Shown: positions 1 through 64,000, counted from the stretch's first letter. The stretch: 64,000 nt of DNA from an uncultured Acidimicrobiaceae bacterium (GCA_963726855.1 CAVSEB010000014.1:2668-66667); one strand, 5' to 3'. A program made the numbers and translations. The notes: generated by a model not told the origin, from the sequence alone.

Positions 1-171
1 GCAGTAGATCTCCCCGTTGGCGAACTCGCGCAGGTTTGCCTCACCCAGGTCGACCCCGAGATGCGCTGCGATGTCCTTGGCCAGTGCCGGGTGGGCGCGC
101 CCAGAGATCAGCTCCAGGCGACGCCGCGGGATCAACTCCACGGAGCCAACGCTAGTGCGCACCGGCCCCAC
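1..171 (-). CDS. prs: ribose-phosphate pyrophosphokinase, N-terminal part (gene runs off left edge)
   Basis: Reverse-strand translation reads ...RRLELISGRAHPALAKDIAAHLGVDLGEANLREFANGEIYC, a typical Prs N-terminus. It lies directly downstream of glmU, as in mycobacteria. GTG start at 171 or 162 is uncertain. Too short to appear in the ORF track. Confidence 0.8.
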   Translation of the reverse strand, partial: MGPVRTSVGSVELIPRRRLELISGRAHPALAKDIAAHLGVDLGEANLREFANGEIYC

Positions 172-198
172 CCGCTTCTGCCCGTCCGAACCCTCTGG

Positions 199-1299
199 TC
201 AGCCCTCGGGAGTCATGAGAGCCGAGTGCGGTGGCAGCGCCGCACCGGGCTCGACCTCTGCCCCGGGCTCGAGCACGCTGTAGGCACCGATGTCTGCCCC
301 GGCACCGATGACGGCCTGGGTGCACACGCTCTCGCGCACGACCGCACCCTCTCCGACCACCGTGTCGGTCAGCACCGCGTTGGGACCGATCTCAGCGCCT
401 GCGCCGATGGTGCAGGTACCCCGCAGGATCACCCCGGGCAGCAGGGAGACGTCCGCGTCGAGCCGGGCCTGGGCGTCGACGTAGGTCCGCTCGGGGTCCC
501 ACATGGTCACGCCCCGCCGCATCCAGCGCTCGTTGATGCGGTCGCGCAGCTCGGCCTCGGCCACGGCGAGCTGGGCCCGGTCGTTCACCCCGGCCGCTTC
601 CATGGAGTCGGGCAGGACAAGCGCCTTCACGCTGTAGCCGGCGCTGCTCAGCACGGCCACCGCATCAGTCAGGTAGTACTCCCCCTGGGCGTTGGCCGGG
701 CTGATCCGGCGCAGCGTGGGCGCCAGGATGGAGCGGCGGAAGCAGTAAATCGACGTGTTGACCTCGTCGATGATCTTCTCGTCCTCCGTGGCGTCGGCCT
801 CCTCGACCACCCGGACCACGTCGCCGTCCTTGCCGTGCACCACCCGGCCATACCCCGACGGGTTCTCGACCACCGCGGTGAGCATGGTCGCCCCGGCATC
901 CTCCAGCCGGTGGGCCCGCACCAGCGCCGCCAGCGTCTGGGGGCGCAGCAGCGGCGTGTCGCCCGGCAGGACGACCACGTCCTCCACCTCGTCGTCGTCG
1001 TCGGGCAGCCCGGTCAGGCCGACGGCCAGGGCGTCGCCCGTGCCCGACTGCGTCAGCTGCTCCACGAACTCGATCTCCATGGTCGGAGGGGCCAGCTGCA
1101 CCAACGTCTTGGTCACCCACTCGGCCCGGTGGCCCACCACCACGACGACCCGGTGCACGTCGATCTCGGCCATGGCGTCGAGGACGTGGAGGATCATCGG
1201 CCGGCCGCAGAGCTGGTGGAGCGGCTTGGGCCGCTCCGAGCGCATCCGCGTCCCCTCGCCGGCGGCCAGGACCACGGCGGAGAGGCGGCGCTCGGGCAT
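199..1299 (-). CDS. glmU: GlmU-like UDP-N-acetylglucosamine pyrophosphorylase with a short left-handed beta-helix tail (366 aa)
   Basis: C-terminal part of ORF 199..2385, starting at MPERRLSAVVLAAGEGTRMRS..PKPLH (nucleotidyltransferase G-loop). The C-terminus has hexapeptide repeats (VILRGTCTIGAGAEIGPNAVL...). The protein stops before the region that carries the acetyltransferase site in full-length GlmU. glmU-prs synteny supports the call. Confidence 0.8.
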   Translation of the reverse strand: MPERRLSAVVLAAGEGTRMRSERPKPLHQLCGRPMILHVLDAMAEIDVHRVVVVVGHRAEWVTKTLVQLAPPTMEIEFVEQLTQSGTGDALAVGLTGLPDDDDEVEDVVVLPGDTPLLRPQTLAALVRAHRLEDAGATMLTAVVENPSGYGRVVHGKDGDVVRVVEEADATEDEKIIDEVNTSIYCFRRSILAPTLRRISPANAQGEYYLTDAVAVLSSAGYSVKALVLPDSMEAAGVNDRAQLAVAEAELRDRINERWMRRGVTMWDPERTYVDAQARLDADVSLLPGVILRGTCTIGAGAEIGPNAVLTDTVVGEGAVVRESVCTQAVIGAGADIGAYSVLEPGAEVEPGAALPPHSALMTPEG

Positions 1300-1362
1300 C
1301 GCCGCATTCTTAGCCCGCCGGGCCGCGGGACGTGCGTATGGGAAACTCGTGTAGTGCCGGAG

Positions 1363-2269
1363 ATGATCCCCTACGACGAATTCGGCCTCTTCCACGAGAA
1401 TGCGGCCGAGTACGGGTTGCCCTACCCGGGCCCACCCGACGTGCGCCGGGTCGACGTCGAGGTCGAGCCCGGACGCACCGTGTCCAGCCTGCTCTGGGGA
1501 GCCGACACCGGGCCGCCCGAGCTGGTGCTGGTCCACGGGGGGGCGCAGAACGCCCACACCTGGGACACCGTCGCCCTGGCCCTGGGCCGACCCCTGCTCG
1601 CCCCCGACCTGCCCGGGCACGGTCACTCCGACGGCGGCCCCGATGGCCTCGTCTCGGCCGGCAGCAACGGGCGTGACCTGGCCACCGTCGTGCGGCAGCT
1701 GGCGCCCGAGGCCGGCGGGGTGGTGGGGATGTCCCTCGGCGGCATGTCCTCGATCGCGCTGGCGGCCGACGCCCCCGAACTCGTGCGCGCGCTGGTACTG
1801 GTCGACATCACCCCGGGCGTCAACGCCGAGAAGGCCGCCCCCGTGACGAACTTCGTCAACGGGCCGGCCAGCTTCGACAGCTTCGACGAGCTGCTGGCCC
1901 GCACCGTTGAGCACAATCCCGGCCGTTCGGAGTCCTCCCTGCGGCGCGGCATCCTGCACAACGCCGTGCAACGCGAGGACGGGAGCTGGGTCTGGCGCTA
2001 CGCCCGCTTCCGGGCGGGGGACGGCGAAACCCAGCACCCCGACTTCGGCGACTGGTGGGCTGCTATTTCCGACCTCGCGGTGCCGGTCATGCTCGTCCAA
2101 GGGCTGGCCTGGTCCGTGGTCGACGACGCCGACATCGCCGAGCTGCGCCGGCGCCAGCCGTCTGTCGCGCGTCGAGGGCGTGGCGGGCGCCGGGCACAGC
2201 ATCCAGGGCGACCGCCCGCTCGAGCTGGCCGCGCTGATCGAGGACTTCCTCTTCTCCGGCGGGGCCTGA
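1363..2269 (+). CDS. alpha/beta-fold hydrolase, frame-broken as sequenced
   Basis: Starts MIPYDEF..VLVHGGAQNAHTW and has a GMSLGG nucleophile elbow. The conserved C-terminus RVEGVAGAGHSIQGDRPLELAALIEDFL lies in another frame (ORF 1907..2269), so there is a frame break near 2160-2172. Confidence 0.75.
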
Positions 2270-2326
2270 TGGACACGAAGGTCTGGTTCTCTCCGCGCCC
2301 TCAAGCTCCATGCGGTCATCCTCGTC

Positions 2327-2662
2327 GTGGTGCCCGCCTTCTTGGCCCTGTGCTTCTGGCAGATCGACCGGGCCGCCAGCGGCAACGAGCTCAGTTGGGC
2401 CTACGTGTTCGAGTGGCCCTTCTTCGCGGCCTACGCCATCTACATGTGGTGGCGCCTCCTCCATGCCGTGCCTGACGGCACGGCACCGCCCGCCACCGCC
2501 CAGGCTGCCTCTGGCGGTGGGACCCAGCCCGGGACCGAATCCGATGGGACCGCGGGAGCCCCAGCCGAGACGCCGCAGGAGAAGCAGGAGGACGCAGAAC
2601 TGGCCGCCTACAACGACTACCTGGCGCAACTGGCCGAGAAGGATCGGGCCAGCGGACGCTGA
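2327..2662 (+). CDS. small membrane protein with Pro/Ala/acidic tail
   Basis: ORF 2327..2662 has hydrophobic segments VVPAFLALCFWQIDRA and FEWPFFAAYAIYMWW. The start is uncertain: the ATG at 2269 is in a different frame. Confidence 0.5.
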   Translation: MVPAFLALCFWQIDRAASGNELSWAYVFEWPFFAAYAIYMWWRLLHAVPDGTAPPATAQAASGGGTQPGTESDGTAGAPAETPQEKQEDAELAAYNDYLAQLAEKDRASGR

Positions 2663-2664
2663 GG

Positions 2665-2737
2665 CTCCGGGGGGAGGGCTCGAACCTCCAACATCCGGCT
2701 CCAAAGGCCGACGTTCTGCCGATTGAACTACCCCGGA
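2665..2737 (-). tRNA. tRNA-Gln (anticodon TTG)
   Basis: Hand-folded 73-nt cloverleaf. Acceptor TCCGGGG/CCCCGGA with the U1:A72 pair typical of tRNA-Gln. D arm GTTC-AATCGGCA-GAAC. Anticodon loop CTTTGGA. T arm GGAGG-TTCGAGC-CCTCC. Discriminator G. No encoded CCA. Confidence 0.9.
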
Positions 2738-2820
2738 TAGATCGACCAGGTGGTCGCCGACTAGAGGTTAGACAGCGACCCCGCCCCTCGACGACCAGGG
2801 CGCGGCGGTAGGTTCTCGGC

Positions 2821-3492
2821 GTGCGCATCCTGGTGGTCGACGACGATCAGGCGGTGCGGCGGTCCATCGACCGTGCGCTGCGCCTGGAGGGCTACGACGT
2901 GGTCACCGTGCCGACGGGTGGCGAGGCGCTCGAGTCGTTGGCCCAGGCGCCGCCCGACGCCCTCATCCTCGACCTCGGGCTGCCCGATATCGACGGCCTC
3001 ACCGTCTGTCGCCGCATGCGCAGCGCCGGCGACGACACTCCCGTGCTCATCCTGACCGCCCGCGACGCCATCGACGACCGGGTGCAGGGGCTCGACGCCG
3101 GTGCCGACGACTATCTGGTCAAGCCCTTCGCCCTGGCCGAGCTGCTGGCCCGCCTGCGCGCGCTCCTGCGTCGGCGCTTCGAGGGAGAGGGCGGACTCAT
3201 CCGGGTCGGTGACCTGGTGCTCAACCTCTCCACCCGGGAGGGCCAGCGCGGTGACCGCGGCTTCACCCTCACCCGCATTGAGTTCGACCTGCTCGAGATG
3301 TTCCTGCGCCACCCCCGCCAGGTCCTCACTCGCGAGGTCCTGTTGAACCGGGTGTGGGGCTTCGACTTCGACTCGGGCACCAACTCCCTGGCGGTCTACG
3401 TCGGGTATCTGCGCCGCAAGCTCGAAGAGGGCGGCGAGCCTCGGTGCATCCAGACCGTGCGCGGCGTGGGCTACGTGCTGCGGGAGACATGA
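2821..3492 (+). CDS. OmpR-family response regulator (MprA/MtrA-like)
   Basis: Receiver domain MRILVVDDD...[12 protein letters not shown]...KPF, followed by a winged-helix output domain ([11 protein letters not shown]). ATGA overlap with the downstream kinase gene. Confidence 0.9.
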
Positions 3493-4835
3493 CCTTTCGT
3501 AGCCGCCTCGTCCTCGCCACGACGGCCGCGGTGGTGGTGGCGGTGGTGGCTTCGTGCAGCGCAGCCTTTGTCGTCGCCCGCAACACGCTCCTCAACGCGG
3601 CGGACAACTCGCTCACCACGGCAGCCCAGAAGATCGTCGCCGGCCAAGAGATCGGGTCGACCACGGCCACCTTGGGCCAGGTCATCGACGCCGGTGGTGC
3701 CGTGGTGTCGGGCGGGGGTTTGCCCGTGACCGGCCAGGTGCGCCTGGTGTCGGTCGGGCTGGCACCGCCCTTCTTCACCACCGTCAATGTCGACGGGAAC
3801 GAGATGCGCGAGTTTGTCGAGCATCTACCGGTGAACACCCCGGTGCAGTCGGGCTCCCTGGTCGACGGCGGGGCACTCCAGATTGCCACGCTGCTCAATG
3901 CGGGATCGGAGCTGAAGAAGCTGGCCCTCTTCCTGGGCGCGGTCGCCGTCAGCGGCGTCGTCCTGGCGGTGGTGCTGGGTTATCTGGTGGCCCGGACCGC
4001 ACTCGTGCCCTTGAATTCGCTCACGGACACGGTGGAGGACCTGGCCGAGACCACCGACGTCTCCCGGCGCCTCTCGCCGGGCGGGTCCGACGAACTCGGC
4101 CGCCTGCGCCGGACCTTCAACCGGCTGCTCGAGGCGCTCGAGTCGTCCCGCCGCGCCCAGAGTCGGCTCGTGCTGGACGCTTCCCACGAGCTGCGCACCC
4201 CGCTGACCTCGCTCCGCACCAATCTCGAGGTGATCCGCCGCGTCGACGAGCTGAGCGACGAGGACCGCTCGGTCCTCGTCGACGACGTTCTGGTTCAGCT
4301 CCAGGAGCTGACTGACATCGTCGGTGACCTGGCCGAGTTGGCCCGGGGCGACCAGACTCCCTCTCCGGCCGAGCCACTCCGCTTGGACCTGTTGGTCGGC
4401 GACGCCGTCGTGGTCGCCAACACGCACGGGCGGGCGGACGACGTGTCCTTCGAGTTCGAGGCCGAGCCGTGCTGGGTCGACGCCCACGCCGACCGCCTTG
4501 CGCGTGCCGTCGGCAACCTGCTCGACAACGCCCGCAAGTGGAGCCCACCCGGCCTTCCTGTCCATGTCGAGTGTGCCAACGGCACCGTCGTCGTGCGCGA
4601 CCACGGCCCTGGCATCGCCGAGGACGACCTGCCGCGGATCTTCGACCGCTTCTATCGCTCGCCGGCGGCGCGTGGCTTGCCAGGGTCGGGTCTCGGTCTG
4701 GCCATCGTGGCCCAGGTGGTCAAGGCGGAAGGGGGCACCGTCACGGCGGAGAACGACCCGGCAGGCGGGGCACGCATGACCATGCGTCTTCCCACCGTGC
4801 CCGCCCCGGCAGAGGCCGAGCTTCCTCTGGCCTGA
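3489..4835 (+). CDS. sensor histidine kinase (TM-sensor-HAMP-HisKA-HATPase)
   Basis: [20 protein letters not shown] signal-anchor. H-box [12 protein letters not shown]-box DNARKW. G-boxes DHGPGI and GSGLGLAI. In frame within ORF 3354..4835. Confidence 0.9.
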
Positions 4836-4915
4836 GCCCGCGTGGACCCTCACGATTTTCTTACGCATTCCCAACCTGACCCACAGACGAGCGGAGCACA
4901 CTGAGGGAAGTAACC

Positions 4916-4992
4916 CCCGGTGGCCCTCTGAGTCCGCAACTCGGCCACCGGTTGTGCCGACGAGGGCGGCCCGCCTCCGCCCTCGTCGGCAC
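4916..4992. terminator. two GC-rich hairpins between convergent genes
   Basis: CCGGTGGCC-17 nt-GGCCACCGG (4916-4950). Perfect 16-bp inverted repeat GTGCCGACGAGGGCGG...CCGCCCTCGTCGGCAC (4954-4992). No U-tract, as is common in actinobacteria. Confidence 0.6.
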
Positions 4993-5022
4993 CTCCCCCC
5001 CTTCAGCCGGGACGGCCCGCGC

Positions 5023-5403
5023 TCACTGGTCCTCGGTGCCGGCGGCCATGAACTCGAGGCGGTTGCCGAAAGGGTCGTCGGCATAGGTCCCGGTGCCCGC
5101 CGGCCGGTCGCTGTTGGGCCGGACCTCCACGCCGGCTGCCCGCAACGCCACCTCCAGCGCGGCCAGGTCGTCGACCACCAGCGCCGGGTGGGCCTTGCGA
5201 GCGGGACGAAAGTCCTCCTCCACGCCCAGATGCAGCGCCACGGGTCCCCGGGCGAACCAGCAACCGCCACGGGCGGCGAGCGCCGGGGGTTTGCGCAGGC
5301 GTTCGAATCCGAGCACGCCGGAATAGAAGGACTCGGCTTCCTCCTCCCGACCAGGGGGCATGGCCAGCTGCACGTGGTCCAGACGCACGATCTCGAACGT
5401 CAC
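5023..5403 (-). CDS. VOC/glyoxalase-family protein
   Basis: VTFEIVRLDHVQLAMPPGREEEAESFYSGVLGF...HPALVVDD...DPFGNRLEF pattern. The GTG at 5403 is preferred over the longer ORF start at 5466. Confidence 0.75.
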   Translation of the reverse strand: MTFEIVRLDHVQLAMPPGREEEAESFYSGVLGFERLRKPPALAARGGCWFARGPVALHLGVEEDFRPARKAHPALVVDDLAALEVALRAAGVEVRPNSDRPAGTGTYADDPFGNRLEFMAAGTEDQ

Positions 5404-5469
5404 GGCGACCTCCTGAAAGCCGGGGCGATCTGGCCGTGAGGCTCGTGGACCGCTAGCCTGCCGCACGTC

Positions 5470-5568
5470 ATGGGATCACTGATCAAGAAGCGCCGCAAGC
5501 GGATGCGCAAGAAGAAGCACAAGAAGATGCTGAAGGCCACCCGCTGGCAGCGCCGGGCCGGCAAGTAG
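5470..5568 (+). CDS. 30S ribosomal protein bS22 (actinobacterial 32-aa basic protein)
   Basis: ATG..TAG encodes MGSLIKKRRKRMRKKKHKKMLKATRWQRRAGK. This closely resembles mycobacterial bS22 (MGSVIKKRRKRM.KKKH..). Below the ORF-track size cutoff. Confidence 0.85.
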   Translation: MGSLIKKRRKRMRKKKHKKMLKATRWQRRAGK

Positions 5569-5595
5569 TCCCGCCCGCCTTCTCGGTACGTTCCC

Positions 5596-6365
5596 TCAAG
5601 CTCCGGGCCACCCCGCCGGCACCGTGCGGGCCCGCACGAGCCGGCCCGTGGCACCCCCGACCTCGAGCAACGGTTGATCCTCGGTGCCCGCGGCAGGCGG
5701 ACCACCCTCGACGAACCAGGTCGATCCGCTTCCGGCCAGTGTCGGCACCTGACCCGAGAGGTCGCCCAGCGCGTCCCGCCAGGCGGCGAGCCGCGGCTCG
5801 ACGGCCAGCGCCGCCGCCGTGAGGGCGTTGACGCCTTCCTCCCGTCGGCCACGGTCCCAAGCCCGGAAGACCGACGCCGTGTCCACTCCGAACGGCGGCA
5901 GGAGCAGCAGGTAGTGGCGATCCACGTATGCGAGCGGCGTCACCCGCTCGCCGATGCCCTCCACCCGAGCCCGGCCTCCGACCAGGCAGAACGGCACATC
6001 GGCGCCGATCGAGGCCGCGAGTGCCAGATCGCCACAACCAGCCCAGCGAAGGATGGCACCGGCATCGGCCGAGCCGCCGCCCAGGCCGCCACCCAGCGGG
6101 ATCCGCTTTTCGAGGAGGACACCGGCTTGCCGCCCGCAGGCGGCCAGGGCCGAGGTGACCAGGTTGTTCGAGGCCACCGGGAGGTCGGAGGCCCGGTCCC
6201 CGGGGAGGCCTGCACGACGAGGCCCGAACCTGCCTCGTCGACCTCGAGCACATCGGCCAGGTCGAGCGTCACCATCTCGGCGTCGAGTTCGTGGTAGCCG
6301 TCGGCCCGCACGCCCGTGACCAGGAGCGAGACGGTGAGCTTGGCCGGCGCCACGAGTGTCGTCAT
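5596..6365 (-). CDS. ispE: 4-diphosphocytidyl-2-C-methyl-D-erythritol kinase, frame-broken as sequenced
   Basis: The N-terminus MTTLVAPAKLTVSLLVTGVRADGYHELD is in ORF 5940..6365. The rest (DLPVASNNLV...IPLGGGLGGGSADAGA...LAGSGSTWF) is in ORF 5596..6774. The frame break sits at the C/G run at 6197-6205. Lies downstream of rsmA, as in mycobacteria. Confidence 0.85.
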
Positions 6366-7182
6366 GAGGCCGCCAGCCTGCCCCAGGCCTCCACGTCGAG
6401 TTCCTCGGCCCGGGCGTCGGGGCGCACCCCGGCACGCTCGAAGGCCTCGGGCTCCACGACCCCGGCCAGCGAACGGCGCAGCATCTTGCGTCGTTGGGCG
6501 AAACCCGCCCGCACCACCTGGGCCAGCCGGTCATAGGACACCAGGGCCGGGTCCACCGCCGGTGTCGGCCGCCGGTCGAGTCGCACCAGGACCGACTCCA
6601 CCCGTGGCCGCGGCACGAAGACCGTGGCAGGCACCCGCCCGACCACATGGGCTCGGGCAAAGTAGGCAATGCGCACCGAGACGGACCCGTAGGCGCCCTG
6701 GCCCGGCTCGGCCGCCATCCGCTCCCCCACCTCCCGTTGCACCATGACGAGCAGGTGGGCCACCGCCGGCACATCGGTGAGGGTCCGCATCACCAGCGGG
6801 GTGGCCACGTTGTAGGGCAGGTTGGACACCAGGCTCCAGGGCCCGGGGTCCCTCTCGGCCAGGAGCCCGGCCAGATCGAGGCGCAGGGCGTCCCCCTCGA
6901 CGACTTCCACGCCGGCCGGCTCGACCACCGAGCGCAGCACCGGGAGCACGTGGCGATCCGTCTCGACGGCCACGACGTTGGCACCGGTCTCGACCAGCGC
7001 CAACGTCAGCGAGCCCAGACCGGCCCCGATCTCGAGGACGTTGGTCCCGATCCCGGCACCCGAGAGCGCGCGATCCGCCGGACCGTGTTCGGATCGGCCA
7101 CGAAGTTCTGCCCGAGGGCCTTACTCGGGTGGATCCCGTGCGCCGACAGCAGTTGGGCGATGTCGGCGCCGGAATGGGTCAC
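6362..7182 (-). CDS. rsmA: 16S rRNA (adenine1518/1519-N6)-dimethyltransferase, frame-broken as sequenced
   Basis: N-terminus ...HGIHPSKALGQNFVADPNTVRRIA is in ORF 7006..7398. It continues as VLEIGAGLGSLTLALVETGANVVAVE...SNLPYNV in ORF 6362..7003. Break near 7062-7072. GTGA overlap with the upstream gene. Confidence 0.85.
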
Positions 7183-7847
7183 CAGGAGATTGTGACCTGA
7201 ACCACTCCCTGACCCAGTGACGCGATCTGCTGGAAGCCGGCGGGCGACATGTCGACCACCCGCGGGTAACCGGCGTCCTCGCGGTCGTCCACCGTGCACG
7301 AGGTCGACGCGCCGGTTGCGTTGTTCGTCACCGTCAACACCGTTCCGAACGGAAGCGTCGGACTGGCGCAGTAGCCGGCCGGCGCCTCCGAGTACCACGT
7401 CGCTTGGCCCACTTCTGAGTTCGTCGGCCGCGGCTGCGTCGTGGTGGTCGTAGTTGGAGGCGGCGGTGGCGGCAACGTCGTCGTCGTGGTCGGCGGGACC
7501 GGTGCGCTCGTTGTCGTCGTCGGAGCCGGCGTCGTTGTGGTGGTGGTGGTCGGCGCGACCGTGGTGGTCGTTGTCGACGCCGTTGCGTGTTGGTAGGCCA
7601 CGAGATGCGATTTCAAGTCCACACCGTCGAGGTGCGTGGCCGGGGACACCCTGTGCATCGAGTGCACGACAGGTGCCGCCGTCCGCACGCGTGAAGCGTC
7701 GGCCGTCTCGTTATGTAGCAAGAGGAGAGGCAGTCCGAACAACACGCCGCACAGGACAGCTGCGACGCCGAGACGCCTCCCCCCGGTGCTCTGGTTCCGC
7801 AGGGCTCCACCCTTCTCCGGCGACACAGTGCACCCGCGCCGACTCAC
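7179..7847 (-). CDS. secreted RlpA-like double-psi beta-barrel protein with Thr/Pro-rich linker
   Basis: Signal-anchor RRLGVAAVLCGVLFGLPLLLL, then a T/P-rich linker. The C-terminus GQATWYSE..GYCASPTLPFGTVLTVTN..TSCTVDDREDAGYPRVVDMSPAGF matches the DPBB/RlpA pattern. It occupies the position held by rpfB in Mycobacterium. Confidence 0.8.
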   Translation of the reverse strand: MSRRGCTVSPEKGGALRNQSTGGRRLGVAAVLCGVLFGLPLLLLHNETADASRVRTAAPVVHSMHRVSPATHLDGVDLKSHLVAYQHATASTTTTTVAPTTTTTTTPAPTTTTSAPVPPTTTTTLPPPPPPTTTTTTQPRPTNSEVGQATWYSEAPAGYCASPTLPFGTVLTVTNNATGASTSCTVDDREDAGYPRVVDMSPAGFQQIASLGQGVVQVTISW

Positions 7848-8058
7848 GGGGGCGGGGGGTTTCGGGAGAACTAGGAGACTCTCCTACCCTGCGCAAATCC
7901 GAAATGGGGGAGGACGTTTTAATGTTTTATTTCCGCAGGTCAGGTGCGAGAAGTAACGCGATATTTATATGAAATACCTGGTCATCAGCCAGTTTTAGCC
8001 GATCTGAGACCTAAACATGCAGGTCACGAGGTTCTCGAATTTGCCGAACAGGGTGTGA
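7848..8058 (-). promoter_or_regulatory. AT-rich intergenic leader/promoter region upstream of the RlpA-like gene
   Basis: About 210 bp. It contains the most AT-rich stretch of the core region (7905-7990: ttttaatgttttatttcc...atatttatatgaaatacc). Confidence 0.4.
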
Positions 8059-8865
8059 TTAGGAACCTGTGGAAAACGCGAATGCGGCCGCGGCAGCCGA
8101 CCGTTCCATCACCACATGCGGGGTGCAACCCTTCACCGCGGCAATCGCTTCGCCGACGTAGGGGAGGTACGAGGGCTCGTTGGTTTGGCCCCGGTGCGGT
8201 ACCGGTGCGAGGAACGGACTGTCCGTCTCCACGAGCAGTCGGTCGAGCGGGCACCGCGCCGCGGCGGCGCGAACGTCAGCCGCGTTCTTGAACGTGACGA
8301 TGCCGCTGAACGACACGAACATGCCCGCTGCAAGACAGCGTTCGACCTCGTCGACACCTCCCGTGAAGCAGTGCAACACAGTGCGAGTCGGCACGCCTTC
8401 CGCGGCGAGCACGTCGAAGAGATCCGCCCACGCGTCGCGCGCATGGATCACGAGCGTCAGATCGTGATCGTGAGCCAGTGCGATCTGCGCGGCGAATGCC
8501 GCGCGTTGCGCGTCACGCGGGGAATGCTCGTAGTAGTAATCCAAACCGCACTCGCCGACCGCGACGACCGCACCGTCGCCGACGGCGAGCTCGCGCTCGA
8601 GCAGTGCCGCCACCTCGTCCACCCCCTCGGCAGCTTCGTGGGGATGCAGCCCGATCGAGGCCCACGCCCGCGGGGCCTCGCCGCTGGCGCTCGCCCGGGC
8701 CACGGCCACGGCCTGGGCGGAGGTCGTCACCCCCGTGCCGATGCAGATCAGCCGTTCGACCCCCGCAGCCCGGGCCCGATCCAGGACGGGGTCGAGTTCG
8801 CCGTCGTCCTCGCCTTCTCGGAACTCCTCCTGCACGTGGCAGTGCGAGTCGAACCAAGCCGCCAT
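8059..8865 (-). CDS. tatD: TatD-family metal-dependent hydrolase
   Basis: MAAWFDSHCHVQ... and conserved His/Asp/Glu positions (LVIHARDA, VLHCFTG, LLVETDSPFL). ATGA overlap with the metG stop. Confidence 0.9.
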   Translation of the reverse strand: MAAWFDSHCHVQEEFREGEDDGELDPVLDRARAAGVERLICIGTGVTTSAQAVAVARASASGEAPRAWASIGLHPHEAAEGVDEVAALLERELAVGDGAVVAVGECGLDYYYEHSPRDAQRAAFAAQIALAHDHDLTLVIHARDAWADLFDVLAAEGVPTRTVLHCFTGGVDEVERCLAAGMFVSFSGIVTFKNAADVRAAAARCPLDRLLVETDSPFLAPVPHRGQTNEPSYLPYVGEAIAAVKGCTPHVVMERSAAAAAFAFSTGS

Positions 8866-10410
8866 CAGGCCTTCCGCCGTGGGAACAGCGGATCGCCCTT
8901 GACCACCGCCACTCCACCGGGGTAGCCGCCCCAGGCTGCCCCGAGGGGCAGCCGGACCGAGGCCGGGTCACCCGGGACGCCGATCCGGCGCCAAATCTCG
9001 GCTGCCGTCGATGGCATCGCGGGCCAGCAGAGGACGGCGACGATGCGCAGCACTTCGAGGGCGTCCCCCAGTACAGCATCGACTGCCGGCCCCGGTTCCA
9101 TCTTCCAGGGTTCGGCTGCCTCCAGGCGCGCGTTGGTCGCGCCGATCAGGCGCCAGGTCTCCTCGAGCGCCTCGTGGGGCGCCCAGCGCTCCCAGGCGGC
9201 CGTCACCGCGTCGAGGACCCGGGTCGCCTCGGTCGCCAGTTCGCTCGCCGGCGTCCGGAGCCGGGCCGATGCCGCCGCACTTCGAGTGGACGACGGTGGT
9301 GACCCGCGAGACCAGGTTGCCAAGGTTGTTGGCCAGGTCCGAGTTGTAACGGGCGACGATGCCTTCGTACGAGAAGTCCCCGTCCCCGCCGAGCGGGACC
9401 TCGCGCAGGAGGTGGTAGCGCAGCGGATCGACCCCGAAGTCGTCGGCCAGGGCGAGCGGCGAGACGTCGGTGATGTTGAGGGGCGCTCCGTCACCGGCCT
9501 GTCCGGCCGCGATCATCGTCTTGCCGAGTTTCTGCCCTCCCATCAGCAGGTATCCGTGCACGAAGATTTCGGCCGGCGGTTCGATGCCGGCTGCCATGCA
9601 CATGGCCGGCCACCAGACGCAGTGGAATTTCAAAATGTCCTTGGCCAGCAGGTGGTGGGCCGCACCCCAGCGTGCTGCGAAGGCCGCCTCGTCCGTGCCG
9701 TATCCGGCCACCGTGAGGTAGTTGATCAGCGCGTCGTACCAGACGTAGAACACATGACCGCTGTCCCACGGGACCGGCACGCCCCACGAGAACGAGGTCC
9801 GGGTGATGGAGACGTCGAGCAGGCCACCGCGGATGAAGCCGAGCGCCTCGTTCCGCTTGGACACGGGACGCACGAAGTCGGGGTGACTGTCGTAGTAGTC
9901 GAGCAGGCGCTGCTCGAACGCACTGAGCTTGAAGAAGTAGTTGTCCTCCTGCATCTCGACGACAGGCCGGCCGTGCAACGGGCACTTGCCGTCCACTAAC
10001 TGGTCTTCGGTGTAGTAGTCCTCGCAGGAGATGCAGTAGAGGCCCGAGTAAGGCGCCAGCTCAATGAAGCCATTGTCGTAAATGCGCTGCAGGAACTGCT
10101 GGACCACCGCATAGTGCCGGGGTTCTGTCGTGCGAATGAAGTCGTCATAGTCGATGTCAAGCCGACGCCACGCCTCCACGAAGCGGGCCGACGTCTTGTC
10201 GGTCCACACCTTGGGGGTCACACCATTGGCCTCGGCGGCCTCGACGATCTTGGCGCCGTGCTCGTCGGTGCCCGTCATGAACCAGACGTCGTCGCCCAGC
10301 AGGCGGTGCCACCGGGCCAGGGCATCAGCGTTCACCGTGGTGTAGGCCGTGCCCACGTGCGGAGCGTCGTTGACGTAGTAGATCGGCGTGGTCAGGTAGT
10401 AGGCGGGCAC
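8865..10410 (-). CDS. metG: methionine--tRNA ligase, frame-broken as sequenced
   Basis: VPAYYLTTPIYYVNDAPHVGTAYT...KFHCVWWPAM...GQKLGKT (KMSKS-like). The C-terminal part (ASELATEATRVLDAVTAAWE...) lies in ORF 8865..9494. Break near 9245-9262. The span is 1546 nt, not a multiple of 3. Confidence 0.9.
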
Positions 10411-11316
10411 CGTCGGTAGCGTACCGGTGCCCTCAGTCGCTTCCGGACTCCGTCTCGCGCCGCTGCGCAGGCGCAGCGCAGCCTCGTAGGCCCGGCGGCG
10501 GGCCACCCCGAGCGACGCCGCCACGCGGTCAGCCACCTGACGTGGTCCGGCCGATGGATCGTCGGCCCAGACGGCGCGCACCGCCACCTCGAGGGCGTCG
10601 TCGTCGGCCGGGTCCGGAGCCGGGCCGCCGCCGACCACGAGCACGACCTCCCCGCGCACCTCGCGCTCGCCGAACTCCGTGGCGGCCGCGGCCAAAGTGC
10701 CCCGCCACACCTCTTCGTGCAGCTTCGTCATCTCACGCGCCACCGCGACCGGACGGCCCGGGTCCAAGGCGGCAAGCTCGTCGAGCGTGGCGGCCAGTCG
10801 CCCCGGTGCCTCGAGCACGACCGACGTGCGCTCGTCCGCCAGGAGGGCAGCCACCCGCCGCCGCCGGTCGGTGCCCTTGCGCGGGAGGAATCCCTCGACG
10901 ACGAAGCGGTCGGTCGGAAGGCCGCTGATCGTCAGGGCGGCCACGACGGACGAGGGTCCGGGCACAGTCGTCACCACCTCCCCCTGGGCGACCAGACGGG
11001 CCGCCACCAGTGCACCGGGGTCCGAAATGCCGGGCGTCCCGGCGTCGCTGACCAACGCCACCGTGGCACCGCCGGCCACGGCTGCGGCAATCCGGTCCGC
11101 TCCGGCGGCTTCGTTGTGGCGGTGCAGCGAGACGAGCCGGTCGCCGGCGCCGATACCGAGCGCGGAGAGCAGGGCTCGGGTCCGTCGGGTGTCCTCGCAG
11201 AAGATAAGGGTGGCCTCGGCCAGGATCTGGCGAGCCCGTGGGGCCAGATCGCCCAGGTTGCCGATGGGCGTGGCCACCAGCACCAGGCGACCAGGTCCGA
11301 CCCCGGCCGGGCTCAA
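10411..11316 (-). CDS. rsmI: 16S rRNA (cytidine1402-2'-O)-methyltransferase; no in-frame stop before metG
   Basis: TTG start inside a TTGA overlap with the DUF192 stop. Motifs LVLVATPIGNLGDL, SDAGTPGISDPG, REMTKLHEE. The reading frame runs straight into metG, inside the 902-aa ORF 8968..11676. Confidence 0.8.
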
Positions 11317-11676
11317 GACGAGCCGTTCGACGAGCCCGGCCGCGCCTCGCGGATCTCGAGCTGGTCGCCCACCCCAACGCCCCAGCGCTCGAGGGAGCCC
11401 GAGCCCAGGGCCACCGCGGCTCTGCGTGCCTCGCCCGCCGAGGGCGAGCCGCCACGGCTTGAGGTGGGCGACCCGGAGCACCGTGAGATCGCCGGAGAGG
11501 AAGGCCACGTCGATCGGGAATTTCATGCCGGCGGTGTGCAGGCTCCGGACCCCGTCGATGTGCAGGGCGCCGTCACAGCCAGTCCGTTCTCTCAGGATCC
11601 GCCGTTCGGCAGGCGTCTCCGCCATCTCGAGCGCGCAGACCACATCGCCGTCCCGCAGCAGCCAACCGGACCGCAT
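11313..11676 (-). CDS. DUF192-family protein, frame-broken as sequenced
   Basis: MRSGWLLRDGDVVCALEMAETPAERR..GMKFPIDVAFLSGD..LKPWRL. The C-terminus ARRAAVALGSGSLERWGVGVGDQLEIRE is in another frame and ends at TGA 11313-11315. Break near 11431-11450. Confidence 0.7.
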
Positions 11677-11729
11677 CGCCGCTGAGGCTACCGGACGCCC
11701 TGTCGCACTCCGTCTAACATGTCTCCCCC

Positions 11730-11813
11730 ATGTCGAAGCGAACGGTCAAGCGCAAGCTCAGGACGAAGAAGAAGGCCAACCACGGCAAGAAGCCGAATTG
11801 CGGCCGCGGCTGA
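11730..11813 (+). CDS. 50S ribosomal protein bL37 (actinobacterial 27-aa basic protein)
   Basis: Encodes MSKRTVKRKLRTKKKANHGKKPNCGRG. It resembles mycobacterial bL37 (MSKRGRKR..RKK.ANHGKRPN). Below the ORF-track size cutoff. Confidence 0.75.
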   Translation: MSKRTVKRKLRTKKKANHGKKPNCGRG

Positions 11814-11825
11814 CGCAGGGTCCCC

Positions 11826-12695
11826 TCACGGCCTGAGCGAACCGTCCCAGGCTGCTCCGGCCTCGTCCAACAGCGAACAAAGCGTGGTGGGCACGTCCGA
11901 GATGATCCCGTCCACCCCCAGGCCGAGCAGGCGCTCCATCGATTCGGTGTCGTTCACCGTCCATACGTGGACGGCCTTCCCTGCCGCGTGCGCCGCGGCC
12001 ACGAAGCGCTCGTCCACCACGACCAGGTCGCCCTGGCGCTCGGGCACCTGGTAGGCCACGGCCGGGATCTCGGGCATCGGCTCCCCCGTCTGGACGGACC
12101 GCCAGGCCTCGGCCGTGGCCACCGTTCCGCCTGAGGTCGGGACCTGCGGGGCGAACCGCCGGAAGGTTTCGGTGGCGGAGTCGAGAAACGAGGCCACGAT
12201 GACGTCGTCGGTCCGCCCGAATTCAGCGAGGAGTTTGGCCAGCGACTCCTCGTAGGGGGTCACCATTGGTGCCGTCTGCTTGATGTCGAGGTTGAGCACG
12301 ACGCCGGGGAACTCCTCGAGCACCTCGCGCAGCGTGGCGATGCCGTAGGAGCGATCGGCCGGTGCCCGTCCCCGGAAGGGGTAGTCGGCGGCCGGCCGGC
12401 CCGGCGTCACGTCGGCACCCGGGATCCACCAGTACGAGAAGTCCATGGATCGCAGCTGCTCGAGCGTGAAGGAAGCGATGGTCCCCGATTGCGACGTGGT
12501 GCGGTCCACCGTGCCGTCGTGGCAGACCACCAGCTCGCCGTCGGCGGTGGCATGGACGTCGAGCTCGATCCCCGTGGCCCCCGCCTCGAGGGCCCCCCGG
12601 ATGGCGTGGAGCGTCGATGAGGGCGACTCCCAGGCGCCGCCCTGGTGCGCATAGGCGATCACCCGCCGCTCCAGCCAGGCCAACCCCGTTCCCAT
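11826..12695 (-). CDS. glycerophosphodiester phosphodiesterase
   Basis: AYAHQGGAWESPSSTLHAIRGALEAGATGIELDVHATADGELVVCHDGTVDRTT is a GDPD signature. Confidence 0.85.
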   Translation of the reverse strand: MGTGLAWLERRVIAYAHQGGAWESPSSTLHAIRGALEAGATGIELDVHATADGELVVCHDGTVDRTTSQSGTIASFTLEQLRSMDFSYWWIPGADVTPGRPAADYPFRGRAPADRSYGIATLREVLEEFPGVVLNLDIKQTAPMVTPYEESLAKLLAEFGRTDDVIVASFLDSATETFRRFAPQVPTSGGTVATAEAWRSVQTGEPMPEIPAVAYQVPERQGDLVVVDERFVAAAHAAGKAVHVWTVNDTESMERLLGLGVDGIISDVPTTLCSLLDEAGAAWDGSLRP

Positions 12696-12782
12696 CTCAT
12701 CGACGGTAACAGCCGGGGCCGGCGCACCGTCTGGCTGGGGCCGAGGTTAAGGCGGTCTCCCGCACGCCTATCCTCGCGGTGC

Positions 12783-13412
12783 GTGCTGGACCATCTCCTC
12801 GTCGACGTCATCGGCACCATCCGGGCTTCCTTCGACCGGGCGCTTCTCCAGCGCCAGGCCGTCGAAGAGCGCTTCCAGGTCGACGTGTTCTTGGGTGATG
12901 TCTCGTGGGAGACCTCCTACAGCCTTCCCGGGGAAGAGCAGCCGCCCCGGGTGCGCGCCGACGTCTCGGTCGATTGGCCCACCTGGAGCCAGACCTCGTA
13001 TCGGAGTTGGTCCATCGGTGAGCCGCCGGACGAGCCACCCGAAGTGGTCATTGAGGTGGCGCTGCGCGTGCAGCGCATGGCCGAGGCGCCGGATACGGAG
13101 AAGGTCCTGGCCGTGCTTCCTTCCTTCGGACCCCTGTCCGAGCCGATGGACCTTGCCCGCACGGCGACCACGATCGAACAGGTCCATGCCGACGACGCCG
13201 CGGGACTCAACCCCGACGGAGCGACTGCGGGCGGCCTGCGCTGGGCGGTCGAGGCGACCTACGAAGGCTCCATCCGTTTCAGCGAGCAGAACCTCGAGGA
13301 TCCGCCAACGATCGCGCCGATTTTCGACGGGCTCACGCGGTGGATCGCTTCCACCCTCATCTCCCTGGCTGATCTTCCCTTCAGCTTCCTGCCACCCGGC
13401 GAGGAGGACTGA
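12783..13412 (+). CDS. hypothetical acidic protein
   Basis: Taken from the in-frame GTG at 12783 (VLDHLLVDVIG...) within ORF 12645..13412. Amino-acid composition looks protein-like. The opposite-strand ORF 12768..13748 is Arg/Pro/Gly-rich and looks like a shadow ORF. Confidence 0.55.
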   Translation: MLDHLLVDVIGTIRASFDRALLQRQAVEERFQVDVFLGDVSWETSYSLPGEEQPPRVRADVSVDWPTWSQTSYRSWSIGEPPDEPPEVVIEVALRVQRMAEAPDTEKVLAVLPSFGPLSEPMDLARTATTIEQVHADDAAGLNPDGATAGGLRWAVEATYEGSIRFSEQNLEDPPTIAPIFDGLTRWIASTLISLADLPFSFLPPGEED

Positions 13413-13492
13413 CGCCCGCAGGGTCCACGAGGGGGCAGGGCGTGCCCTGACTGGTAATCGGGGTCTGGCGCCCACTAGGGATTGAGGTGCAC

Positions 13493-14254
13493 ATGGATCC
13501 CTCCCCACGCCGTCGGACGTACCTGCTCGCCACCGTGCTCGCCCTCGGGGCGAGTCTGCTCGCCGCGTGCGGTGGCCCGGCCGCGCCGGCCCAACCGCCA
13601 CCGAACCAAGGTCTGGTCCTCCAGCGGCCGACGCCCCAGCACGTGCAGCTGACCAACCAGGAAGGTCAGGCGGTCTCCCTCGCCTCGTTGCGCGGCAAGG
13701 TCGTCGTCCTGGCGCCGTTCCTCTCACTCTGTCAGGACGAGTGTCCACTCGTGACCGGAGCCTTCATCGCCCTCCAGCGTGATGTGCGCGCGGCCGGAAT
13801 GGGCAACAAGGTGGTCTTCCTCGAGACGACGGTGGATCCCGGGCGCGACACCGCGGCCCGCCTGGCGGCCTACGAGAAGGAGTTCGGGGCCGACTGGGAT
13901 CTCTGGACCGGCACACCAACCGCCATCGCGGCCTTCTGGAAGCCCTTCGGCGTCTCGTACCAGATGGTGGCCGAGGAACAACCGCCCAAGATCGACTGGT
14001 ACACGGGTCAGCCGTTGACCTACGACGTCGACCACACCGACGGCTACATCCTCATCGACCCGGCCGGGCATGAGCGCTTCGTCGACGTGAGCGCACCGGA
14101 CATGTCGGGACAGCTCAACCAGAAGCTGACCTCGCTCCTCAACTCCGGCGGCGTGTACAACTTGCAGCACCCACAGGGCCCGGATTGGACCGTCGCCAAC
14201 GCCCTGACATCGATCAGCTGGCTCCTCGGGACAACCATCCACGCCACCGCGTGA
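13493..14254 (+). CDS. SCO1/SenC-family thioredoxin-fold lipoprotein
   Basis: Lipobox LLAAC. CxxxC motif CQDECP. The downstream pattern ...ETTVDPGRDT...HTDGYILIDP is typical of SCO1/SenC. Confidence 0.8.
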   Translation: MDPSPRRRTYLLATVLALGASLLAACGGPAAPAQPPPNQGLVLQRPTPQHVQLTNQEGQAVSLASLRGKVVVLAPFLSLCQDECPLVTGAFIALQRDVRAAGMGNKVVFLETTVDPGRDTAARLAAYEKEFGADWDLWTGTPTAIAAFWKPFGVSYQMVAEEQPPKIDWYTGQPLTYDVDHTDGYILIDPAGHERFVDVSAPDMSGQLNQKLTSLLNSGGVYNLQHPQGPDWTVANALTSISWLLGTTIHATA

Positions 14255-14787
14255 CCGGGGTGAATCTGCCGCGCCTCACCCGCATCCTTCCGGCCGCCCT
14301 CGTCGGATTGGCCCTCGTCTTCGCGGCGTGCAACAACCAGAACTCGACCACCCTGTCGGCGCCCCCGACCACAGACGTCTCCCTCACCCTGACGCTGCAG
14401 AAGTCGCCCGTCGGACCCATCCTGGCCACCGGTGGCGGAGACACGCTCTACGACTTCGCGCCCGACACACCGACCCACTCCGCCTGCCTGAACGATGGCT
14501 GCGTGTTCCAGTGGCCCCCGCTCATCAAGTCGGGTCCGATCAGGCTGGGCCGAGGATTGGACGCCGCATTGGTCAGCACGCTGCGCCGACCCGACGGGTC
14601 AACCCAGGTCTCCTACGGCGGGCATCCGCTCTACGCCTACAACCTCGACGTGGCTCCGGGCCTGGTCACGGGCCAGGCCATCGACCAGGACGGCGGGCTC
14701 TGGTACGTCATCAACGCGGACGGCAAGCAGATCACGACGTCGTTCGCCGTCACCAGCCCCAACCAGAACGGCAATCCCGCAGGCTGA
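14251..14787 (+). CDS. lipoprotein with secreted-repeat domains (COG4315-like)
   Basis: GTGA overlap with the upstream stop. Lipobox VFAAC. Repeats GDTLYDFAPD / GHPLYAYNLD...GLWYVINADG. Confidence 0.7.
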   Translation: MTGVNLPRLTRILPAALVGLALVFAACNNQNSTTLSAPPTTDVSLTLTLQKSPVGPILATGGGDTLYDFAPDTPTHSACLNDGCVFQWPPLIKSGPIRLGRGLDAALVSTLRRPDGSTQVSYGGHPLYAYNLDVAPGLVTGQAIDQDGGLWYVINADGKQITTSFAVTSPNQNGNPAG

Positions 14788-14808
14788 CGTCCTGGCCGGG
14801 CCGAGGAC

Positions 14809-14955
14809 CTAGAACATCAGGATCCTGCGAGGCCTGCGAAGGTTGGGAAGGCTCTCCCACTCGCCCAAGGTAGAGCGATCGAGGAATCGCAGGCTGATTG
14901 CCGCTTCTTCTGGGCTGGAATCGGGAAGTCCGGGAATGTTGATCGGCATGTTCAT
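14809..14955 (-). CDS. candidate 48-aa small protein
   Basis: GAAGGAG sits 6 nt upstream of the ATG. Encodes MNMPINIPGLPDSSPEEAAISLRFLDRSTLGEWESLPNLRRPRRILMF. It is the inner part of ORF 14809..15090. No family recognised. Confidence 0.4.
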   Translation of the reverse strand: MNMPINIPGLPDSSPEEAAISLRFLDRSTLGEWESLPNLRRPRRILMF

Positions 14956-15140
14956 CGCTCGCTCCTTCGTTCTCCTGCCACAACGACCTTCACCCTCAGG
15001 TTGCGCCTTGTTGCGGTGGAGGTCTGTCACGTGAGCGACAGCGGGAGTGTCACCGGGGCGACATTTCCGCGGAGCCACCACCTTCTTCACCCACCTTCGA
15101 CACCGGAGGGAGAGGGCATTTACCTTCGGTTTGTCCGTTT

Positions 15141-16226
15141 TTAGGTGTTGAAGCGGAACTCCACCACGTCCCCGTCGCGCATGACGTACTCCTTGCCTTC
15201 CATCCGGGCCTTGCCCACGTTGCGCGCCGCCATGACGGAGCCTGCAGCGACCAGGTCCTCGAAGCTGATCACCTCGGCCTTGATGAAGCCCCGCTCGAAG
15301 TCGGTGTGAATCACGCCTGCTGCTTTGGGCGCAGTGTCACCGACATGGATCGTCCAGGCTCGGGCCTCTTTGGGGCCTGCGGTGAGGAACGTCTGCAGGC
15401 CGAGCGTGGCGAAGCCCACGTGCACCAACTGCTCGAGACCCGATTCCTCTTGGCCGTAGCTGTCGAGCAGCTCCTTGGCGTCCTCGGGTTCGAGACCGGC
15501 TACCTCGGCTTCGATCTGGGCACAGAGCACGATGGCCGGAGCCGGCGCGACGCTGGCGGCCAACCCGGCCACCACCCCGGCGTCGCCCAGGGCTCCCTCC
15601 TCGATGTTGAACACGTAGATGAAGGGCTTGGCGGTGAGCAGGTGCAGGTCGCGCAGGAGCCCGCCGTCGACCTCCCCCGCGGCTGCGGCCGACGAGATGG
15701 TCCGGCCTTCGCCGAGGATGGCTTGGGCCCGCTCGACGGCTTCGAGGGTGGAGCGGAGCGCGGGTGTCGCCTTGGCTTCTTTGACCAGCTTGGGCGCACG
15801 GTTCTCGACTGTCTGCAAGTCGGCGAGGATCAGCTCGGTGTTGACCGTCTCGATATCACCCGCGGGATCGACTCGGGCGTCGACATGGACGACATCGTCA
15901 TCGTGGAACGCGCGTACGACTTGGCAGATGGCGTCCGTCTCGCGGATCGAGGCGAGGAACTGGTTGCCCAAACCTTCCCCCTGCGATGCGCCACGAACCA
16001 GACCGGCAATATCGACGAATGTCACCGTGGCCGGCACCACAGGGGCACTCTCGTACATCGCCGACAGAACTTGGAGGCGCGTATCGGGGACGGCTACGAC
16101 CCCCACGTTGGGATCGATCGTGGCAAAGGGGTAGTTGGCCGCGAGCGCATCGTTGTTGGTGAGCGCGTTGAACAGGGTCGACTTGCCCACGTTGGGCAGG
16201 CCGACGATGCCGATGGAGAGGCTCAC
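15141..16226 (-). CDS. ychF: redox-regulated ATPase YchF
   Basis: VSLSIGIVGLPNVGKSTLFNALT P-loop from the GTG at 16226. Ends with the TGS-like tail ...YVMRDGDVVEFRFNT. 361 aa, a typical YchF length. Confidence 0.9.
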   Translation of the reverse strand: MSLSIGIVGLPNVGKSTLFNALTNNDALAANYPFATIDPNVGVVAVPDTRLQVLSAMYESAPVVPATVTFVDIAGLVRGASQGEGLGNQFLASIRETDAICQVVRAFHDDDVVHVDARVDPAGDIETVNTELILADLQTVENRAPKLVKEAKATPALRSTLEAVERAQAILGEGRTISSAAAAGEVDGGLLRDLHLLTAKPFIYVFNIEEGALGDAGVVAGLAASVAPAPAIVLCAQIEAEVAGLEPEDAKELLDSYGQEESGLEQLVHVGFATLGLQTFLTAGPKEARAWTIHVGDTAPKAAGVIHTDFERGFIKAEVISFEDLVAAGSVMAARNVGKARMEGKEYVMRDGDVVEFRFNT

Positions 16227-17272
16227 GGCGCGGGCGAGGCCGGCAGCAGACCGGCGGCGGCGGCCAGCACCTTGAGGTCGGCTTCGGGACGGGCCCCGGT
16301 GTGCGAGATCACCTCTGCCGCGCACAGGGCGCCCAGCCGGGTGCTCTCGACGGGACCCATCCCATGCGTAAGGCCGAAGAGCATGCCGGCCGCGAAGAGA
16401 TCGCCGGCGCCCGTGGTGTCGAGCACGCGCTCGACAGGAGCGGCCGGCACCTCCTCTGGCCCCCGTGCCGTCAGAACGGTGGCGCCCTGCGCACCGCGTG
16501 TGATGACCACGAGGAGTCCAGTCTCCTCCGCGGCCTCGAGCGCCCCGCTGTAGGCGGACGCGCCGAAAAGCATGGTGATCTCTTCCTCGTTGCCGAGCAG
16601 GATGTCGACGTCATCGAGGAGCAACTCAAGGAATTCGCGCTGATGCCGCTCAACGCAGAACGGGTCGGACAGCGACAGTGCCACCGAGCCTTCCGACTCG
16701 TGGGCGGTTGCGGCGGCGTGGCGCATCGCCTCCTTGGCAGCCGGCACATCCCAGAGGTACCCCTCCAAGAGCACGACCGACGCCCGGGCGACCAGCGAGG
16801 TGGCGACCCCGGCGGGCGACAGGGTCGAGGCGGCGCCGAGATACGTGCCCATTGTGCGGTCGGCGTCGTCGGTGATGAGGACGACACAGCGACCCGTCCC
16901 GAGACCATCGCCGGCCGGAGACTCGCTGATGCTGGGCTCGAACTCGACGCCGGCCGCCCGCAGGTTGTCCGTGTACGTGCGTCCGACCTCGTCGTCTGCT
17001 ACCGCTCCGATGAAGCCGGCACGCCCGCCCAGCTCGGCGATCCCGGCTGCGGTGTTGGCCACCGATCCTCCGGAGACAAAGCGGGGTGCCGCCATGGAGG
17101 CCTGCACAGCATTGGCCTTCACCAGGTCGACGAGGGTCATCGAACCCTTCTCGAGGCCGACCAGCGCGAGCTGCGCCTCGGTCGCCATATCGATGACGTC
17201 GAGCAGGGGCGATCCGATGGCGACAACATCCAGATCGTGGGTGGCGTGGGGCGACGGAGCCTGTTCTTGCAC
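16223..17272 (-). CDS. PfkB-family carbohydrate/adenosine kinase
   Basis: GGSVANTA near the N-terminus and a DTTGAGDLFAAG anion-hole motif. GTGA coupling to ychF. Confidence 0.85.
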   Translation of the reverse strand: MQEQAPSPHATHDLDVVAIGSPLLDVIDMATEAQLALVGLEKGSMTLVDLVKANAVQASMAAPRFVSGGSVANTAAGIAELGGRAGFIGAVADDEVGRTYTDNLRAAGVEFEPSISESPAGDGLGTGRCVVLITDDADRTMGTYLGAASTLSPAGVATSLVARASVVLLEGYLWDVPAAKEAMRHAAATAHESEGSVALSLSDPFCVERHQREFLELLLDDVDILLGNEEEITMLFGASAYSGALEAAEETGLLVVITRGAQGATVLTARGPEEVPAAPVERVLDTTGAGDLFAAGMLFGLTHGMGPVESTRLGALCAAEVISHTGARPEADLKVLAAAAGLLPASPAP

Positions 17273-17314
17273 GATGCGAGAACCTACTCGCGGTGCCGCG
17301 GGTAGCCTGCCCGG

Positions 17315-19921
17315 ATGGACTCAAGCGCCACCATGACGGCTGGCGGGGATGGCACAGAGGCGTATCGCCTGCCCCGCACGGTCGAGCCGGAGACCTATCA
17401 CCTCGAGATCGAGCCCAACGTGGCCTCGGCCACGTTCTCCGGAACGCTCGCGATCGATGCCGTGGTCCACGAACCGGTCGACGTGGTGGTGATGAACGCG
17501 GCTGAGCTTGTCGTGAGCGACGTCGAGATACGGACCGCCGACGGCGACGTACTGGCCTGCGCCGTTCACTTCGACGACGATCTCGAGCAGGTGTCGTTCC
17601 TGCCTTCCGCCTCCCTCCCAGCTGGTCCCTGCGTCATCACGTGCCGCTTCTCGGGGACCCTCAACGACAAGCTTCGTGGCTTTTACCGCTCGACCTACAC
17701 CGGTCCCGACGGTGAGAACCGGACCATGGCGACGACGCAGTTCGAGTCGGTGGACGCTCGGCGTGCCTTTCCCTGCTTCGACGAACCTGACCGCAAAGCC
17801 GTGTTCGACGTCACACTCACCGTGGACGCCGACGTCGAGGCCATCTCCAACTCGCCCGTCATCGCCAACGAACCGATAGGCGACAAACGCCGGATCCGGT
17901 TCTCCCCCACCATGAAGATGTCCACGTACCTCGTGGCTTTCGTGATCGGCCAGCTCGAGTCGACCGAAACGGTCAACGTGGGCGGCGTCCCTCTGCGCGT
18001 CGTCACCACACCCGGCAAGAGTGCGCTGGGTACCTATGCCCTCGAGGTCGGCGCGTTCGCCCTGCGTTTCTTCACCGAGTATTTCGACATCCCGTACCCA
18101 GGCGAGAAGGTCGACCTCGTCGCCATTCCGGACTTCGCGGCGGGCGCCATGGAGAACCTCGGCTGCATCACCTTCCGCGACACTGCGTTGCTCGTGAACC
18201 CGGACGAGGCCTCGAGGACCGAGCTGGAGCGGGTGGCCGACGTGATCTCACACGAGCTCGCCCACATGTGGTTCGGCGACCTCGTGACCATGGGTTGGTG
18301 GGAGGGCATCTGGCTGAACGAGGCGTTCGCCACGTTCATGGAGATGCTCAGTGTCGATGCCTTCCGCCCGTCGTGGGACCGCTGGGTCGGCTTCGCCCCC
18401 TCACGCGAGGCAGCGCTCGCAATTGATGCCGTGCACTCCACCCGGCCGATCGAATACCCGGTGGGTCCGCCCAAGGAGGCGGAAGGAATGTTCGACCTCC
18501 TCACCTACGAGAAGGGCGCCAGCGTGCTCCGCATGCTCGAGCAGCACATCGGCGCGGAGGTGTTCCGCGACGGTGTGCGCGCCTATTTGAAGGCACATGC
18601 CTACGGCAACACCGTGACCACCGATCTGTGGGACGCACTGGAAGATGCCAGCGGCGCACCAGTGCGCGACGTGATGAACACCTTCATCCTCCAGGGGGGG
18701 CACCCGCTGATCTCGCTGGATGGCGACGTCCTGCGACAGCAGCCCTTCGCACTGGGGCCAGTGCCCCCCGGCACGACATCGTCCATCGGTTCCTCGTGGA
18801 AGGTCCCGGTCGCCGTACGCGCTCTTCCGACGCGAGGACGGCCTGGCGCTCCGACGCGCAACCTCATCCTCGACGACGACCCCGCAACCCTGCCCGAGGC
18901 TGGCCAGGGACTGGCCGTGGTCAACGCGGGTGGCTGGGGCGTGTTCCGCGTCGGCTACGAGACCCCGCATCGCCTGGCCCTGGCCGAGCATCTGCCCGAG
19001 CTGACCGCACTCGAGCGGGCGGAGTTCATCGCAGACACGTGGGCCACCACCCTGGCCGGACATTCGGCCCTGCGCGAGTTCCTGCTGCTGGCAGCGCGCC
19101 TCGGACTCGAGCCCGACCCGGTGCCCTGGATGTCAGTGTCGTCGGCCCTCGTCCTGACCAATCGCATCGCATTGGAGAACCAGCGGCCGGCGTTGCGTGA
19201 CGCAGTGGCCGCCCTGTTCGGACCCATCCACGCTCACCTCGGCTTCGACGCCCGCCCCGACGACAGCGATCGCACACCCACTCTCAGGGCCTTGGCCATC
19301 AACCTCCTGGGCACCATCGGTGCGGACGAGGCGGTCCGGGCTGAGGCCGTGCGGCGCTTCGATGACTCGCCCGTCGGCGGCGGCTCGGGCCACCCGATCT
19401 CGCCCGACATCGAGGCAGCCACGCTGGCCGTGGTGGCCCAGCTGCTACGGGACGGGGACTACGACGCCCTGCTCGAGCGCTACCAGGCCGCCCAGACGCC
19501 TCAGGAGGAGATGCGCTCCCTCGGAGCATTGGCCATGTTCCCCGATGTGGAGCTCTGTTTGCGCACATTCGATCTGGCAATGACGGAGGTGCGCAGCCAG
19601 AACGGCTTTGCCGTGCTCGGTTCGCTCCTGGTCAACCCCGTCGGATGCCAAGCAGTGTGGACCCGGATCACCGAGACCTGGGACCAGATCCTCGAACGGT
19701 TCCCGAAGAATGCGCCGCCACGCATTCTCGAGTCGATTCCCGCTCTGTGCGCCGATGCCACATTCGCCGAGAACGCAATCGCCTTCCTCGACGCCCGTCC
19801 GTTGGCGTCGGGACCGCGTCGGGTGAACCAATCGATTGAACGACTGCGGGTCAATGTCGCCTTCGCCACCCGCGAGCGGCCGCAACTGACAGACTCGCTG
19901 GGCACGCTGCGCTCCGCTTGA
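17315..19921 (+). CDS. pepN: aminopeptidase N (M1 family)
   Basis: GAMENLG exopeptidase motif and HELAHMWFGD...WLNEAF zinc site. 868 aa. Confidence 0.92.
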   Translation: MDSSATMTAGGDGTEAYRLPRTVEPETYHLEIEPNVASATFSGTLAIDAVVHEPVDVVVMNAAELVVSDVEIRTADGDVLACAVHFDDDLEQVSFLPSASLPAGPCVITCRFSGTLNDKLRGFYRSTYTGPDGENRTMATTQFESVDARRAFPCFDEPDRKAVFDVTLTVDADVEAISNSPVIANEPIGDKRRIRFSPTMKMSTYLVAFVIGQLESTETVNVGGVPLRVVTTPGKSALGTYALEVGAFALRFFTEYFDIPYPGEKVDLVAIPDFAAGAMENLGCITFRDTALLVNPDEASRTELERVADVISHELAHMWFGDLVTMGWWEGIWLNEAFATFMEMLSVDAFRPSWDRWVGFAPSREAALAIDAVHSTRPIEYPVGPPKEAEGMFDLLTYEKGASVLRMLEQHIGAEVFRDGVRAYLKAHAYGNTVTTDLWDALEDASGAPVRDVMNTFILQGGHPLISLDGDVLRQQPFALGPVPPGTTSSIGSSWKVPVAVRALPTRGRPGAPTRNLILDDDPATLPEAGQGLAVVNAGGWGVFRVGYETPHRLALAEHLPELTALERAEFIADTWATTLAGHSALREFLLLAARLGLEPDPVPWMSVSSALVLTNRIALENQRPALRDAVAALFGPIHAHLGFDARPDDSDRTPTLRALAINLLGTIGADEAVRAEAVRRFDDSPVGGGSGHPISPDIEAATLAVVAQLLRDGDYDALLERYQAAQTPQEEMRSLGALAMFPDVELCLRTFDLAMTEVRSQNGFAVLGSLLVNPVGCQAVWTRITETWDQILERFPKNAPPRILESIPALCADATFAENAIAFLDARPLASGPRRVNQSIERLRVNVAFATRERPQLTDSLGTLRSA

Positions 19922-20640
19922 TGGCGGAGGCCCGCACACGGCGTCAGGAAGCGAGCCAGCGCACCGGGTTCCTGCTCGAGACCGCCCGGCGCACCCGCGG
20001 CTTCATGCCCGATGACGAGGGCGAGGCGCTCTACCAAGCGGCCCTCCGTGCGGGAGAGGCGGAGCTGCCCGGCGCGATGCCTCCGACCTTCGTCGAGATC
20101 GGTGCCTGGTGTGGCAAGTCCACCGTCTATCTGGGTGCCGCGGCCGAGGCCACGGGGGCCGTGGTGCTGTCCATCGATCACCACCGGGGCTCAGAGGAAA
20201 ACCAGCCTGGGTGGGAGTACCACGAGCCCGATCTGGTCGACCCTGACGTCGGGCAGATCGACACACTGCTCCACTGGCGTCGCACCATTTCAGAGGCCGG
20301 TCTCGAGGCGTCAGTCGTCGGCATCGTCGGTGACTCCCCCACCATGGGGGCGCGCTGGGACCGACCACTGGCGTTCTGCTTCATCGACGGCGGGCACGGT
20401 GAGGACCCAGCCTGGGCTGACTTTCGCGGCTGGGCTCCCCACGTCGCCCTCGGTGGCTGGCTGGCCATCCACGACGTGTTCCCCGATCCGGCCGACGGGG
20501 GACGCCCGCCGTATGAGCTCTATTGCGCGGCGCTGGGCTCGGACGAGTTCGTCGACGATGGCGCCTGCGGCAGCCTGCGCGTGTTGCGACGGGTGCGCGA
20601 CGCAGCGGGTGCGCCCGGAGCGATCGCTCCTCTCCTGTAG
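19921..20640 (+). CDS. class I SAM-dependent methyltransferase (O-MT-like)
   Basis: FVEIGAWCGKSTVYL (SAM-binding G-rich loop), FIDGGH, WLAIHDVF. The start overlaps the pepN stop. Confidence 0.75.
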   Translation: MAEARTRRQEASQRTGFLLETARRTRGFMPDDEGEALYQAALRAGEAELPGAMPPTFVEIGAWCGKSTVYLGAAAEATGAVVLSIDHHRGSEENQPGWEYHEPDLVDPDVGQIDTLLHWRRTISEAGLEASVVGIVGDSPTMGARWDRPLAFCFIDGGHGEDPAWADFRGWAPHVALGGWLAIHDVFPDPADGGRPPYELYCAALGSDEFVDDGACGSLRVLRRVRDAAGAPGAIAPLL

Positions 20641-20653
20641 GGACCCGCGCGAG

Positions 20654-21781
20654 CTAGCGGCGGATCGTCGGGTCGGTCGCGGTGCAGCCCGCCGTGGCGT
20701 CGCCGCAGTGCGGCTCGGCCAAGTCCAGTGCGGCCGGCAAGCCCTCGCCGCGGAACAGCCCGGCTGCGGGCGAGGTGCTGGAGAGCGCGTCGGCGGCCAG
20801 GACCATGGCGGCGAAGGTATAGGTGGTCCGTTCGTTCTCGGGAAAGGTTTCCTGGTCGGGATAGACCATCCCCGTCCAGTAGGAACCGTCGCCCAGCCTG
20901 AGGTTCTGTCCCCAGCTGAAGAGGTCGAGGGCCGATCCGTCCATGCCGAGGGCGTCGAGCGTCAGCACACACTCGGCCGTCTCGGCGGCGGTGATCCAGT
21001 CACCGGTCGAGACGCAGCGCACGCCCCGACCCTCCATCACGAAGCGGGACCATTCCTCAGCGATGCGACGACGGCCCGCGTCACCCTCGAGCGCACCCGA
21101 GAGCATCGGGTAGTACCAGTCCATCGCGAACTCGATCTTGGGAGCGAAGGCAGCGGGGTGATGGGCCACTGCGTGACCGAGGCGCCCGGCCGCGAGTTCC
21201 CAGTCCGGGCGGTCCTTGGCCAGGCATTCGGCAATGGCGACGGCGCAGCGCATGGAGTGATAGATCGACGACGAACCCGTCAACAGGGCGTAGGCCTCGG
21301 GCCGCCCTGAGGAGTCGAGCGACCAGAGCACCGAGCCATCCGGTTGCTGCCAGCGCAAGATCCAGTCGATGCCCTTCTCGATGGTCGGCCAGAGCTCGCC
21401 CAAGAACTCGACGTCACCGGTGATCAGATGGTGATGCCAGGCCCCGGCGGCCAAGTAGGCGCAGACGTTCGTGTCGAGGCGGGGATCTTTGAGCGTGTCA
21501 CCCTGGTAGTAGTTGAACCAGCTGCCGTCGGGCAGCTGGCGGGACGCGAGCCAGCGATAGGCGTCCATCGCCTCGCCGACCAGCCCGCACACCGTGAGGG
21601 CCATGGCCGCCTCGACGTGGTTCCACGGATCGCAGTGGCCGCCCTCGAACCACGGAATCATCCCGTCATGGCGCTGCACCTCTGCGATGGCCTGCGCCGT
21701 CGCAAGCACGTCGTGACTGGTCAGGATGCCCGATACCTCCGGGATCGTGATCTGCGCCGAGCGAGTGTCTTCTGTTGTCAT
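20654..21781 (-). CDS. prenyltransferase/terpene-cyclase-repeat (alpha-alpha toroid) protein
   Basis: Repeated Q..DGSW-type motifs (RQLPDGSWFNYY, WQQPDGSVLW, LRLGDGSYW). ATGA overlap with the upstream methyltransferase. Confidence 0.7.
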   Translation of the reverse strand: MTTEDTRSAQITIPEVSGILTSHDVLATAQAIAEVQRHDGMIPWFEGGHCDPWNHVEAAMALTVCGLVGEAMDAYRWLASRQLPDGSWFNYYQGDTLKDPRLDTNVCAYLAAGAWHHHLITGDVEFLGELWPTIEKGIDWILRWQQPDGSVLWSLDSSGRPEAYALLTGSSSIYHSMRCAVAIAECLAKDRPDWELAAGRLGHAVAHHPAAFAPKIEFAMDWYYPMLSGALEGDAGRRRIAEEWSRFVMEGRGVRCVSTGDWITAAETAECVLTLDALGMDGSALDLFSWGQNLRLGDGSYWTGMVYPDQETFPENERTTYTFAAMVLAADALSSTSPAAGLFRGEGLPAALDLAEPHCGDATAGCTATDPTIRR

Positions 21782-22587
21782 GCGGCCGCTCCCTGGGTCG
21801 GCGAGTCGGGCCCGCGCCGTCCGGGCACGCCACGGGGGACATTGGGGCGGGCATCAGGTAGCCCCGACACCTTTGCATCAGGCTTGGTCAGGTAGACCAC
21901 CAAGCTCTTGCCGATCAATGGGCTCAACACGCGGTCTGCCGTCCGGGTCACCAGCGGGGCCTTGACGATGTCCCACACCAGCACCTGGTGATACGCCTTC
22001 ACCGCCGGATGTTTCTCGTTGCTCGGTCCGACGAGGCAACGGAGCCACCAGTAAGGCGAGTGCAAGCCGTGGGCGTGATGGAAGCCGGTTGGCTCCAGTC
22101 CGGCGGCGCGCAAACGGCGTTCCAACGTCGAGCGCCGGTAGATGCGGACGTGGCCACCGGGCGTGTCGTGGTACTCGTCCGACAGCACCCAGTTGATCGC
22201 CTCGGGGGCACACCGGGGCACGGTCACCGCCATGGCACCGCCCGGCTTGAGCACGCGGGCCAGTTCACGCATGGCGCCGATGTCGTCGGGGATGTGCTCG
22301 AGCACCTCGGAGGCAATCACCCGATCGAACGTGCCGTTGGCGAAGGGCAGCCGCAAGGCGTCGCCCTGGACCCCTGTCGCCGGATGATGCACGTCGAGCT
22401 CCCCGGCTTCGATCATGGCGCCAAAGGTGGCGCGCACCTGCGCCACCTCCTCTGGGCCAGCATCGAGGGCGACCACCGACGCTCCGCGACGGGCTGCTTC
22501 AAAAGCGTGACGACCGAAGCCGCAGCCCAGATCGAGGACCAGATCGCCCGGCCCGACGCCGAGCAGGTCGTAGTCAACGGTGAGCAT
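21778..22587 (-). CDS. class I SAM-dependent methyltransferase (Methyltransf_11-like)
   Basis: VLDLGCGFGRH...VVALD...FDRVIASEVLEHI...LKPGG. Confidence 0.85.
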   Translation of the reverse strand: MLTVDYDLLGVGPGDLVLDLGCGFGRHAFEAARRGASVVALDAGPEEVAQVRATFGAMIEAGELDVHHPATGVQGDALRLPFANGTFDRVIASEVLEHIPDDIGAMRELARVLKPGGAMAVTVPRCAPEAINWVLSDEYHDTPGGHVRIYRRSTLERRLRAAGLEPTGFHHAHGLHSPYWWLRCLVGPSNEKHPAVKAYHQVLVWDIVKAPLVTRTADRVLSPLIGKSLVVYLTKPDAKVSGLPDARPNVPRGVPGRRGPDSPTQGAAA

Positions 22588-24035
22588 CAGGCCGCCCCTG
22601 CCCCGGCCGCCGCTGGTGCGCCCGGCAACGGCCTGCCCGCGAGCAGCGCCTCGTAACAGGCGGCCGTGCCCGCGGCGGTCACCTGCCAGGTAAATCGGCT
22701 CACCACACGTTGGCGGCCGGCACTGCCGAGCCGGACCCGCATGGCGGGGTCGTCCAGCAGCCGGCCGATGGCGCCAGCCAGCGCACCGGGATCGTCGGGC
22801 GGAACCAACAGCCCCGTCTCCCCGTCATTTCCCACGACTTCGGGCAGCGCGCCACCCGTGGTAGCCACCACGGCGACGCCACAGGACATTGCTTCGATCG
22901 CCGGCAGCGAGAAGCCTTCGTAGAGGGAGGGCACCACTGCGACCTGCGCTTCGCCATAGAGGCGAGCAAGCGCATCGTCGCTGATGCCGCTGACGCAGTG
23001 CACGACGTCGGACAGTCCCAGTCGCGCGATGGCCCGGTCGACCCGTCCGCCCTCGGTCGGGCGGCCGATCACCGTGAGCTCGACCTCGCGCTCGGTACGC
23101 AACTTGGCGACGGCCTCGAGGAGCGGCACCAGGCCCTTCATCGGGACGTCACTGCTCGAGGTCACCATGACGCGCCCAGGCACCGGCGTCACGTCCTCGA
23201 ACGGACGGAACACCGTGTCATCGACCCCGACCGGCACCACGGTCATGCGCTCGGGCGCCACACTCATCTGCGCGGCGATGTCACGTCGAGAGTTCTCCGA
23301 CACCGTCAGCACCGCGGGCAGCGCCCGCGCCACCCGGACCTGCATGCCGAGAAATCCGAACCAGCGACGAGTGGTGAAGCTCTGCCAGGGGTTGGTCGTG
23401 TGCGACAAGGCGAGTTGACGGTCGACCGTGATGGGATGGTGCAACGTTGTCAACAAGGGCCAGCCGTCTTCGACCATTCCGAGCATCCCCTTGCCCAGAC
23501 ATTGATTGTCGTGCACCACGTCGAACTCGTTCCGCCGTGCGGCCAGCATTTGGCGAACTCGCAGCGAATACGCCAGCGGTTCTCCGAATCCCGCCGTGCA
23601 CATGATGGCGAACTCGGTCCAGTCCTCACGCGAGTGGAATTCGCGGGGATGGGGCACCCGGAAAGGATCGGGGTCTCGGTAGAGATCGAGACCCGACACC
23701 GGGGTGAAACCGACGCCCTCGTCCAGCTCTGGCCATGGGGCGCCCGAGAAGACCTCCACGGAGTGACCGAGGGCGACCAGTTCACGGGTCAGGTGGCGGG
23801 TGTAGACCCCTTGGCCCCCGCAGCGTGGGTTCCCCCGATAGGTGAGGAACGCGACGCGTCGTCCCCCTGGTCGAGGCGGTGCGGCCGGGATCGGGGCGGG
23901 CAGCTCGATGTGGCGCGAACGCTCCCAGGATTCCTTGGTTTCGATCCACTTCTGGCGCGGGGTCTTAGGCAACGGATGTCCCGACTCGACCCAGCATGGC
24001 CGCATAGCCTCCCCGAACGCCCTGCTCCTGCGCAA
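22587..24035 (-). CDS. GT4-family glycosyltransferase
   Basis: RVAFLTYRGNPRCGGQGVYTRHL...; C-terminal EGFSLPAIEAMSCGVAVVATTGGALPEVV. Start uncertain; an alternative is MRPCWV at about 24005. Confidence 0.85.
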   Translation of the reverse strand: MRRSRAFGEAMRPCWVESGHPLPKTPRQKWIETKESWERSRHIELPAPIPAAPPRPGGRRVAFLTYRGNPRCGGQGVYTRHLTRELVALGHSVEVFSGAPWPELDEGVGFTPVSGLDLYRDPDPFRVPHPREFHSREDWTEFAIMCTAGFGEPLAYSLRVRQMLAARRNEFDVVHDNQCLGKGMLGMVEDGWPLLTTLHHPITVDRQLALSHTTNPWQSFTTRRWFGFLGMQVRVARALPAVLTVSENSRRDIAAQMSVAPERMTVVPVGVDDTVFRPFEDVTPVPGRVMVTSSSDVPMKGLVPLLEAVAKLRTEREVELTVIGRPTEGGRVDRAIARLGLSDVVHCVSGISDDALARLYGEAQVAVVPSLYEGFSLPAIEAMSCGVAVVATTGGALPEVVGNDGETGLLVPPDDPGALAGAIGRLLDDPAMRVRLGSAGRQRVVSRFTWQVTAAGTAACYEALLAGRPLPGAPAAAGAGAA

Positions 24036-24065
24036 ACGGCGCCTCGAAACGGCATTTGTGACGAC

Positions 24066-25307
24066 TCAGCCGAGCCCGAACCAGCCAAGGACGGTCAGGA
24101 ACACGTACACGCTGGCCACGGCGGCCACGGACATGATGGCCAGGCCACCGACCCAGCGTGACACGGGTCCGTTGCTGGCCGAACCGAGCAGGGAACGGCG
24201 GTTGGCAAGGACGAGGATCAAAATCAACGTGATCGGGGTGATCACGCCCTCGAGGACCTGGGTGTTGAGGATCAGCGTGATCAGGTTGCCGGGCACCAGG
24301 ACCACCGCCGCCCCCACGAGAATCTGGAAGGTGAAGATGCCCAGGAAGACCGGTGCCTGGCGGAAGCTCGACGACACCGACCGCTCCACCCCGATCGCCT
24401 CCGCCACGGCGTAGGAGGTCGAAAGGGGCACAACGGCGGCGGCCAGAGCGGAGGCCCCCAGCAAGCCCAGCCCGAACAGGGTCTCGGCGGCGGCGCCGGC
24501 GACTGGTTTCAACGCCTGGGCCGCGGTCGATGCCGAGGTCAGCGGGCCCGATCCTCCGATGGTGGCCCCGGTGGCCACGATGATCGACATGGCGACGAAG
24601 GACGCCATGAGGGCTCCGGCGATGGCGTCGAAACGCTGGTAGCGGTATTCCGCGGGCTTGACCCCCTTGTCGACCACGGCGCCCGCTTCGTAGAGCTGGA
24701 TATACGGGGTGATGGTGGTGCCGATAAGGGCAACCGAGAGCAGGAGGAACGATTTGCTGGCGACGAAGTGGGGCCACACTGTGTTGACCGCCACCTGGTG
24801 CCAATTGGGATGGGCGAGGACGGCGGCGATCGGATAGGCGATGAAGACGAGGGTCATGAGCAAGAACACCCGTTCGGCGTAGCGGTAGGACCCGAAGAGG
24901 ACGAGCGACCAGATCGCCACGGCAGCGATCGGTACCGAGAGGTAGCGCGACACGCCGAAGAGCTCGAACGACGTGGCGATGCCACCGAACTCAGTGACCA
25001 TGAGGCCGAGATTGGCGATCGCGAACGCGGTGATGGCGAACGCGGTGAGCCGCAGGGGTAACTCTTCGCGTATGAGCGCCGCCAATCCCTTGCCGGTGAA
25101 CACGGAGAGCCGGGCCACCATCTCCTGCACGATGACGTAGGCCACAGTGATGAGCACCATCAGGAACAGGGTGCGGTAGACGAACTGTGCCCCGGCGGAC
25201 GCGTACGTCACGACACCGCCGGCGTCGTTGCCGGCTGCCGCGGCAATGAGTCCGGGTCCAGCTGCGGCCAGATAGATCAGCCACCGCCGGGAGGCGGGCG
25301 GCTTCAC
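24066..25307 (-). CDS. Nramp-related transporter with non-canonical metal site (NRMT-like)
   Basis: Nramp fold. The TM1 motif reads GNDAGG instead of DPGN. TM6 reads GTTITPYIQLY instead of GA.vMPHNLyLHS. The GTG start overlaps the stop of the upstream CBS protein (GTGA). Confidence 0.85.
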   Translation of the reverse strand: MKPPASRRWLIYLAAAGPGLIAAAAGNDAGGVVTYASAGAQFVYRTLFLMVLITVAYVIVQEMVARLSVFTGKGLAALIREELPLRLTAFAITAFAIANLGLMVTEFGGIATSFELFGVSRYLSVPIAAVAIWSLVLFGSYRYAERVFLLMTLVFIAYPIAAVLAHPNWHQVAVNTVWPHFVASKSFLLLSVALIGTTITPYIQLYEAGAVVDKGVKPAEYRYQRFDAIAGALMASFVAMSIIVATGATIGGSGPLTSASTAAQALKPVAGAAAETLFGLGLLGASALAAAVVPLSTSYAVAEAIGVERSVSSSFRQAPVFLGIFTFQILVGAAVVLVPGNLITLILNTQVLEGVITPITLILILVLANRRSLLGSASNGPVSRWVGGLAIMSVAAVASVYVFLTVLGWFGLG

Positions 25308-26707
25308 GAAAGCAGGCGCGGGAAGTGGAATCTGCCCTTGGTCGGGACCAGGACGTCCAGCACGTCGTCCACCATGATCCGTCCGATCGGACTCCCGTCA
25401 TCGTCCACGACGACGAGACTGTGGCGCCGGGCCTCGATCAAGCGGTGTGCGACCTCTTTGGTGGGCGTCTTGGCATGGACGGGCACCTCTTCCTCCAGGA
25501 GCAGCGCCGACATCCTGGTGTCCTTGTCCTCCCGCAGTGCGAGCAGGATGTCGAGCACGGCCACGTCGCCGATGAGGCGGCCGTCGCTGTCGACCACCGC
25601 GACGGCGTCGAGGTCGACTCCGTGGTTTCTGGCCTCGGAGAGCCGGTCGACGACCTTCTTCACCTTGTCGCCGGAATGCGCCGTGACCAGGGCCGTTGTC
25701 ATGATTCCGCCGGCCTCGTCCTCCTCGTACCCGAGCAGCTCGCGCAGGGCCAGAGCCGTCGACTGGGGGATGTGGCGCAGCACCTCGGCCCGGACGGCCA
25801 GAGGCAGGTGGCGGAGCGCGTCAGCGGCCTCGTCGGGTTCCATGGCGGCAACCAATCGGGCCGCGTCGGCCGGATCTGTCTCGCGCAACAGCTGCTCGAG
25901 ATCTTCGGGCTCCATCTCTTCGAGCGCGTCGGCCGCCTCGTCCGGATCGAGCGCGGACAGCAGCTCGCGGCGCTCGTCGCGACGCAGGTCCTCGAGGAGG
26001 TCGGCCAGCTCGGCCGGGCGCAGGCGTTGCAGCCCTTCGTTCGTTGTCTTGAGGCGCACCTGGGTCGCGGCTTGGGCCTCGCCGGTCGACTCGGCGAAGG
26101 TCTGGATGGCCGCCCAGTCGATCACACGGTCAGGCGTGGGACGCGGCCGCCAGCGACGCGGCCCCAGACGACGCAGGAGCGTGGCATTCGACACGTCGGC
26201 ACCGACCAGGCGGATGCGACCAATGGCCTCGGCCAGGTACAAGTCGGCGGCACGAATGACTTGGACCCCCTCGACGTCGACGAGCTGGTGGTCCAGCACA
26301 TCCTTGGCCAGGAGCACTTCGTTGGGCCGGCGCACCACATCGCGCAGGTCGAGCCGACTCGAGCGCAACAACACTTCGGCGTGGCCGATCCGGTCGATCG
26401 ACGAGGCCGGCACGAAGGCATCGCGGCGCCCCACCTTGATGACCAGGCCGCTGACGGGCGGGTAGACCTGCCCATCCGCCCACCGAGCCACGACGTCTTC
26501 GAGGCGGCCGATCTCTTGGCCGCGCTGGTTGCGCACGGGGCGACCGAGAAGGCCGGCCAGCGACACGATGGAATCGAACACGCCCTCGGAGGCGAGAATG
26601 CGCCGCGTACGCCGGCGCCGCCGGCTCGGACCGCGGTCTGGACCACGGGGCCGACCATTGAAAATGCCAGAGCGAGCCGGTGCGCTCGTGGGTGGTGGCG
26701 TTGCCAT
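25304..26707 (-). CDS. soluble PRC-barrel + MgtE N-domain + CBS-pair protein (no transmembrane domain)
   Basis: AGGAGGGAGCTCC precedes the ATG at 26707. PRC-barrel-like VRNQRGQEIGRLEDVV...VIKVGRRDAFVPASSI. MgtE_N helical repeats (LADLLEDL..PDEAADALEEMEPEDLEQLL..). GYEEDEAGGIMTT followed by two CBS motifs. The protein ends where the MgtE membrane pore would begin. Confidence 0.85.
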   Translation of the reverse strand: MATPPPTSAPARSGIFNGRPRGPDRGPSRRRRRTRRILASEGVFDSIVSLAGLLGRPVRNQRGQEIGRLEDVVARWADGQVYPPVSGLVIKVGRRDAFVPASSIDRIGHAEVLLRSSRLDLRDVVRRPNEVLLAKDVLDHQLVDVEGVQVIRAADLYLAEAIGRIRLVGADVSNATLLRRLGPRRWRPRPTPDRVIDWAAIQTFAESTGEAQAATQVRLKTTNEGLQRLRPAELADLLEDLRRDERRELLSALDPDEAADALEEMEPEDLEQLLRETDPADAARLVAAMEPDEAADALRHLPLAVRAEVLRHIPQSTALALRELLGYEEDEAGGIMTTALVTAHSGDKVKKVVDRLSEARNHGVDLDAVAVVDSDGRLIGDVAVLDILLALREDKDTRMSALLLEEEVPVHAKTPTKEVAHRLIEARRHSLVVVDDDGSPIGRIMVDDVLDVLVPTKGRFHFPRLLS

Positions 26708-26960
26708 GGAGCTCCCTCCTGCATGACGCCCACTGTGGGACAGAGTCGGTTTGGACGACCAGCGGGCGTACCGCCCGCCGGACTTCAATTGCCGGCGCCT
26801 GCGTCCGTGCGAGTGCCCGTGGCCGGGCTCACCGCGAGCTCGTGGCGAGAATCAGCCGATGGACGGAGCGGAGCACGCGCCAACTGAGCTACTGGGGGGT
26901 TCGCCTCTCGACACGGCCGCACCTCCTTCTCATCGACCCTTGGACAGGGATGGTGCATCC
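26708..26960 (-). promoter_or_regulatory. long structured 5' leader of the CBS/NRMT-like operon
   Basis: Hairpins on the minus strand: GCCCG-GCCA-CGGGC, CGCCGG-10 nt-CCGGCG, GGGCG-GTA-CGCCC, and a long-range CGCGTGCTC...GAGCTCGCG pairing. There is a perfect AAGGAGGTG SD with no long ORF behind it. Confidence 0.45.
26852..26914 (-). CDS. candidate 20-codon leader peptide (uORF)
   Basis: AAGGAGG sits 7 nt upstream of the GTG. Encodes VSRGEPPSSSVGACSAPSIG then a stop. The function is inferred only. Confidence 0.3.
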   Translation of the reverse strand: MSRGEPPSSSVGACSAPSIG

Positions 26961-27055
26961 CCGTATTCGACCGCACAGCTTATCTGGGTGTCTGCCCCAG
27001 ACCCCGGTACCTCGCCAGTTTCACGCTCGTCACAGAGCCAGGTACCGTCGTGGAC

Positions 27056-28284
27056 ATGGACCTCGCCTACCCGCCTGAAGCAGAGGAGTTCCGGTCCGAG
27101 ATCGCCGGCTGGCTCAGGGACAACCTGCCCGAGGGCTGGGGCACGGAGGGCTTCACCATGACTCCCCACGAGCGCACGCTGTTCAACGACGAATGGACCG
27201 CCAAGCTGTTCGAGGGGGGTTGGATCTGCGCCAGTTGGCCGACTGAGTACGGGGGCAAGGGCCTCTCCCTGCTCCAGCAAGTCGTGCTTGAACGAGGAAT
27301 TCGCCCGGGTGGGAGCACCTTTGCGGGGAGATTTCTTTGGAGACACTCTGGTTGGACCGACAATTCTCCAGTGGGGCACCGAGGAGCAGAAGCGGCAATT
27401 CATTCCAGGCATCCTCAAGGGGGAGATCGCCTGGTGCCAGGGCTTCAGCGAGCCCGACGCCGGGTTCCGACCTGGCCAGTCTCAAGACCCGGGCCGAGCT
27501 GGACGGCGACGAATGGGTCATCAACGGGCAAAAGGTCTGGACCACCCAAGCGCAGTACGCCGACTACGTCTTCCTACTGGCCCGGACGGATCCCGACGCG
27601 CCCAAGCACGCGGGCATCTCGTACCTCCTCGTTCCGATGAAGCAGCCCGGAGTCGAGGTGCGGCCCATCGAGCAGATCGACGGGTCGGCGGAGTTCAACG
27701 AAGTCTTCTTCACGAACGTGCGGTGTCCGAAGGACAACGTGGTGGGCGGGGTCAACAACGGGTGGAAGGTGGCCATGACCACGCTGGGATTCGAGCGGGG
27801 TACCTCTGCCACGACGGGTCACCGGCGGTTCCAAAAAGAATTCGACCAGATTCTCGAAGTGGCGCGCCAGAAAGGTCGCACCGGCGACCCGCTCATCCGT
27901 CAGCGCTTGGCCAAGTCGTGGTCCAAGATAAAGATCATGCAGATCAACGGGTTCCGGACCCTGACCGACGCACTCAACGGCACGCACACGACGGCGAAGC
28001 TCGGGGCGTGCAACAAGATGTTCTGGTCCGAGGCGCACCAGGCGACGTTGTTGTTGGCCATGGACATCTATGGGCCAGAGGGACAGATCCTGCTGGGCGA
28101 CGACGGGGAGGACACGGTGCTACCGGGCGCAAGGCGTTCCAAAGCCAACTACCCGGTGAACAACCTTCAGTCGCTCTACTTCTTCTCGCGCTCGGAATCG
28201 ATCTGGGGTGGTGCCGCCGAGATCCAACGCAACATCGTGGGCGAGCGCGCCCTCGGACTGCCCAAGGAGCCAAAGCCGGTCTGA
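27056..28284 (+). CDS. acyl-CoA dehydrogenase, two frame breaks as sequenced
   Basis: Three consecutive pieces in three frames. First, [20 protein letters not shown]...[12 protein letters not shown]. Second, [58 protein letters not shown]. Third, [27 protein letters not shown]...[21 protein letters not shown]. Breaks near 27286-27291 and 27461-27468. Confidence 0.85.
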
Positions 28285-28309
28285 CTCCTTGCAACCCCAG
28301 GTTAGGACG

Positions 28310-29110
28310 ATGTTGAACCTGAGCATCGGACAGATCTGCAAGCCTGGTGACATGCTCCGGCTGCAACTACCGGACGTCGGCGGACCACTGCGCTGGGTGA
28401 CGGGTCTCGTCGCATCGATCCTCAGACCGCCGGGAGAGTCGACGGCGGTGATGGTCGTGGCCGATCAGGCGGTCTTCGCCGAAGCGCTGGCGCTCGCCAT
28501 CGACAACGCAGGGTCGTCGTCCTGTGTCGCCGTAGCCGACAGCGCAGAGCAGGCGCTGCGCCTGGCCGTCCGCATCACCCCGGACGTGGCCGTCGTCGAC
28601 CTCGATCCTGACGGTGAGGACGACTTCTCCACCGTCAGGGCGCTCCTCGAGGCGCGGCCCGCGCTCCGCATCCTCCTCCTCACCGAACAGAGCCCGAGCG
28701 CCGGTCTCGTCCAATCCGCCGTGCAGGCAGGTGCGGCCGCCGTGTTCCCCAAGACGACAAGTCTCGGTGTCGTGGTCGCCGCCATCCCTTGCCTGTCCGA
28801 CGATCTCTTCACCACGGACCGCAAGACGATCACTGCATTGTGCGAGTCGGCGGGCACCCCAAAGAACAACAGCAACAGCAGCACCAACAACCACCGCCCA
28901 TCGAACCTTCTGACCCGGCGTGAGCGCGACATCCTCGCTTTGCTCGACCGCGGCATCGACCTGCCCACGGCTTCGGACCGGCTCGGCATCTCAGTCAATA
29001 CGACCAGGGGCTACGTCAAGAACCTGTACCGCAAGCTTGACGTCCATAGCCAAGTCGAGCTGCTGGCTGTGGCCCGGGACAAGGGCTTACTGGACGAAAC
29101 AACCGGGTGA
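28310..29110 (+). CDS. LuxR/NarL-family response regulator with atypical receiver
   Basis: C-terminal [48 protein letters not shown]. The receiver has VMVVADQ instead of the usual DD pair and keeps VAVVDLDP. There is an N-terminal extension of about 45 aa. Start uncertain. Confidence 0.75.
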
Positions 29111-29157
29111 CCACCTTCGACGCCACGGCGTCGGTGCGGTCAGAAGTGGGCGCGCAA

Positions 29158-29493
29158 CTAGAGGCTCGGCACGTAACCGCCGGCGCCCAGGGCCGAACTC
29201 TCGTCGAAGCTGAGCGACTCGTCGACGCCGCCGACGACCTCGGTCACCCAAGGGAGCCGCTCCTTGAGGATGCGCTCGACGCCGCCGGAAAGCGTGGCCG
29301 AACTGATTGCACAGGAGCTGCACGCACCTTGGAGCTGCACCTCGATCACCCCGGTCTCGACGTCGGCCCGGACCAGAACGAGGTCGCCACCGTCAGCCTG
29401 GACGGCAGGGCGCATGAGATCCATGATCCCCTGCAACTTGGTCAACCGCTCTGCTCGGTCGGCGTCGCTCACTTCCGCTGCGATATCTGGCAC
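29158..29493 (-). CDS. NifU-like (Nfu) Fe-S cluster scaffold domain protein
   Basis: MRPAVQADGGDLVLV...QLQGACSSCAISSATL contains the CxxC motif. Confidence 0.85.
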   Translation of the reverse strand: MPDIAAEVSDADRAERLTKLQGIMDLMRPAVQADGGDLVLVRADVETGVIEVQLQGACSSCAISSATLSGGVERILKERLPWVTEVVGGVDESLSFDESSALGAGGYVPSL

Positions 29494-29556
29494 CTTCCTA
29501 TTCTGCCGTGCCGAAGGGCCGGCGTGACCCAGGGGGGTCGTGGAGCGCCGAGGCCG

Positions 29557-30440
29557 TCAATCCAGCCCAACCGGATCCGGTGTTTCGCCCTGGACGACGG
29601 GATTGCGGAGCTCGCCGATGCCCTCGATGGCGATACGGACGACGTCGCCGTCCCGGAGAAACCGGGGCGGATCGAAGCCTGCGCCGACCCCGGCCGGGGT
29701 GCCGGTGGCAATGATCGTCCCGGGCTCAAGCGGAAAGGCTGTCGTGAGGTACTCGACCATCTCGCGCAGGCCAAAGATGAGGTCCGACGTTCTTGAATCC
29801 TGACGTAGCTCATCGTTGACCCAGGTACGGAGGGCCAGATCTCCGGGGTCCCCCAGCTCATCCGTCGTGACCAGCTCGGCCCGCAGGGCGCATGGGAGTC
29901 GAAGGACTTGCCCATGGTGAAGGTCGGGGTCCGCCACTGCCAATCGCGTGCGCTCACGTCATTGACGATGGTGAAGCCGGCGACGACCTCGAGAGCGCGG
30001 GCGGCCGGAACGTTCTGGCACCGCCGGCCGATCACCATGGCCAGCTCCCCCTCGTAGTCGACCATTTCGGAGACCTGGGGCAACACGATCGGATCACCAG
30101 GGCCAGCGATGGCCGTTCGTTGCTTGTTGAACCAGTACTGCCATTCGGGCTGCTCGCGCCCCAACTCGGCGATGTGGGCGTGGTAGTTCATGCCGATGCC
30201 GAGGATCGTCGGCGGATCCGGCACCGGAGCGTGGCGGCGCACGCCGTGGAGGGCGTGGCGCGCCGCACTCGTACGCGGCGCCGCGTCCAACGCGGGACGC
30301 GCTGCGGGCCCCAGGGCCAACACTTCCCTCATGGTTCCAGGGAGGCCAGTCGCCGGATCGCTCAGGTCGACGATCTCCTCCCCGAGCACCAGCCCGGGCC
30401 GCACCACACCGTTGGCGGCGGAGAAGCTAGCCAGACGCAT
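29557..30440 (-). CDS. fumarylacetoacetate hydrolase-family protein, frame-broken as sequenced
   Basis: N-terminus to ...DYEGELAMVIGRRC...NDVSARDWQ...MGKSFDSHAPCGP is in ORF 29469..30440. The C-terminus ELVTTDELGDP...GTIIATGTPAGVG... is in ORF 29557..29943. Break near 29876-29884. Confidence 0.85.
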
Positions 30441-30463
30441 TGTGTCTCACGCCGTCGCTTCGA

Positions 30464-31069
30464 TCAGCTGAGCTGCTTCTTGTAGTTTTCCCAAGATCTC
30501 GTGGCGTGGCGCGCAGAGAACGCACCGATGATCTCGACGACGCCGAAAAGGATGGCGAGGATGCCGACCATCACGATCACCGTCGTCAGGGTCCCGCCGG
30601 GGTGGCGGATGCACAGGAAACCCAGGCCAATCGCGATGACGCCACGGATGAGATAGAGCCACCAGAACGGCAGATGGTGGTTCGAGATCGACGACACGAC
30701 GTCGAAGATGCCGAGCACCAAGAACGACCACCCGATCAATATGGCGATCACGTAGATCGTGATGTGTGGCCAGACGAACCCGACAATGCCGGCGCCAACC
30801 CAGAAGACACCGAAGATGAGGTGCATCCAGCGTTGGCGAGCCATGCGCACCGATCCAACAATCTCGAAGAGACCTCCCACGATGAAGAAGCCACTGGCGA
30901 AATAGATCGCCGCGTAGACCGTGGCGTGGCGCCAGCTGATGACGAAGAACCCGAAAAGCACCGAGATGATGCCGCCCGCCAGATACCAGCCCCACATCTT
31001 CTCGAGCGCCGCGGTGACGGCGTCCCCGGTCGCGATGTCCTCGGTTGTGAGCGTGTCGGTCATGGTCAT
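30464..31069 (-). CDS. HdeD/DUF308-family membrane protein
   Basis: AAGGGGG precedes the ATG at 31069. Six hydrophobic helices with repeated G..G/W patterns (WGWYLAGGIISVLFGFF...). Confidence 0.75.
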   Translation of the reverse strand: MTMTDTLTTEDIATGDAVTAALEKMWGWYLAGGIISVLFGFFVISWRHATVYAAIYFASGFFIVGGLFEIVGSVRMARQRWMHLIFGVFWVGAGIVGFVWPHITIYVIAILIGWSFLVLGIFDVVSSISNHHLPFWWLYLIRGVIAIGLGFLCIRHPGGTLTTVIVMVGILAILFGVVEIIGAFSARHATRSWENYKKQLS

Positions 31070-31128
31070 CCCCCTTGGCGAGTAGGAGCGCACTACGTTT
31101 GCCGAGCGTACCGTCGCCGTTGACCGGT

Positions 31129-32340
31129 TTAGGGGATACAGGACGTCAGCGCGTGCAGGGTGCGGGCACCCCACGAACCAGCGACCGATGCCCAGCGCTC
31201 GGGGTGCTCGAGTACCTCATCGGATTCGAACCAGATCTCATCTTCGACTGGCTGGAGGACGGCTCGTGCCGACACGAGGGCGTCGGGGTCCGATTCAACC
31301 CGCCGGCGCAGAGTGTCGGCGGCGCGCCAGAGCTCCTCGCTCGAAAGCTCCATGGGCACGAACGGTGGCGGACCGTTCGTGCTGCGGGGAAAGGCAGGGA
31401 TATAGACGCTGACGCACGGACTCCCGGCAGCCACGTAGACCCGCAACGGAGCCCCGTCGTCCACCGCGTCGGGGAGCTCGGCGATCATGGAGGCCGCTGT
31501 CACGCTGACGTCACGGACGTGCATGCAGACGGTCACACCGGCGTAGTCCTCTCCCACCCTCGACGGGGGAAGCCGTACCGGTCCCGGTTCCCCCGGAGCG
31601 CCCCACGGTCCGGTGCCGTGGTCGCGCAGGTGTGCTGCCGTGGCTCGTGCCGTGAGCCCGCCGGGAGGAGCCGAGTCCAAGAAGCGGCGGCTGGCCGCCA
31701 GCCGGACGTCGGCGAAGGCGGTGTTCTCGTTGGCATCGCGGAACTCCGTGAACGCGGTTCCCGGTGCCAGCGCCGGTGAAGCGTGCGTCCACTCAGAGCC
31801 GATGCCGAGGCGGTTCGAGATGGCCGTTGCACCCCGCGCCAGGGCGACGGCGTAGTCGGTCCCGGCCGTCTCGAGCACGAAGGCCTCAGCAGGGTCGGCC
31901 ACGAGGAAGGAGGAGTCGTAGGCTTTTCCATGCGCGGCGTCCGCGATCCCGCCCTGGCCGCAAGACTCGAGCAGTCCGGTCATCACGTCGACAGCCTCGG
32001 CGGCGGTGCGTGACCGCTCCAGACCGAGTCGGACCAGGTCCATCCCGATCAGGGCGGGCTGGGCACGCGCCGCGTCGTGGATGGTGCCGACCCGCTCGTT
32101 GCCGATGGCCACGCCGTACTCGTTGACTCCATGCTCGGCTCCCCAGAGCCAGGTCGGGCAGGAGAGCAGGGCGGCATGCGCACCGGTGTCGCCGATGGTC
32201 AGGTACTGGGTGCGGAGCGAGCACCCGTTCGAGGAGCGCCGGCCGAAGGGCCATGTGATTTGCACTTCACCCGGCGGGCGGTCCGAATTCTTGGCGAAGA
32301 CCATGCCGCCCGGTCCCCGGGCACACATCGTGTCGCACAT
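31129..32340 (-). CDS. Ntn-hydrolase, C69/secernin-like peptidase
   Basis: The N-terminus MCDTMCARGPGGMVFAKNSDRP fits a Cys nucleophile after Met removal. Continues ...GVNEYGVAIGNE. Confidence 0.65.
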   Translation of the reverse strand: MCDTMCARGPGGMVFAKNSDRPPGEVQITWPFGRRSSNGCSLRTQYLTIGDTGAHAALLSCPTWLWGAEHGVNEYGVAIGNERVGTIHDAARAQPALIGMDLVRLGLERSRTAAEAVDVMTGLLESCGQGGIADAAHGKAYDSSFLVADPAEAFVLETAGTDYAVALARGATAISNRLGIGSEWTHASPALAPGTAFTEFRDANENTAFADVRLAASRRFLDSAPPGGLTARATAAHLRDHGTGPWGAPGEPGPVRLPPSRVGEDYAGVTVCMHVRDVSVTAASMIAELPDAVDDGAPLRVYVAAGSPCVSVYIPAFPRSTNGPPPFVPMELSSEELWRAADTLRRRVESDPDALVSARAVLQPVEDEIWFESDEVLEHPERWASVAGSWGARTLHALTSCIP

Positions 32341-32375
32341 GATCGCATTGTAGGGACGTGGGTAGGGTTACCAGC

Positions 32376-33665
32376 ATGGAACCACGTGCCGTGCTGGCGG
32401 TCGACGACATCGATCTCTCCGACATCGAGTTCTGGGCCCGACCCTGGGACGAGCGAGAGGGAGCCTTCCAGACGCTGCGCCGCCAGCGTCCGATTCCGCA
32501 CTTCGACGAACCTGAGATCCCCGAGGCTTTGACCTACGTCGTGCCCAGGGGAAACGGCTTCTACGCCTTGACCAAGCATGCTGACGTGGCCGAGGCGAGC
32601 CGCCATCCCGAGATCTTCCAATCGGGCAAGGGCGCAACTTCGATGATCGACTTGCCCGAAGAGATGAACGAGTTCTTCGGCTCCATGATCAACATGGACA
32701 ACCCACGCCACGCTCGCTTGCGCCGGATCGTGTCGGCGGCCTTCAACCCGCGCATGATCAAGTCGATCGAAGAACGCATCGACTACGTGGCCAATACCGT
32801 GATCGACCGGGTGGCCGACCAGGGCGGCTGTGACTTCACGGTCGAGGTCGCGGCCCGGCTGCCCCTCGAGATCATCTGCAACATGATGGGTATCGGGCCG
32901 GCCGACTACGACACCGTGTTCAACGCGTCAAACGTCATCCTCTCGAACGGCGACCCTGAGTACGTGGCCGAGGGCGAGGATCCGATGGTCGCTTTCATGA
33001 ACGCGGCGCAGCAGTTGAATCTGCTGATGAACGATCTGGCCCAATACCGAAAGGAGCACCCCACCGAAGATGTGACCTCCGCACTTGTCAACACCAATGT
33101 CGACGGTGAGGCACTGACCGACGCCGAAGTGGCGTCGTTCTTCATTTTGCTGGTGGTGGCCGGCAATGAGACCACTCGTAACGCGATCAGCCACGGGCTG
33201 CTCGCACTCACCCAACATCCGGATCAGCGAACCCTGTGGCAGGCCGACCCCGGCGCTGTGGCGCCGACCGCGGTGGACGAGGTCGTGCGCTGGGCCTCGC
33301 CGGTGATCTGGATGCGGCGGACGGTCGCTGAGGACACGGTCCTGGGAGGTCAGGAGATGGTGGCCGGCGACCGGGTCATCATGTTCTACAACTCGGCGAA
33401 CAGGGACGAGGACGTGTTCGAGGACCCGTACACATTCGACGTGCGGCGCGCACCGAACCCCCACATCGGATTCGGTGCGGCCGGGCCTCACTTCTGTCTG
33501 GGTGCGCACCTGGCCCGCGAGGAGATCGAAGTGATGTTCCGGCGCCTTTTCGAGCGACTCCCCGACATCGTCGCAACAGGCGAGCCCGACCGCCTGTTGT
33601 CCCCGTTCATCAACGGCATCAAACACCTCGACTGCACCTTCACGCCGGCGGCCGTCGCACGCTGA
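32376..33665 (+). CDS. cytochrome P450
   Basis: AGNETT (I-helix), EVVRW (ExxR), and heme loop FGAAGPHFCLGAHLA. Confidence 0.92.
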   Translation: MEPRAVLAVDDIDLSDIEFWARPWDEREGAFQTLRRQRPIPHFDEPEIPEALTYVVPRGNGFYALTKHADVAEASRHPEIFQSGKGATSMIDLPEEMNEFFGSMINMDNPRHARLRRIVSAAFNPRMIKSIEERIDYVANTVIDRVADQGGCDFTVEVAARLPLEIICNMMGIGPADYDTVFNASNVILSNGDPEYVAEGEDPMVAFMNAAQQLNLLMNDLAQYRKEHPTEDVTSALVNTNVDGEALTDAEVASFFILLVVAGNETTRNAISHGLLALTQHPDQRTLWQADPGAVAPTAVDEVVRWASPVIWMRRTVAEDTVLGGQEMVAGDRVIMFYNSANRDEDVFEDPYTFDVRRAPNPHIGFGAAGPHFCLGAHLAREEIEVMFRRLFERLPDIVATGEPDRLLSPFINGIKHLDCTFTPAAVAR

Positions 33666-33733
33666 ACCTTTGGCAGCGGTTCTCCCGCTGGCTCGACGAC
33701 CGCCAGCGCCGTTCGGCACTCACCGCCGTCCCG

Positions 33734-34601
33734 GTGGCGGTGCTCAAGAAGTACGGGGACGATCGGGGAGGATCGCTCGCCGCGCTCGTCACCTTCTACG
33801 GATTCCTTGCCGTATTTCCGTTACTCCTTCTCTTCGTCACCGTCGTCGGTCTGGTGTTGCGCCACAACCCCCAGGCTGAGCAACACATCATCCACTCAGC
33901 ACTCGGCGAATTTCCCGTGATCGGTGACAAGCTGGCGTCGAGCATCTCCGCGCTGCACAAACCCTCTCCGCTGGCTTTCGTGGTCAGCTTCGTGGGTCTC
34001 TTGTGGGGATCTCTCGGCGTGACCAGCCACCTCCAGACCGCGAGCGCGATCATGTGGGGCGTGCCGCGCCGCAAGGAAGCCGGACTTGTCCCGCGGCGTC
34101 CTGCGCGGCCTGCTCCTGCTGGGCACCATCGCCATGGCCGTCGTGGGGAGTGCCATCCTTGCCGGCATCTCGACCATCGGCGGGGTGGAACATAACGCGG
34201 TGGCCTACTGGGCCTACACGCTCGTCGGTGCGGCCGCGGTGAACTTTGCCGCCTATCTCCTGGCTTTGCACATCCTGGCTCCGCCCGGGACACGCTGGCA
34301 CCAGCTCGTGCCGGGCGCGTCGATCGGGGCGCTCGGTTGGACGATTCTCGAAGCGGCGGGCGGCCTCTTGGTGAGCCACGCTCTTCGGCACGCCACTGAG
34401 CTCTACGGTCTCTTCGCCACGGTGCTCGGCCTGGTGTTCTGGCTCTCCCTGGGCTCGCAGCTCTTCATCTACGCCGGCGAGACGAATGTCGTCCTGGCCA
34501 AGCGTCTGTGGCCGCGCCACCTCGACGAACAAGCCACGGCCGCGGCCGCCACGGCCACCGCGTCGGACGAGACTCAGGCCGTCTCGCCGCCGAACTCCTG
34601 A
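33734..34601 (+). CDS. YihY/BrkB-family membrane protein, frame-broken and with unclear start
   Basis: KKYGDDRGGSLAALVTFYGFLAVFPLLLL... is in ORF 33734..34195. It continues as LSRGVLRGLLLLGTIAMAVV... in ORF 34086..34601. Break near 34076-34085. The open frame extends upstream to about 33662 without an ATG, GTG or TTG. Confidence 0.75.
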
Positions 34602-34921
34602 TACGCAGCAAGTGCCCTCGGACCCCAGACGGTGCCGGGTCCCCCGTTCATGCTGATGGCCACGCCAATCATTTCGACTACCTCTTGGCGCGTCGCGCCC
34701 CGACGCACGGCGCCACGGGCGTGCGCGACGACGCAGCCGTCGCATTCACGGGTGATGGAGATAGCCAGAGCAATGAGCTCCTTGACCTTGGCCGAGAGCG
34801 CGCCTTCCTTCATGGCTGCGTCGTGGAGCGCCGCGTAGCCCGCGGTCACGTCCGGAATGGCCTCCTGCAGCTGGCGATACGGCTCCCGCAGCTCGTCCTG
34901 CACCTGGTGAAATTGTTCCAT
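34574..34921 (-). CDS. carboxymuconolactone decarboxylase (AhpD-like) family protein
   Basis: KELIALAISITRECDGCVVAHARGA contains the CxxC motif typical of the CMD/AhpD fold. Start taken at MEQFHQV. Confidence 0.8.
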   Translation of the reverse strand: MEQFHQVQDELREPYRQLQEAIPDVTAGYAALHDAAMKEGALSAKVKELIALAISITRECDGCVVAHARGAVRRGATRQEVVEMIGVAISMNGGPGTVWGPRALAAYQEFGGETA

Positions 34922-34946
34922 GGCGCATGCTGGCACGCGGCCAGCC

Positions 34947-35537
34947 TCAGTCCGGATCGCCGCTCTGTGGTCCTCGGTTGCGCACCTCTTCTACCTTGGC
35001 CATGGCTCCCCGGAGCTCGTCGATCCACTCGGATTCGTGCTGCCCGACCAGGCGCACGCACCAGGCCAGGGCCTGGCTCCGGCTGCCGGCCACGCCGGCA
35101 TCGATCAGGGTGTCGAGGACACGCCGATCGCGCATCCCGAGTCGGGTCATGGCGGGAACGCCGGCTGTCGTGAAGTGGACCCGCGAACCTCCGCACTGGG
35201 CACCCCACGAGACCGTCCGCCTGAACGCCGGCTGAGCCTCGTCGGCGATGCGCACCCTGGCGCCTCTGGTCTCCTCACGGAATCCGCTGATCCGGGCCTG
35301 CTCGGCCACCCTGACCTCGTCGTCTCCCGCCGCTTCGGCCAATTGGGGGGAGGTCAGGGTGCCGACGATAAGGATTTCGTCGCCGTCGATCTCGATTGTC
35401 GGGCTGCCCTCGAACCACCCCTCGGGTACGCGGCCGCTGAACCACGCGCTAATCAGTCGCTCCTGTTCGGGACCCGACGGAACCTGCTCTGCCGAGCGCC
35501 GGCGTCCCCGCTGGGGCCCTCTTCCTGTATCAGTCAT
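34947..35537 (-). CDS. conserved hypothetical protein with possible ribbon-helix-helix-like C-terminus
   Basis: ORF 34947..35537. The C-terminal MTRLGMRDRRVLDTLIDAGVAGSRSQALAWCVRLV resembles an RHH/CopG-type module; this is an inference. The ATG directly abuts an AT-rich repeat motif, so the transcript may be leaderless. Confidence 0.6.
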   Translation of the reverse strand: MTDTGRGPQRGRRRSAEQVPSGPEQERLISAWFSGRVPEGWFEGSPTIEIDGDEILIVGTLTSPQLAEAAGDDEVRVAEQARISGFREETRGARVRIADEAQPAFRRTVSWGAQCGGSRVHFTTAGVPAMTRLGMRDRRVLDTLIDAGVAGSRSQALAWCVRLVGQHESEWIDELRGAMAKVEEVRNRGPQSGDPD

Positions 35538-35551
35538 ATTACTAGATTACA
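35537..35551 (-). promoter_or_regulatory. GTAAT-repeat motif TGTAATCTAGTAATA (site 1)
   Basis: On the minus strand: TTCGTAATCATGTAATCTAGTAATATG. That is three GTAAT boxes with 8-nt spacing, the last overlapping the A of the ATG. 13 of 15 positions match site 2 at 43891-43905. Confidence 0.45.
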
Positions 35552-35594
35552 TGATTACGAACCGATAGCAAGCGGCCAATCAGCGCGGCCTCCG

Positions 35595-36056
35595 TCACGA
35601 GAGGAAGAGCTTGTAACCGAGGTGGGAGGGCACGAATCCGAGCCGCTCGTAGAAGCGGTGGGCGTCCTCCCGGGCACGATTGGAGGTCAGCTGGACGCGG
35701 TAGCAGCCGAGGGCCCGGGCTCGCTCGATCGCATCAGCCACCAGGGTCGAACCAATGCCGGCGCCCCGATGGTCGGGATGGACGTGCACGGACTCGATCT
35801 CGGCGCAGAGACCGCCGCGCCGGTGCAGGTGACGGAACACGATGAGTTGGCAGACCCCCACAACCTCATCGCCCAGCTGGGCCACGAGCACAGCACCGAG
35901 GCCCTCCTCGATCTCGTGCAGGGCCGACCGGTAGAGAGCGATGTCGCCGCCCTCTGGAGAGGTCTCGCCTGGAACAGACCCTCTCGCCAGGAGCTCGATG
36001 ACCAGGGGCAAGTCGCCGTCGGCAGCCCTGCGAATTAGTAGGTGTGATGGTGGCAT
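35595..36056 (-). CDS. GNAT-family N-acetyltransferase
   Basis: ...HVHPDHRGAGIGSTLV...RFYERLGF is an acetyl-CoA binding signature. Confidence 0.88.
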   Translation of the reverse strand: MPPSHLLIRRAADGDLPLVIELLARGSVPGETSPEGGDIALYRSALHEIEEGLGAVLVAQLGDEVVGVCQLIVFRHLHRRGGLCAEIESVHVHPDHRGAGIGSTLVADAIERARALGCYRVQLTSNRAREDAHRFYERLGFVPSHLGYKLFLS

Positions 36057-36101
36057 TGGCCTCTGGAGCGCGTCGGCATGCCCGCCATTGTTGTCCGACG
36101 A

Positions 36102-36317
36102 TCAGCGACCGCCGGGACGCACGCGGAGTGTGATGGCCCGTCGAGGGCAATCACGCGCAGCGCGGCGGGCGAGCACGGCCAGCTCGGTCGGGATCGGCTT
36201 GCCGTCGACCACGGGGTACCCCCATTCGTCGAGCGTGATGGCTTCGGGCAGCAGCTCGGCGCAGTAGCCGTAGGCGTCGCACGCCACGGGATCGATCACG
36301 ATCCGCACGCCGCTCAT
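36102..36317 (-). CDS. small ferredoxin
   Basis: MSGVRIVIDPVACDAYGYCAELLPE...ARDCPRRAI. ATGA overlap with the upstream NuoF-like gene. Confidence 0.75.
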   Translation of the reverse strand: MSGVRIVIDPVACDAYGYCAELLPEAITLDEWGYPVVDGKPIPTELAVLARRAARDCPRRAITLRVRPGGR

Positions 36318-37597
36318 ACTGTGCTGCTGACGACGGGGAACCGCATCCGGCTCGGTGCATTCCAATAGGGACAGGGCACGCCACTGGCGTGGGCCCGGGC
36401 ATCTGCTTCAAACACGGCCAACGCGCTGCGGACCAGACTCACCACACCGTCAGGATGACGGCAGGCGCCCCGGCCGTTCACGACGCTGAGGCGCCGGGCC
36501 AGCCGGTTCAACAGATCGGGTTCGGCCACGCCGCGAGCGAGACGGGTCATGTCGTCTGCGATGGCAGGCAGGCCGTACACACAGGGACCACACTGGCCCG
36601 CACTCTGGCCTGCCATGTAGTGCGCCACCCGTGCCGTCTCGGTCAGGCCGCAGGCCTCATGGCTGAGCACGATCAGGATGCCGACGCCGGCGGCTGCACC
36701 GACAGCACGGAGCGGCAGGGAGGCGTACGGCGTCGTGAAATGATCAGGTCCGACCCAGTTACCGCCGTAGCCGCCCACAAGGAGTGCACGCGGGGGGCCT
36801 AGGGGGTTCGCCCGAGCCGCGATGTCAAGAAGAGAAGTCCCTCTGACGACCTCGACCACACCCGGGTGTGTCACGGCGCCCGAAATGGTGACGAGCGAGG
36901 TGCCGGGGTCGTCGTTCGGTCCATGACTGCGAAAGGCCTCGGCCCCGAAGCGTCCGATCATGCACACATGGGCCAGGGTCTCCGCGTTGTGGATCAGCGC
37001 CGCCCGGCGCCCGACGCGCAAGGGCGTGCCTTTGTTTGGTCGGAACGTGGGGAGGGACCTGCCGCCCTCCACCCACTGCACCAACGCCGACTCCTCGCCG
37101 GCGACGAAGCGGTCGGGCGGGCGCACCATTTGCTCGGCCACGGGAGCCCAGCCTGCGGCTGCCCGCTCGGCCAAGGCGTGCGCCGTGGCGGCGGCCACCT
37201 GCTCGCGCCCGGCGGGCACGCAGACGGTGACCTGCGCAGCGCCAGTGGCGGCGGCCAGCAGCTGAGCACCGTCGAGCACCACGTGAGGGGATCGGATCAG
37301 CAGAAGTTTGTCCTTGTCGCTGGCCGGCTCCCCCTCCATGGCGTTCACCAGGATGGTGCCGCCTGAGCCTGCGGCACCGGTGACGGCCACCTTGATGGCG
37401 GCCGGGAAGCCAGCCCCGCCGCGGCCGGTCAGACCAGATATTTCGAGTGAACGGACAAAGGCCTGCCGCCACTCCCGTCCGGGCGACGTTGGTACCGGGA
37501 GTGGCCCGAGGACGGCCGCGTGCCCGGCGAGATCCGCCGGATGACCGAGGATGCGGTAACGGCTGGCGGCGGCGACGGTCTGGTCGACGCTAACCAC
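36314..37597 (-). CDS. NuoF-like protein (SLBB plus NADH-dehydrogenase-F 4Fe-4S region)
   Basis: GLTGRGGAGFPAAIK..., NAMEGEPASDKDKLLL, CGPCVYGLPAI...GRGACRHPDG. Confidence 0.8.
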   Translation of the reverse strand: MVSVDQTVAAASRYRILGHPADLAGHAAVLGPLPVPTSPGREWRQAFVRSLEISGLTGRGGAGFPAAIKVAVTGAAGSGGTILVNAMEGEPASDKDKLLLIRSPHVVLDGAQLLAAATGAAQVTVCVPAGREQVAAATAHALAERAAAGWAPVAEQMVRPPDRFVAGEESALVQWVEGGRSLPTFRPNKGTPLRVGRRAALIHNAETLAHVCMIGRFGAEAFRSHGPNDDPGTSLVTISGAVTHPGVVEVVRGTSLLDIAARANPLGPPRALLVGGYGGNWVGPDHFTTPYASLPLRAVGAAAGVGILIVLSHEACGLTETARVAHYMAGQSAGQCGPCVYGLPAIADDMTRLARGVAEPDLLNRLARRLSVVNGRGACRHPDGVVSLVRSALAVFEADARAHASGVPCPYWNAPSRMRFPVVSSTV

Positions 37598-38213
37598 GGC
37601 GAACTCGAGGACCGATGCGCCGGCCGATCGCTAGGTGCTTCGGAGGGATGCCGCCGACTGTCGCGTGCGCTGTACGTGCGGCCGTTTGACGTGTGACGAC
37701 AACCGCCCGCCAGGCCAGGGCAGCCGACACGGTGGCCACGCAGACCACCCCGAGCACGATCACCCATTGTTCGCCTGCGTCGGTGCCCATGCCGAACGTA
37801 TGGGCGAGGGCGATCGGCCAGGAGAGGTAGGCCAACCAGTGCAGGGCGCGCCAGGTTTCCGGTCGCAGGCGCGACCGGAGCAGGCTCGTCACGAACACCG
37901 CTGCCATCAGGTCCAGCGAGACGGCGCCAACACCGACCCAGAACCTGTCGTAGCCGGACGTGAAGGGCACCACAATTGCCGCCCACCCGATGTCGACATA
38001 CGTGTCGAGCACGCTGGTCAGTACGTGGAGCGCGACGAATACCACCGCGATCATGGACAGGCGACGGTGCATTTCCTGTTGGGCGAATCCGGGCCACTGG
38101 CGCGCCCGGGCCCGAGTCGTGGTTGTGATGCCCAGCACCATGGTGACGGTGAGGAGAACGAGCGCCATCAACCCGGTAGCCCGGGTCGCGTACCAGAACG
38201 CGGTGGAGCTCAT
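37590..38213 (-). CDS. ferric-reductase/MsrQ-like transmembrane (di-heme b type) protein
   Basis: Starts at the ATG at 38213 (MSSTAFWYATRATGLMALVLL...). Has HRRLSMIAVVFVALHVL and LHWLAYLSWPIALAHTF His pairs in TM helices. ATGA overlap with ApbE. Confidence 0.75.
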   Translation of the reverse strand: MSSTAFWYATRATGLMALVLLTVTMVLGITTTTRARARQWPGFAQQEMHRRLSMIAVVFVALHVLTSVLDTYVDIGWAAIVVPFTSGYDRFWVGVGAVSLDLMAAVFVTSLLRSRLRPETWRALHWLAYLSWPIALAHTFGMGTDAGEQWVIVLGVVCVATVSAALAWRAVVVTRQTAARTAHATVGGIPPKHLAIGRRIGPRVRRG

Positions 38214-39157
38214 GCTGATTCCTCGAGCGGCCAGCCGTTCACGGTGAAGATCCTCCCGTCGACCCGGACAAGACGGACAGACTGTTCGAAGCGGCGGAGT
38301 TGGTCGAGCGCATCGGCCCCCCAGACGAGCGAGGCGGTGGTGACAAGGTTGGCCTCCACGCACGAGGTCGCGGTGGCAGACACGAGCGACCAGTAGCGCT
38401 CGGCGCAGTCACCGGTACGGGGATCGACGATGTGGTGCATCTCGCGTTCGCCCGACCTCCACGTCCGGGCGCCGACGGCAGAGCTGGCCAGCCCGCCGTG
38501 CCTGATGGCGACCACTTGATCTACCTCCTCGGCCTGGGCCGACGATTCATGAGCGATGCCAATCGCCCAGCCGTCACGGGGCGATGGACCGGCAACGGCA
38601 ACGTCACCACCAAGGCTGACGAGCACCCCACCGTTGACGGCGTGCGCGATCCGCGCCGCAGCGCGGTCGGCCGCCAGCGCTTTTGCGCTCGAACCGAGGT
38701 CGAGACGCACGCCCTTCGGGATGCGCACCGAGCATGTCCGGGGATTGAGCTGCACGTGCAAGTAACCGGGCACTAGACCGAGGGCGTGTGGGGATACAGG
38801 AGGGCGAGTCTGCACATGCGCGAGATCGGCGTCATACCCAAGAGCGCAAATGGCGTTGCCGACCGTGGGATCGACCACGCCACCAGTGCGGGCGGCGACG
38901 CGGCAAGCCACTTCGAGCGCCTCGAACAGCAATCCCGAAACCCGCACGGTCCGACCCGCCTCGGCGTGGACCATGGCCAGCTCGGAGTCGTCTCGGAACC
39001 GGCTGCAGGCCAGATCGATCTCCTTGAGCGTTCGGTCGAGCACGCACTCAGCCAGGCTCGCTTGATCCGGTTCCTGCACGACCACGGTGGCCGTGGTTCC
39101 GATGGCACGGAAGGATCGAGCCGTGAGACCTGTGTCGGACGCGGCCGTCAGCGTCAT
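38210..39157 (-). CDS. apbE: ApbE-family FAD:protein FMN transferase
   Basis: ...FRAIGT...VDPTVGN...DLGSSAKALAADRAA...LVSLGGDV...GLASS... is the ApbE pattern. 315 aa. Confidence 0.85.
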   Translation of the reverse strand: MTLTAASDTGLTARSFRAIGTTATVVVQEPDQASLAECVLDRTLKEIDLACSRFRDDSELAMVHAEAGRTVRVSGLLFEALEVACRVAARTGGVVDPTVGNAICALGYDADLAHVQTRPPVSPHALGLVPGYLHVQLNPRTCSVRIPKGVRLDLGSSAKALAADRAAARIAHAVNGGVLVSLGGDVAVAGPSPRDGWAIGIAHESSAQAEEVDQVVAIRHGGLASSAVGARTWRSGEREMHHIVDPRTGDCAERYWSLVSATATSCVEANLVTTASLVWGADALDQLRRFEQSVRLVRVDGRIFTVNGWPLEESA

Positions 39158-39485
39158 CGTGAGGTACCCCCGGACGTCACCGTCGGTGTGGACGAGGTGG
39201 ACGACGGCGCCGAGGTTGTCGAAGTGGTGGTGTTCGAGGTCCCAAGGTCCGACGACTTCGTGGTCGACGAACCACCGGTCGTGGTTCCGTCCGACTGGGA
39301 ATTTCCCCGCTCGAGGACGTGTCGGAGGATGTGGCGCTCGAGCCGGGGTGCTCTCGGGCCACGGCGACAGCGATCACGGCGGTTGCACCGGTGACCGCAA
39401 GCAGAGCACCTCGCGTCGCGTGGCGCACCCGGGACTGGGCCCTGGCCCTCCTCTCGGATCCCGTCATTTCAGATTGGTGTGGCAT
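39154..39485 (-). CDS. membrane-anchored Ser/Thr-rich protein, frame-broken as sequenced
   Basis: MTGSERRARAQSRVRHATRGALLAVTGATAVIAVAVA anchor, then SSATSSDTSSSG. After a break at the ggggaaa run (about 39295-39310) the frame reading NSQSDGTTTGGSSTT...TVTSGGTSR ends in an ATGA overlap with apbE. Confidence 0.5.
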
Positions 39486-39743
39486 CGATCAACAACCTCT
39501 GCTCGCGGGACGTCTCCATCCCAACATCCCCGATTCGACCCCGGCTCGGGATGCGCTGTGTGTCTCCTGTGACATCCCGCCGGCGCACTGCAGGCACGAA
39601 GAGCCCCGTGCTGCCCTGCTCGTCCGCCTCAGTGGATGCAGTGAAGCTGGGTCGATCGGTATGGAGAATTTCCGTCGGTATGACAATATTCGGGTTCCCT
39701 GCGGCCGAGGCCCCGAGGAGTGCCGCGAACACGGAAGGCCGCA

Positions 39744-40256
39744 ATGACGCGTTATACGCTCGATTCGGAGCGATCCTGCATCTGGGTGAGCGCCCGGTCG
39801 AGCCTGCACCCCATCAACACAGAGACCCGCGGCCTGACCGGATGGTTCGAAGCAACGGCCAGGGAGGACGGAACCCTCGATCTGGGCGTGCCCGTCGAGG
39901 GAGCGCTCACGCTCGCCGTTGAGAAGCTGACGTCGGGCAATCAGCTCTATGACCGCGAACTGCGCCGACGCATCGATGCCCGGCGACATCCGAGCATCGC
40001 CGGTTCGTTGACGCGAGTCTCCTCCACCGACGAGCACCCTCACTACGTCGTCACGGGCGACATCTCTTTCCATGGCAAGACCCTCACCTTCGAGCACGAG
40101 ATGGACATCGACTTCGCGCCCGGGACTGTCCTGCTCTCCGGTGAGGACACCTTTGACATCCGCCAGTTCGGAATGAAGCCTCCCAGCATGCTCATGGTCC
40201 GGGTCTACCCCGAAGTCCACGTCAGGGTGGAGCTACACGGAAGCGCAAATGTGTGA
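39744..40256 (+). CDS. YceI-like domain protein
   Basis: MTRYTLDSERSCIWVSARSSLHPINTETRG...LTSGNQLYDRELRR...VTGDISFHGKT...FDIRQFGM matches the YceI pattern. Confidence 0.65.
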   Translation: MTRYTLDSERSCIWVSARSSLHPINTETRGLTGWFEATAREDGTLDLGVPVEGALTLAVEKLTSGNQLYDRELRRRIDARRHPSIAGSLTRVSSTDEHPHYVVTGDISFHGKTLTFEHEMDIDFAPGTVLLSGEDTFDIRQFGMKPPSMLMVRVYPEVHVRVELHGSANV

Positions 40257-40507
40257 GCACGTTCACGAAGGGTCTGGGCAAGGGCATTCAAGTTGTGACC
40301 GAAGATTACGGGCCTTGAATGAAGGCAGCATGACGGACTTGTGATCAGTTCTCCGGCCCTGACGGGCTGGAGATGCCCTATGTCGAGGGATGGAGACGGT
40401 CGCCTGCCGGTCTTGCTCCGCGGTTTTCGTGCCTCGGGACGGCAATGGATCGCCCATGGCCCAGCCGCCACCTTGGCGACCCCTCCATCAAGGCGAGGTG
40501 ATCGTCG

Positions 40508-42397
40508 CTATTCGACGCTTGAGGTGTCTGAGCCACGACGTGCGAAGGCCGCAAGATCGAATGTGACCCGACGAGCTGCCTTCTTGGCCTCGTACATGGC
40601 GTGATCTGCTTCGCGCACCAGCTCCATCGGGTCTGTCTCGGGTCCACAACGAGTCAGCGCGACGCCCACACTGGCGGTGAGCGGTATGTCGAAGTCGTCG
40701 ACGGCGATCGTGCGCGTGGCGAAGTTGTCGTGGATCCTTTGGACTACTTCGTGCCCGTCGACGCTGTGAGCGTGGCACAGCACGATGAGGAACTCGTCGC
40801 CTCCCATCCGGCCGACGATGTCGCATGTCCCAATGGTCTGGCTCAACACCTCGCCGGTTGCCACGATCGCTGAATCCCCAACTTCGTGCCCAAAATTGTC
40901 GTTGAGAGGCTTCAATCCGTCAAGATCGATGAACAGGACGGCGACCGTCTCGCCTTCCCAGCGACGCCTACTGACGTCGTTCGTGAGGTAGTCGAAGATC
41001 GCAGCCCGGTTGTAGAGACCGGTAAGTCGATCGTGAGTCGCCGCCTCGTGGAGCTGCTGGCGGTGGATCTCTTGGACACGGATCCGGTTCGACAGCGCGT
41101 CGATGCTCGCCTGAAGGGCCATACCAGTCTTCCCCGGGAGCGGGGTGAGCAGCTGAGGATTTGAAAGATCCTCGTCAGCAAGCGCGACAGCTTTGGCCTC
41201 GACCGCTTGCAGCGAGCCGGCCATATCGTTGAACGCCGACGTTGTCACGACGACTTCGTTGGGGCCGGTCTCGGCGATGGGAGGAACGTCAAAGTTGCCG
41301 GCATGCACTTGCAACGCGTTCTTGGACAGAAGGGTGAGAGGCCTCGTCAGGAAGCGAGCCGTGGCGATCACGGCGACTGCGCACACAATCAGGAGTAGGG
41401 CAAGAAAGATGAGTCGGTCCACAAAAGCATCTCCAGCGTGCTGGGCCTGGAGCGCAGCGCTGTGACTCAGATCTTGTGATGCCGCGGTGACAAGGTGGTC
41501 TAAATCGCCGAGATACGTGAGACCTGGGCGCATGGAATCCCCGGCAAAGGTGAGGTTGCCCGCAAACGGGGGCGGAAGGTCATGGAGGGCAACGTTGAGC
41601 CCCTGTGCGATGGTTGCCGCGAACGCCTTGTCACCTGGGTTGGTCTGAATGGTGTTCCACACATGCTGAGCCGTTGGCGTGAGGTGACCGGAGAATTCCC
41701 TCGTGGCGGACTCGAACTCACCGGCGGCTTGAATCAGCTCCTGTTTGGAATCGGCTGGTCCAAGACCTTGGAGCACGTAGATCCCGCCCTCGATCTCGTG
41801 GCCTCCGGCGAGGAATGCCTGATACGCCTGGTAGAGGGCCGCCGCGTGAACCTCGAAGACGCCGGGTGGGCCCCAGGTCGCGATGTTGTCCTGCAGACGG
41901 TTGAAGTCCCTGTACCAAAGCGCGTCGATGTCGTTGGCCATCTTCGTGAGAGCCGCGTGGACTTCGGCGAACGTCGCCTTTCGCGTCTGGATTTCTGGAA
42001 TGAGTGCGATAGCCGTGGCAAGGTCTTTCCGGAGATCGGGTGTGGCCGTGAAGACGGGCGACTGGGCCAGGTTCTCGCTTTCGTCAGCCAGCTGCACGTC
42101 GAACGGCACCGTCGGCTTCAAGAGCGTGTCCAACCCGGACTCAGTCACACCGAGTTGAGCCGCGTAGGACACAGCGGTCATGGGGACTTCGAGGGAGTTG
42201 AATTGAGCCCGTGCCGCAGCAACCTTGGAGAGATCGTGGGCGTTGCTGGAAACCGTCCGCGCGGCCTCACGCGAACTCCAGCTCGAAATGGCTTCGGAAC
42301 CGGTCAGAACGGCGGTCGCGATCGACGGTATGAGGACCAGCAAAAACAGCACCAGGCGGATGCCCGGATGCCATGGACTCTGCCCAGCACCTTTCAT
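40508..42397 (-). CDS. membrane sensor diguanylate cyclase (periplasmic domain-HAMP-GGDEF)
   Basis: Starts at the ATG at 42397 (MKGAGQSPWHPGIRLVLFLLVLIPSIA). Second TM plus HAMP. RLTGLYNRAA...GGDEFLIV active site. Confidence 0.88.
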   Translation of the reverse strand: MKGAGQSPWHPGIRLVLFLLVLIPSIATAVLTGSEAISSWSSREAARTVSSNAHDLSKVAAARAQFNSLEVPMTAVSYAAQLGVTESGLDTLLKPTVPFDVQLADESENLAQSPVFTATPDLRKDLATAIALIPEIQTRKATFAEVHAALTKMANDIDALWYRDFNRLQDNIATWGPPGVFEVHAAALYQAYQAFLAGGHEIEGGIYVLQGLGPADSKQELIQAAGEFESATREFSGHLTPTAQHVWNTIQTNPGDKAFAATIAQGLNVALHDLPPPFAGNLTFAGDSMRPGLTYLGDLDHLVTAASQDLSHSAALQAQHAGDAFVDRLIFLALLLIVCAVAVIATARFLTRPLTLLSKNALQVHAGNFDVPPIAETGPNEVVVTTSAFNDMAGSLQAVEAKAVALADEDLSNPQLLTPLPGKTGMALQASIDALSNRIRVQEIHRQQLHEAATHDRLTGLYNRAAIFDYLTNDVSRRRWEGETVAVLFIDLDGLKPLNDNFGHEVGDSAIVATGEVLSQTIGTCDIVGRMGGDEFLIVLCHAHSVDGHEVVQRIHDNFATRTIAVDDFDIPLTASVGVALTRCGPETDPMELVREADHAMYEAKKAARRVTFDLAAFARRGSDTSSVE

Positions 42398-42902
42398 GGT
42401 GCTGTGGACTGTCCGCTTATGCAATCGTCAGCCTGTTCCACGCTGATACCTACCGCCTAGCCGCCCCGGGATTGAACATAGAGACACCGTGAATCTCGGC
42501 ACGTAAGTAGCTGTGCTTGACCCGAGAGAAACCACTTCAACAACAGCTGAAAGTCCAGAAGGCATTTGCCGTCTGGACTCATGAGACTTGTCCGGCGGCT
42601 CATACTTCCGGACGATCCGGTTGTTCGAGTGTTGTCTTCCATGCCTGCAACCGAACCGAACAAGGGATCCCGACGCGCGGCCCATTTGGGCCGTCAGTCT
42701 TCGCCCGCGGGGGGCCGATGGCCCCCGTTCGGTCCGGCGGTATTCAATCCCGGCGGACCCAAAACACGCCTCGGAGCGCCAGGCTCGAGACAAGATCCGG
42801 CTCACCGAACCCTCAAACGTTGGCCTTTAATCGCGCGCGGCTTGTGTACCTCTGTGGCGACGCACTTGATGAGCCGAATTGACCCTTGGACATGCTGTGG
42901 GA

Positions 42903-43880
42903 CTATCCGTCGCCACGCAGTTCTTCGGGTGTGACGACGACATCGACGATGGCTTCGGATCGGAGGACGGTCAGTGCCAACGGTTGACCGATAGCGTCAC
43001 CCAGCATCAGTCGCTGCAACGACTGGGCGCTCGTAACTGCCTCGCGGTTGGCCTTGACCAAGAGATCGCCGCTTCGCAGTCCAGCACGTGCGGCGGGTCC
43101 TTCCGGGACGACCTGCTCGATCCGCATCCCAATCTTCTGATCGAGTCGAACGGCGAGTGGCGGAGGGAGTGGAGCGGGCGTACCCGCTAGGCCGAGATAG
43201 GCCCGTCGGACGCGGCCCTCCGCCATGAGGCTGGCGACGATCTGTCGGGTGATTCCGTTGACTGGGATAGCCAGGCCGACTCCAACACCTGCCACGGCGG
43301 TATTGATGCCGACAACCTCACCCGAGGCGACAACAAGTGCCCCGCCAGAGTTACCCGGGTTCAGTGCGGCGTCAGTTTGAATGACGTCATCGACGATGCG
43401 CACGTTCTCCCCTGCTCGGGTTGGCATGGAGCGACCCAAGGCACTGACCACTCCCGCCGTGACGGTGCCGGCCAATCCGAGGGGGTTCCCGACGGCCACG
43501 ACCAGTTGCCCGACTCGCAGATGTGAGGCCTCCCCCAACAGCGCCGGTGCTGGGGTCACGCCGTCGGCCCGAACCACGGCCAGGTCAGACAGAGGGTCGC
43601 TCCCGACGACGTGGAACGGGACGGTGGTGCCATCGGCGAAGGCGGCCTGCCCAGCTTCAGCCGTACCAACCACGTGAGCGTTCGTCAGCAAGAAGCCATC
43701 GTTCGTGAACACCACCGCCGAGCCTGCGCCTGCGGCGATGCTCCCGTCCCGGAGGCGACGAGAGACCTGGAGCGCAGCGACCCGGGGGGTCAGTTGTTCA
43801 GCGACTGAGACGATGACCTGGGAGTATGCGTCAAGTGCCGCAGCTTCCGGTTCGGTTGGTCGGGCAAGAGTATCGGTCAT
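42903..43880 (-). CDS. S1C (HtrA/DegP-like) serine protease with PDZ domain, no signal peptide seen
   Basis: LLTNAHVV (His), a plausible Asp region, GNSGGAL (Ser), and a C-terminal PDZ (GLRSGDLLV...). Confidence 0.88.
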   Translation of the reverse strand: MTDTLARPTEPEAAALDAYSQVIVSVAEQLTPRVAALQVSRRLRDGSIAAGAGSAVVFTNDGFLLTNAHVVGTAEAGQAAFADGTTVPFHVVGSDPLSDLAVVRADGVTPAPALLGEASHLRVGQLVVAVGNPLGLAGTVTAGVVSALGRSMPTRAGENVRIVDDVIQTDAALNPGNSGGALVVASGEVVGINTAVAGVGVGLAIPVNGITRQIVASLMAEGRVRRAYLGLAGTPAPLPPPLAVRLDQKIGMRIEQVVPEGPAARAGLRSGDLLVKANREAVTSAQSLQRLMLGDAIGQPLALTVLRSEAIVDVVVTPEELRGDG

Positions 43881-43890
43881 CCAGAGTCCT

Positions 43891-43905
43891 TATTACGGGA
43901 TTACA
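43891..43905 (-). promoter_or_regulatory. GTAAT-repeat motif TGTAATCCCGTAATA (site 2)
   Basis: On the minus strand: GTAAATGTGTAATCCCGTAATAAGGACTCTGGATG. It ends 10 nt upstream of the protease ATG. 13 of 15 positions match site 1. Confidence 0.45.
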
Positions 43906-44155
43906 CATTTACTTATAGCGGATCCTCGAAGCTCTCATACCGTGGTGTCGGGCAGAGCGTCGCCGGAGCGCGAAACCGCTGGTCGTCGTCCCTGATCCCC
44001 TCAAGGCCAGTAGCAGCACTGGTTCTGGCGCTCCTCTCGAAACTGTTTCGGCATCGTCGATGCCGAGGCCGCAGGGATCGACCGGTCCAGATGCATACGT
44101 AGGGCCAGATATAAGGAACGAAAAATCTTGGATCCACAGGGGGTCCCAGCTACTT

Positions 44156-46222
44156 CTACGACCAGAGCGACTCGAGATCGGCATCGACTCTGCCGAAGCC
44201 ATCTCCTACTCCAGGGTCCGAAGCCCATGCGGCGAGCTCGTGTTGAACATCTATTTCGTCAAACTTCGACCGAACCCGAGCGGACAAGAATCGGGAGGGT
44301 TGTGCCCACCCGTGGGAATCATCTCGGCCACGGGGCCGGTGGTGATAGCGCAGCGGGAGGTAGACATGAAGCGCACTACGCGCACGGGTCAAGGCCACGT
44401 AGAAGACGCGTCGCTCTTCTTCGAGACCTTCCGGTGATCCCAACGCCATATCCGACGGCACCATTCCGTCCGTGGCGTTAATGACGTGTACGGCTTTCCA
44501 CTCGAGACCTTTGGCTGAGTGAATGGTGGAAATCGTCAACCAGTCCTCGTCGATTGTCGGATTGCCGGCAAGATCAGAGGTCGACCGCGGGGGCTCTAGG
44601 GCAAAGTCTGCCGCGACGTCTGAGAGCCGGGAGGTTTTGGCCGCCGCAGCGACGAGCGAATCCAAATCAACTAAACGAACGCTCGAATCGGGATACGTCG
44701 CTTGAATGAGCGGAACGATGACGACACGAAGACGCTCCGCACGCGCGACCAAGTCACCATCTCTACGAGCAAGGGCCTCGACAAGACCCTCGGCTTGAGA
44801 GCGAGTGGAGGCTGGCAGTAATTCGGCTGCTCGCGGCCAGCGATCGAGGACTTGTTCTTGGTTCATTGGGTTGGCGTCGGGATCGCTCAACCCAAGGGCC
44901 GCCAAGACTCGTCGAGCAATGGCCGGGCCGACTCCCTCGTGGAGTTGCAGAAGCCGGAACCACGCCAGCGAGTCAGAGGAGTTGTCGGACAGCCTGAACG
45001 CCGCGAGCAAATCCTTTACGTGGGCGGCCTCGACGAATCGCAAGCCCCCATACTTGACATATGGAACTCGTCGACGTCCAAGCTCAAGTTCGAGCAAGTT
45101 CGAGTGGTGTGCGGCGCGTACGAGCACTGCTTGCTCTTTGAGGAGGATGCCTTCCTCTCTGTGCGCAAGGATTTGCTCGCAGACCGCCGAAACCTGACCA
45201 TCCTCGTCGGCACATCTGACGAGGCGAGGGCGCATTCCGGCTTGAGCGTTCGCGGCCTCAAGCACAACGGAGAAGCCCTCCGGCGCTTCAGCGGCAACAC
45301 TGTTTGCCACGTCAAGAATTTGTTGGCTTGATCGGTAGTTGGTACTGAGAACTACCGTCTGCGCCCTCGGAAAAATTTGGTCGAAGTCCAGAATGTGCCG
45401 CGGTTCAGCAGCACGGAACGAGTAGACGGCTTGCGCATCGTCTCCCACGATCGTTATTCGTTCGTCGGTTCGGCGTAGCGCCTTCAAAACATCAACTTGC
45501 AGTCCATTCACGTCCTGGTACTCGTCAACCAGTATGTGATCGAACGAACTCGCAAGCCGTGGGCCCAACCGATCATCGAGGGCGGCGGCCCTCCAGAGCA
45601 AGAGAAGATCGTCGAAGTCAAGCATGCCTCCAGCTCTTTTGGCGGCGACGTAACCACGGCAAATCTCGATTACCTGCTCAACAACATCGTTTGCCCACGG
45701 CGCCACCGTCGCGGTCACCGTCGAGATCGAATTCCCAGTGTTTACGGCTCGAGAATAGAGGTCGAGGAGAAGTGCCTTACGCGGGAACCGCTGACCGCAG
45801 GACTGTGCGTAGCAGCCCTCTTCTCGAACGAGGTCGATGACGTCGGCAGCGTCAGAAGGGTCCAGAACTGAGAATCCCTCCGGAATACCGAGCGCCTGTG
45901 AGTACCTCCGCAAAGTTCTGTGCGCAATGGCGTGAAACGTCCCCCCGATGACCCTGCTCGTCGTGGGATCAGATCGGCCGTCCCTTTGCTGTGCGGCCAA
46001 CATCGCACCAGTCCGATCCAGCATCTGCCGCGCCGCTCTTCGCGTGAAGGTCAGCAGGAGAATCCGTTCCGCCGGCGTTCCAGTCGCCAGCAACCACGCG
46101 ACGCGAGCTGAGAGCGCAGTCGTCTTGCCCGTTCCGGCGCCAGCAAGGACCCGAAGCGGCCCGCCTTCGTGGCTCACGGCTGCTCGCTGGGCCTCGTTGA
46201 GGTCCTCCATCCAGGCGAACAT
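44156..46222 (-). CDS. UvrD/PcrA-family ATP-dependent DNA helicase
   Basis: LNEAQRAAV..LRVLAGAGTGKTT (Walker A), ILVDEYQDVN, ...YRSSQQIL, ...TIHSAKGLEW, VALTRAR. Sampled lines give 45-60% GC. Confidence 0.92.
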   Translation of the reverse strand: MFAWMEDLNEAQRAAVSHEGGPLRVLAGAGTGKTTALSARVAWLLATGTPAERILLLTFTRRAARQMLDRTGAMLAAQQRDGRSDPTTSRVIGGTFHAIAHRTLRRYSQALGIPEGFSVLDPSDAADVIDLVREEGCYAQSCGQRFPRKALLLDLYSRAVNTGNSISTVTATVAPWANDVVEQVIEICRGYVAAKRAGGMLDFDDLLLLWRAAALDDRLGPRLASSFDHILVDEYQDVNGLQVDVLKALRRTDERITIVGDDAQAVYSFRAAEPRHILDFDQIFPRAQTVVLSTNYRSSQQILDVANSVAAEAPEGFSVVLEAANAQAGMRPRLVRCADEDGQVSAVCEQILAHREEGILLKEQAVLVRAAHHSNLLELELGRRRVPYVKYGGLRFVEAAHVKDLLAAFRLSDNSSDSLAWFRLLQLHEGVGPAIARRVLAALGLSDPDANPMNQEQVLDRWPRAAELLPASTRSQAEGLVEALARRDGDLVARAERLRVVIVPLIQATYPDSSVRLVDLDSLVAAAAKTSRLSDVAADFALEPPRSTSDLAGNPTIDEDWLTISTIHSAKGLEWKAVHVINATDGMVPSDMALGSPEGLEEERRVFYVALTRARSALHVYLPLRYHHRPRGRDDSHGWAQPSRFLSARVRSKFDEIDVQHELAAWASDPGVGDGFGRVDADLESLWS

Positions 46223-46229
46223 ATGTTCG
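46216..46229. promoter_or_regulatory. LexA SOS box CGAACATATGTTCG
   Basis: Perfect 14-bp palindrome matching the actinobacterial/Gram-positive SOS box GAAC-N4-GTTC (mycobacterial TCGAAC-N4-GTTCGA). Its centre is the annotated ATG of the helicase. Confidence 0.7.
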
Positions 46230-46539
46230 ATAGTAGCGGATCCGGATCCTTCGAGGCTCGAGTGATCGGGGGACCCTGGGGCTCCTGTTAGCGGATTTCG
46301 GCGACATCAGATTGTCGAGAGATACCCAGAGCTCCGTCTATCGCTGCCAGCGGGTTTGCACCGCACGGCAGTCGAGACCGAACGTTCTACAGACATGCGC
46401 GAGGCCTGTCCGACCCTAAGGTTGAGGCCGTCCACTTCGATGACCTTCTCTCGACGCTCTGGAGATTCGGCGCGTCCAGGATGGGCCTGTCTTGGTGGAG
46501 ACCGTGACGCGTCTAGGCCACGGTGGGTTGGGCGCCGTC

Positions 46540-47295
46540 TCAGATGTCGCCATAGCCATGGACGTCCGATTCGACTGCGAGCGACACCGACGTCATGCGC
46601 AACAAATCAGCAGCTCGCTTCGCCAGTTCGACGAGGGCGGTCACCACTTCTTTCACGATGCCGTCTTGTCGGGGGACCAAGATCTCGCCGAAATCGCCGA
46701 TTCCGCGTAAACCAGGTGGCAGCTCGATCTGGACTCCGTGTGACAAAGGAAGGTTCACCGGGTTGTCAGGATGAAAGCCGAGCCGTACCCGTTCGTCGGC
46801 GACGTGGTAGCCCGCGAAGCGCTGCTCGAACAGGTCACGTGCGGCGCGAAGCAGCGGCGCGTTCAACCCTCCCAGGATGATTCCTCGTAGCGGTCCGGTC
46901 TGTCTCCCACGAACTGCTGGCCCGTACGGTTCGATGATGAGGCCACGGTCGTCGTCGATCCACAGGGCAAAGCCGTCGCGCCCGAACCCATGCACTGAGA
47001 TGGCGACGTCGACATGCTCCAAGAAGGCCCGCAATTGGTCCGAGTCAGCGGGATCGTGCAGTCGAGAGGTCAGGTGAACCCGCAATTCGGATGGATGCAG
47101 GATGGCGTAGTAAGAGGCGCCGGCAGACTCGGCGGCTCCTCTGGCGATCTGTTCGGTCCCCCGGTCCTGCGATCCGCCGTGGAGGGCCATGAAGCCGACG
47201 TTGGAGCGCAGCACGCAATCCTCACGCATCCCGGGCAATGCCAGGAGGTTGGCCAAATCCATCTGCTCAGGTTCGCATGCCGGCGGTCGTGCCAC
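46540..47295 (-). CDS. poly-gamma-glutamate hydrolase-like (DUF867, phage-related) protein
   Basis: FMALHGGSQDRGTEQIA...YYAILHPSELRVHLTSRLHDP...AISVHGF matches the DUF867 pattern. Start uncertain (alternative MDLANLL). Confidence 0.65.
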   Translation of the reverse strand: MARPPACEPEQMDLANLLALPGMREDCVLRSNVGFMALHGGSQDRGTEQIARGAAESAGASYYAILHPSELRVHLTSRLHDPADSDQLRAFLEHVDVAISVHGFGRDGFALWIDDDRGLIIEPYGPAVRGRQTGPLRGIILGGLNAPLLRAARDLFEQRFAGYHVADERVRLGFHPDNPVNLPLSHGVQIELPPGLRGIGDFGEILVPRQDGIVKEVVTALVELAKRAADLLRMTSVSLAVESDVHGYGDI

Positions 47296-47476
47296 TGCCG
47301 CAGATCGCTCGGTTTCGTCTTTCCGTGGAGCTTGAAGCCCCTATGCAGCGTCTATCCAGGCCTGTTTTGCTCGACCGTCTGGTGCGGCACCCGCCAGACT
47401 GGTACGGACCGCTCGCCCCTGGCCCAGTCCCGCAACCCGGGGGGTACCGTCGCAACCGCAAGGAGAGGAAGGTCAC

Positions 47477-48325
47477 ATGGCCACCGATGTGGACGCTTGG
47501 GCGCAGGCTGGCCTGAACTACGAACGCGTGGATGGCGTGGCGTGGCTGCGCTTGAACCGGCCGCAACGGCGGAATGCCATGGACCACTATCCGAGCGGTC
47601 AGGGTCCTGATGGAATGGGATTGCGCGACGCGCTCATAGAAGCCATTCGCGACGCTACCGAGGACAAGTCGGTAAAAGTCGCGGTGATCACGGGCAATGG
47701 TTCGGTGTTCTCGGCTGGCGCAGACCTCAAGGCTGAGGGGTTGGAGATCCCACCGGAGCGCCGGCGGCTTCCGACGGTGGCCCGCGACGACGGAATCATT
47801 CATGGCTGGTACCGCCTGCTGGAATCGATCTGGCGCAGTGAAACTCCGTTCATTGCCGCAGTCAACGGGCCTGCCATCGGGGCGGGATGCCAGCTCGCCC
47901 TATCGTGCGATCTGATCTACGCGTCCGAGAGCGCCACCTTCTGGGAGATCTTCGCCCGAATCGGACTGCCGCTCGAGGGCGGAGCGGCATGGCTGTTGAC
48001 CAGGTCCCTCAGCCTTGCGCTGGCCAAGGAAATGGCCCTGCTGAGTGAGCCTTTGAGCGCCAAGAAGGCGTTCGAGTGGCGGCTGATCAATGGGTGCGTA
48101 CCCGCCGAGCAGCTCGAGACGGTGGCTGCCGATGTGGCCCGGAAACTGGCGACGCTCGAGGCCCCATCGAAGGGTCCGGCGGCGTCTGGAGAGAGCCGTG
48201 ACGTCAGTGCCCGCCTGGGGCATATCAAGGGCCAGCTGAACGCCGCTTGGGAACAATCAATGTGGCAGACGTTTCGAGAAGAAGCGGCCCTACTCAACAT
48301 GCCGGCGGGAGATGTGTCGGAATAA
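47477..48325 (+). CDS. enoyl-CoA hydratase/isomerase (crotonase) family protein
   Basis: LNRPQRRNAM..., VITGNGSVFSAGADLK, AAVNGPAIGAGCQLALSCDL. Confidence 0.88.
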   Translation: MATDVDAWAQAGLNYERVDGVAWLRLNRPQRRNAMDHYPSGQGPDGMGLRDALIEAIRDATEDKSVKVAVITGNGSVFSAGADLKAEGLEIPPERRRLPTVARDDGIIHGWYRLLESIWRSETPFIAAVNGPAIGAGCQLALSCDLIYASESATFWEIFARIGLPLEGGAAWLLTRSLSLALAKEMALLSEPLSAKKAFEWRLINGCVPAEQLETVAADVARKLATLEAPSKGPAASGESRDVSARLGHIKGQLNAAWEQSMWQTFREEAALLNMPAGDVSE

Positions 48326-48573
48326 AAGATGCCGCGAGCGCTTCGATGCCCTCGGCTGGGGTGGAATTGTCATGAGACGGTGCATATGAGGCCTCCCCTG
48401 GCGCCGCAGAGGTAGGGGGGTTCAACCCCAATAGTGCTTTGGGCTCATGACAGCGGCGGTGCGGCGGGTTGATCATGGGGACCGAGAGACCGGTTCGGGG
48501 CGAACTCAACGCGGACGTGGCGTCCATCTCGACCAAGGTCTACGGCTTCGCGTCGTCGTTATGGGGGAATTGA

Positions 48574-49311
48574 ATGAGACGTTCGGTGAGCTCGACGGTG
48601 GGCTGCGGGGTGATCACCTTCGGTTGCTTTATCAGCCTTGGTGTGTGCGCGCCTTCGGCCGGGGCATCGGGCCAGCAGCCACCAGTGTCCACCCTGTTGT
48701 TGAAGGCAATCGCCGATGCAGACAGCGCCGGATGGGTCCACGAGGTGACCGTCGACGCCGGCAAGGGTCATCGAGTCTCTATGGACGACGACGTCGGCAC
48801 GTCGTCGGGCCGCCAAGTAATCGACGACAACGGCGGCCACATGACCGTTCTCGTCGTCGAAGGGCTCGCTTACGTCCAAGGGGACTCAAGAGCACTCGAG
48901 CGCGACCTCGGAGCTCCCTCGGCAGACGCTGTGCGATTGGCCGGACAGTGGCTGTCCATCCCCTCGACGAATCAGCTCTTTGGCGTGGTGAGCGACGCCG
49001 TCACCATGAAATCGGACTTCAGCCAAGCTCGGCTGATCGGGCCCCTCAGTACGGGTAGAGAGATGCGGATCGGCGGGACGCCGGCGATTCCTATTACTGG
49101 CACCGTCCCGGGTGGACCCCTCGGGCAGCACGTCACTGGCACCCTCTATGTGTCCGCGGGAAGCAAATCGCTGCCCCTCGAGTTCCGCATCTCTAGTGGT
49201 GGGATTACCGACGAGACGCGCTGGACGAAGTGGGGCCATGCGGAATTCCTGGCCGCCCCCAAGGATCCGATTTCACTGGGCGCCGGAGGATCTTCGCAAC
49301 CAAGCACTTGA
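48574..49311 (+). CDS. secreted hypothetical protein
   Basis: Signal peptide MRRSVSSTVGCGVITFGCFISLGVCAPSAGA. No family recognised. Confidence 0.65.
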   Translation: MRRSVSSTVGCGVITFGCFISLGVCAPSAGASGQQPPVSTLLLKAIADADSAGWVHEVTVDAGKGHRVSMDDDVGTSSGRQVIDDNGGHMTVLVVEGLAYVQGDSRALERDLGAPSADAVRLAGQWLSIPSTNQLFGVVSDAVTMKSDFSQARLIGPLSTGREMRIGGTPAIPITGTVPGGPLGQHVTGTLYVSAGSKSLPLEFRISSGGITDETRWTKWGHAEFLAAPKDPISLGAGGSSQPST

Positions 49312-49350
49312 GTGTTGGCTGCGGCGTCCATACTTCGGAGGGGGACTCCT

Positions 49351-50473
49351 GTGGGTCGGTTGACATGGACGACCGTGGCTGTCGGGCTCGCTCTTTCGGT
49401 GACCCTCGTTGGCGCCCAATCAGCGGCGGCGAAGACCTCTTCAGGATCGGCGATCCCGACCACGACCCCGATACCGCAATGGGTGACGCCAATCGTGGAT
49501 CAGCCGGCTCCAGCCACTGGTGACCTCGCCCCGGCATTGTGGTGGGGCAGGACCGGCGACGGGCCGATCATCACCGTCTCGCAGGCGGAGACGATCTTCG
49601 ATGCCGAATGGTCTCTCAGGTTTGAGGCGTTCCACAGCGAAGACCCCTCCGTCGTCGGTGCATTCGAAGCCGGATCAGCACGGGAGGCCGACGAGGTGAT
49701 CTGCAATACCTGCACTTCGCTCGAGTTGCGCGGCAATATCAAGGCCTTACGGCTTCTGGTCCCGGACACCAGCACCTTTCCCGACGCATTCCTCGGCGAA
49801 GCGATCACGACGATCAAGGGCTCGCCCTACACCCAGTACCTCGTCATTCGGCGCCAATCCGCTTCGACACCTTGGGTGGTCGTGGCCGACCCGGGCCAGC
49901 GAGGAACCACGAAGCTCCTTAACGCCCGGCATGGACGAGACGGGTTCGACCCAGCCCCGAATTCTGTTGGTGACGCCCAGCTGCCGGCCGACACTCGCCG
50001 CCTACTGGCAGAGCTGGGTGTATCGGGGCCATCCACCCGCTAATGCTCCCTTTGCGCCGGGACGGTGGACAACCGTCAACGGAGCAAAACTGGCAAAGGC
50101 GCCACCGGGGTCGCTGACGTCCTTCAACGGATTGATCGCCCGATATCGCTACCGAGCTGGCGGCGCGGATGAGAGCTGGAGCTTCTCGGTGGCTGGCGGC
50201 ACGCTGACCTGTGGTGTCGTCCGCTACCAGACCACCTGGTCCGCCTTGGGCGGCTATGACTGGCAACCGCCGGACCAGACGAACTGGGGCCCGAACGTCG
50301 CTCCAGGTTTCTACAGCGATGTGGTCGAAACCCAGATCGCCCAACCGTGCTTCGTCGACCGACCGGGACACCACGTCAGTGTGCTATTCGGCGGAATGGA
50401 CCCCGAGACACTCCAGGGCCAGGGCCTTGTCCCGACTCCGACCGGTAGTCCGACTGGTTCGCAGACGGCCTGA
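49351..50473 (+). CDS. secreted hypothetical protein, frame-broken as sequenced
   Basis: GGAGGGGG sits 7 nt before the GTG at 49351. Signal peptide VGRLTWTTVAVGLALSVTLVGAQSAAA. It continues in ORF 49931..50473 (TLAAYWQSWVYRGHPP...). Break near 49985-49996. Confidence 0.6.
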
Positions 50474-50641
50474 ATCCCACGACGGTCGGACTGGGCCGAG
50501 TTGTAGAGGCCTAGCGGGGTTTTGTCGGGAATTGGATCGTCGGCAATTGGAATTGCCCATCGAATCGCTGGCGCCCGAAGTGCGGTCTGCCCAGACCTGG
50601 ACAAGACCGCATCATCAGCGCCAGTCCACCGAACCCGCTGA

Positions 50642-50896
50642 ACACTCTGGACATTCCGAATGGGTCTCCGGAAACCGGACAAAACCGGGGCGCTCGTCTC
50701 GACTCTGCGCATCGATGTGAAACCGTTCGTGTGGACCCGCGATGGCGGGAGATTCAGATCGTGTGGCGCTTCGTCTGAGCTCCAGTTCGACCACGTAATT
50801 CCGGTGACTTTGGGTGCAACGACAACAGAGCAGAACCTGCAGATTTTGCGCGGACCCCGCAATCGTCGTCAGGGCGCTGGGCTGAGAACGCCATGA
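50642..50896 (+). pseudogene. decayed HNH endonuclease
   Basis: VWTRDGGRFRSCGASSELQFDHVIPVTLGATTTEQNLQILRGPRNRRQGAGL. The HNH core is recognisable, but three of the four zinc-ligand Cys positions read F, R, R, and GG reads GA. The N-terminal part is in another frame. Confidence 0.6.
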
Positions 50897-50937
50897 GCTA
50901 AAGGCAGTGAGACTCTCTGACCTGCCAATTTCTGAAG

Positions 50938-51009
50938 CGCCCCCGGAAGGATTCGAACCTTCGCACACGGTTTAGGAAACCGATGCTCTATCCCCTGAGC
51001 TACGGGGGC
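50938..51009 (-). tRNA. tRNA-Arg (anticodon CCT)
   Basis: Hand-folded 72-nt cloverleaf. Acceptor GCCCCCG/CGGGGGC. D arm GCTC-AGGGGATA-GAGC. Anticodon loop TTCCTAA. T arm GAAGG-TTCGAAT-CCTTC. Discriminator G. Confidence 0.9.
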
Positions 51010-51099
51010 CGCGTCTTGCTGAACTGCACTTTTACGTCCTGAGCTACAGCGACACTCCCCAAAAGTGCAACTTTTTGCAACTCTTGTACGCTGGGACAA

Positions 51100-52259
51100 A
51101 TGACACGCAGACAAGACTACGGGACGGGCACACTGCGACTGGTGGCGCCGAGGAAGTGGCAACTTCGCATTTACGCAGGTCGGACGGCCGAGGGCAAGGT
51201 TCGACACGTGAACCGCACCTTCACCGGCACAGAGACGCAGGCACGCCGGGAGCTGGCACGTCTGAGCGCCGAGCTTCTGAGGGGCCAGATCAGCATCTCG
51301 GGTCGCGAACCGTTCGGCGATCTGCTTGATCGCTGGTTGGAGCAGATCGAGCCGACTCGCCGACCCAAGACCATCGCCGAATACAGGGCGAAGATTGAGC
51401 ATCGCATCCGGCCGGCGCTCGGGTCGACCCGAATCGACCGCATCAAACCTGCCCAGCTCGACGCCCAGTACCGGCAGTGGCTGGACGAGGGCCTCTCCCC
51501 CACAACCGTGCATCACCACCACGCCATCATCTCGACGGCGCTGAGTCAGGCGGAACGGTGGCAGTTGATCACGGCCAACCCCGCCCGGCTCGCATCTCCG
51601 CCACGGATGCGCCAAGCACAACTGATCATCCCCGAACCGTCACAGCTCCTCGACCTGATCGCAGGCGCCGAGGAGCGCGAGGATCACTCACTCGCCACCG
51701 CAATGGCTCTCGCAGCACTGACGGGCGCACGGCGTGGCGAGCTGTGCGCCCTGCGGTGGTCGGACGTCGACCTGACCGCAGGCACGGTGCGGATCGCCCG
51801 CTCGCTGACTGTTGTCGGAGCTGAGGTCTACATCGGCCCGACCAAGACGCATGCTGTTCGGGTGGTGGCGCTCGGAGACGCTGGCGTTGCCACGCTCATG
51901 CGTCGGCGCTTGCGGATGGAAGAGTTCGCGGCGAGGTCGGTGTTCCTCTTGACTCCGACCCCTTGGTCCTGAGCGACGTGCCCCGATCAGATCATCATTT
52001 GATGCCGGATCGGGTGTCGCAGCGGTTTACCAAACTGTGCCGGACGCTCGGCGTGCACTTCCGCTTTCACGACCTGCGACACTTCGCCGCCACTCAGCTC
52101 ATCGGGGCCGGGGTGGACGTGAGAACCGTGGCAAACCGCCTCGGACATGCTGACACCTCGACTACTACGAACATCTACGCTCACCCGCTCTCCGAGCGGG
52201 ACGAACACGCTGCCAACGTGCTTGGCGCCCTGCTACCAGCTGCGACGCCTGACGAATAA
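51100..52259 (+). CDS. tyrosine-type site-specific integrase, frame-broken as sequenced
   Basis: N-terminal SAM-like/core-binding part, ...ALTGARRGELCALRWSDVDL... (catalytic Arg). The C-terminus HDLRHFAATQLIGAGVDVRTVANRLGHADTSTTTNIYAH (HxxR...H...Y) is in ORF 51963..52259. Break near 51930-51938. Lies 90 bp from tRNA-Arg. Confidence 0.88.
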
Positions 52260-52446
52260 CAACGCCCCAGCTGCGGGAGTGCGTCCCTAGCGTGCGGGAG
52301 CGGTAGGCGACGTCTCAGATGTCGCTGGCGATCATGGCCACCGACCAGTCCTTGAACGACGATGCACCCTCTGAGGTGGGCTTCTGCGTATTGTGTGCCC
52401 GCTGGTTCAACTGGGGACGAGCTGTGTGCAGCAGGAGTGCCATCAA

Positions 52447-53052
52447 ATGACCAGCCTTCCTCCACCTCCGCCCGCCCCGCCGACAATCCAATCAGCGCCG
52501 AAGAAGCCCATCTACAAGAAGTGGTGGGCCTGGGCGATTGTTGTGGTGCTCATCATCGTCATCGCTGCGGCGGCTGGTGGCAGCAAGAAAAAGAACAACG
52601 ACGCTTCGTCCACGACGACAACCGCAGCGGCTCAGGCTGCAGCGGCCACCAGTACGGTCCCGACGACGACGCTGCCTCCGCCTCCGACGACCACCACACT
52701 GCCGCCAGCCCCGACGACCACGACGACCACGGCCCCACCCCTGACACAGCAGCAGCAGAGCGCAGTTGCGTCAGCCAAGCAGTACCTGAGCACGTCGGCA
52801 TTTTCGCAGCAGGGTCTCATTGACCAACTGGACTCGGCGGCTGGCAGTGGGTATTCGGTCAACGATGCGACCGTTGCTGTTGACAGCCTCACGGTGAACT
52901 GGAACGCCGAGGCCGTGCAAGCGGCCAAGAACTACCTGAAGATTCAGCCGTTCTCGTGCGCCGACTTGATCCAACAACTGGACTCGTCGGCTGGTGACCA
53001 GTACACAGTCGCTCAGGCTACGTATGGAGCGCAACAGGCAGGCGACTGCTAG
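52447..53052 (+). CDS. membrane-anchored protein with two Ltp-type (host cell surface-exposed lipoprotein) repeats
   Basis: TM anchor KKWWAWAIVVVLIIVIAAAAGG, then a T/P-rich linker. Two repeats: QQSAVASAKQYLSTSAFSQQGLIDQLDSAAGSGYSVNDATVAVDSLTVNWNAEA and VQAAKNYLKIQPFSCADLIQQLDSSAGDQYTVAQATYG. These match the Ltp repeat pattern. Confidence 0.75.
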   Translation: MTSLPPPPPAPPTIQSAPKKPIYKKWWAWAIVVVLIIVIAAAAGGSKKKNNDASSTTTTAAAQAAAATSTVPTTTLPPPPTTTTLPPAPTTTTTTAPPLTQQQQSAVASAKQYLSTSAFSQQGLIDQLDSAAGSGYSVNDATVAVDSLTVNWNAEAVQAAKNYLKIQPFSCADLIQQLDSSAGDQYTVAQATYGAQQAGDC

Positions 53053-53083
53053 GGCTTTCGTGGCGATCTTGTCGGGGCTGACG

Positions 53084-53551
53084 TCAGGCAGCCGCAACGT
53101 GTAGATCTATCTCATCCAGATAATCCTGAAGCCAGCGCAGCGCCTGCCGGGCAACGTCCCGCGGGTCCTGCCCGGCAAATGTGACTTCGTTGATTTGGTA
53201 GGTGGTCTCCGAGTAGGGGATGCTTCCGACGCCTACGCCCTGCACAGTCACATGCTGGCCCGCGGATGTTTGTATTGGTGAGCGATGAGATTGCGGTCCT
53301 CGTGGATGAAGTCCCAGAAAATAAGTGGCTCTGGCTTTGCGGCCTTTCGCTCGTCTCGCATCTCCAGGATGATCCGCCTGAGCTTTCGGTCTCCCATGAT
53401 ATCGACTGTCTCTAGGACCCACAGGACTGTTCGGAAGAGCACTACGGCCGCTGTCCAGCGCCGTCGCCATAGGTGAGCCCTGAATGTCTCCGACCAGATC
53501 ATCCACCGTTTCACGGGCGTCTGATAGGACCGGGCGCGCATTTGTGGTCAT
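53084..53551 (-). CDS. HEPN-like (RNxxxHxY motif) small protein, apparently frame-broken
   Basis: GGAG precedes the ATG at 53551 (frame 1). The middle part, in the frame of ORF 53248..53541, reads ...VLWVLETVDIMGDRKLRRIILEMRDERKAAKPEPLIFWDFIHEDRNLIAHQYKHP. The tail returns to frame 1 (...TYQINEVTFAGQDPRDVARQALRWLQDYLDEID). Family assignment is tentative. Confidence 0.45.
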   Translation of the reverse strand: MTTNARPVLSDARETVDDLVGDIQGSPMATALDSGRSALPNSPVGPRDSRYHGRPKAQADHPGDARRAKGRKARATYFLGLHPRGPQSHRSPIQTSAGQHVTVQGVGVGSIPYSETTYQINEVTFAGQDPRDVARQALRWLQDYLDEIDLHVAAA

Positions 53552-53867
53552 CGCCCAAACTCCTGACGGCTGTAAGACCCTCTAAGTGGTGCGGACAGCT
53601 CCACACCCGCCAACAGCGGTCACCCATTGCGGGAGCGAACCACCGACCCGTGATCGGCGTACGCAGAACCTCCACCAGTCCTTCATTGGACAAGCGGAGG
53701 CTCTGCGCACGCGTTAGATGCAACAGCTGCAGTCAGTCCGTCATCAGCAGGCTGACGAAGCGCCGGGAGTAAGGGTCGAGCCGGCGAACTTCCCCACACC
53801 CAACAAGTTCACCTTGCCGCTGTAATCGCCAAGGGCGCTCGAGTACGTGCCCACAAATGTCGCAGTG

Positions 53868-54182
53868 TTAGGGATAGACAAGAGCGAGTGTGGTATGTCG
53901 GCTTAATCCACGTGCCGGTGAAGCCGGAGTCAGTGGTGACCACGAAGCCTGACGCGCAAACGTCTCGACGTTGCACCCTTCCCCCGGGAGTTGAGCGTCC
54001 AGACCGAACCAGGCCTCATCTTGGCGGCCGGGGACACGGCCGGAGCGTCCGCAGCGCGTGAACCTGGCCACGAACGGAGTAGCTGCTCCCCCTGACGGGG
54101 CCAGGACCGAAGCGCCAGCCAGGCCAAGTGTGAGGACTCCTGCCACTGCTGCTGATGAAACCGCCAAACGCCTCATTTGCAT
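53868..54182 (-). CDS. small secreted protein (signal peptide); probably extends to about 53744 through frame breaks
   Basis: GAAGGGG precedes the ATG. MQMRRLAVSSAAVAGVLTLGLAGASVLA signal. Protein-like continuations VVTTDSGFTGTWIK and IPNTATFVGTYSSALGDYSGKVNLLGVGKFAGSTLTPGASSAC lie in the other two frames. Confidence 0.5.
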   Translation of the reverse strand: MQMRRLAVSSAAVAGVLTLGLAGASVLAPSGGAATPFVARFTRCGRSGRVPGRQDEAWFGLDAQLPGEGCNVETFARQASWSPLTPASPARGLSRHTTLALVYP

Positions 54183-54357
54183 CCCCTTCGACCCCAGGAA
54201 TTGTGGCAAAGGATTTCCTTGATCCCACCAGGGCCGGGACGACCCTCCAAGGCCAGTTGCATGTGACCACATTATTGAAATCGCGTCAAGAGAATTGAGG
54301 TGTCAGCGCGAGGGCAAACCTTGCCGGACCGAGTTCTCACTCGTATCGCGGTTGCGA

Positions 54358-54489
54358 TCAGTCTTCGGGTCGGTTGCACTCCGTGCATTCGTTCCCCGTT
54401 GCCGGCTCGACGTCGATCACTTCGCTGGCGCGGAAGATGATGCCGTCACGGTCCCACTCTGCGGCGTGTGTTGCGCAAATTTTCATCAT
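54358..54489 (-). CDS. candidate 43-aa Cys/His-containing small protein
   Basis: GAGGAG sits 7 nt before the ATGATG. Encodes MMKICATHAAEWDRDGIIFRASEVIDVEPATGNECTECNRPED. CxxH...CxxC spacing suggests a small zinc ribbon; this is an inference. Confidence 0.4.
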   Translation of the reverse strand: MMKICATHAAEWDRDGIIFRASEVIDVEPATGNECTECNRPED

Positions 54490-54653
54490 GTATCGCTCCT
54501 CACTCGTTGGTCTGCAGCGAGTATGAGCTGCCGAAAATCGCGGCGTCAATGAACTGCGACACTGAGACGGACAACTTCTCTGCCACCTGCACTTGCCGCC
54601 GTGAACGGTCTTACTCGGCGACGCTGTACCACGACACAATGACGTATAGACGG

Positions 54654-54697
54654 CGAAACGCCGCCACCCAATCACCGGGCGGCGGCGTTTCGTTTTG
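54654..54697 (+). terminator. intrinsic-terminator-like hairpin with T-tract
   Basis: 12-bp perfect stem CGAAACGCCGCC...GGCGGCGTTTCG followed by TTTTG on the plus strand. No convincing plus-strand gene lies upstream. Confidence 0.5.
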
Positions 54698-54863
54698 CAC
54701 CACGGACGGAGGATGTTCGCCGTGATGGTGGTTACCGGATCAACGGTGCCACGCTGGGGCATCGGCACGGCACCGAGAGTAGGCGTCCCTCAGCTCGCCT
54801 CAGCAAGTTCTGCACGCACTTGCCCCCAACAACTCGCCCAGTCCACGGTCAGGTAGGCCCCGA

Positions 54864-54899
54864 GACCGTCATGACGCCACACTCGGCGCCATGACGGTC
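54864..54899 (-). terminator. hairpin downstream of the secreted-protein gene
   Basis: Perfect 10-bp inverted repeat GACCGTCATG-16 nt-CATGACGGTC, about 50 nt after the stop at 54946. No U-tract. Confidence 0.45.
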
Positions 54900-54945
54900 C
54901 GTGACCAGTCGGGCTCGGTGGATACCCGTCGCTCTAAGAGACGAC

Positions 54946-55446
54946 CTATTGGGTCGTGAACGGCGCCGGATTGGCGACGGGCTGCTGCGTCGATATGTCT
55001 GCCGCAATGAGGAAGCAGGGGACGCCTGAGCTGTCGCCTCCTGGGAGGCAGTTCCCGTCACCAACGGGCTTCGTGGAGCTGACCTTCACCTTGTAGGAGA
55101 GACGGGCGGTGCCCTTTCCGCCGGTCGTCGCGAGCATCGGCCCGCCCGGCTTGCCCAGGTCGGCCGGGTTGGAGTCGCAGGCGTTCGGGTCGCCCCCAGC
55201 TACGCCGACGTTGCACTCGGTGACCGCGATCGTTTCGTGAGGTACGCCAGTCTGGACCACCACCATAATCATCTGATGATTGACGATCGCGGCAGACGGA
55301 GTCAGGCACATAAGGGGCGCAGGGTTACACGTGGTCAGAGCCCCTGCCGATGTGGCCCCCGTGATCAACGAGCTACCGACACCAACAAGTCCACCAGCGA
55401 CGAACAGCGCGCTGCATGCAATACGGGAAACTTTCGTGCGAAGCAT
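54946..55446 (-). CDS. secreted Cys-containing beta-rich protein (neocarzinostatin-family-like)
   Basis: Signal peptide MLRTKVSRIACSALFVAGGLVGVGSSLITGATSAGA. The mature part has paired Cys residues and ...ATTGGKGTARLSYKVKV...VPCFLIAADIS.... Family resemblance is judged by eye only. Confidence 0.7.
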   Translation of the reverse strand: MLRTKVSRIACSALFVAGGLVGVGSSLITGATSAGALTTCNPAPLMCLTPSAAIVNHQMIMVVVQTGVPHETIAVTECNVGVAGGDPNACDSNPADLGKPGGPMLATTGGKGTARLSYKVKVSSTKPVGDGNCLPGGDSSGVPCFLIAADISTQQPVANPAPFTTQ

Positions 55447-55539
55447 TTGCTACCTCCCCTAATGGATGCGGCCGTGCGGACTGCAACCCCTGTGAACGTA
55501 GCACATGTGAGACTCGCATGCTGTCAAGCGGACTGAGAG

Positions 55540-56009
55540 ATAAACGAACGCCCAGCCCCCAACACCGGGGACTGGGCGTTCGGTGGCGTCGAGAGTGACG
55601 GCGACGCCAGTTGTGTCGACACGACCGACACGTCCGTCCGGCGCTGACCAAAGGATGAAACTTCGGCGTGACGGTTGCCGCTCGGGTGGCGCAAGATTGG
55701 CCGAGTCGGCGCTCGCCGCCTTCGTGACAAAGGTCGTCGCCACCCGAGAGGGTTTTCAGAAGGGCTACGTCCAGTGCCTGCGTCTCCATCTCTTCCACCG
55801 TGGCGATGCGGGCGTGCTTCAATCTCACCATCCACTGCCGGTGGCGTTCACCGTTGGCCTTCGTGCTGAAGTCCTTTGACAGGAAGGCCACGGCGTGGCT
55901 CCCGAGAGTCTTGCGCAGGCCACGAGTAACTGTTCCCTTTCCGCCACCGGACGGGCCGAGCAACTGCAGGAAGACCTGCGGCTTGCCCTCGGCTGAGTCA
56001 CCCGTCGCA
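55540..56009 (-). pseudogene. remnant of a phage/plasmid primase-helicase (P4/D5-type NTPase)
   Basis: ...KPQVFLQLLGPSGGGKGTVTRGLRKTLG...ARIATVEEMETQALDVALLKTLSGGDD... shows Walker A, a hydrophobic strand ending in acidic residues (Walker B-like) and the GGD motif of D5-type NTPases. It lacks N- and C-terminal parts and the frame degenerates downstream. Confidence 0.45.
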
Positions 56010-56046
56010 ACTACTTCGGGCGTCGGCTACGGGGGACCGACGCCCG

Positions 56047-56753
56047 TTGATGGTGTGGATCGACGCCAATCCGGTCGACAGTGCGACTGCACCGGCCGAG
56101 CAGCGAGCGAGAGTGACCTCGCCGACGCCGGCCGAGCTGCACGCCCCTGATCGACGGCGCCGCCGCCGTCCAGCCATCGCACGGAATCCTCGTGGCGCTG
56201 GCAGCGATGACGGGCGCCAGGCGAGGCGAACTGTGCGCTCTGCGATGGTCAGACATCGACCTCGATCGAGGCGTCGTTCATATCCGCCGAGCCATGAAAC
56301 AGGTCGGCAAGAAAGTGATTTGAGGGCGACACGAAGACGCACCAGGAGCGAGCGGTGGCCGTGCCGCTCGAAGCTGTCTCGATGCTGCGCATCTTCCGGC
56401 AGTCGACGGACCCGTGTCAGCCGCGACGCAGATCCCGCTAGCCGGCGATCCGTTCGTCTTCTCGCCCGACGTCGACCACGCTCGGCCATACATGCCTGAA
56501 TCCGTAAGTCAGATGTTCGGCCGAGTCGCTCGAAAAGCTGGGCTGCCGTACCACCTGCACCAGCTGCGACATTTCGCGGCGACTCAGCTCGTTGCGGCGG
56601 GACACGACGTCGTCAAGGTGAGTAGCAGGCCCGGGCCACGCCGACCCATCGCTGACGCTGCGGGTCTACGCGCACCCCCTCGAAGACCGAGACCGTGCGG
56701 CCGGCGACGCCCTCGGCGAGCTGTCCTGCCGAAATCTCCTAAATAGGCGATAA
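56047..56753 (+). pseudogene. truncated, multiply disrupted tyrosine integrase (paralog of 51100..52259)
   Basis: Pieces lie in three frames: WIDANPVDSA..., LIDGAAAVQPSHGILVALAAMTGARRGELCALRWSDIDL...KKVI-stop, GDTKTHQERAVAVPLEAVSML, FVFSPD...HQLRHFAATQLVAAGHDV, LGHADPSLTLRVYAHPLEDRD. The N-terminal domain is missing. Confidence 0.8.
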
Positions 56754-56884
56754 CCGCGTCTGGCCTCGGCCGCCCTCGCGACCTTTGCCCTGGTCCATTT
56801 CTCCAAAGACACCTTTTGGTTGAATCGCCAGCCCGTGTGGACGACATAGCCAGCAAGTCAGGATCGTCCATCTCAGGTTTGCGG

Positions 56885-57496
56885 CTACCCCGAGTTCCCG
56901 CTGTTGCCGAGACCCGAGTTCCCGCTGTTGCCGAGACCCGAGTTCCCGCTGTTGCCGAGACCCGAGTTCCCGCTGTTGCCGAGACCCGAGTTCCCGCTGT
57001 TGCCGAGACCGCTGGGGCCGCAGTTCGATTTGGCCTCTGAAGCCAACTCCGAATCGATCCGCGGAATCATTGTCTTAAGGCTTGAGCTCTGAGACTGCGA
57101 TCCCTGGCCGCCCGCATTCACAACCGGATTCAATATCGCGAGTGCCGATTGCAGGTTGTGCTTCAGCTGGGAGTTGGACACTTCTTTTGCAAAGCTGTCG
57201 TAGTGGGCCTGGAGGTTGGAGATGTCAGAAAGGCTGCTCAAATCGATCGATCCGGCCAGTCGCAACTCGTCTGAGAATGTGGTGTAGTCCTCGCAGAACG
57301 TATAAGTGTCCGCACTGGAACTTCCATGAGAGGCGGATGCCTTCGCACTCGTAGAAGAGGTTGTGGGCGATGCCGCTGGGGTGCCACCCCCACCGCACGC
57401 CGACAGAGCCACGGCGGCACCCACCGGGACAAGAAGGACAGCCCACATTCTTCGCGAGCCCGTACGTTTTGCCGTGAACGAATCGTTTTCCGCCAT
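56885..57496 (-). CDS. lipoprotein with C-terminal (GLGNSGNS)n repeat
   Basis: Lipobox ALSAC, Ser/Thr-rich linker, helical middle part, then a tail of GLGNSGNS repeats that runs to the stop. Confidence 0.75.
   Translation of the reverse strand: MAENDSFTAKRTGSRRMWAVLLVPVGAAVALSACGGGGTPAASPTTSSTSAKASASHGSSSADTYTFCEDYTTFSDELRLAGSIDLSSLSDISNLQAHYDSFAKEVSNSQLKHNLQSALAILNPVVNAGGQGSQSQSSSLKTMIPRIDSELASEAKSNCGPSGLGNSGNSGLGNSGNSGLGNSGNSGLGNSGNSGLGNSGNSG
56888..57007. repeat. perfect 24-bp tandem repeat x5
   Basis: The unit cccgagttcccgctgttgccgaga is repeated five times without a mismatch. It is in frame (8 codons per unit) within the lipoprotein gene. Confidence 0.95.
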
Positions 57497-57716
57497 GTGA
57501 CCCCCTTGTAGCGAGTGCCGAAGTCAGGAGGCACAGGAAGCGAAGCATTACGCAATCCCCGTGACAGTGCAACTGCTCTTGCAGGTATGGGGCGGAATGT
57601 CGGGTCGGACCGTCCGTCAGGGAACAGGGGTCTCCTCACCAATGTCGGGCAGAGCTGGGCGACGGTAACCACTCGCGGTCACCAAACCGGTTCCTGAACC
57701 AGCCGAACCGACGCCC

Positions 57717-59029
57717 TCAGGCCATCGCGTTGGGCGGGCTGAGGACCGGCATCTTGAGCGCGTCCTGCACCTCGGACAAAGCCGATGGATCCGGCGCGAG
57801 CGGGCCACCGTCGACCGGGGTCATCCAGACGTGCATCATCGGCGGGGTGACCCGGCTCTTGCTGCCAGCGGTGCATGACCCGTGGCTGTTGGTGCCCACC
57901 ACATGGTCATTGCTGAAGCACAGGTCGGTGTGGATGTGCCACTGGGTCAGGCATCCACCGGGCTGGGGCGGCGTCGAGTCCTTCGGAACCAGGTACATCG
58001 CCGCCGACAGCACCGCGCCGTGTGCCGTGTTGACGTAGACGAGCGACGGAATGGCTGCTGGGTCGAGGGCGTCACCCGAACGGTAGATCGAGGGGTTGAT
58101 GTAGTGCACCACGCGCTGGCCAGTCGGCGTCACGGGCACGTAGCCCGCCGCCTTGGCCGTTGCCAGGCGGGTGTATTTCTGGGCCGCAGCAACCGTCTGG
58201 TCCACCAGGTGCACGGCGGCCTGTTGCTGGGCCGCCGTGGGCTGAGCGTTGCAGTTGGGCTCGGCCATCTTCATCCCCGTCATCGTCGTGGCCATTTGGT
58301 CGGGCCACTCGATGTTTCCGGCCGGTGAGGTGGTCGTCAGTGACAGCGCCTTCGCGTGCGCGGAGGCGGCCGGCATTGCCATTCCCGCCATGCCGCCGCT
58401 CGACGCGCTCGCGGGGGTGGCGGGCGCAACTGAGGCACTGGCCAACACGTTGGTGCCGATGAGCGAGAACATGGCCACGGCCGCCGCCGCCAGCGCCGAC
58501 GCCGTAGGCCCGGACGGAGGACACGGCAGGAGACAGCGCGACCAGGGCGGCGGCCGCCTCGACGGTGGTCGTGAGGAGCCCGACCGGGTCCATCGTCTCC
58601 CAACCCTTGAGGATGTAGAGGGCGTAGACGCAGGCCGTCCCGCCGAGCATGGCGGCCGCCACCAGGCGCCAGGCGGCCCGCGCCATGAATGTCCACCAGA
58701 AGGCCAGGGCGAATCCAGCGGTGTCAGCGATGAACAAGATGGCCGTCACCCGTTCGTCGCCCCAGTGCGTCGGCACGATGGCCGCGTGGACCAGGACACC
58801 CAGCAGGCAACCAAGAGAGCGCGAAGCGGCCGGCGAAGCCGATGGCGTCCAGCCGGGACTGTGCCCGTCGTGCCCATGGCACCTGGCGCGCCGCCAGGGC
58901 CCGCAGTGCGGACAGGGCCAGCCAGACCACCGGGCCAATCAGGACCAGCACGACGAGGCCCGGCAGGTGCTCGTCGGGCACCGAGAGGAGGCCGTTCGAC
59001 CCCGTCATCTGCATCACCATGTCTCGCAT
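57717..59029 (-). CDS. polytopic membrane protein with C-terminal extracytoplasmic domain, two frame breaks as sequenced
   Basis: Three ORFs join at the protein level. 58724..59029 gives MRDMVMQ...LVVLVLIGPVVWLALSAL...FAGRFALSWL. 58072..58938 gives LGVLVHAAIVPTHWGDERVTAILFIADTAGFALAFWW.... 57717..58478 gives AAVAMFSLIGTNVLA...CLTQWHIHTDLCF.... Breaks near 58795-58812 and 58505-58520. Confidence 0.55.
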
Positions 59030-59234
59030 GGGTGTTCCTCCATTCCCTGCTCACACGCAGGGTAGGGAACGGGTATGAGGATTCCGTGATGCCCCATTGA
59101 TGGGTGTATGCCCGCCTCTCGGGCGGCGCGTAGTCTTTGGGCGGGACCCGCGGCCTCCGACAGAGGTCGGAGCACGTGCGTTGCGCCTTCGCCGTCCGGC
59201 CCACGACATCAGGCCTGCGCGTTCGCGCGCGTGA

Positions 59235-60701
<1,467 letters not shown>

Positions 60702-60710
60702 AGGCTGGTG

Positions 60711-61382
60711 TCAGCCCAGCGAGGCCGTGGCGATCACGGTCCCGCTGGGCGACATCACCTGGGCCGAGCGCACCGCGGCCGGCTTCACGTGCAGGGGCGC
60801 CGCCCAGGCGCCGTACCCTTCAGTGGACACGAAGCTGCCCACGTCGTGGACCTTGCCATCGTCGGTCACCACCACGCAGTGGACCACGCCGCGTGCCGTC
60901 GAATCGTCCAGCGTCATCCGCATCCACGGTCTGGCACCGCCGAAGATGTCGACGTGACCGACGTTCTCGCCGTTCTCGATCAGCGCCGCCGTCTGTACGG
61001 CGCGCTGCTGATGGGCACCGTCCGCACTGGTGGTCGGTGCCGGCGAGGACGCCAGCCCGAGCCCCAGACCAACGGCCAGGGCGGCCACGCCGGCCGCCGC
61101 CGTGGCGGGGATCCAAAACCGGGGACGACGTCGCCGGCGCGTCGCTCGTGCCGCCTCGATCCCCATCCGTTCAAAGAGCCGCGTCTCGAACCCCAGCGGC
61201 GGCTCGGCCTCCGGGGCCACGGCCACGACGGCATCGGCCGCCCGCGACAGCTGCTCGAGCTCCTCGGCACAACGCGGGCAGGACTCCAGGTGCGAAAGCG
61301 CCCGCGCCCGCTCCCGCCCGGTCAACACGCCGAGCGCCAACTGGGCCAGATCATCCTCGTACCGCACACATTCGTCACTCAT
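60711..61382 (-). CDS. membrane anti-sigma factor with ZAS (HxxxCxxC) motif
   Basis: SHLESCPRCAEEL, a TM segment (WIPATAAAGVAALAVGLGLGLA), and an extracytoplasmic domain. ATGA overlap with the sigma-factor gene. Confidence 0.8.
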   Translation of the reverse strand: MSDECVRYEDDLAQLALGVLTGRERARALSHLESCPRCAEELEQLSRAADAVVAVAPEAEPPLGFETRLFERMGIEAARATRRRRRPRFWIPATAAAGVAALAVGLGLGLASSPAPTTSADGAHQQRAVQTAALIENGENVGHVDIFGGARPWMRMTLDDSTARGVVHCVVVTDDGKVHDVGSFVSTEGYGAWAAPLHVKPAAVRSAQVMSPSGTVIATASLG

Positions 61383-61969
61383 CGCTCGTCGTTCACCCCC
61401 TCTGCATGGTCGATGGCAGCGCGCAGCCGAATGAGGGCGGTCCGGATGCGCGTCTTGGCGGTGCCGAGGGGAATGCCCTCGGACTCGCTGATCTCGAGTG
61501 CGGTGCGGCCGTAGACCGCAGAAAGAATCACGGCACGACGCTGCTCGTCGGGCAGCACGCGCAACGCGGCCTGGACGATCCGGCGGGCGTCGTGCCGTCC
61601 CGCCGTGTCCTCGGGGTCGCGCTCGTTACTGGCCAGCATGGAGAGGGCGAAGTCGTCGGGGTCGGTCGGGACCGCCCGGCGCATGCGCAGGGCGTCGATC
61701 GCCAGGTTGCGAGTGATGGTCAGGACCCAGGAGGTCACGGAACCACGCCGCGGATCGAACACCGGAGCGTGCCGCCAGACCCTGGTCATGGCCTCCTGCG
61801 CCACGTCCTCGGCCACACCCGGATCGCTTGTCATGGAGTAGGCCAAGCCGAAGACCCGGCGCTGGTAGCGGCGCACGAAGGCGATGGCCGCGGCCTGCTC
61901 GCCCACGGCCATGCCGGCCAGGAGGTCCTCGTCGCTCAGTTCGCCCGAGTCCACGCGTGATTCTCTCAT
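61379..61969 (-). CDS. ECF (sigma-70 group 4) RNA polymerase sigma factor
   Basis: Starts at the ATG at 61969 (MRESRVDSGELSDEDLL...). Region 2 DVAQEAMTRVWR and region 4 ...LEISESEGIPLGTAKTRIRTAL. Confidence 0.88.
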   Translation of the reverse strand: MRESRVDSGELSDEDLLAGMAVGEQAAAIAFVRRYQRRVFGLAYSMTSDPGVAEDVAQEAMTRVWRHAPVFDPRRGSVTSWVLTITRNLAIDALRMRRAVPTDPDDFALSMLASNERDPEDTAGRHDARRIVQAALRVLPDEQRRAVILSAVYGRTALEISESEGIPLGTAKTRIRTALIRLRAAIDHAEGVNDER

Positions 61970-62279
61970 CCACAGGTATACGCACAGGGTCGACCTGGGG
62001 ATTTCCCGACTCGGAGCAAGCGGCAGCCGCGCCCTCGACGCGCCCTTTCGTGCCGAGAGCGACACTGCCAGATCCAGCCAAAGTCCCAGGTCCCGATGGT
62101 TGGCGTGCGTTCGCAGCTCACCGTGCGAGCGGGAACCCGATCGCATCCGCGACCCCCGGATTGGGTCGACGACCTGCGCATTCCCGGCTGGCCGGGCGTT
62201 CCCGTTCGGGCCGCCTCCGTGCACTTTCACCCTGGCCCGACCAGAGCTGCCGCACAGCCTCTCCGGCCCGTCGGTGCCC

Positions 62280-63107
62280 TCAGTCCCGCAGGCCGGCGAA
62301 GAGATCGTCCTCGGGCACGGGCGCGCCGGTCGGATCGAGCACGCGGACGAAGCTCTCGTCGCTCATCATCTTCGAGAACAAGTCGACGCCCATCTGGAGG
62401 AAGAAGATGTTGTCGCCCTGGCTGGCGTGCGCTTCGAGGGAGGCGAACTTGCGCGCCGCCACCGGACCACACTGGACGGTCGTCGTGATCAACTCGTCCG
62501 GCGTGCCGAAGTCGGGGTTCTCCTGGACCTCTTCTCCGGGCCCTTCGATGCCCGCCTCGGCCAACACCTCGGCAAATGTGGCCAGCCGCGAGCGTGCCAG
62601 GGCCGTGTAGTACAGCTTGGTGGGGGCGCCCCACTCGGCGAGCGCCGCCTGGGTGATGCGATTCGCCTGAATGTGGTCGGGATGCCCGTAGAAGCCGTTC
62701 TCGTCGTAGGTGACCACGACCTGTGGTTCGTAGCGGCGCATCAGCTCGGCCAGGCGATGACCGGCCTCGGCCACGGGCGTCTGCCAGAAGGAGCCCTTGG
62801 CCTCGTTCTGCGGCCACCCCGCCATGCCCGAGTCGTGGTAGCCGAGCAGCTCCAGGTGGCGCACGCCCAGGACGGCGCAGCTCGCCTCGAGCTCCCGGCG
62901 GCGCAGCGGCACCACCACCGACTCGTCGTGGCGAGGATCCTCCGGCTTGATGCCGCCCGGTGCGTCACCGAGCTCGCCGTTGGTGCAGGTGACCAGCACG
63001 GTCTCCACGCCCTCGTCCGAGTAACGGGCCAGGACGCCGCCGGTGCTGATGGCCTCGTCGTCCGGATGCGCATGGACCGCCATGAGGGTGAGGGGGCGCT
63101 CGGGCAT
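62280..63107 (-). CDS. PIG-L/LmbE-family deacetylase (mycothiol S-conjugate amidase Mca-like)
   Basis: LMAVHAHPDDEA..., TYDENGFYGHPDHI, and a C-terminal ...DDLFAGL tail resembling Mca. Confidence 0.8.
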   Translation of the reverse strand: MPERPLTLMAVHAHPDDEAISTGGVLARYSDEGVETVLVTCTNGELGDAPGGIKPEDPRHDESVVVPLRRRELEASCAVLGVRHLELLGYHDSGMAGWPQNEAKGSFWQTPVAEAGHRLAELMRRYEPQVVVTYDENGFYGHPDHIQANRITQAALAEWGAPTKLYYTALARSRLATFAEVLAEAGIEGPGEEVQENPDFGTPDELITTTVQCGPVAARKFASLEAHASQGDNIFFLQMGVDLFSKMMSDESFVRVLDPTGAPVPEDDLFAGLRD

Positions 63108-63146
63108 GCGCAGCAGCGTAAAGGAGGGCTGTCCCTGCTCAGCCGC

Positions 63147-64000
63147 TCAGGTCTGCATCGCCCCCACGGCACCGGCGAGGCGCGCCAGCTCGGCGGGCCA
63201 CCCGTCGGCGGGCGGTGCCATCGGCCGGACCACGAACTTCGAGAAACCGACCTCGAGGAACCGCTCCATCATCACCCGCAGGCCATCGAGGCCGACGGGG
63301 ACGATGTCCTCGAGCGGGCGGCCGCGGGCCCGCCGGGCCAAGGGAGAGGAGGCCAGTGCGCCCAGGTCCGTTCCCTCGGGCGCGTAGGCCAGGGAGACGC
63401 CGAAGTGCTCGGGGCTGACGGCGCGCTCGTGCTCCGCCGCCACGCGATCGACGACCGCCTTGCCGGCGCCGGCGTCCTCGGGTGTGCAGAAGGCCGGGAG
63501 CCAGCCGTCGCCCAGGCGGCCGCACCGCTCGAGCGCCGCGGGCAGGTTGCCTCCCAGCCACACGTCGAAAGGGTCCTGCACCGGGCGGGGCGAGACCGAG
63601 ATCTCCTCGAAGGAGCCGGCAGGGCCCTCGTGGCTGACCACCTCACCGGCCCACAGCCGGCGGAGCACCGGCAGCCCGTCCTCCATGTGGGCGGCACGGG
63701 TCGGCGTCGAGAGTCCGATGGCACTGCGCTCGCCCCCGATGGCCAGGCCGGGCACGAAGGTGAGCAGGAAGCGGCCGTCCGAGAGCTGGTCGAGCGTGCC
63801 CACCGCTTTGGCCAACCAGACCAGGTTGCGCCCCGGCAACAGCATGGTCGTGCCGATCTTCAGCCGCGGGCAGGCCCCTGACACCCAGGCCAACCCGACC
63901 AGGGGGTCGGGTCCGGGGCGGGTGAGGACCTCCGGGAGCCAGAGCGAGTCGAATCCCGTCTCGGTGACGGCCTGACCCAGGGCCAACATTTCTTCCGGTC
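63147..64000 (-). CDS. LLM-class (luciferase-like) flavin/F420-dependent oxidoreductase; N-terminus beyond the right edge
   Basis: ...TGFDSLWLPE...RLKIGTTMLLPGRN...LDQLSDGRFLLTFVPG... pattern. The ORF is open to the window end. Confidence 0.75.
   Translation of the reverse strand, partial: PEEMLALGQAVTETGFDSLWLPEVLTRPGPDPLVGLAWVSGACPRLKIGTTMLLPGRNLVWLAKAVGTLDQLSDGRFLLTFVPGLAIGGERSAIGLSTPTRAAHMEDGLPVLRRLWAGEVVSHEGPAGSFEEISVSPRPVQDPFDVWLGGNLPAALERCGRLGDGWLPAFCTPEDAGAGKAVVDRVAAEHERAVSPEHFGVSLAYAPEGTDLGALASSPLARRARGRPLEDIVPVGLDGLRVMMERFLEVGFSKFVVRPMAPPADGWPAELARLAGAVGAMQT

Follow-up and report, generated by a model that had tools for sequence, protein, structure and literature searches.

A candidate MsrQ-like electron-transfer operon in an uncultured Acidimicrobiaceae bacterium, with its small first-gene product as possible flavin acceptor

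Layout and conservation of the operon

The window analysed here, a stretch of 64,000 nucleotides from an uncultured Acidimicrobiaceae bacterium, carries five overlapping genes on its minus strand. In reading order, they encode a small protein (39154..39485; 110 aa once corrected for a G missing in the run 39305-39308), which is the candidate flavinylated acceptor, an ApbE-family FAD:protein FMN transferase (38210..39157; 315 aa; Pfam PF02424), an MsrQ/NOX-like membrane protein with a ferric reductase domain (FRD; 37590..38213; 207 aa; PF01794, Ferric_reduct), a NuoF-like flavo-iron-sulfur protein (36314..37597; 427 aa; PF01512, PF10589 and a weak SLBB match) and a small single-cluster ferredoxin (36102..36317; 71 aa; PF13459, Fer4_15). 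ATGA overlaps join the small gene to apbE (39154-39157), apbE to the FRD gene (38210-38213) and the NuoF-like gene to the ferredoxin gene (36314-36317), and the TAG of the FRD gene and the GTG of the NuoF-like gene share 8 nt, GTGGTTAG, at 37590-37597. The five-gene overlapping operon described in the first-pass annotation is real, as coordinates and Pfam matches bear out all four junctions and four of the five genes; the fifth, the small gene, has however a broken ORF in the sequence of the window, and a frame check revealed that two reading frames had been merged there unremarked. The NuoF-like and FRD genes have identical counterparts among metatranscriptome contigs. A GNAT acetyltransferase gene recognised by Pfam (35595..36056, minus strand), 45 nt 3' of the ferredoxin gene, may be co-transcribed with the operon although it lies outside the core: only about half of the related loci carry it beside the operon, and the actinomycete plasmid clusters lack it.

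In the sequence as given, the ATG at 39485 opens an ORF of 102 aa with its stop at 39177, whose Arg/Pro-rich tail is non-coding as judged by its GC3 of 0.24-0.31, and the Ser/Thr-rich sequence that reaches the ATGA overlap sits in a different frame from this ATG. Contigs from two independent short-read metagenome runs, otherwise identical to the window across the small-gene region, have one extra base behind 39304 (G5, not G4), which restores a single ORF of 110 aa from 39485 to 39154, ending in the overlap with apbE. Furthermore, a BrkB family gene at 34095 shows a similar one-base indel, the second in the window, relative to a short-read contig, and the frameshifted small-gene copies among related loci (6 of 69) all stem from long-read MAGs. 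Thus, the one-base deletion is most likely an assembly error. Although it is present in the window as given, we regard it as very improbable that the frameshift is genuine in the organism, leaving a pseudogene and a chain without acceptor, since the short-read runs match the region exactly but for the extra G, the second indel is likewise missing from a short-read contig, the shifted copies are confined to long-read MAGs, and the downstream frame retains both a high GC3 and an intact motif.

The gene set is syntenic elsewhere: among the 80 Acidimicrobiales loci collected, the order is kept in about 73 of the 78 that are informative, and it recurs in five actinomycete plasmids, from Cnuibacter, Rhodococcus, Mycobacterium, Arthrobacter and Gordonia.

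Upstream of the operon, the leader of the small ORF is conserved in close relatives. An extended -10-like element TGnTnnnAT (TGTTGGGAT, 39518..39526, minus strand), whose columns are conserved over 63 aligned upstream regions, is followed by the Shine-Dalgarno sequence AGAGG (39496-39500, minus strand); since a scan of this region for consensus sigma-70 promoters gave no match, we infer the element from its conservation. Further upstream lies the direct repeat CACAG-N6-CACAG (39556..39571, minus strand), beginning 86 nt 5' of the small-ORF ATG and without a second exact match in the 64-kb window. At 82-96 nt 5' of the small ORF, the repeat is exact in 45 and has one mismatch in 11 of 60 Acidimicrobiales loci; it is also exact in the Rhodococcus and Arthrobacter plasmids, and triple repeats precede adjacent two-component genes in L069, L074, L075 and L078. 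The repeat is a candidate operator, at which a response regulator of the OmpR family probably controls the operon.

The electron-transfer proteins and ApbE

The FRD protein is predicted to be a di-heme b conduit. Four histidines, H49, H63, H125 and H138, are invariant in 38 FRD sequences, Actinomycetes included, and their pairs, H49/H63 and H125/H138, are spaced 13 and 12 residues, as can be read directly from the sequence. Hydropathy and two AF2 models point to five long helices and one short helix within the 72-89 loop, where the family has six; the models being of low confidence (pLDDT only 58), this topology rests on hydropathy and charge. According to Pfam, the protein has no FAD/NAD domain of its own. 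Some database sources name its homologues "methionine sulfoxide reductase heme-binding subunit" or YedZ.

The NuoF-like protein, predicted to be the NAD(P)H-oxidising entry point, combines Complex1_51K and NADH_4Fe-4S domains (Pfam), matches Nqo1, NuoF and HydB in the PDB at about 1e-33, retains the GRGGxxFP, EGEP and GEES motifs, and has four cysteines (C316, C336, C339 and C379) that are invariant in 81 sequences. A true NuoF was rejected: the score of 159.8 bits compares with an equivalog cut-off of 558.65, the first motif Cys is replaced by Ala (S-A-G-Q-C-G-P-C) with the invariant C316 lying ~20 residues earlier, and no NuoE or NuoG partner is encoded nearby. In the ferredoxin, three cysteines and a C-P motif (C13, C19, C57 and P58) are invariant in 84 sequences. 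A Rieske dioxygenase cluster of R. pyridinivorans uses the pair of NuoF-like protein and ferredoxin as well, and therefore the two behave as a modular NADH-to-ferredoxin donor.

ApbE matches its domain profile over positions 2-256 of 266 with 148.5 bits against a cut-off of 25.6, and its PDB homologues include TM1553 and T. pallidum Ftp. Among 72 ApbE sequences, H242, I243, D245 and P246 of the H-H-I-x-D-P motif, which holds the catalytic His, are invariant, as are the active-site residues S226 and T274, the latter aligned with Ftp T288. In an alignment to Ftp only, the likewise invariant N270 of this clade occupies the place of Ftp Asp284, with a Glu or Asp two residues earlier; taking Asp284 to be a metal-binding residue, the clade appears to have exchanged this Asp for Asn, a point against the reading of the locus favoured below. 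A lipoprotein or secretion signal at the N-terminus is typical for ApbE, but not universal. Here, contrary to the initial description of the enzyme as extracytoplasmic, neither the window protein nor any relative, distant Acidimicrobiales ones included, has a signal peptide or hydrophobic N-terminal segment: within the first 60 residues the maximal KD(15) is 0.87 in the window protein and 0.76-0.96 across it and four plasmid homologues, and the sequence 5' of apbE codes, in another frame, for the small protein. ApbE is predicted to be cytoplasmic, but the candidate motif is predicted to lie outside the cytoplasm. Cytosolic ApbEs are known (PMC12052999).

The expected acceptor domain, FMN_bind (PF04205), was reported missing at the outset, and this held for the operon and for the ~28 window proteins scanned with Pfam, as well as for the annotated actinomycete plasmid clusters. 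Moreover, no alternative candidate substrate was found in any of ~85 clusters examined.

The small protein and its C-terminal motif

An intact small ORF of 96-152 aa is present in 63 of 69 related Acidimicrobiales loci, with its stop no more than ~10 nt from the apbE start in 56 of 65. It is usually overlooked by gene callers and hence mostly unannotated. All 63 proteins share a layout of a conserved 50-aa N-terminal signal or anchor, which aligns without gaps over 61 loci, a Ser/Thr/Gly-rich linker that varies freely in sequence and length, and a conserved end. The hydrophobic segment of the window protein, GALLAVTGATAVIAVAVA (residues 26-43; 39357..39410, minus strand; Kyte-Doolittle 2.18), preceded by six Lys+Arg and followed by a conserved REHPG, is predicted to be either a signal-anchor or the h-region of a cleavable signal peptide. 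The label "anchor" given to the protein earlier is uncertain, as in 59 of 61 sequences the residues that follow the hydrophobic stretch are compatible with cleavage by signal peptidase (V/A/I at -3, A/S at -1).

Although this protein had been said to lack an obvious flavinylation motif, it ends in V-T-S-G-G-T-S-R (39157..39180, minus strand), where the predicted FMN-bearing Thr is the codon ACC at 39163-39165. Its relatives end in P-x-V-T-S-G-[G/A]-[T/S]-S-R-COOH, close to the ApbE motif [S/T]GA[S/T]. Across the 63 relatives the S-G core is invariant; the next residue is G in 55, A in 7 and P in 1, and the predicted acceptor position, two after S-G, is T in 45 and S in 18, so that seven relatives have an exact S-G-A-[T/S]. 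In 61 of 63, one to three residues follow the motif. The [S/T]-G core and an acceptor Ser/Thr two residues on, as the ApbE substrate motif requires, are therefore present (T-S-G-G-T in the window), whereas relative to the canonical D-x-x-[S/T]-G-A-[S/T] there is no Asp, the Ala position is mostly Gly, and a Pro is conserved at -4. According to a review (PMC12052999), ApbE needs only a linear motif of ~7 residues, best placed at a protein terminus, and mutagenesis found the Asp dispensable and ~50% flavinylation left after G-to-A or A-to-V exchanges.

The entropy of the motif codons is 0.60, 0.44 and 1.53 bits at positions 1, 2 and 3, that is, the motif is conserved at the amino-acid and not at the nucleotide level. 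The small ORF is real, and selection acts at the amino-acid level on its first 50 residues and on the final 8-10. Among 77 database representatives matched by the small-protein profile (A6), 46 have the motif within their last 12 residues, and the remaining 31 include visibly frameshifted or truncated sequences. Outside the main clade the motif weakens to S-G-Q-S or [S/T]-x-x-S; in each of the five actinomycete plasmids, apbE is immediately preceded by a small ORF that carries a signal or anchor and ends in [S/T]-x-x-S-COOH.

Proposed electron path, alternatives and known systems

We lean towards reading the locus as an MsrQ-like electron-transfer operon of the NuoF-like subtype that uses its own first-gene product as flavin acceptor. 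The domains uphold the parts list drawn up in the first-pass annotation, namely a cytoplasmic NuoF-like protein and ferredoxin, a di-heme FRD conduit and ApbE, and the transmembrane chain to a flavinylated acceptor that it proposed matches a published MsrQ-like class (PMC8238504). Judged by sequence, the operon probably serves to move electrons of NAD(P)H through the membrane. NAD(P)H would reduce the FMN of the NuoF-like protein, whose 4Fe-4S cluster would pass electrons to the ferredoxin and on to the inner and then the outer heme of the FRD protein. By the same kind of evidence we infer flavinylation of the small protein: ApbE would attach FMN to the Thr or Ser of its C-terminal S-G-[G/A]-[T/S], the N-terminal signal or anchor would direct its export, and the FMN, on a flexible linker of ~60-100 residues, could then take electrons from the outer heme and pass them on to cell-envelope acceptors, perhaps metal ions. 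Given the missing export signal of ApbE, the simplest reading is that the unfolded tail would receive its FMN in the cytoplasm, ahead of Sec export or while it proceeds. If this is true, the tail, at the end of a disordered, Ser/Thr-rich protein without any folded domain, would be a natural flavin tag on a leash.

Several features speak against such an acceptor. It needs an unproven step, either modification before export or another export route for ApbE; a bare tethered FMN would have no obvious docking domain for the outer heme of the FRD protein; and the putative motif has no canonical Asp and usually Gly for Ala. It is conceivable, if unlikely, that the small protein is no ApbE substrate but a subunit of the FRD complex with a structural or assembly role, the ApbE target being encoded elsewhere; for instance, it could supply the transmembrane helix that a five-helix FRD protein lacks, its C-terminus serving docking, processing or glycosylation. 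The departure from the canonical motif, reduced to [S/T]-x-x-S in Actinomycetes, would fit this, as would an N-terminal anchor far more conserved than a generic anchor requires, the apparent five long helices of the FRD protein, whose heme histidines sit where NOX helices 3 and 5 carry theirs, the disagreeing compartments of ApbE and motif, and four loci in which the small gene directly precedes the FRD gene and apbE is missing. However, the apbE-less L057 and L064 come from the same MAGs as the apbE-containing L058 and L045, the small-gene stop overlaps the apbE start in most loci, the best-conserved C-terminal part is exactly the S-G-[G/A]-[T/S] core, with the exact form in seven relatives, and the ~85 clusters offer no other candidate substrate.

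We consider it rather improbable that the FMN tail stays in the cytoplasm, shuttling electrons from the NuoF-like protein or the ferredoxin to the inner heme in place of the FAD of NOX and STEAP or of the free flavin that Fre gives to MsrQ, with the FRD protein reducing an external substrate directly. FRD-family proteins do receive electrons from a flavin at the cytoplasmic face, the FRD protein here has no FAD/NAD domain, ApbE lacks an export signal throughout the clade, and cytosolic ApbEs are known; yet 3-10 Lys+Arg before and 0-1 after the hydrophobic segment predict an N-in, C-out orientation, the residues at -3/-1 are compatible with a signal-peptidase site, linkers rich in S/T/P such as TTTTSPPTTTTT typically occur outside the cytoplasm, and the NuoF-like FMN site is already there, with the ferredoxin sufficing as carrier. 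Scarcely credible, finally, is an MsrPQ-type or similar repair system in which electrons go from the FRD protein to a periplasmic reductase, with ApbE and the small protein as bystanders: the Msr heme-binding-subunit and YedZ names of homologues would suggest it, but these reflect automatic domain-level transfer, no MsrP/YedY-type molybdoenzyme is encoded in or near any cluster, and the apbE, NuoF-like and ferredoxin genes are invariably linked instead.

Several known systems resemble the proposed chain in part. In Listeria extracellular electron transfer (Ndh2, EetA/B, PplA, FmnB), a Gram-positive chain likewise starts at cytoplasmic NADH and leads to an acceptor that is tethered at the surface, flavinylated by ApbE and able to reduce iron and other external substrates; PplA, however, is a lipoprotein in which two FMN_bind domains are folded, FmnB acts outside the cytoplasm, and the membrane is crossed via the quinone pool and EetA/B, without FRD hemes, a NuoF-like protein or ferredoxin. 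With NOX, STEAP and E. coli MsrQ (with Fre), the FRD protein shares the helical bundle, the predicted two b hemes, His pairs 13 and 12 residues apart on two helices and the presumed outward flow of electrons from cytoplasmic NAD(P)H; it differs in the lack of a fused FAD/NAD domain, its presumed donor being a separate NuoF-like protein and ferredoxin, in its just five predicted long helices, and in the proposed acceptor, a protein-bound FMN in place of O2, a metal ion or MsrP. FMN_red proteins have been shown to be flavinylated on a C-terminal extension that is unstructured (Huang et al. 2024, mSystems, PMC11334425), and for the synthetic Flavin-tag seven residues are enough, with a terminal position best (Tong et al. 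2021, as cited in PMC12052999). Both resemble the proposed case in that ApbE acts on a short linear motif in an unstructured C-terminal tail, but the tail of FMN_red lies folded back on a flavin-binding domain, and the Flavin-tag was engineered as a label. The same review (PMC12052999) describes a cytoplasmic ApbE of Klebsiella pneumoniae that, like ours, has no signal peptide; it flavinylates, in the cytoplasm, a soluble fumarate reductase with an FMN_bind domain, whereas the candidate substrate here bears an export signal.

The closest published relatives are the MsrQ-like flavinylation-associated systems, mainly actinobacterial, 31 clusters of which include a PF10589 NuoF-like protein (Méheust et al. 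2021, eLife, PMC8238504). As in that class, apbE adjoins a PF01794 di-heme gene, which lies within five genes of apbE and in fact overlaps its stop, and the NuoF-like protein is the presumed NAD(P)H entry. Unlike the class, which typically has an FMN_bind-domain gene, our operon has neither this domain nor an ApbE with a signal peptide, and its candidate substrate, a small protein without domains, is mostly passed over by gene callers. The survey took only clusters in which a target gene had a predicted signal peptide; here, ApbE has none and the sole export signal of the cluster is on the small ORF, which the gene sets of that study would mostly lack. The operon class is already published, and the candidate acceptor of the present operon appears to be undescribed. 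VIT1 transporters are often found near members of the class (PMC8238504); they also occur near the plasmid homologues of the present operon and in locus L048.

The gene string and its first gene

Between 36102 and 39485, the minus strand carries a tightly packed string of genes whose junctions, read directly from the window sequence, overlap as the first-pass annotation had claimed: ATGA joins the small first ORF to apbE (39154-39157), apbE to the gene of a ferric-reductase-domain (FRD) membrane protein (38210-38213) and the NuoF-like gene to the ferredoxin gene (36314-36317), and GTGGTTAG joins the FRD gene to the NuoF-like gene (37590-37597). Pfam matches support the four products that follow the small ORF (ApbE, 148.5 bits; Ferric_reduct; Complex1_51K and NADH_4Fe-4S; Fer4_15), and the operon belongs to a class already described in the literature, the NuoF-like subtype of MsrQ-like flavinylation-associated systems (Méheust 2021, PMC8238504). 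With the NuoF-like protein as query, we retrieved 80 loci of 52-86% identity, all from Acidimicrobiales/Acidimicrobiaceae soil MAGs; two are cut by a contig end, and ~73 of the 78 informative ones keep the order small ORF, apbE, FRD, NuoF-like, ferredoxin. Plasmids from Cnuibacter, Rhodococcus qingshengii, Mycobacterium sp. JS623, Arthrobacter and Gordonia also have the cluster, and the gene-neighbourhood survey bears out the five genes as a syntenic set. Contigs from one soil metatranscriptome, identical to parts of the NuoF-like (37291-37456) and FRD (37893-38095) genes, weakly suggest transcription in soil, DNA carry-over being possible.

The first gene had been described as encoding a short membrane-anchored Ser/Thr-rich protein, a description that drew on two frames, and the literal window sequence does not encode such a protein. 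Read from the ATG at 39485, the frame closes after 102 aa with a stop at 39177, and its Arg/Pro-rich tail has a GC3 of 0.24-0.31; the Ser/Thr-rich reading that runs into the ATGA overlap lies in a different frame. This frameshift is most likely an assembly error. Two independent public short-read runs, from separate studies of a soil and an urban metagenome, yielded contigs that agree with the region in full save for one extra base behind 39304; in both, the coding strand reads G5 where the window has G4 (39305-39308). Restoring the G yields a single 110-aa ORF, MPHQ...GALLAVTGATAVIAVAVAREHPG...(S/T-rich)...TPTVTSGGTSR*. Among 69 related loci, the small ORF is intact in 63 (96-152 aa) and frameshifted in six, all of them long-read MAGs and none short-read. 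Some database proteins of 415-455 aa appear as fusions of the anchor with ApbE; we judged these to be frameshift artefacts, as their linkers are His/Asp-rich out-of-frame text and the two-gene arrangement, with the small-ORF stop no more than ~10 nt from the apbE start, is kept in 56/65 loci. Elsewhere in the window, a BrkB/YihY-family gene (33734-34601, plus strand) is likewise split over two frames and differs from a short-read contig by a single-base indel at 34095, so that the window holds at least two gene-breaking homopolymer-type assembly errors. For comparative genomics this is a caution: the key gene is of low complexity, prone to homopolymer errors and largely missing from gene calls, which in a close relative leave a 600-bp gap where the small ORF should sit.

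A conserved C-terminal motif in the small protein

The small protein consists of three parts, namely an N-terminal segment of 50 residues, a linker and a C-terminus. The N-terminal segment aligns without gaps (..TPExRxxAxxRLRxLTRGAVLAATGATVAIGVVVA[RHK][ED]HPG), and the linker, with 30% Ser, 29% Thr and 13% Gly, is hypervariable in both length and sequence. The C-terminus follows the consensus (A/P)-P-x-x-x-x-x-x-P-x-V-T-S-G-G-T-S-R-COOH. Across 63 sequences its S-G is invariant, the next position being G in 55, A in seven and P in one, followed by T (45) or S (18), and only 1-3 residues come after the motif in 61 of them. Over the motif, entropy is 0.60, 0.44 and 1.53 bits at the first, second and third codon positions, with each of the four codons for Gly and for Thr in use; both results argue for selection on the peptide and not on the DNA. 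In one deeper Acidimicrobiales subclade the terminus is T-T-V-S-G-Q-S-COOH, and in some cases another copy lies internally; proteins with two copies of the motif (loci L014, L020, L076 and L080; for instance PAVVSGGSS...PTVTSGGSA, or APTTVSGQS twice) may be doubly flavinylated. The plasmid homologues end in S-A-G-S, S-H-G-S, T-K-G-S, T-R-A-S or T-A-A-S, their common form [S/T]-x-x-S-COOH having the spacing of the canonical ApbE motif.

No Pfam or NCBIfam model matches this family, whose members are named “hypothetical protein” in databases, and only eight clusters of it were found in a set of 5.8 billion proteins. We built a profile from the 50 N-terminal residues of the window protein together with eight database proteins, of which two were full-length and had the C-terminal motif; searched against 1.84 billion representatives, it retrieved 81 clusters (50% identity), 77 of them new. 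[S/T]-G-[G/A]-[S/T] lies within the last 12 residues in 46 of the 77 new representatives; among the remaining 31 are sequences visibly frameshifted, truncated or fused to ApbE.

To our knowledge, the sites at which ApbE is known to attach flavin covalently are all on folded domains (FMN_bind, NqrB/RnfD, DUF2271, DUF3570, Flavodoxin_4 and FMN_red). The residue that receives FMN from ApbE is the last one of D-x-x-[S/T]-G-A-[S/T]; seven residues suffice, placement at a terminus is the most favourable, and Ser is accepted. Furthermore, the Asp is replaceable with little effect, and G-to-A and A-to-V exchanges keep about half of the flavinylation (review PMC12052999). In FMN_red proteins, an unstructured extension at the C-terminus is a demonstrated site of flavinylation (PMC11334425). 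Given this tolerance of the motif and the precedent of the FMN_red extension, the T-S-G-G-T-S-R terminus of the window protein, in which the first-pass annotation had seen no obvious flavinylation motif, is a plausible flavinylation site and the sole candidate in the cluster. The NuoF-like protein was considered as a substrate and rejected, since its S-G-G-T near residue 77 is unconserved and its I-S-G-A-V is a general NuoF motif, and so was the FRD protein, whose loop P-F-T-S-x-Y is no flavinylation motif. The window ApbE keeps H242, S226 and T274; at the position of T. pallidum Ftp Asp284, which we take to be a metal ligand, it has an invariant Asn (N270, 38348-38350, minus strand), with Glu/Asp two residues earlier. 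We lean, by a modest degree, towards ApbE flavinylating the first gene product of its own operon. This is a specific, testable answer to the question of what ApbE serves here, and our literature search found no paper on a domain-less ApbE substrate of this kind.

Proposed electron route and compartment of the flavin

From the assigned domains and conserved residues, we infer a direction of electron flow and an acceptor role for the flavinylated tail. In the best-supported model, NAD(P)H would reduce the FMN of the NuoF-like protein, whose Fe-S cluster would pass electrons to the ferredoxin and on to the inner and then the outer heme of the FRD protein; from there they would reach FMN on the small-protein C-terminus and finally acceptors in the envelope. 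The NuoF-like protein (36314-37597, minus strand) retains the FMN/NADH motifs GRGGxxFP, EGEP and GEES, and scores far under the NuoF equivalog threshold. Its invariant cysteines are C316, C336, C339 and C379; the canonical C-x-x-C-x-x-C 4Fe-4S motif has Ala for its first Cys, which C316, 20 residues upstream, may replace. A Rhodococcus homologue with the same Ala/C316 pattern is dioxygenase-linked: on a Rhodococcus pyridinivorans plasmid (L087, 4827-6307), the NuoF-like and ferredoxin pair lies inside a Rieske aromatic-ring dioxygenase cluster and takes the place of a conventional reductase, which points to a modular role for the pair as NAD(P)H-to-ferredoxin donor. In the ferredoxin itself, three Cys are invariant and a C-P motif is present. 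Four His of the FRD protein (H49, H63, H125 and H138) do not vary across 38 sequences, Actinomycetes included; their spacings of 13 and 12 residues are also those of NOX helices 3 and 5. Five long helices, with an outside N-terminus and a basic C-tail on the inner face, are suggested by hydropathy, by the charges of the loops and by two AF2 models of low confidence (protein alone; shallow alignment; pLDDT ~58).

The chief difficulty of this model is a mismatch of compartments, with a predicted cytoplasmic ApbE and a motif predicted to be exported. ApbE lacks a hydrophobic segment at its N-terminus in every relative that we inspected, and this could agree with a rival reading in which the FMN tail serves on the cytoplasmic side; the small protein, for its part, has several Arg ahead of its hydrophobic stretch, and its -3/-1 positions are compatible with a signal-peptidase site in 59 of 61 sequences. 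We prefer modification of the unfolded tail before or during Sec export, which would explain both a substrate without a folded domain and a motif at the extreme C-terminus. Tat export appears unconvincing by eye, since the R-R of distant members is followed by T/S and not by hydrophobic residues, and the main clade reads R-L-R-x-L-T-R. According to another rival, the small protein is purely structural and the ApbE target is unlinked. In four paralogous clusters (L053, L057, L063 and L064) apbE is missing, and the FRD, NuoF-like and ferredoxin genes come straight after the small ORF; two of these clusters, L057 and L064, share a MAG with an apbE-carrying locus (L058 and L045, respectively).

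Taking export-coupled modification further, we tentatively entertain, as a rather doubtful possibility, that the small protein is a natural “flavin tag on a leash”, loaded by a cytoplasmic, signal-less ApbE, passed through Sec and acting outside as an electron shuttle. It would be ribosomally made and intrinsically disordered, its only functional parts being the N-terminal export/recognition segment and the C-terminal FMN, and precisely the want of a folded domain would permit passage through Sec. Captive, or released after signal cleavage, it would shuttle electrons from the outer heme of the NOX-like conduit to cell-wall acceptors. If true, the small protein would represent an ApbE substrate of a new class, one that spares the cell from exporting FAD, and nature would already employ the engineers' Flavin-tag principle on a disordered, domain-less substrate. 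A protein-tethered flavin would then be added to the routes by which Gram-positive soil bacteria are known to transfer electrons out of the cell, and would account for the published MsrQ-like subtype without visible acceptor, a subtype found both in soil Acidimicrobiales, which are abundant, and on Rhodococcus, Mycobacterium, Arthrobacter, Gordonia and Cnuibacter plasmids. It also raises a pointed question of cell biology: how is an exported target served by a cytoplasmic flavin transferase?

At residues 44-50 of the small protein (39336-39356, minus strand), a signal-peptidase cut after V-x-A would give the mature N-terminus R-E-H-P-G. His is third in 50/61 relatives, the form of an amino-terminal Cu/Ni-binding (ATCUN) motif, which the actinomycete homologues (Y-S-D-T) do not have.

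Upstream elements and gene neighbours

An exact CACAG-N6-CACAG direct repeat, the sole exact match in the window, lies at 39556-39571 (minus strand) and starts 86 nt upstream of the small-ORF ATG. At 82-96 nt upstream of the small ORF, the repeat is exact in 45 of 60 Acidimicrobiales loci and has one mismatch in 11; it is exact in Rhodococcus and Arthrobacter plasmids (L083, 3112-3127; L086, 3129-3144) and kept in three of the four clusters without apbE. Triple CACAG repeats stand upstream of adjacent two-component genes in L069, L074, L075 and L078, and an OmpR/PhoB-family regulator gene adjoins the cluster in 20 loci and three plasmids. The 11-bp period of the repeat suggests a regulator of the OmpR/PhoB type, and the repeat is probably the operator of such a regulator. 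Downstream of it follow a conserved TGnTnnnAT (39518-39526, minus strand) and AGAGG ~10 nt before the ATG on the same strand. An upstream in-frame ORF of 29 codons was set aside in favour of a DNA-level element, its ATG being unconserved (ATT in L001). No IdeR iron box matched within three mismatches. An Rfam gathering scan of the whole window returned two tRNAs only and no riboswitch upstream, FMN-type or other; a promoter and terminator scan gave no sigma-70 promoter-like sites, and terminator-like sites at chance level.

The plasmid clusters often adjoin an OmpR-type two-component system, a VIT-family transporter, DUF2231 and other metal-homeostasis genes. VIT and DUF2231 genes recur in L082, L083 and L084 (plasmids) and in L048; CDF, ArsR/SmtB and P-type ATPase genes adjoin the Cnuibacter cluster, and a multicopper oxidase gene that of Arthrobacter. 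Given the VIT, CDF, P-type ATPase and multicopper oxidase genes beside the plasmid clusters, the function of the operon is probably linked to metals, and for VIT-linked clusters iron reduction has been proposed by Méheust et al. (PMC8238504). None of the VIT, DUF2231, CDF, P-type ATPase or multicopper oxidase neighbours occurs in the window itself. All-against-all ORF clustering across the 80 loci, swamped by spurious high-GC ORFs, gave only ORF196, CMD and GNAT as frequent neighbours.

Close downstream of the operon, the window has a cytochrome P450 gene (32358-33665, plus strand) and a CMD/AhpD-like gene (34574-34936, minus strand); an ORF at 34947-35537 is highly conserved (76-97% identity across loci) and without a family match. 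An Nramp (Mn/Fe) transporter gene lies beside an MgtE_N/CBS-domain gene at 24066-26788 (minus strand), ~10 kb from the operon. A tRNA gene (50938-51009, minus strand) followed immediately by a phage-type integrase gene (51100-51972, plus strand) may mark the edge of an integrated element. On a Streptomyces sp. NBC_00637 plasmid (L090, 3003-3650), a secreted 215-aa protein encoded upstream of a signal-less apbE has Met/Gly-rich repeats (MGMDGMNMSGG...) and the end ...SGNGS, and may be a different low-complexity partner of ApbE.
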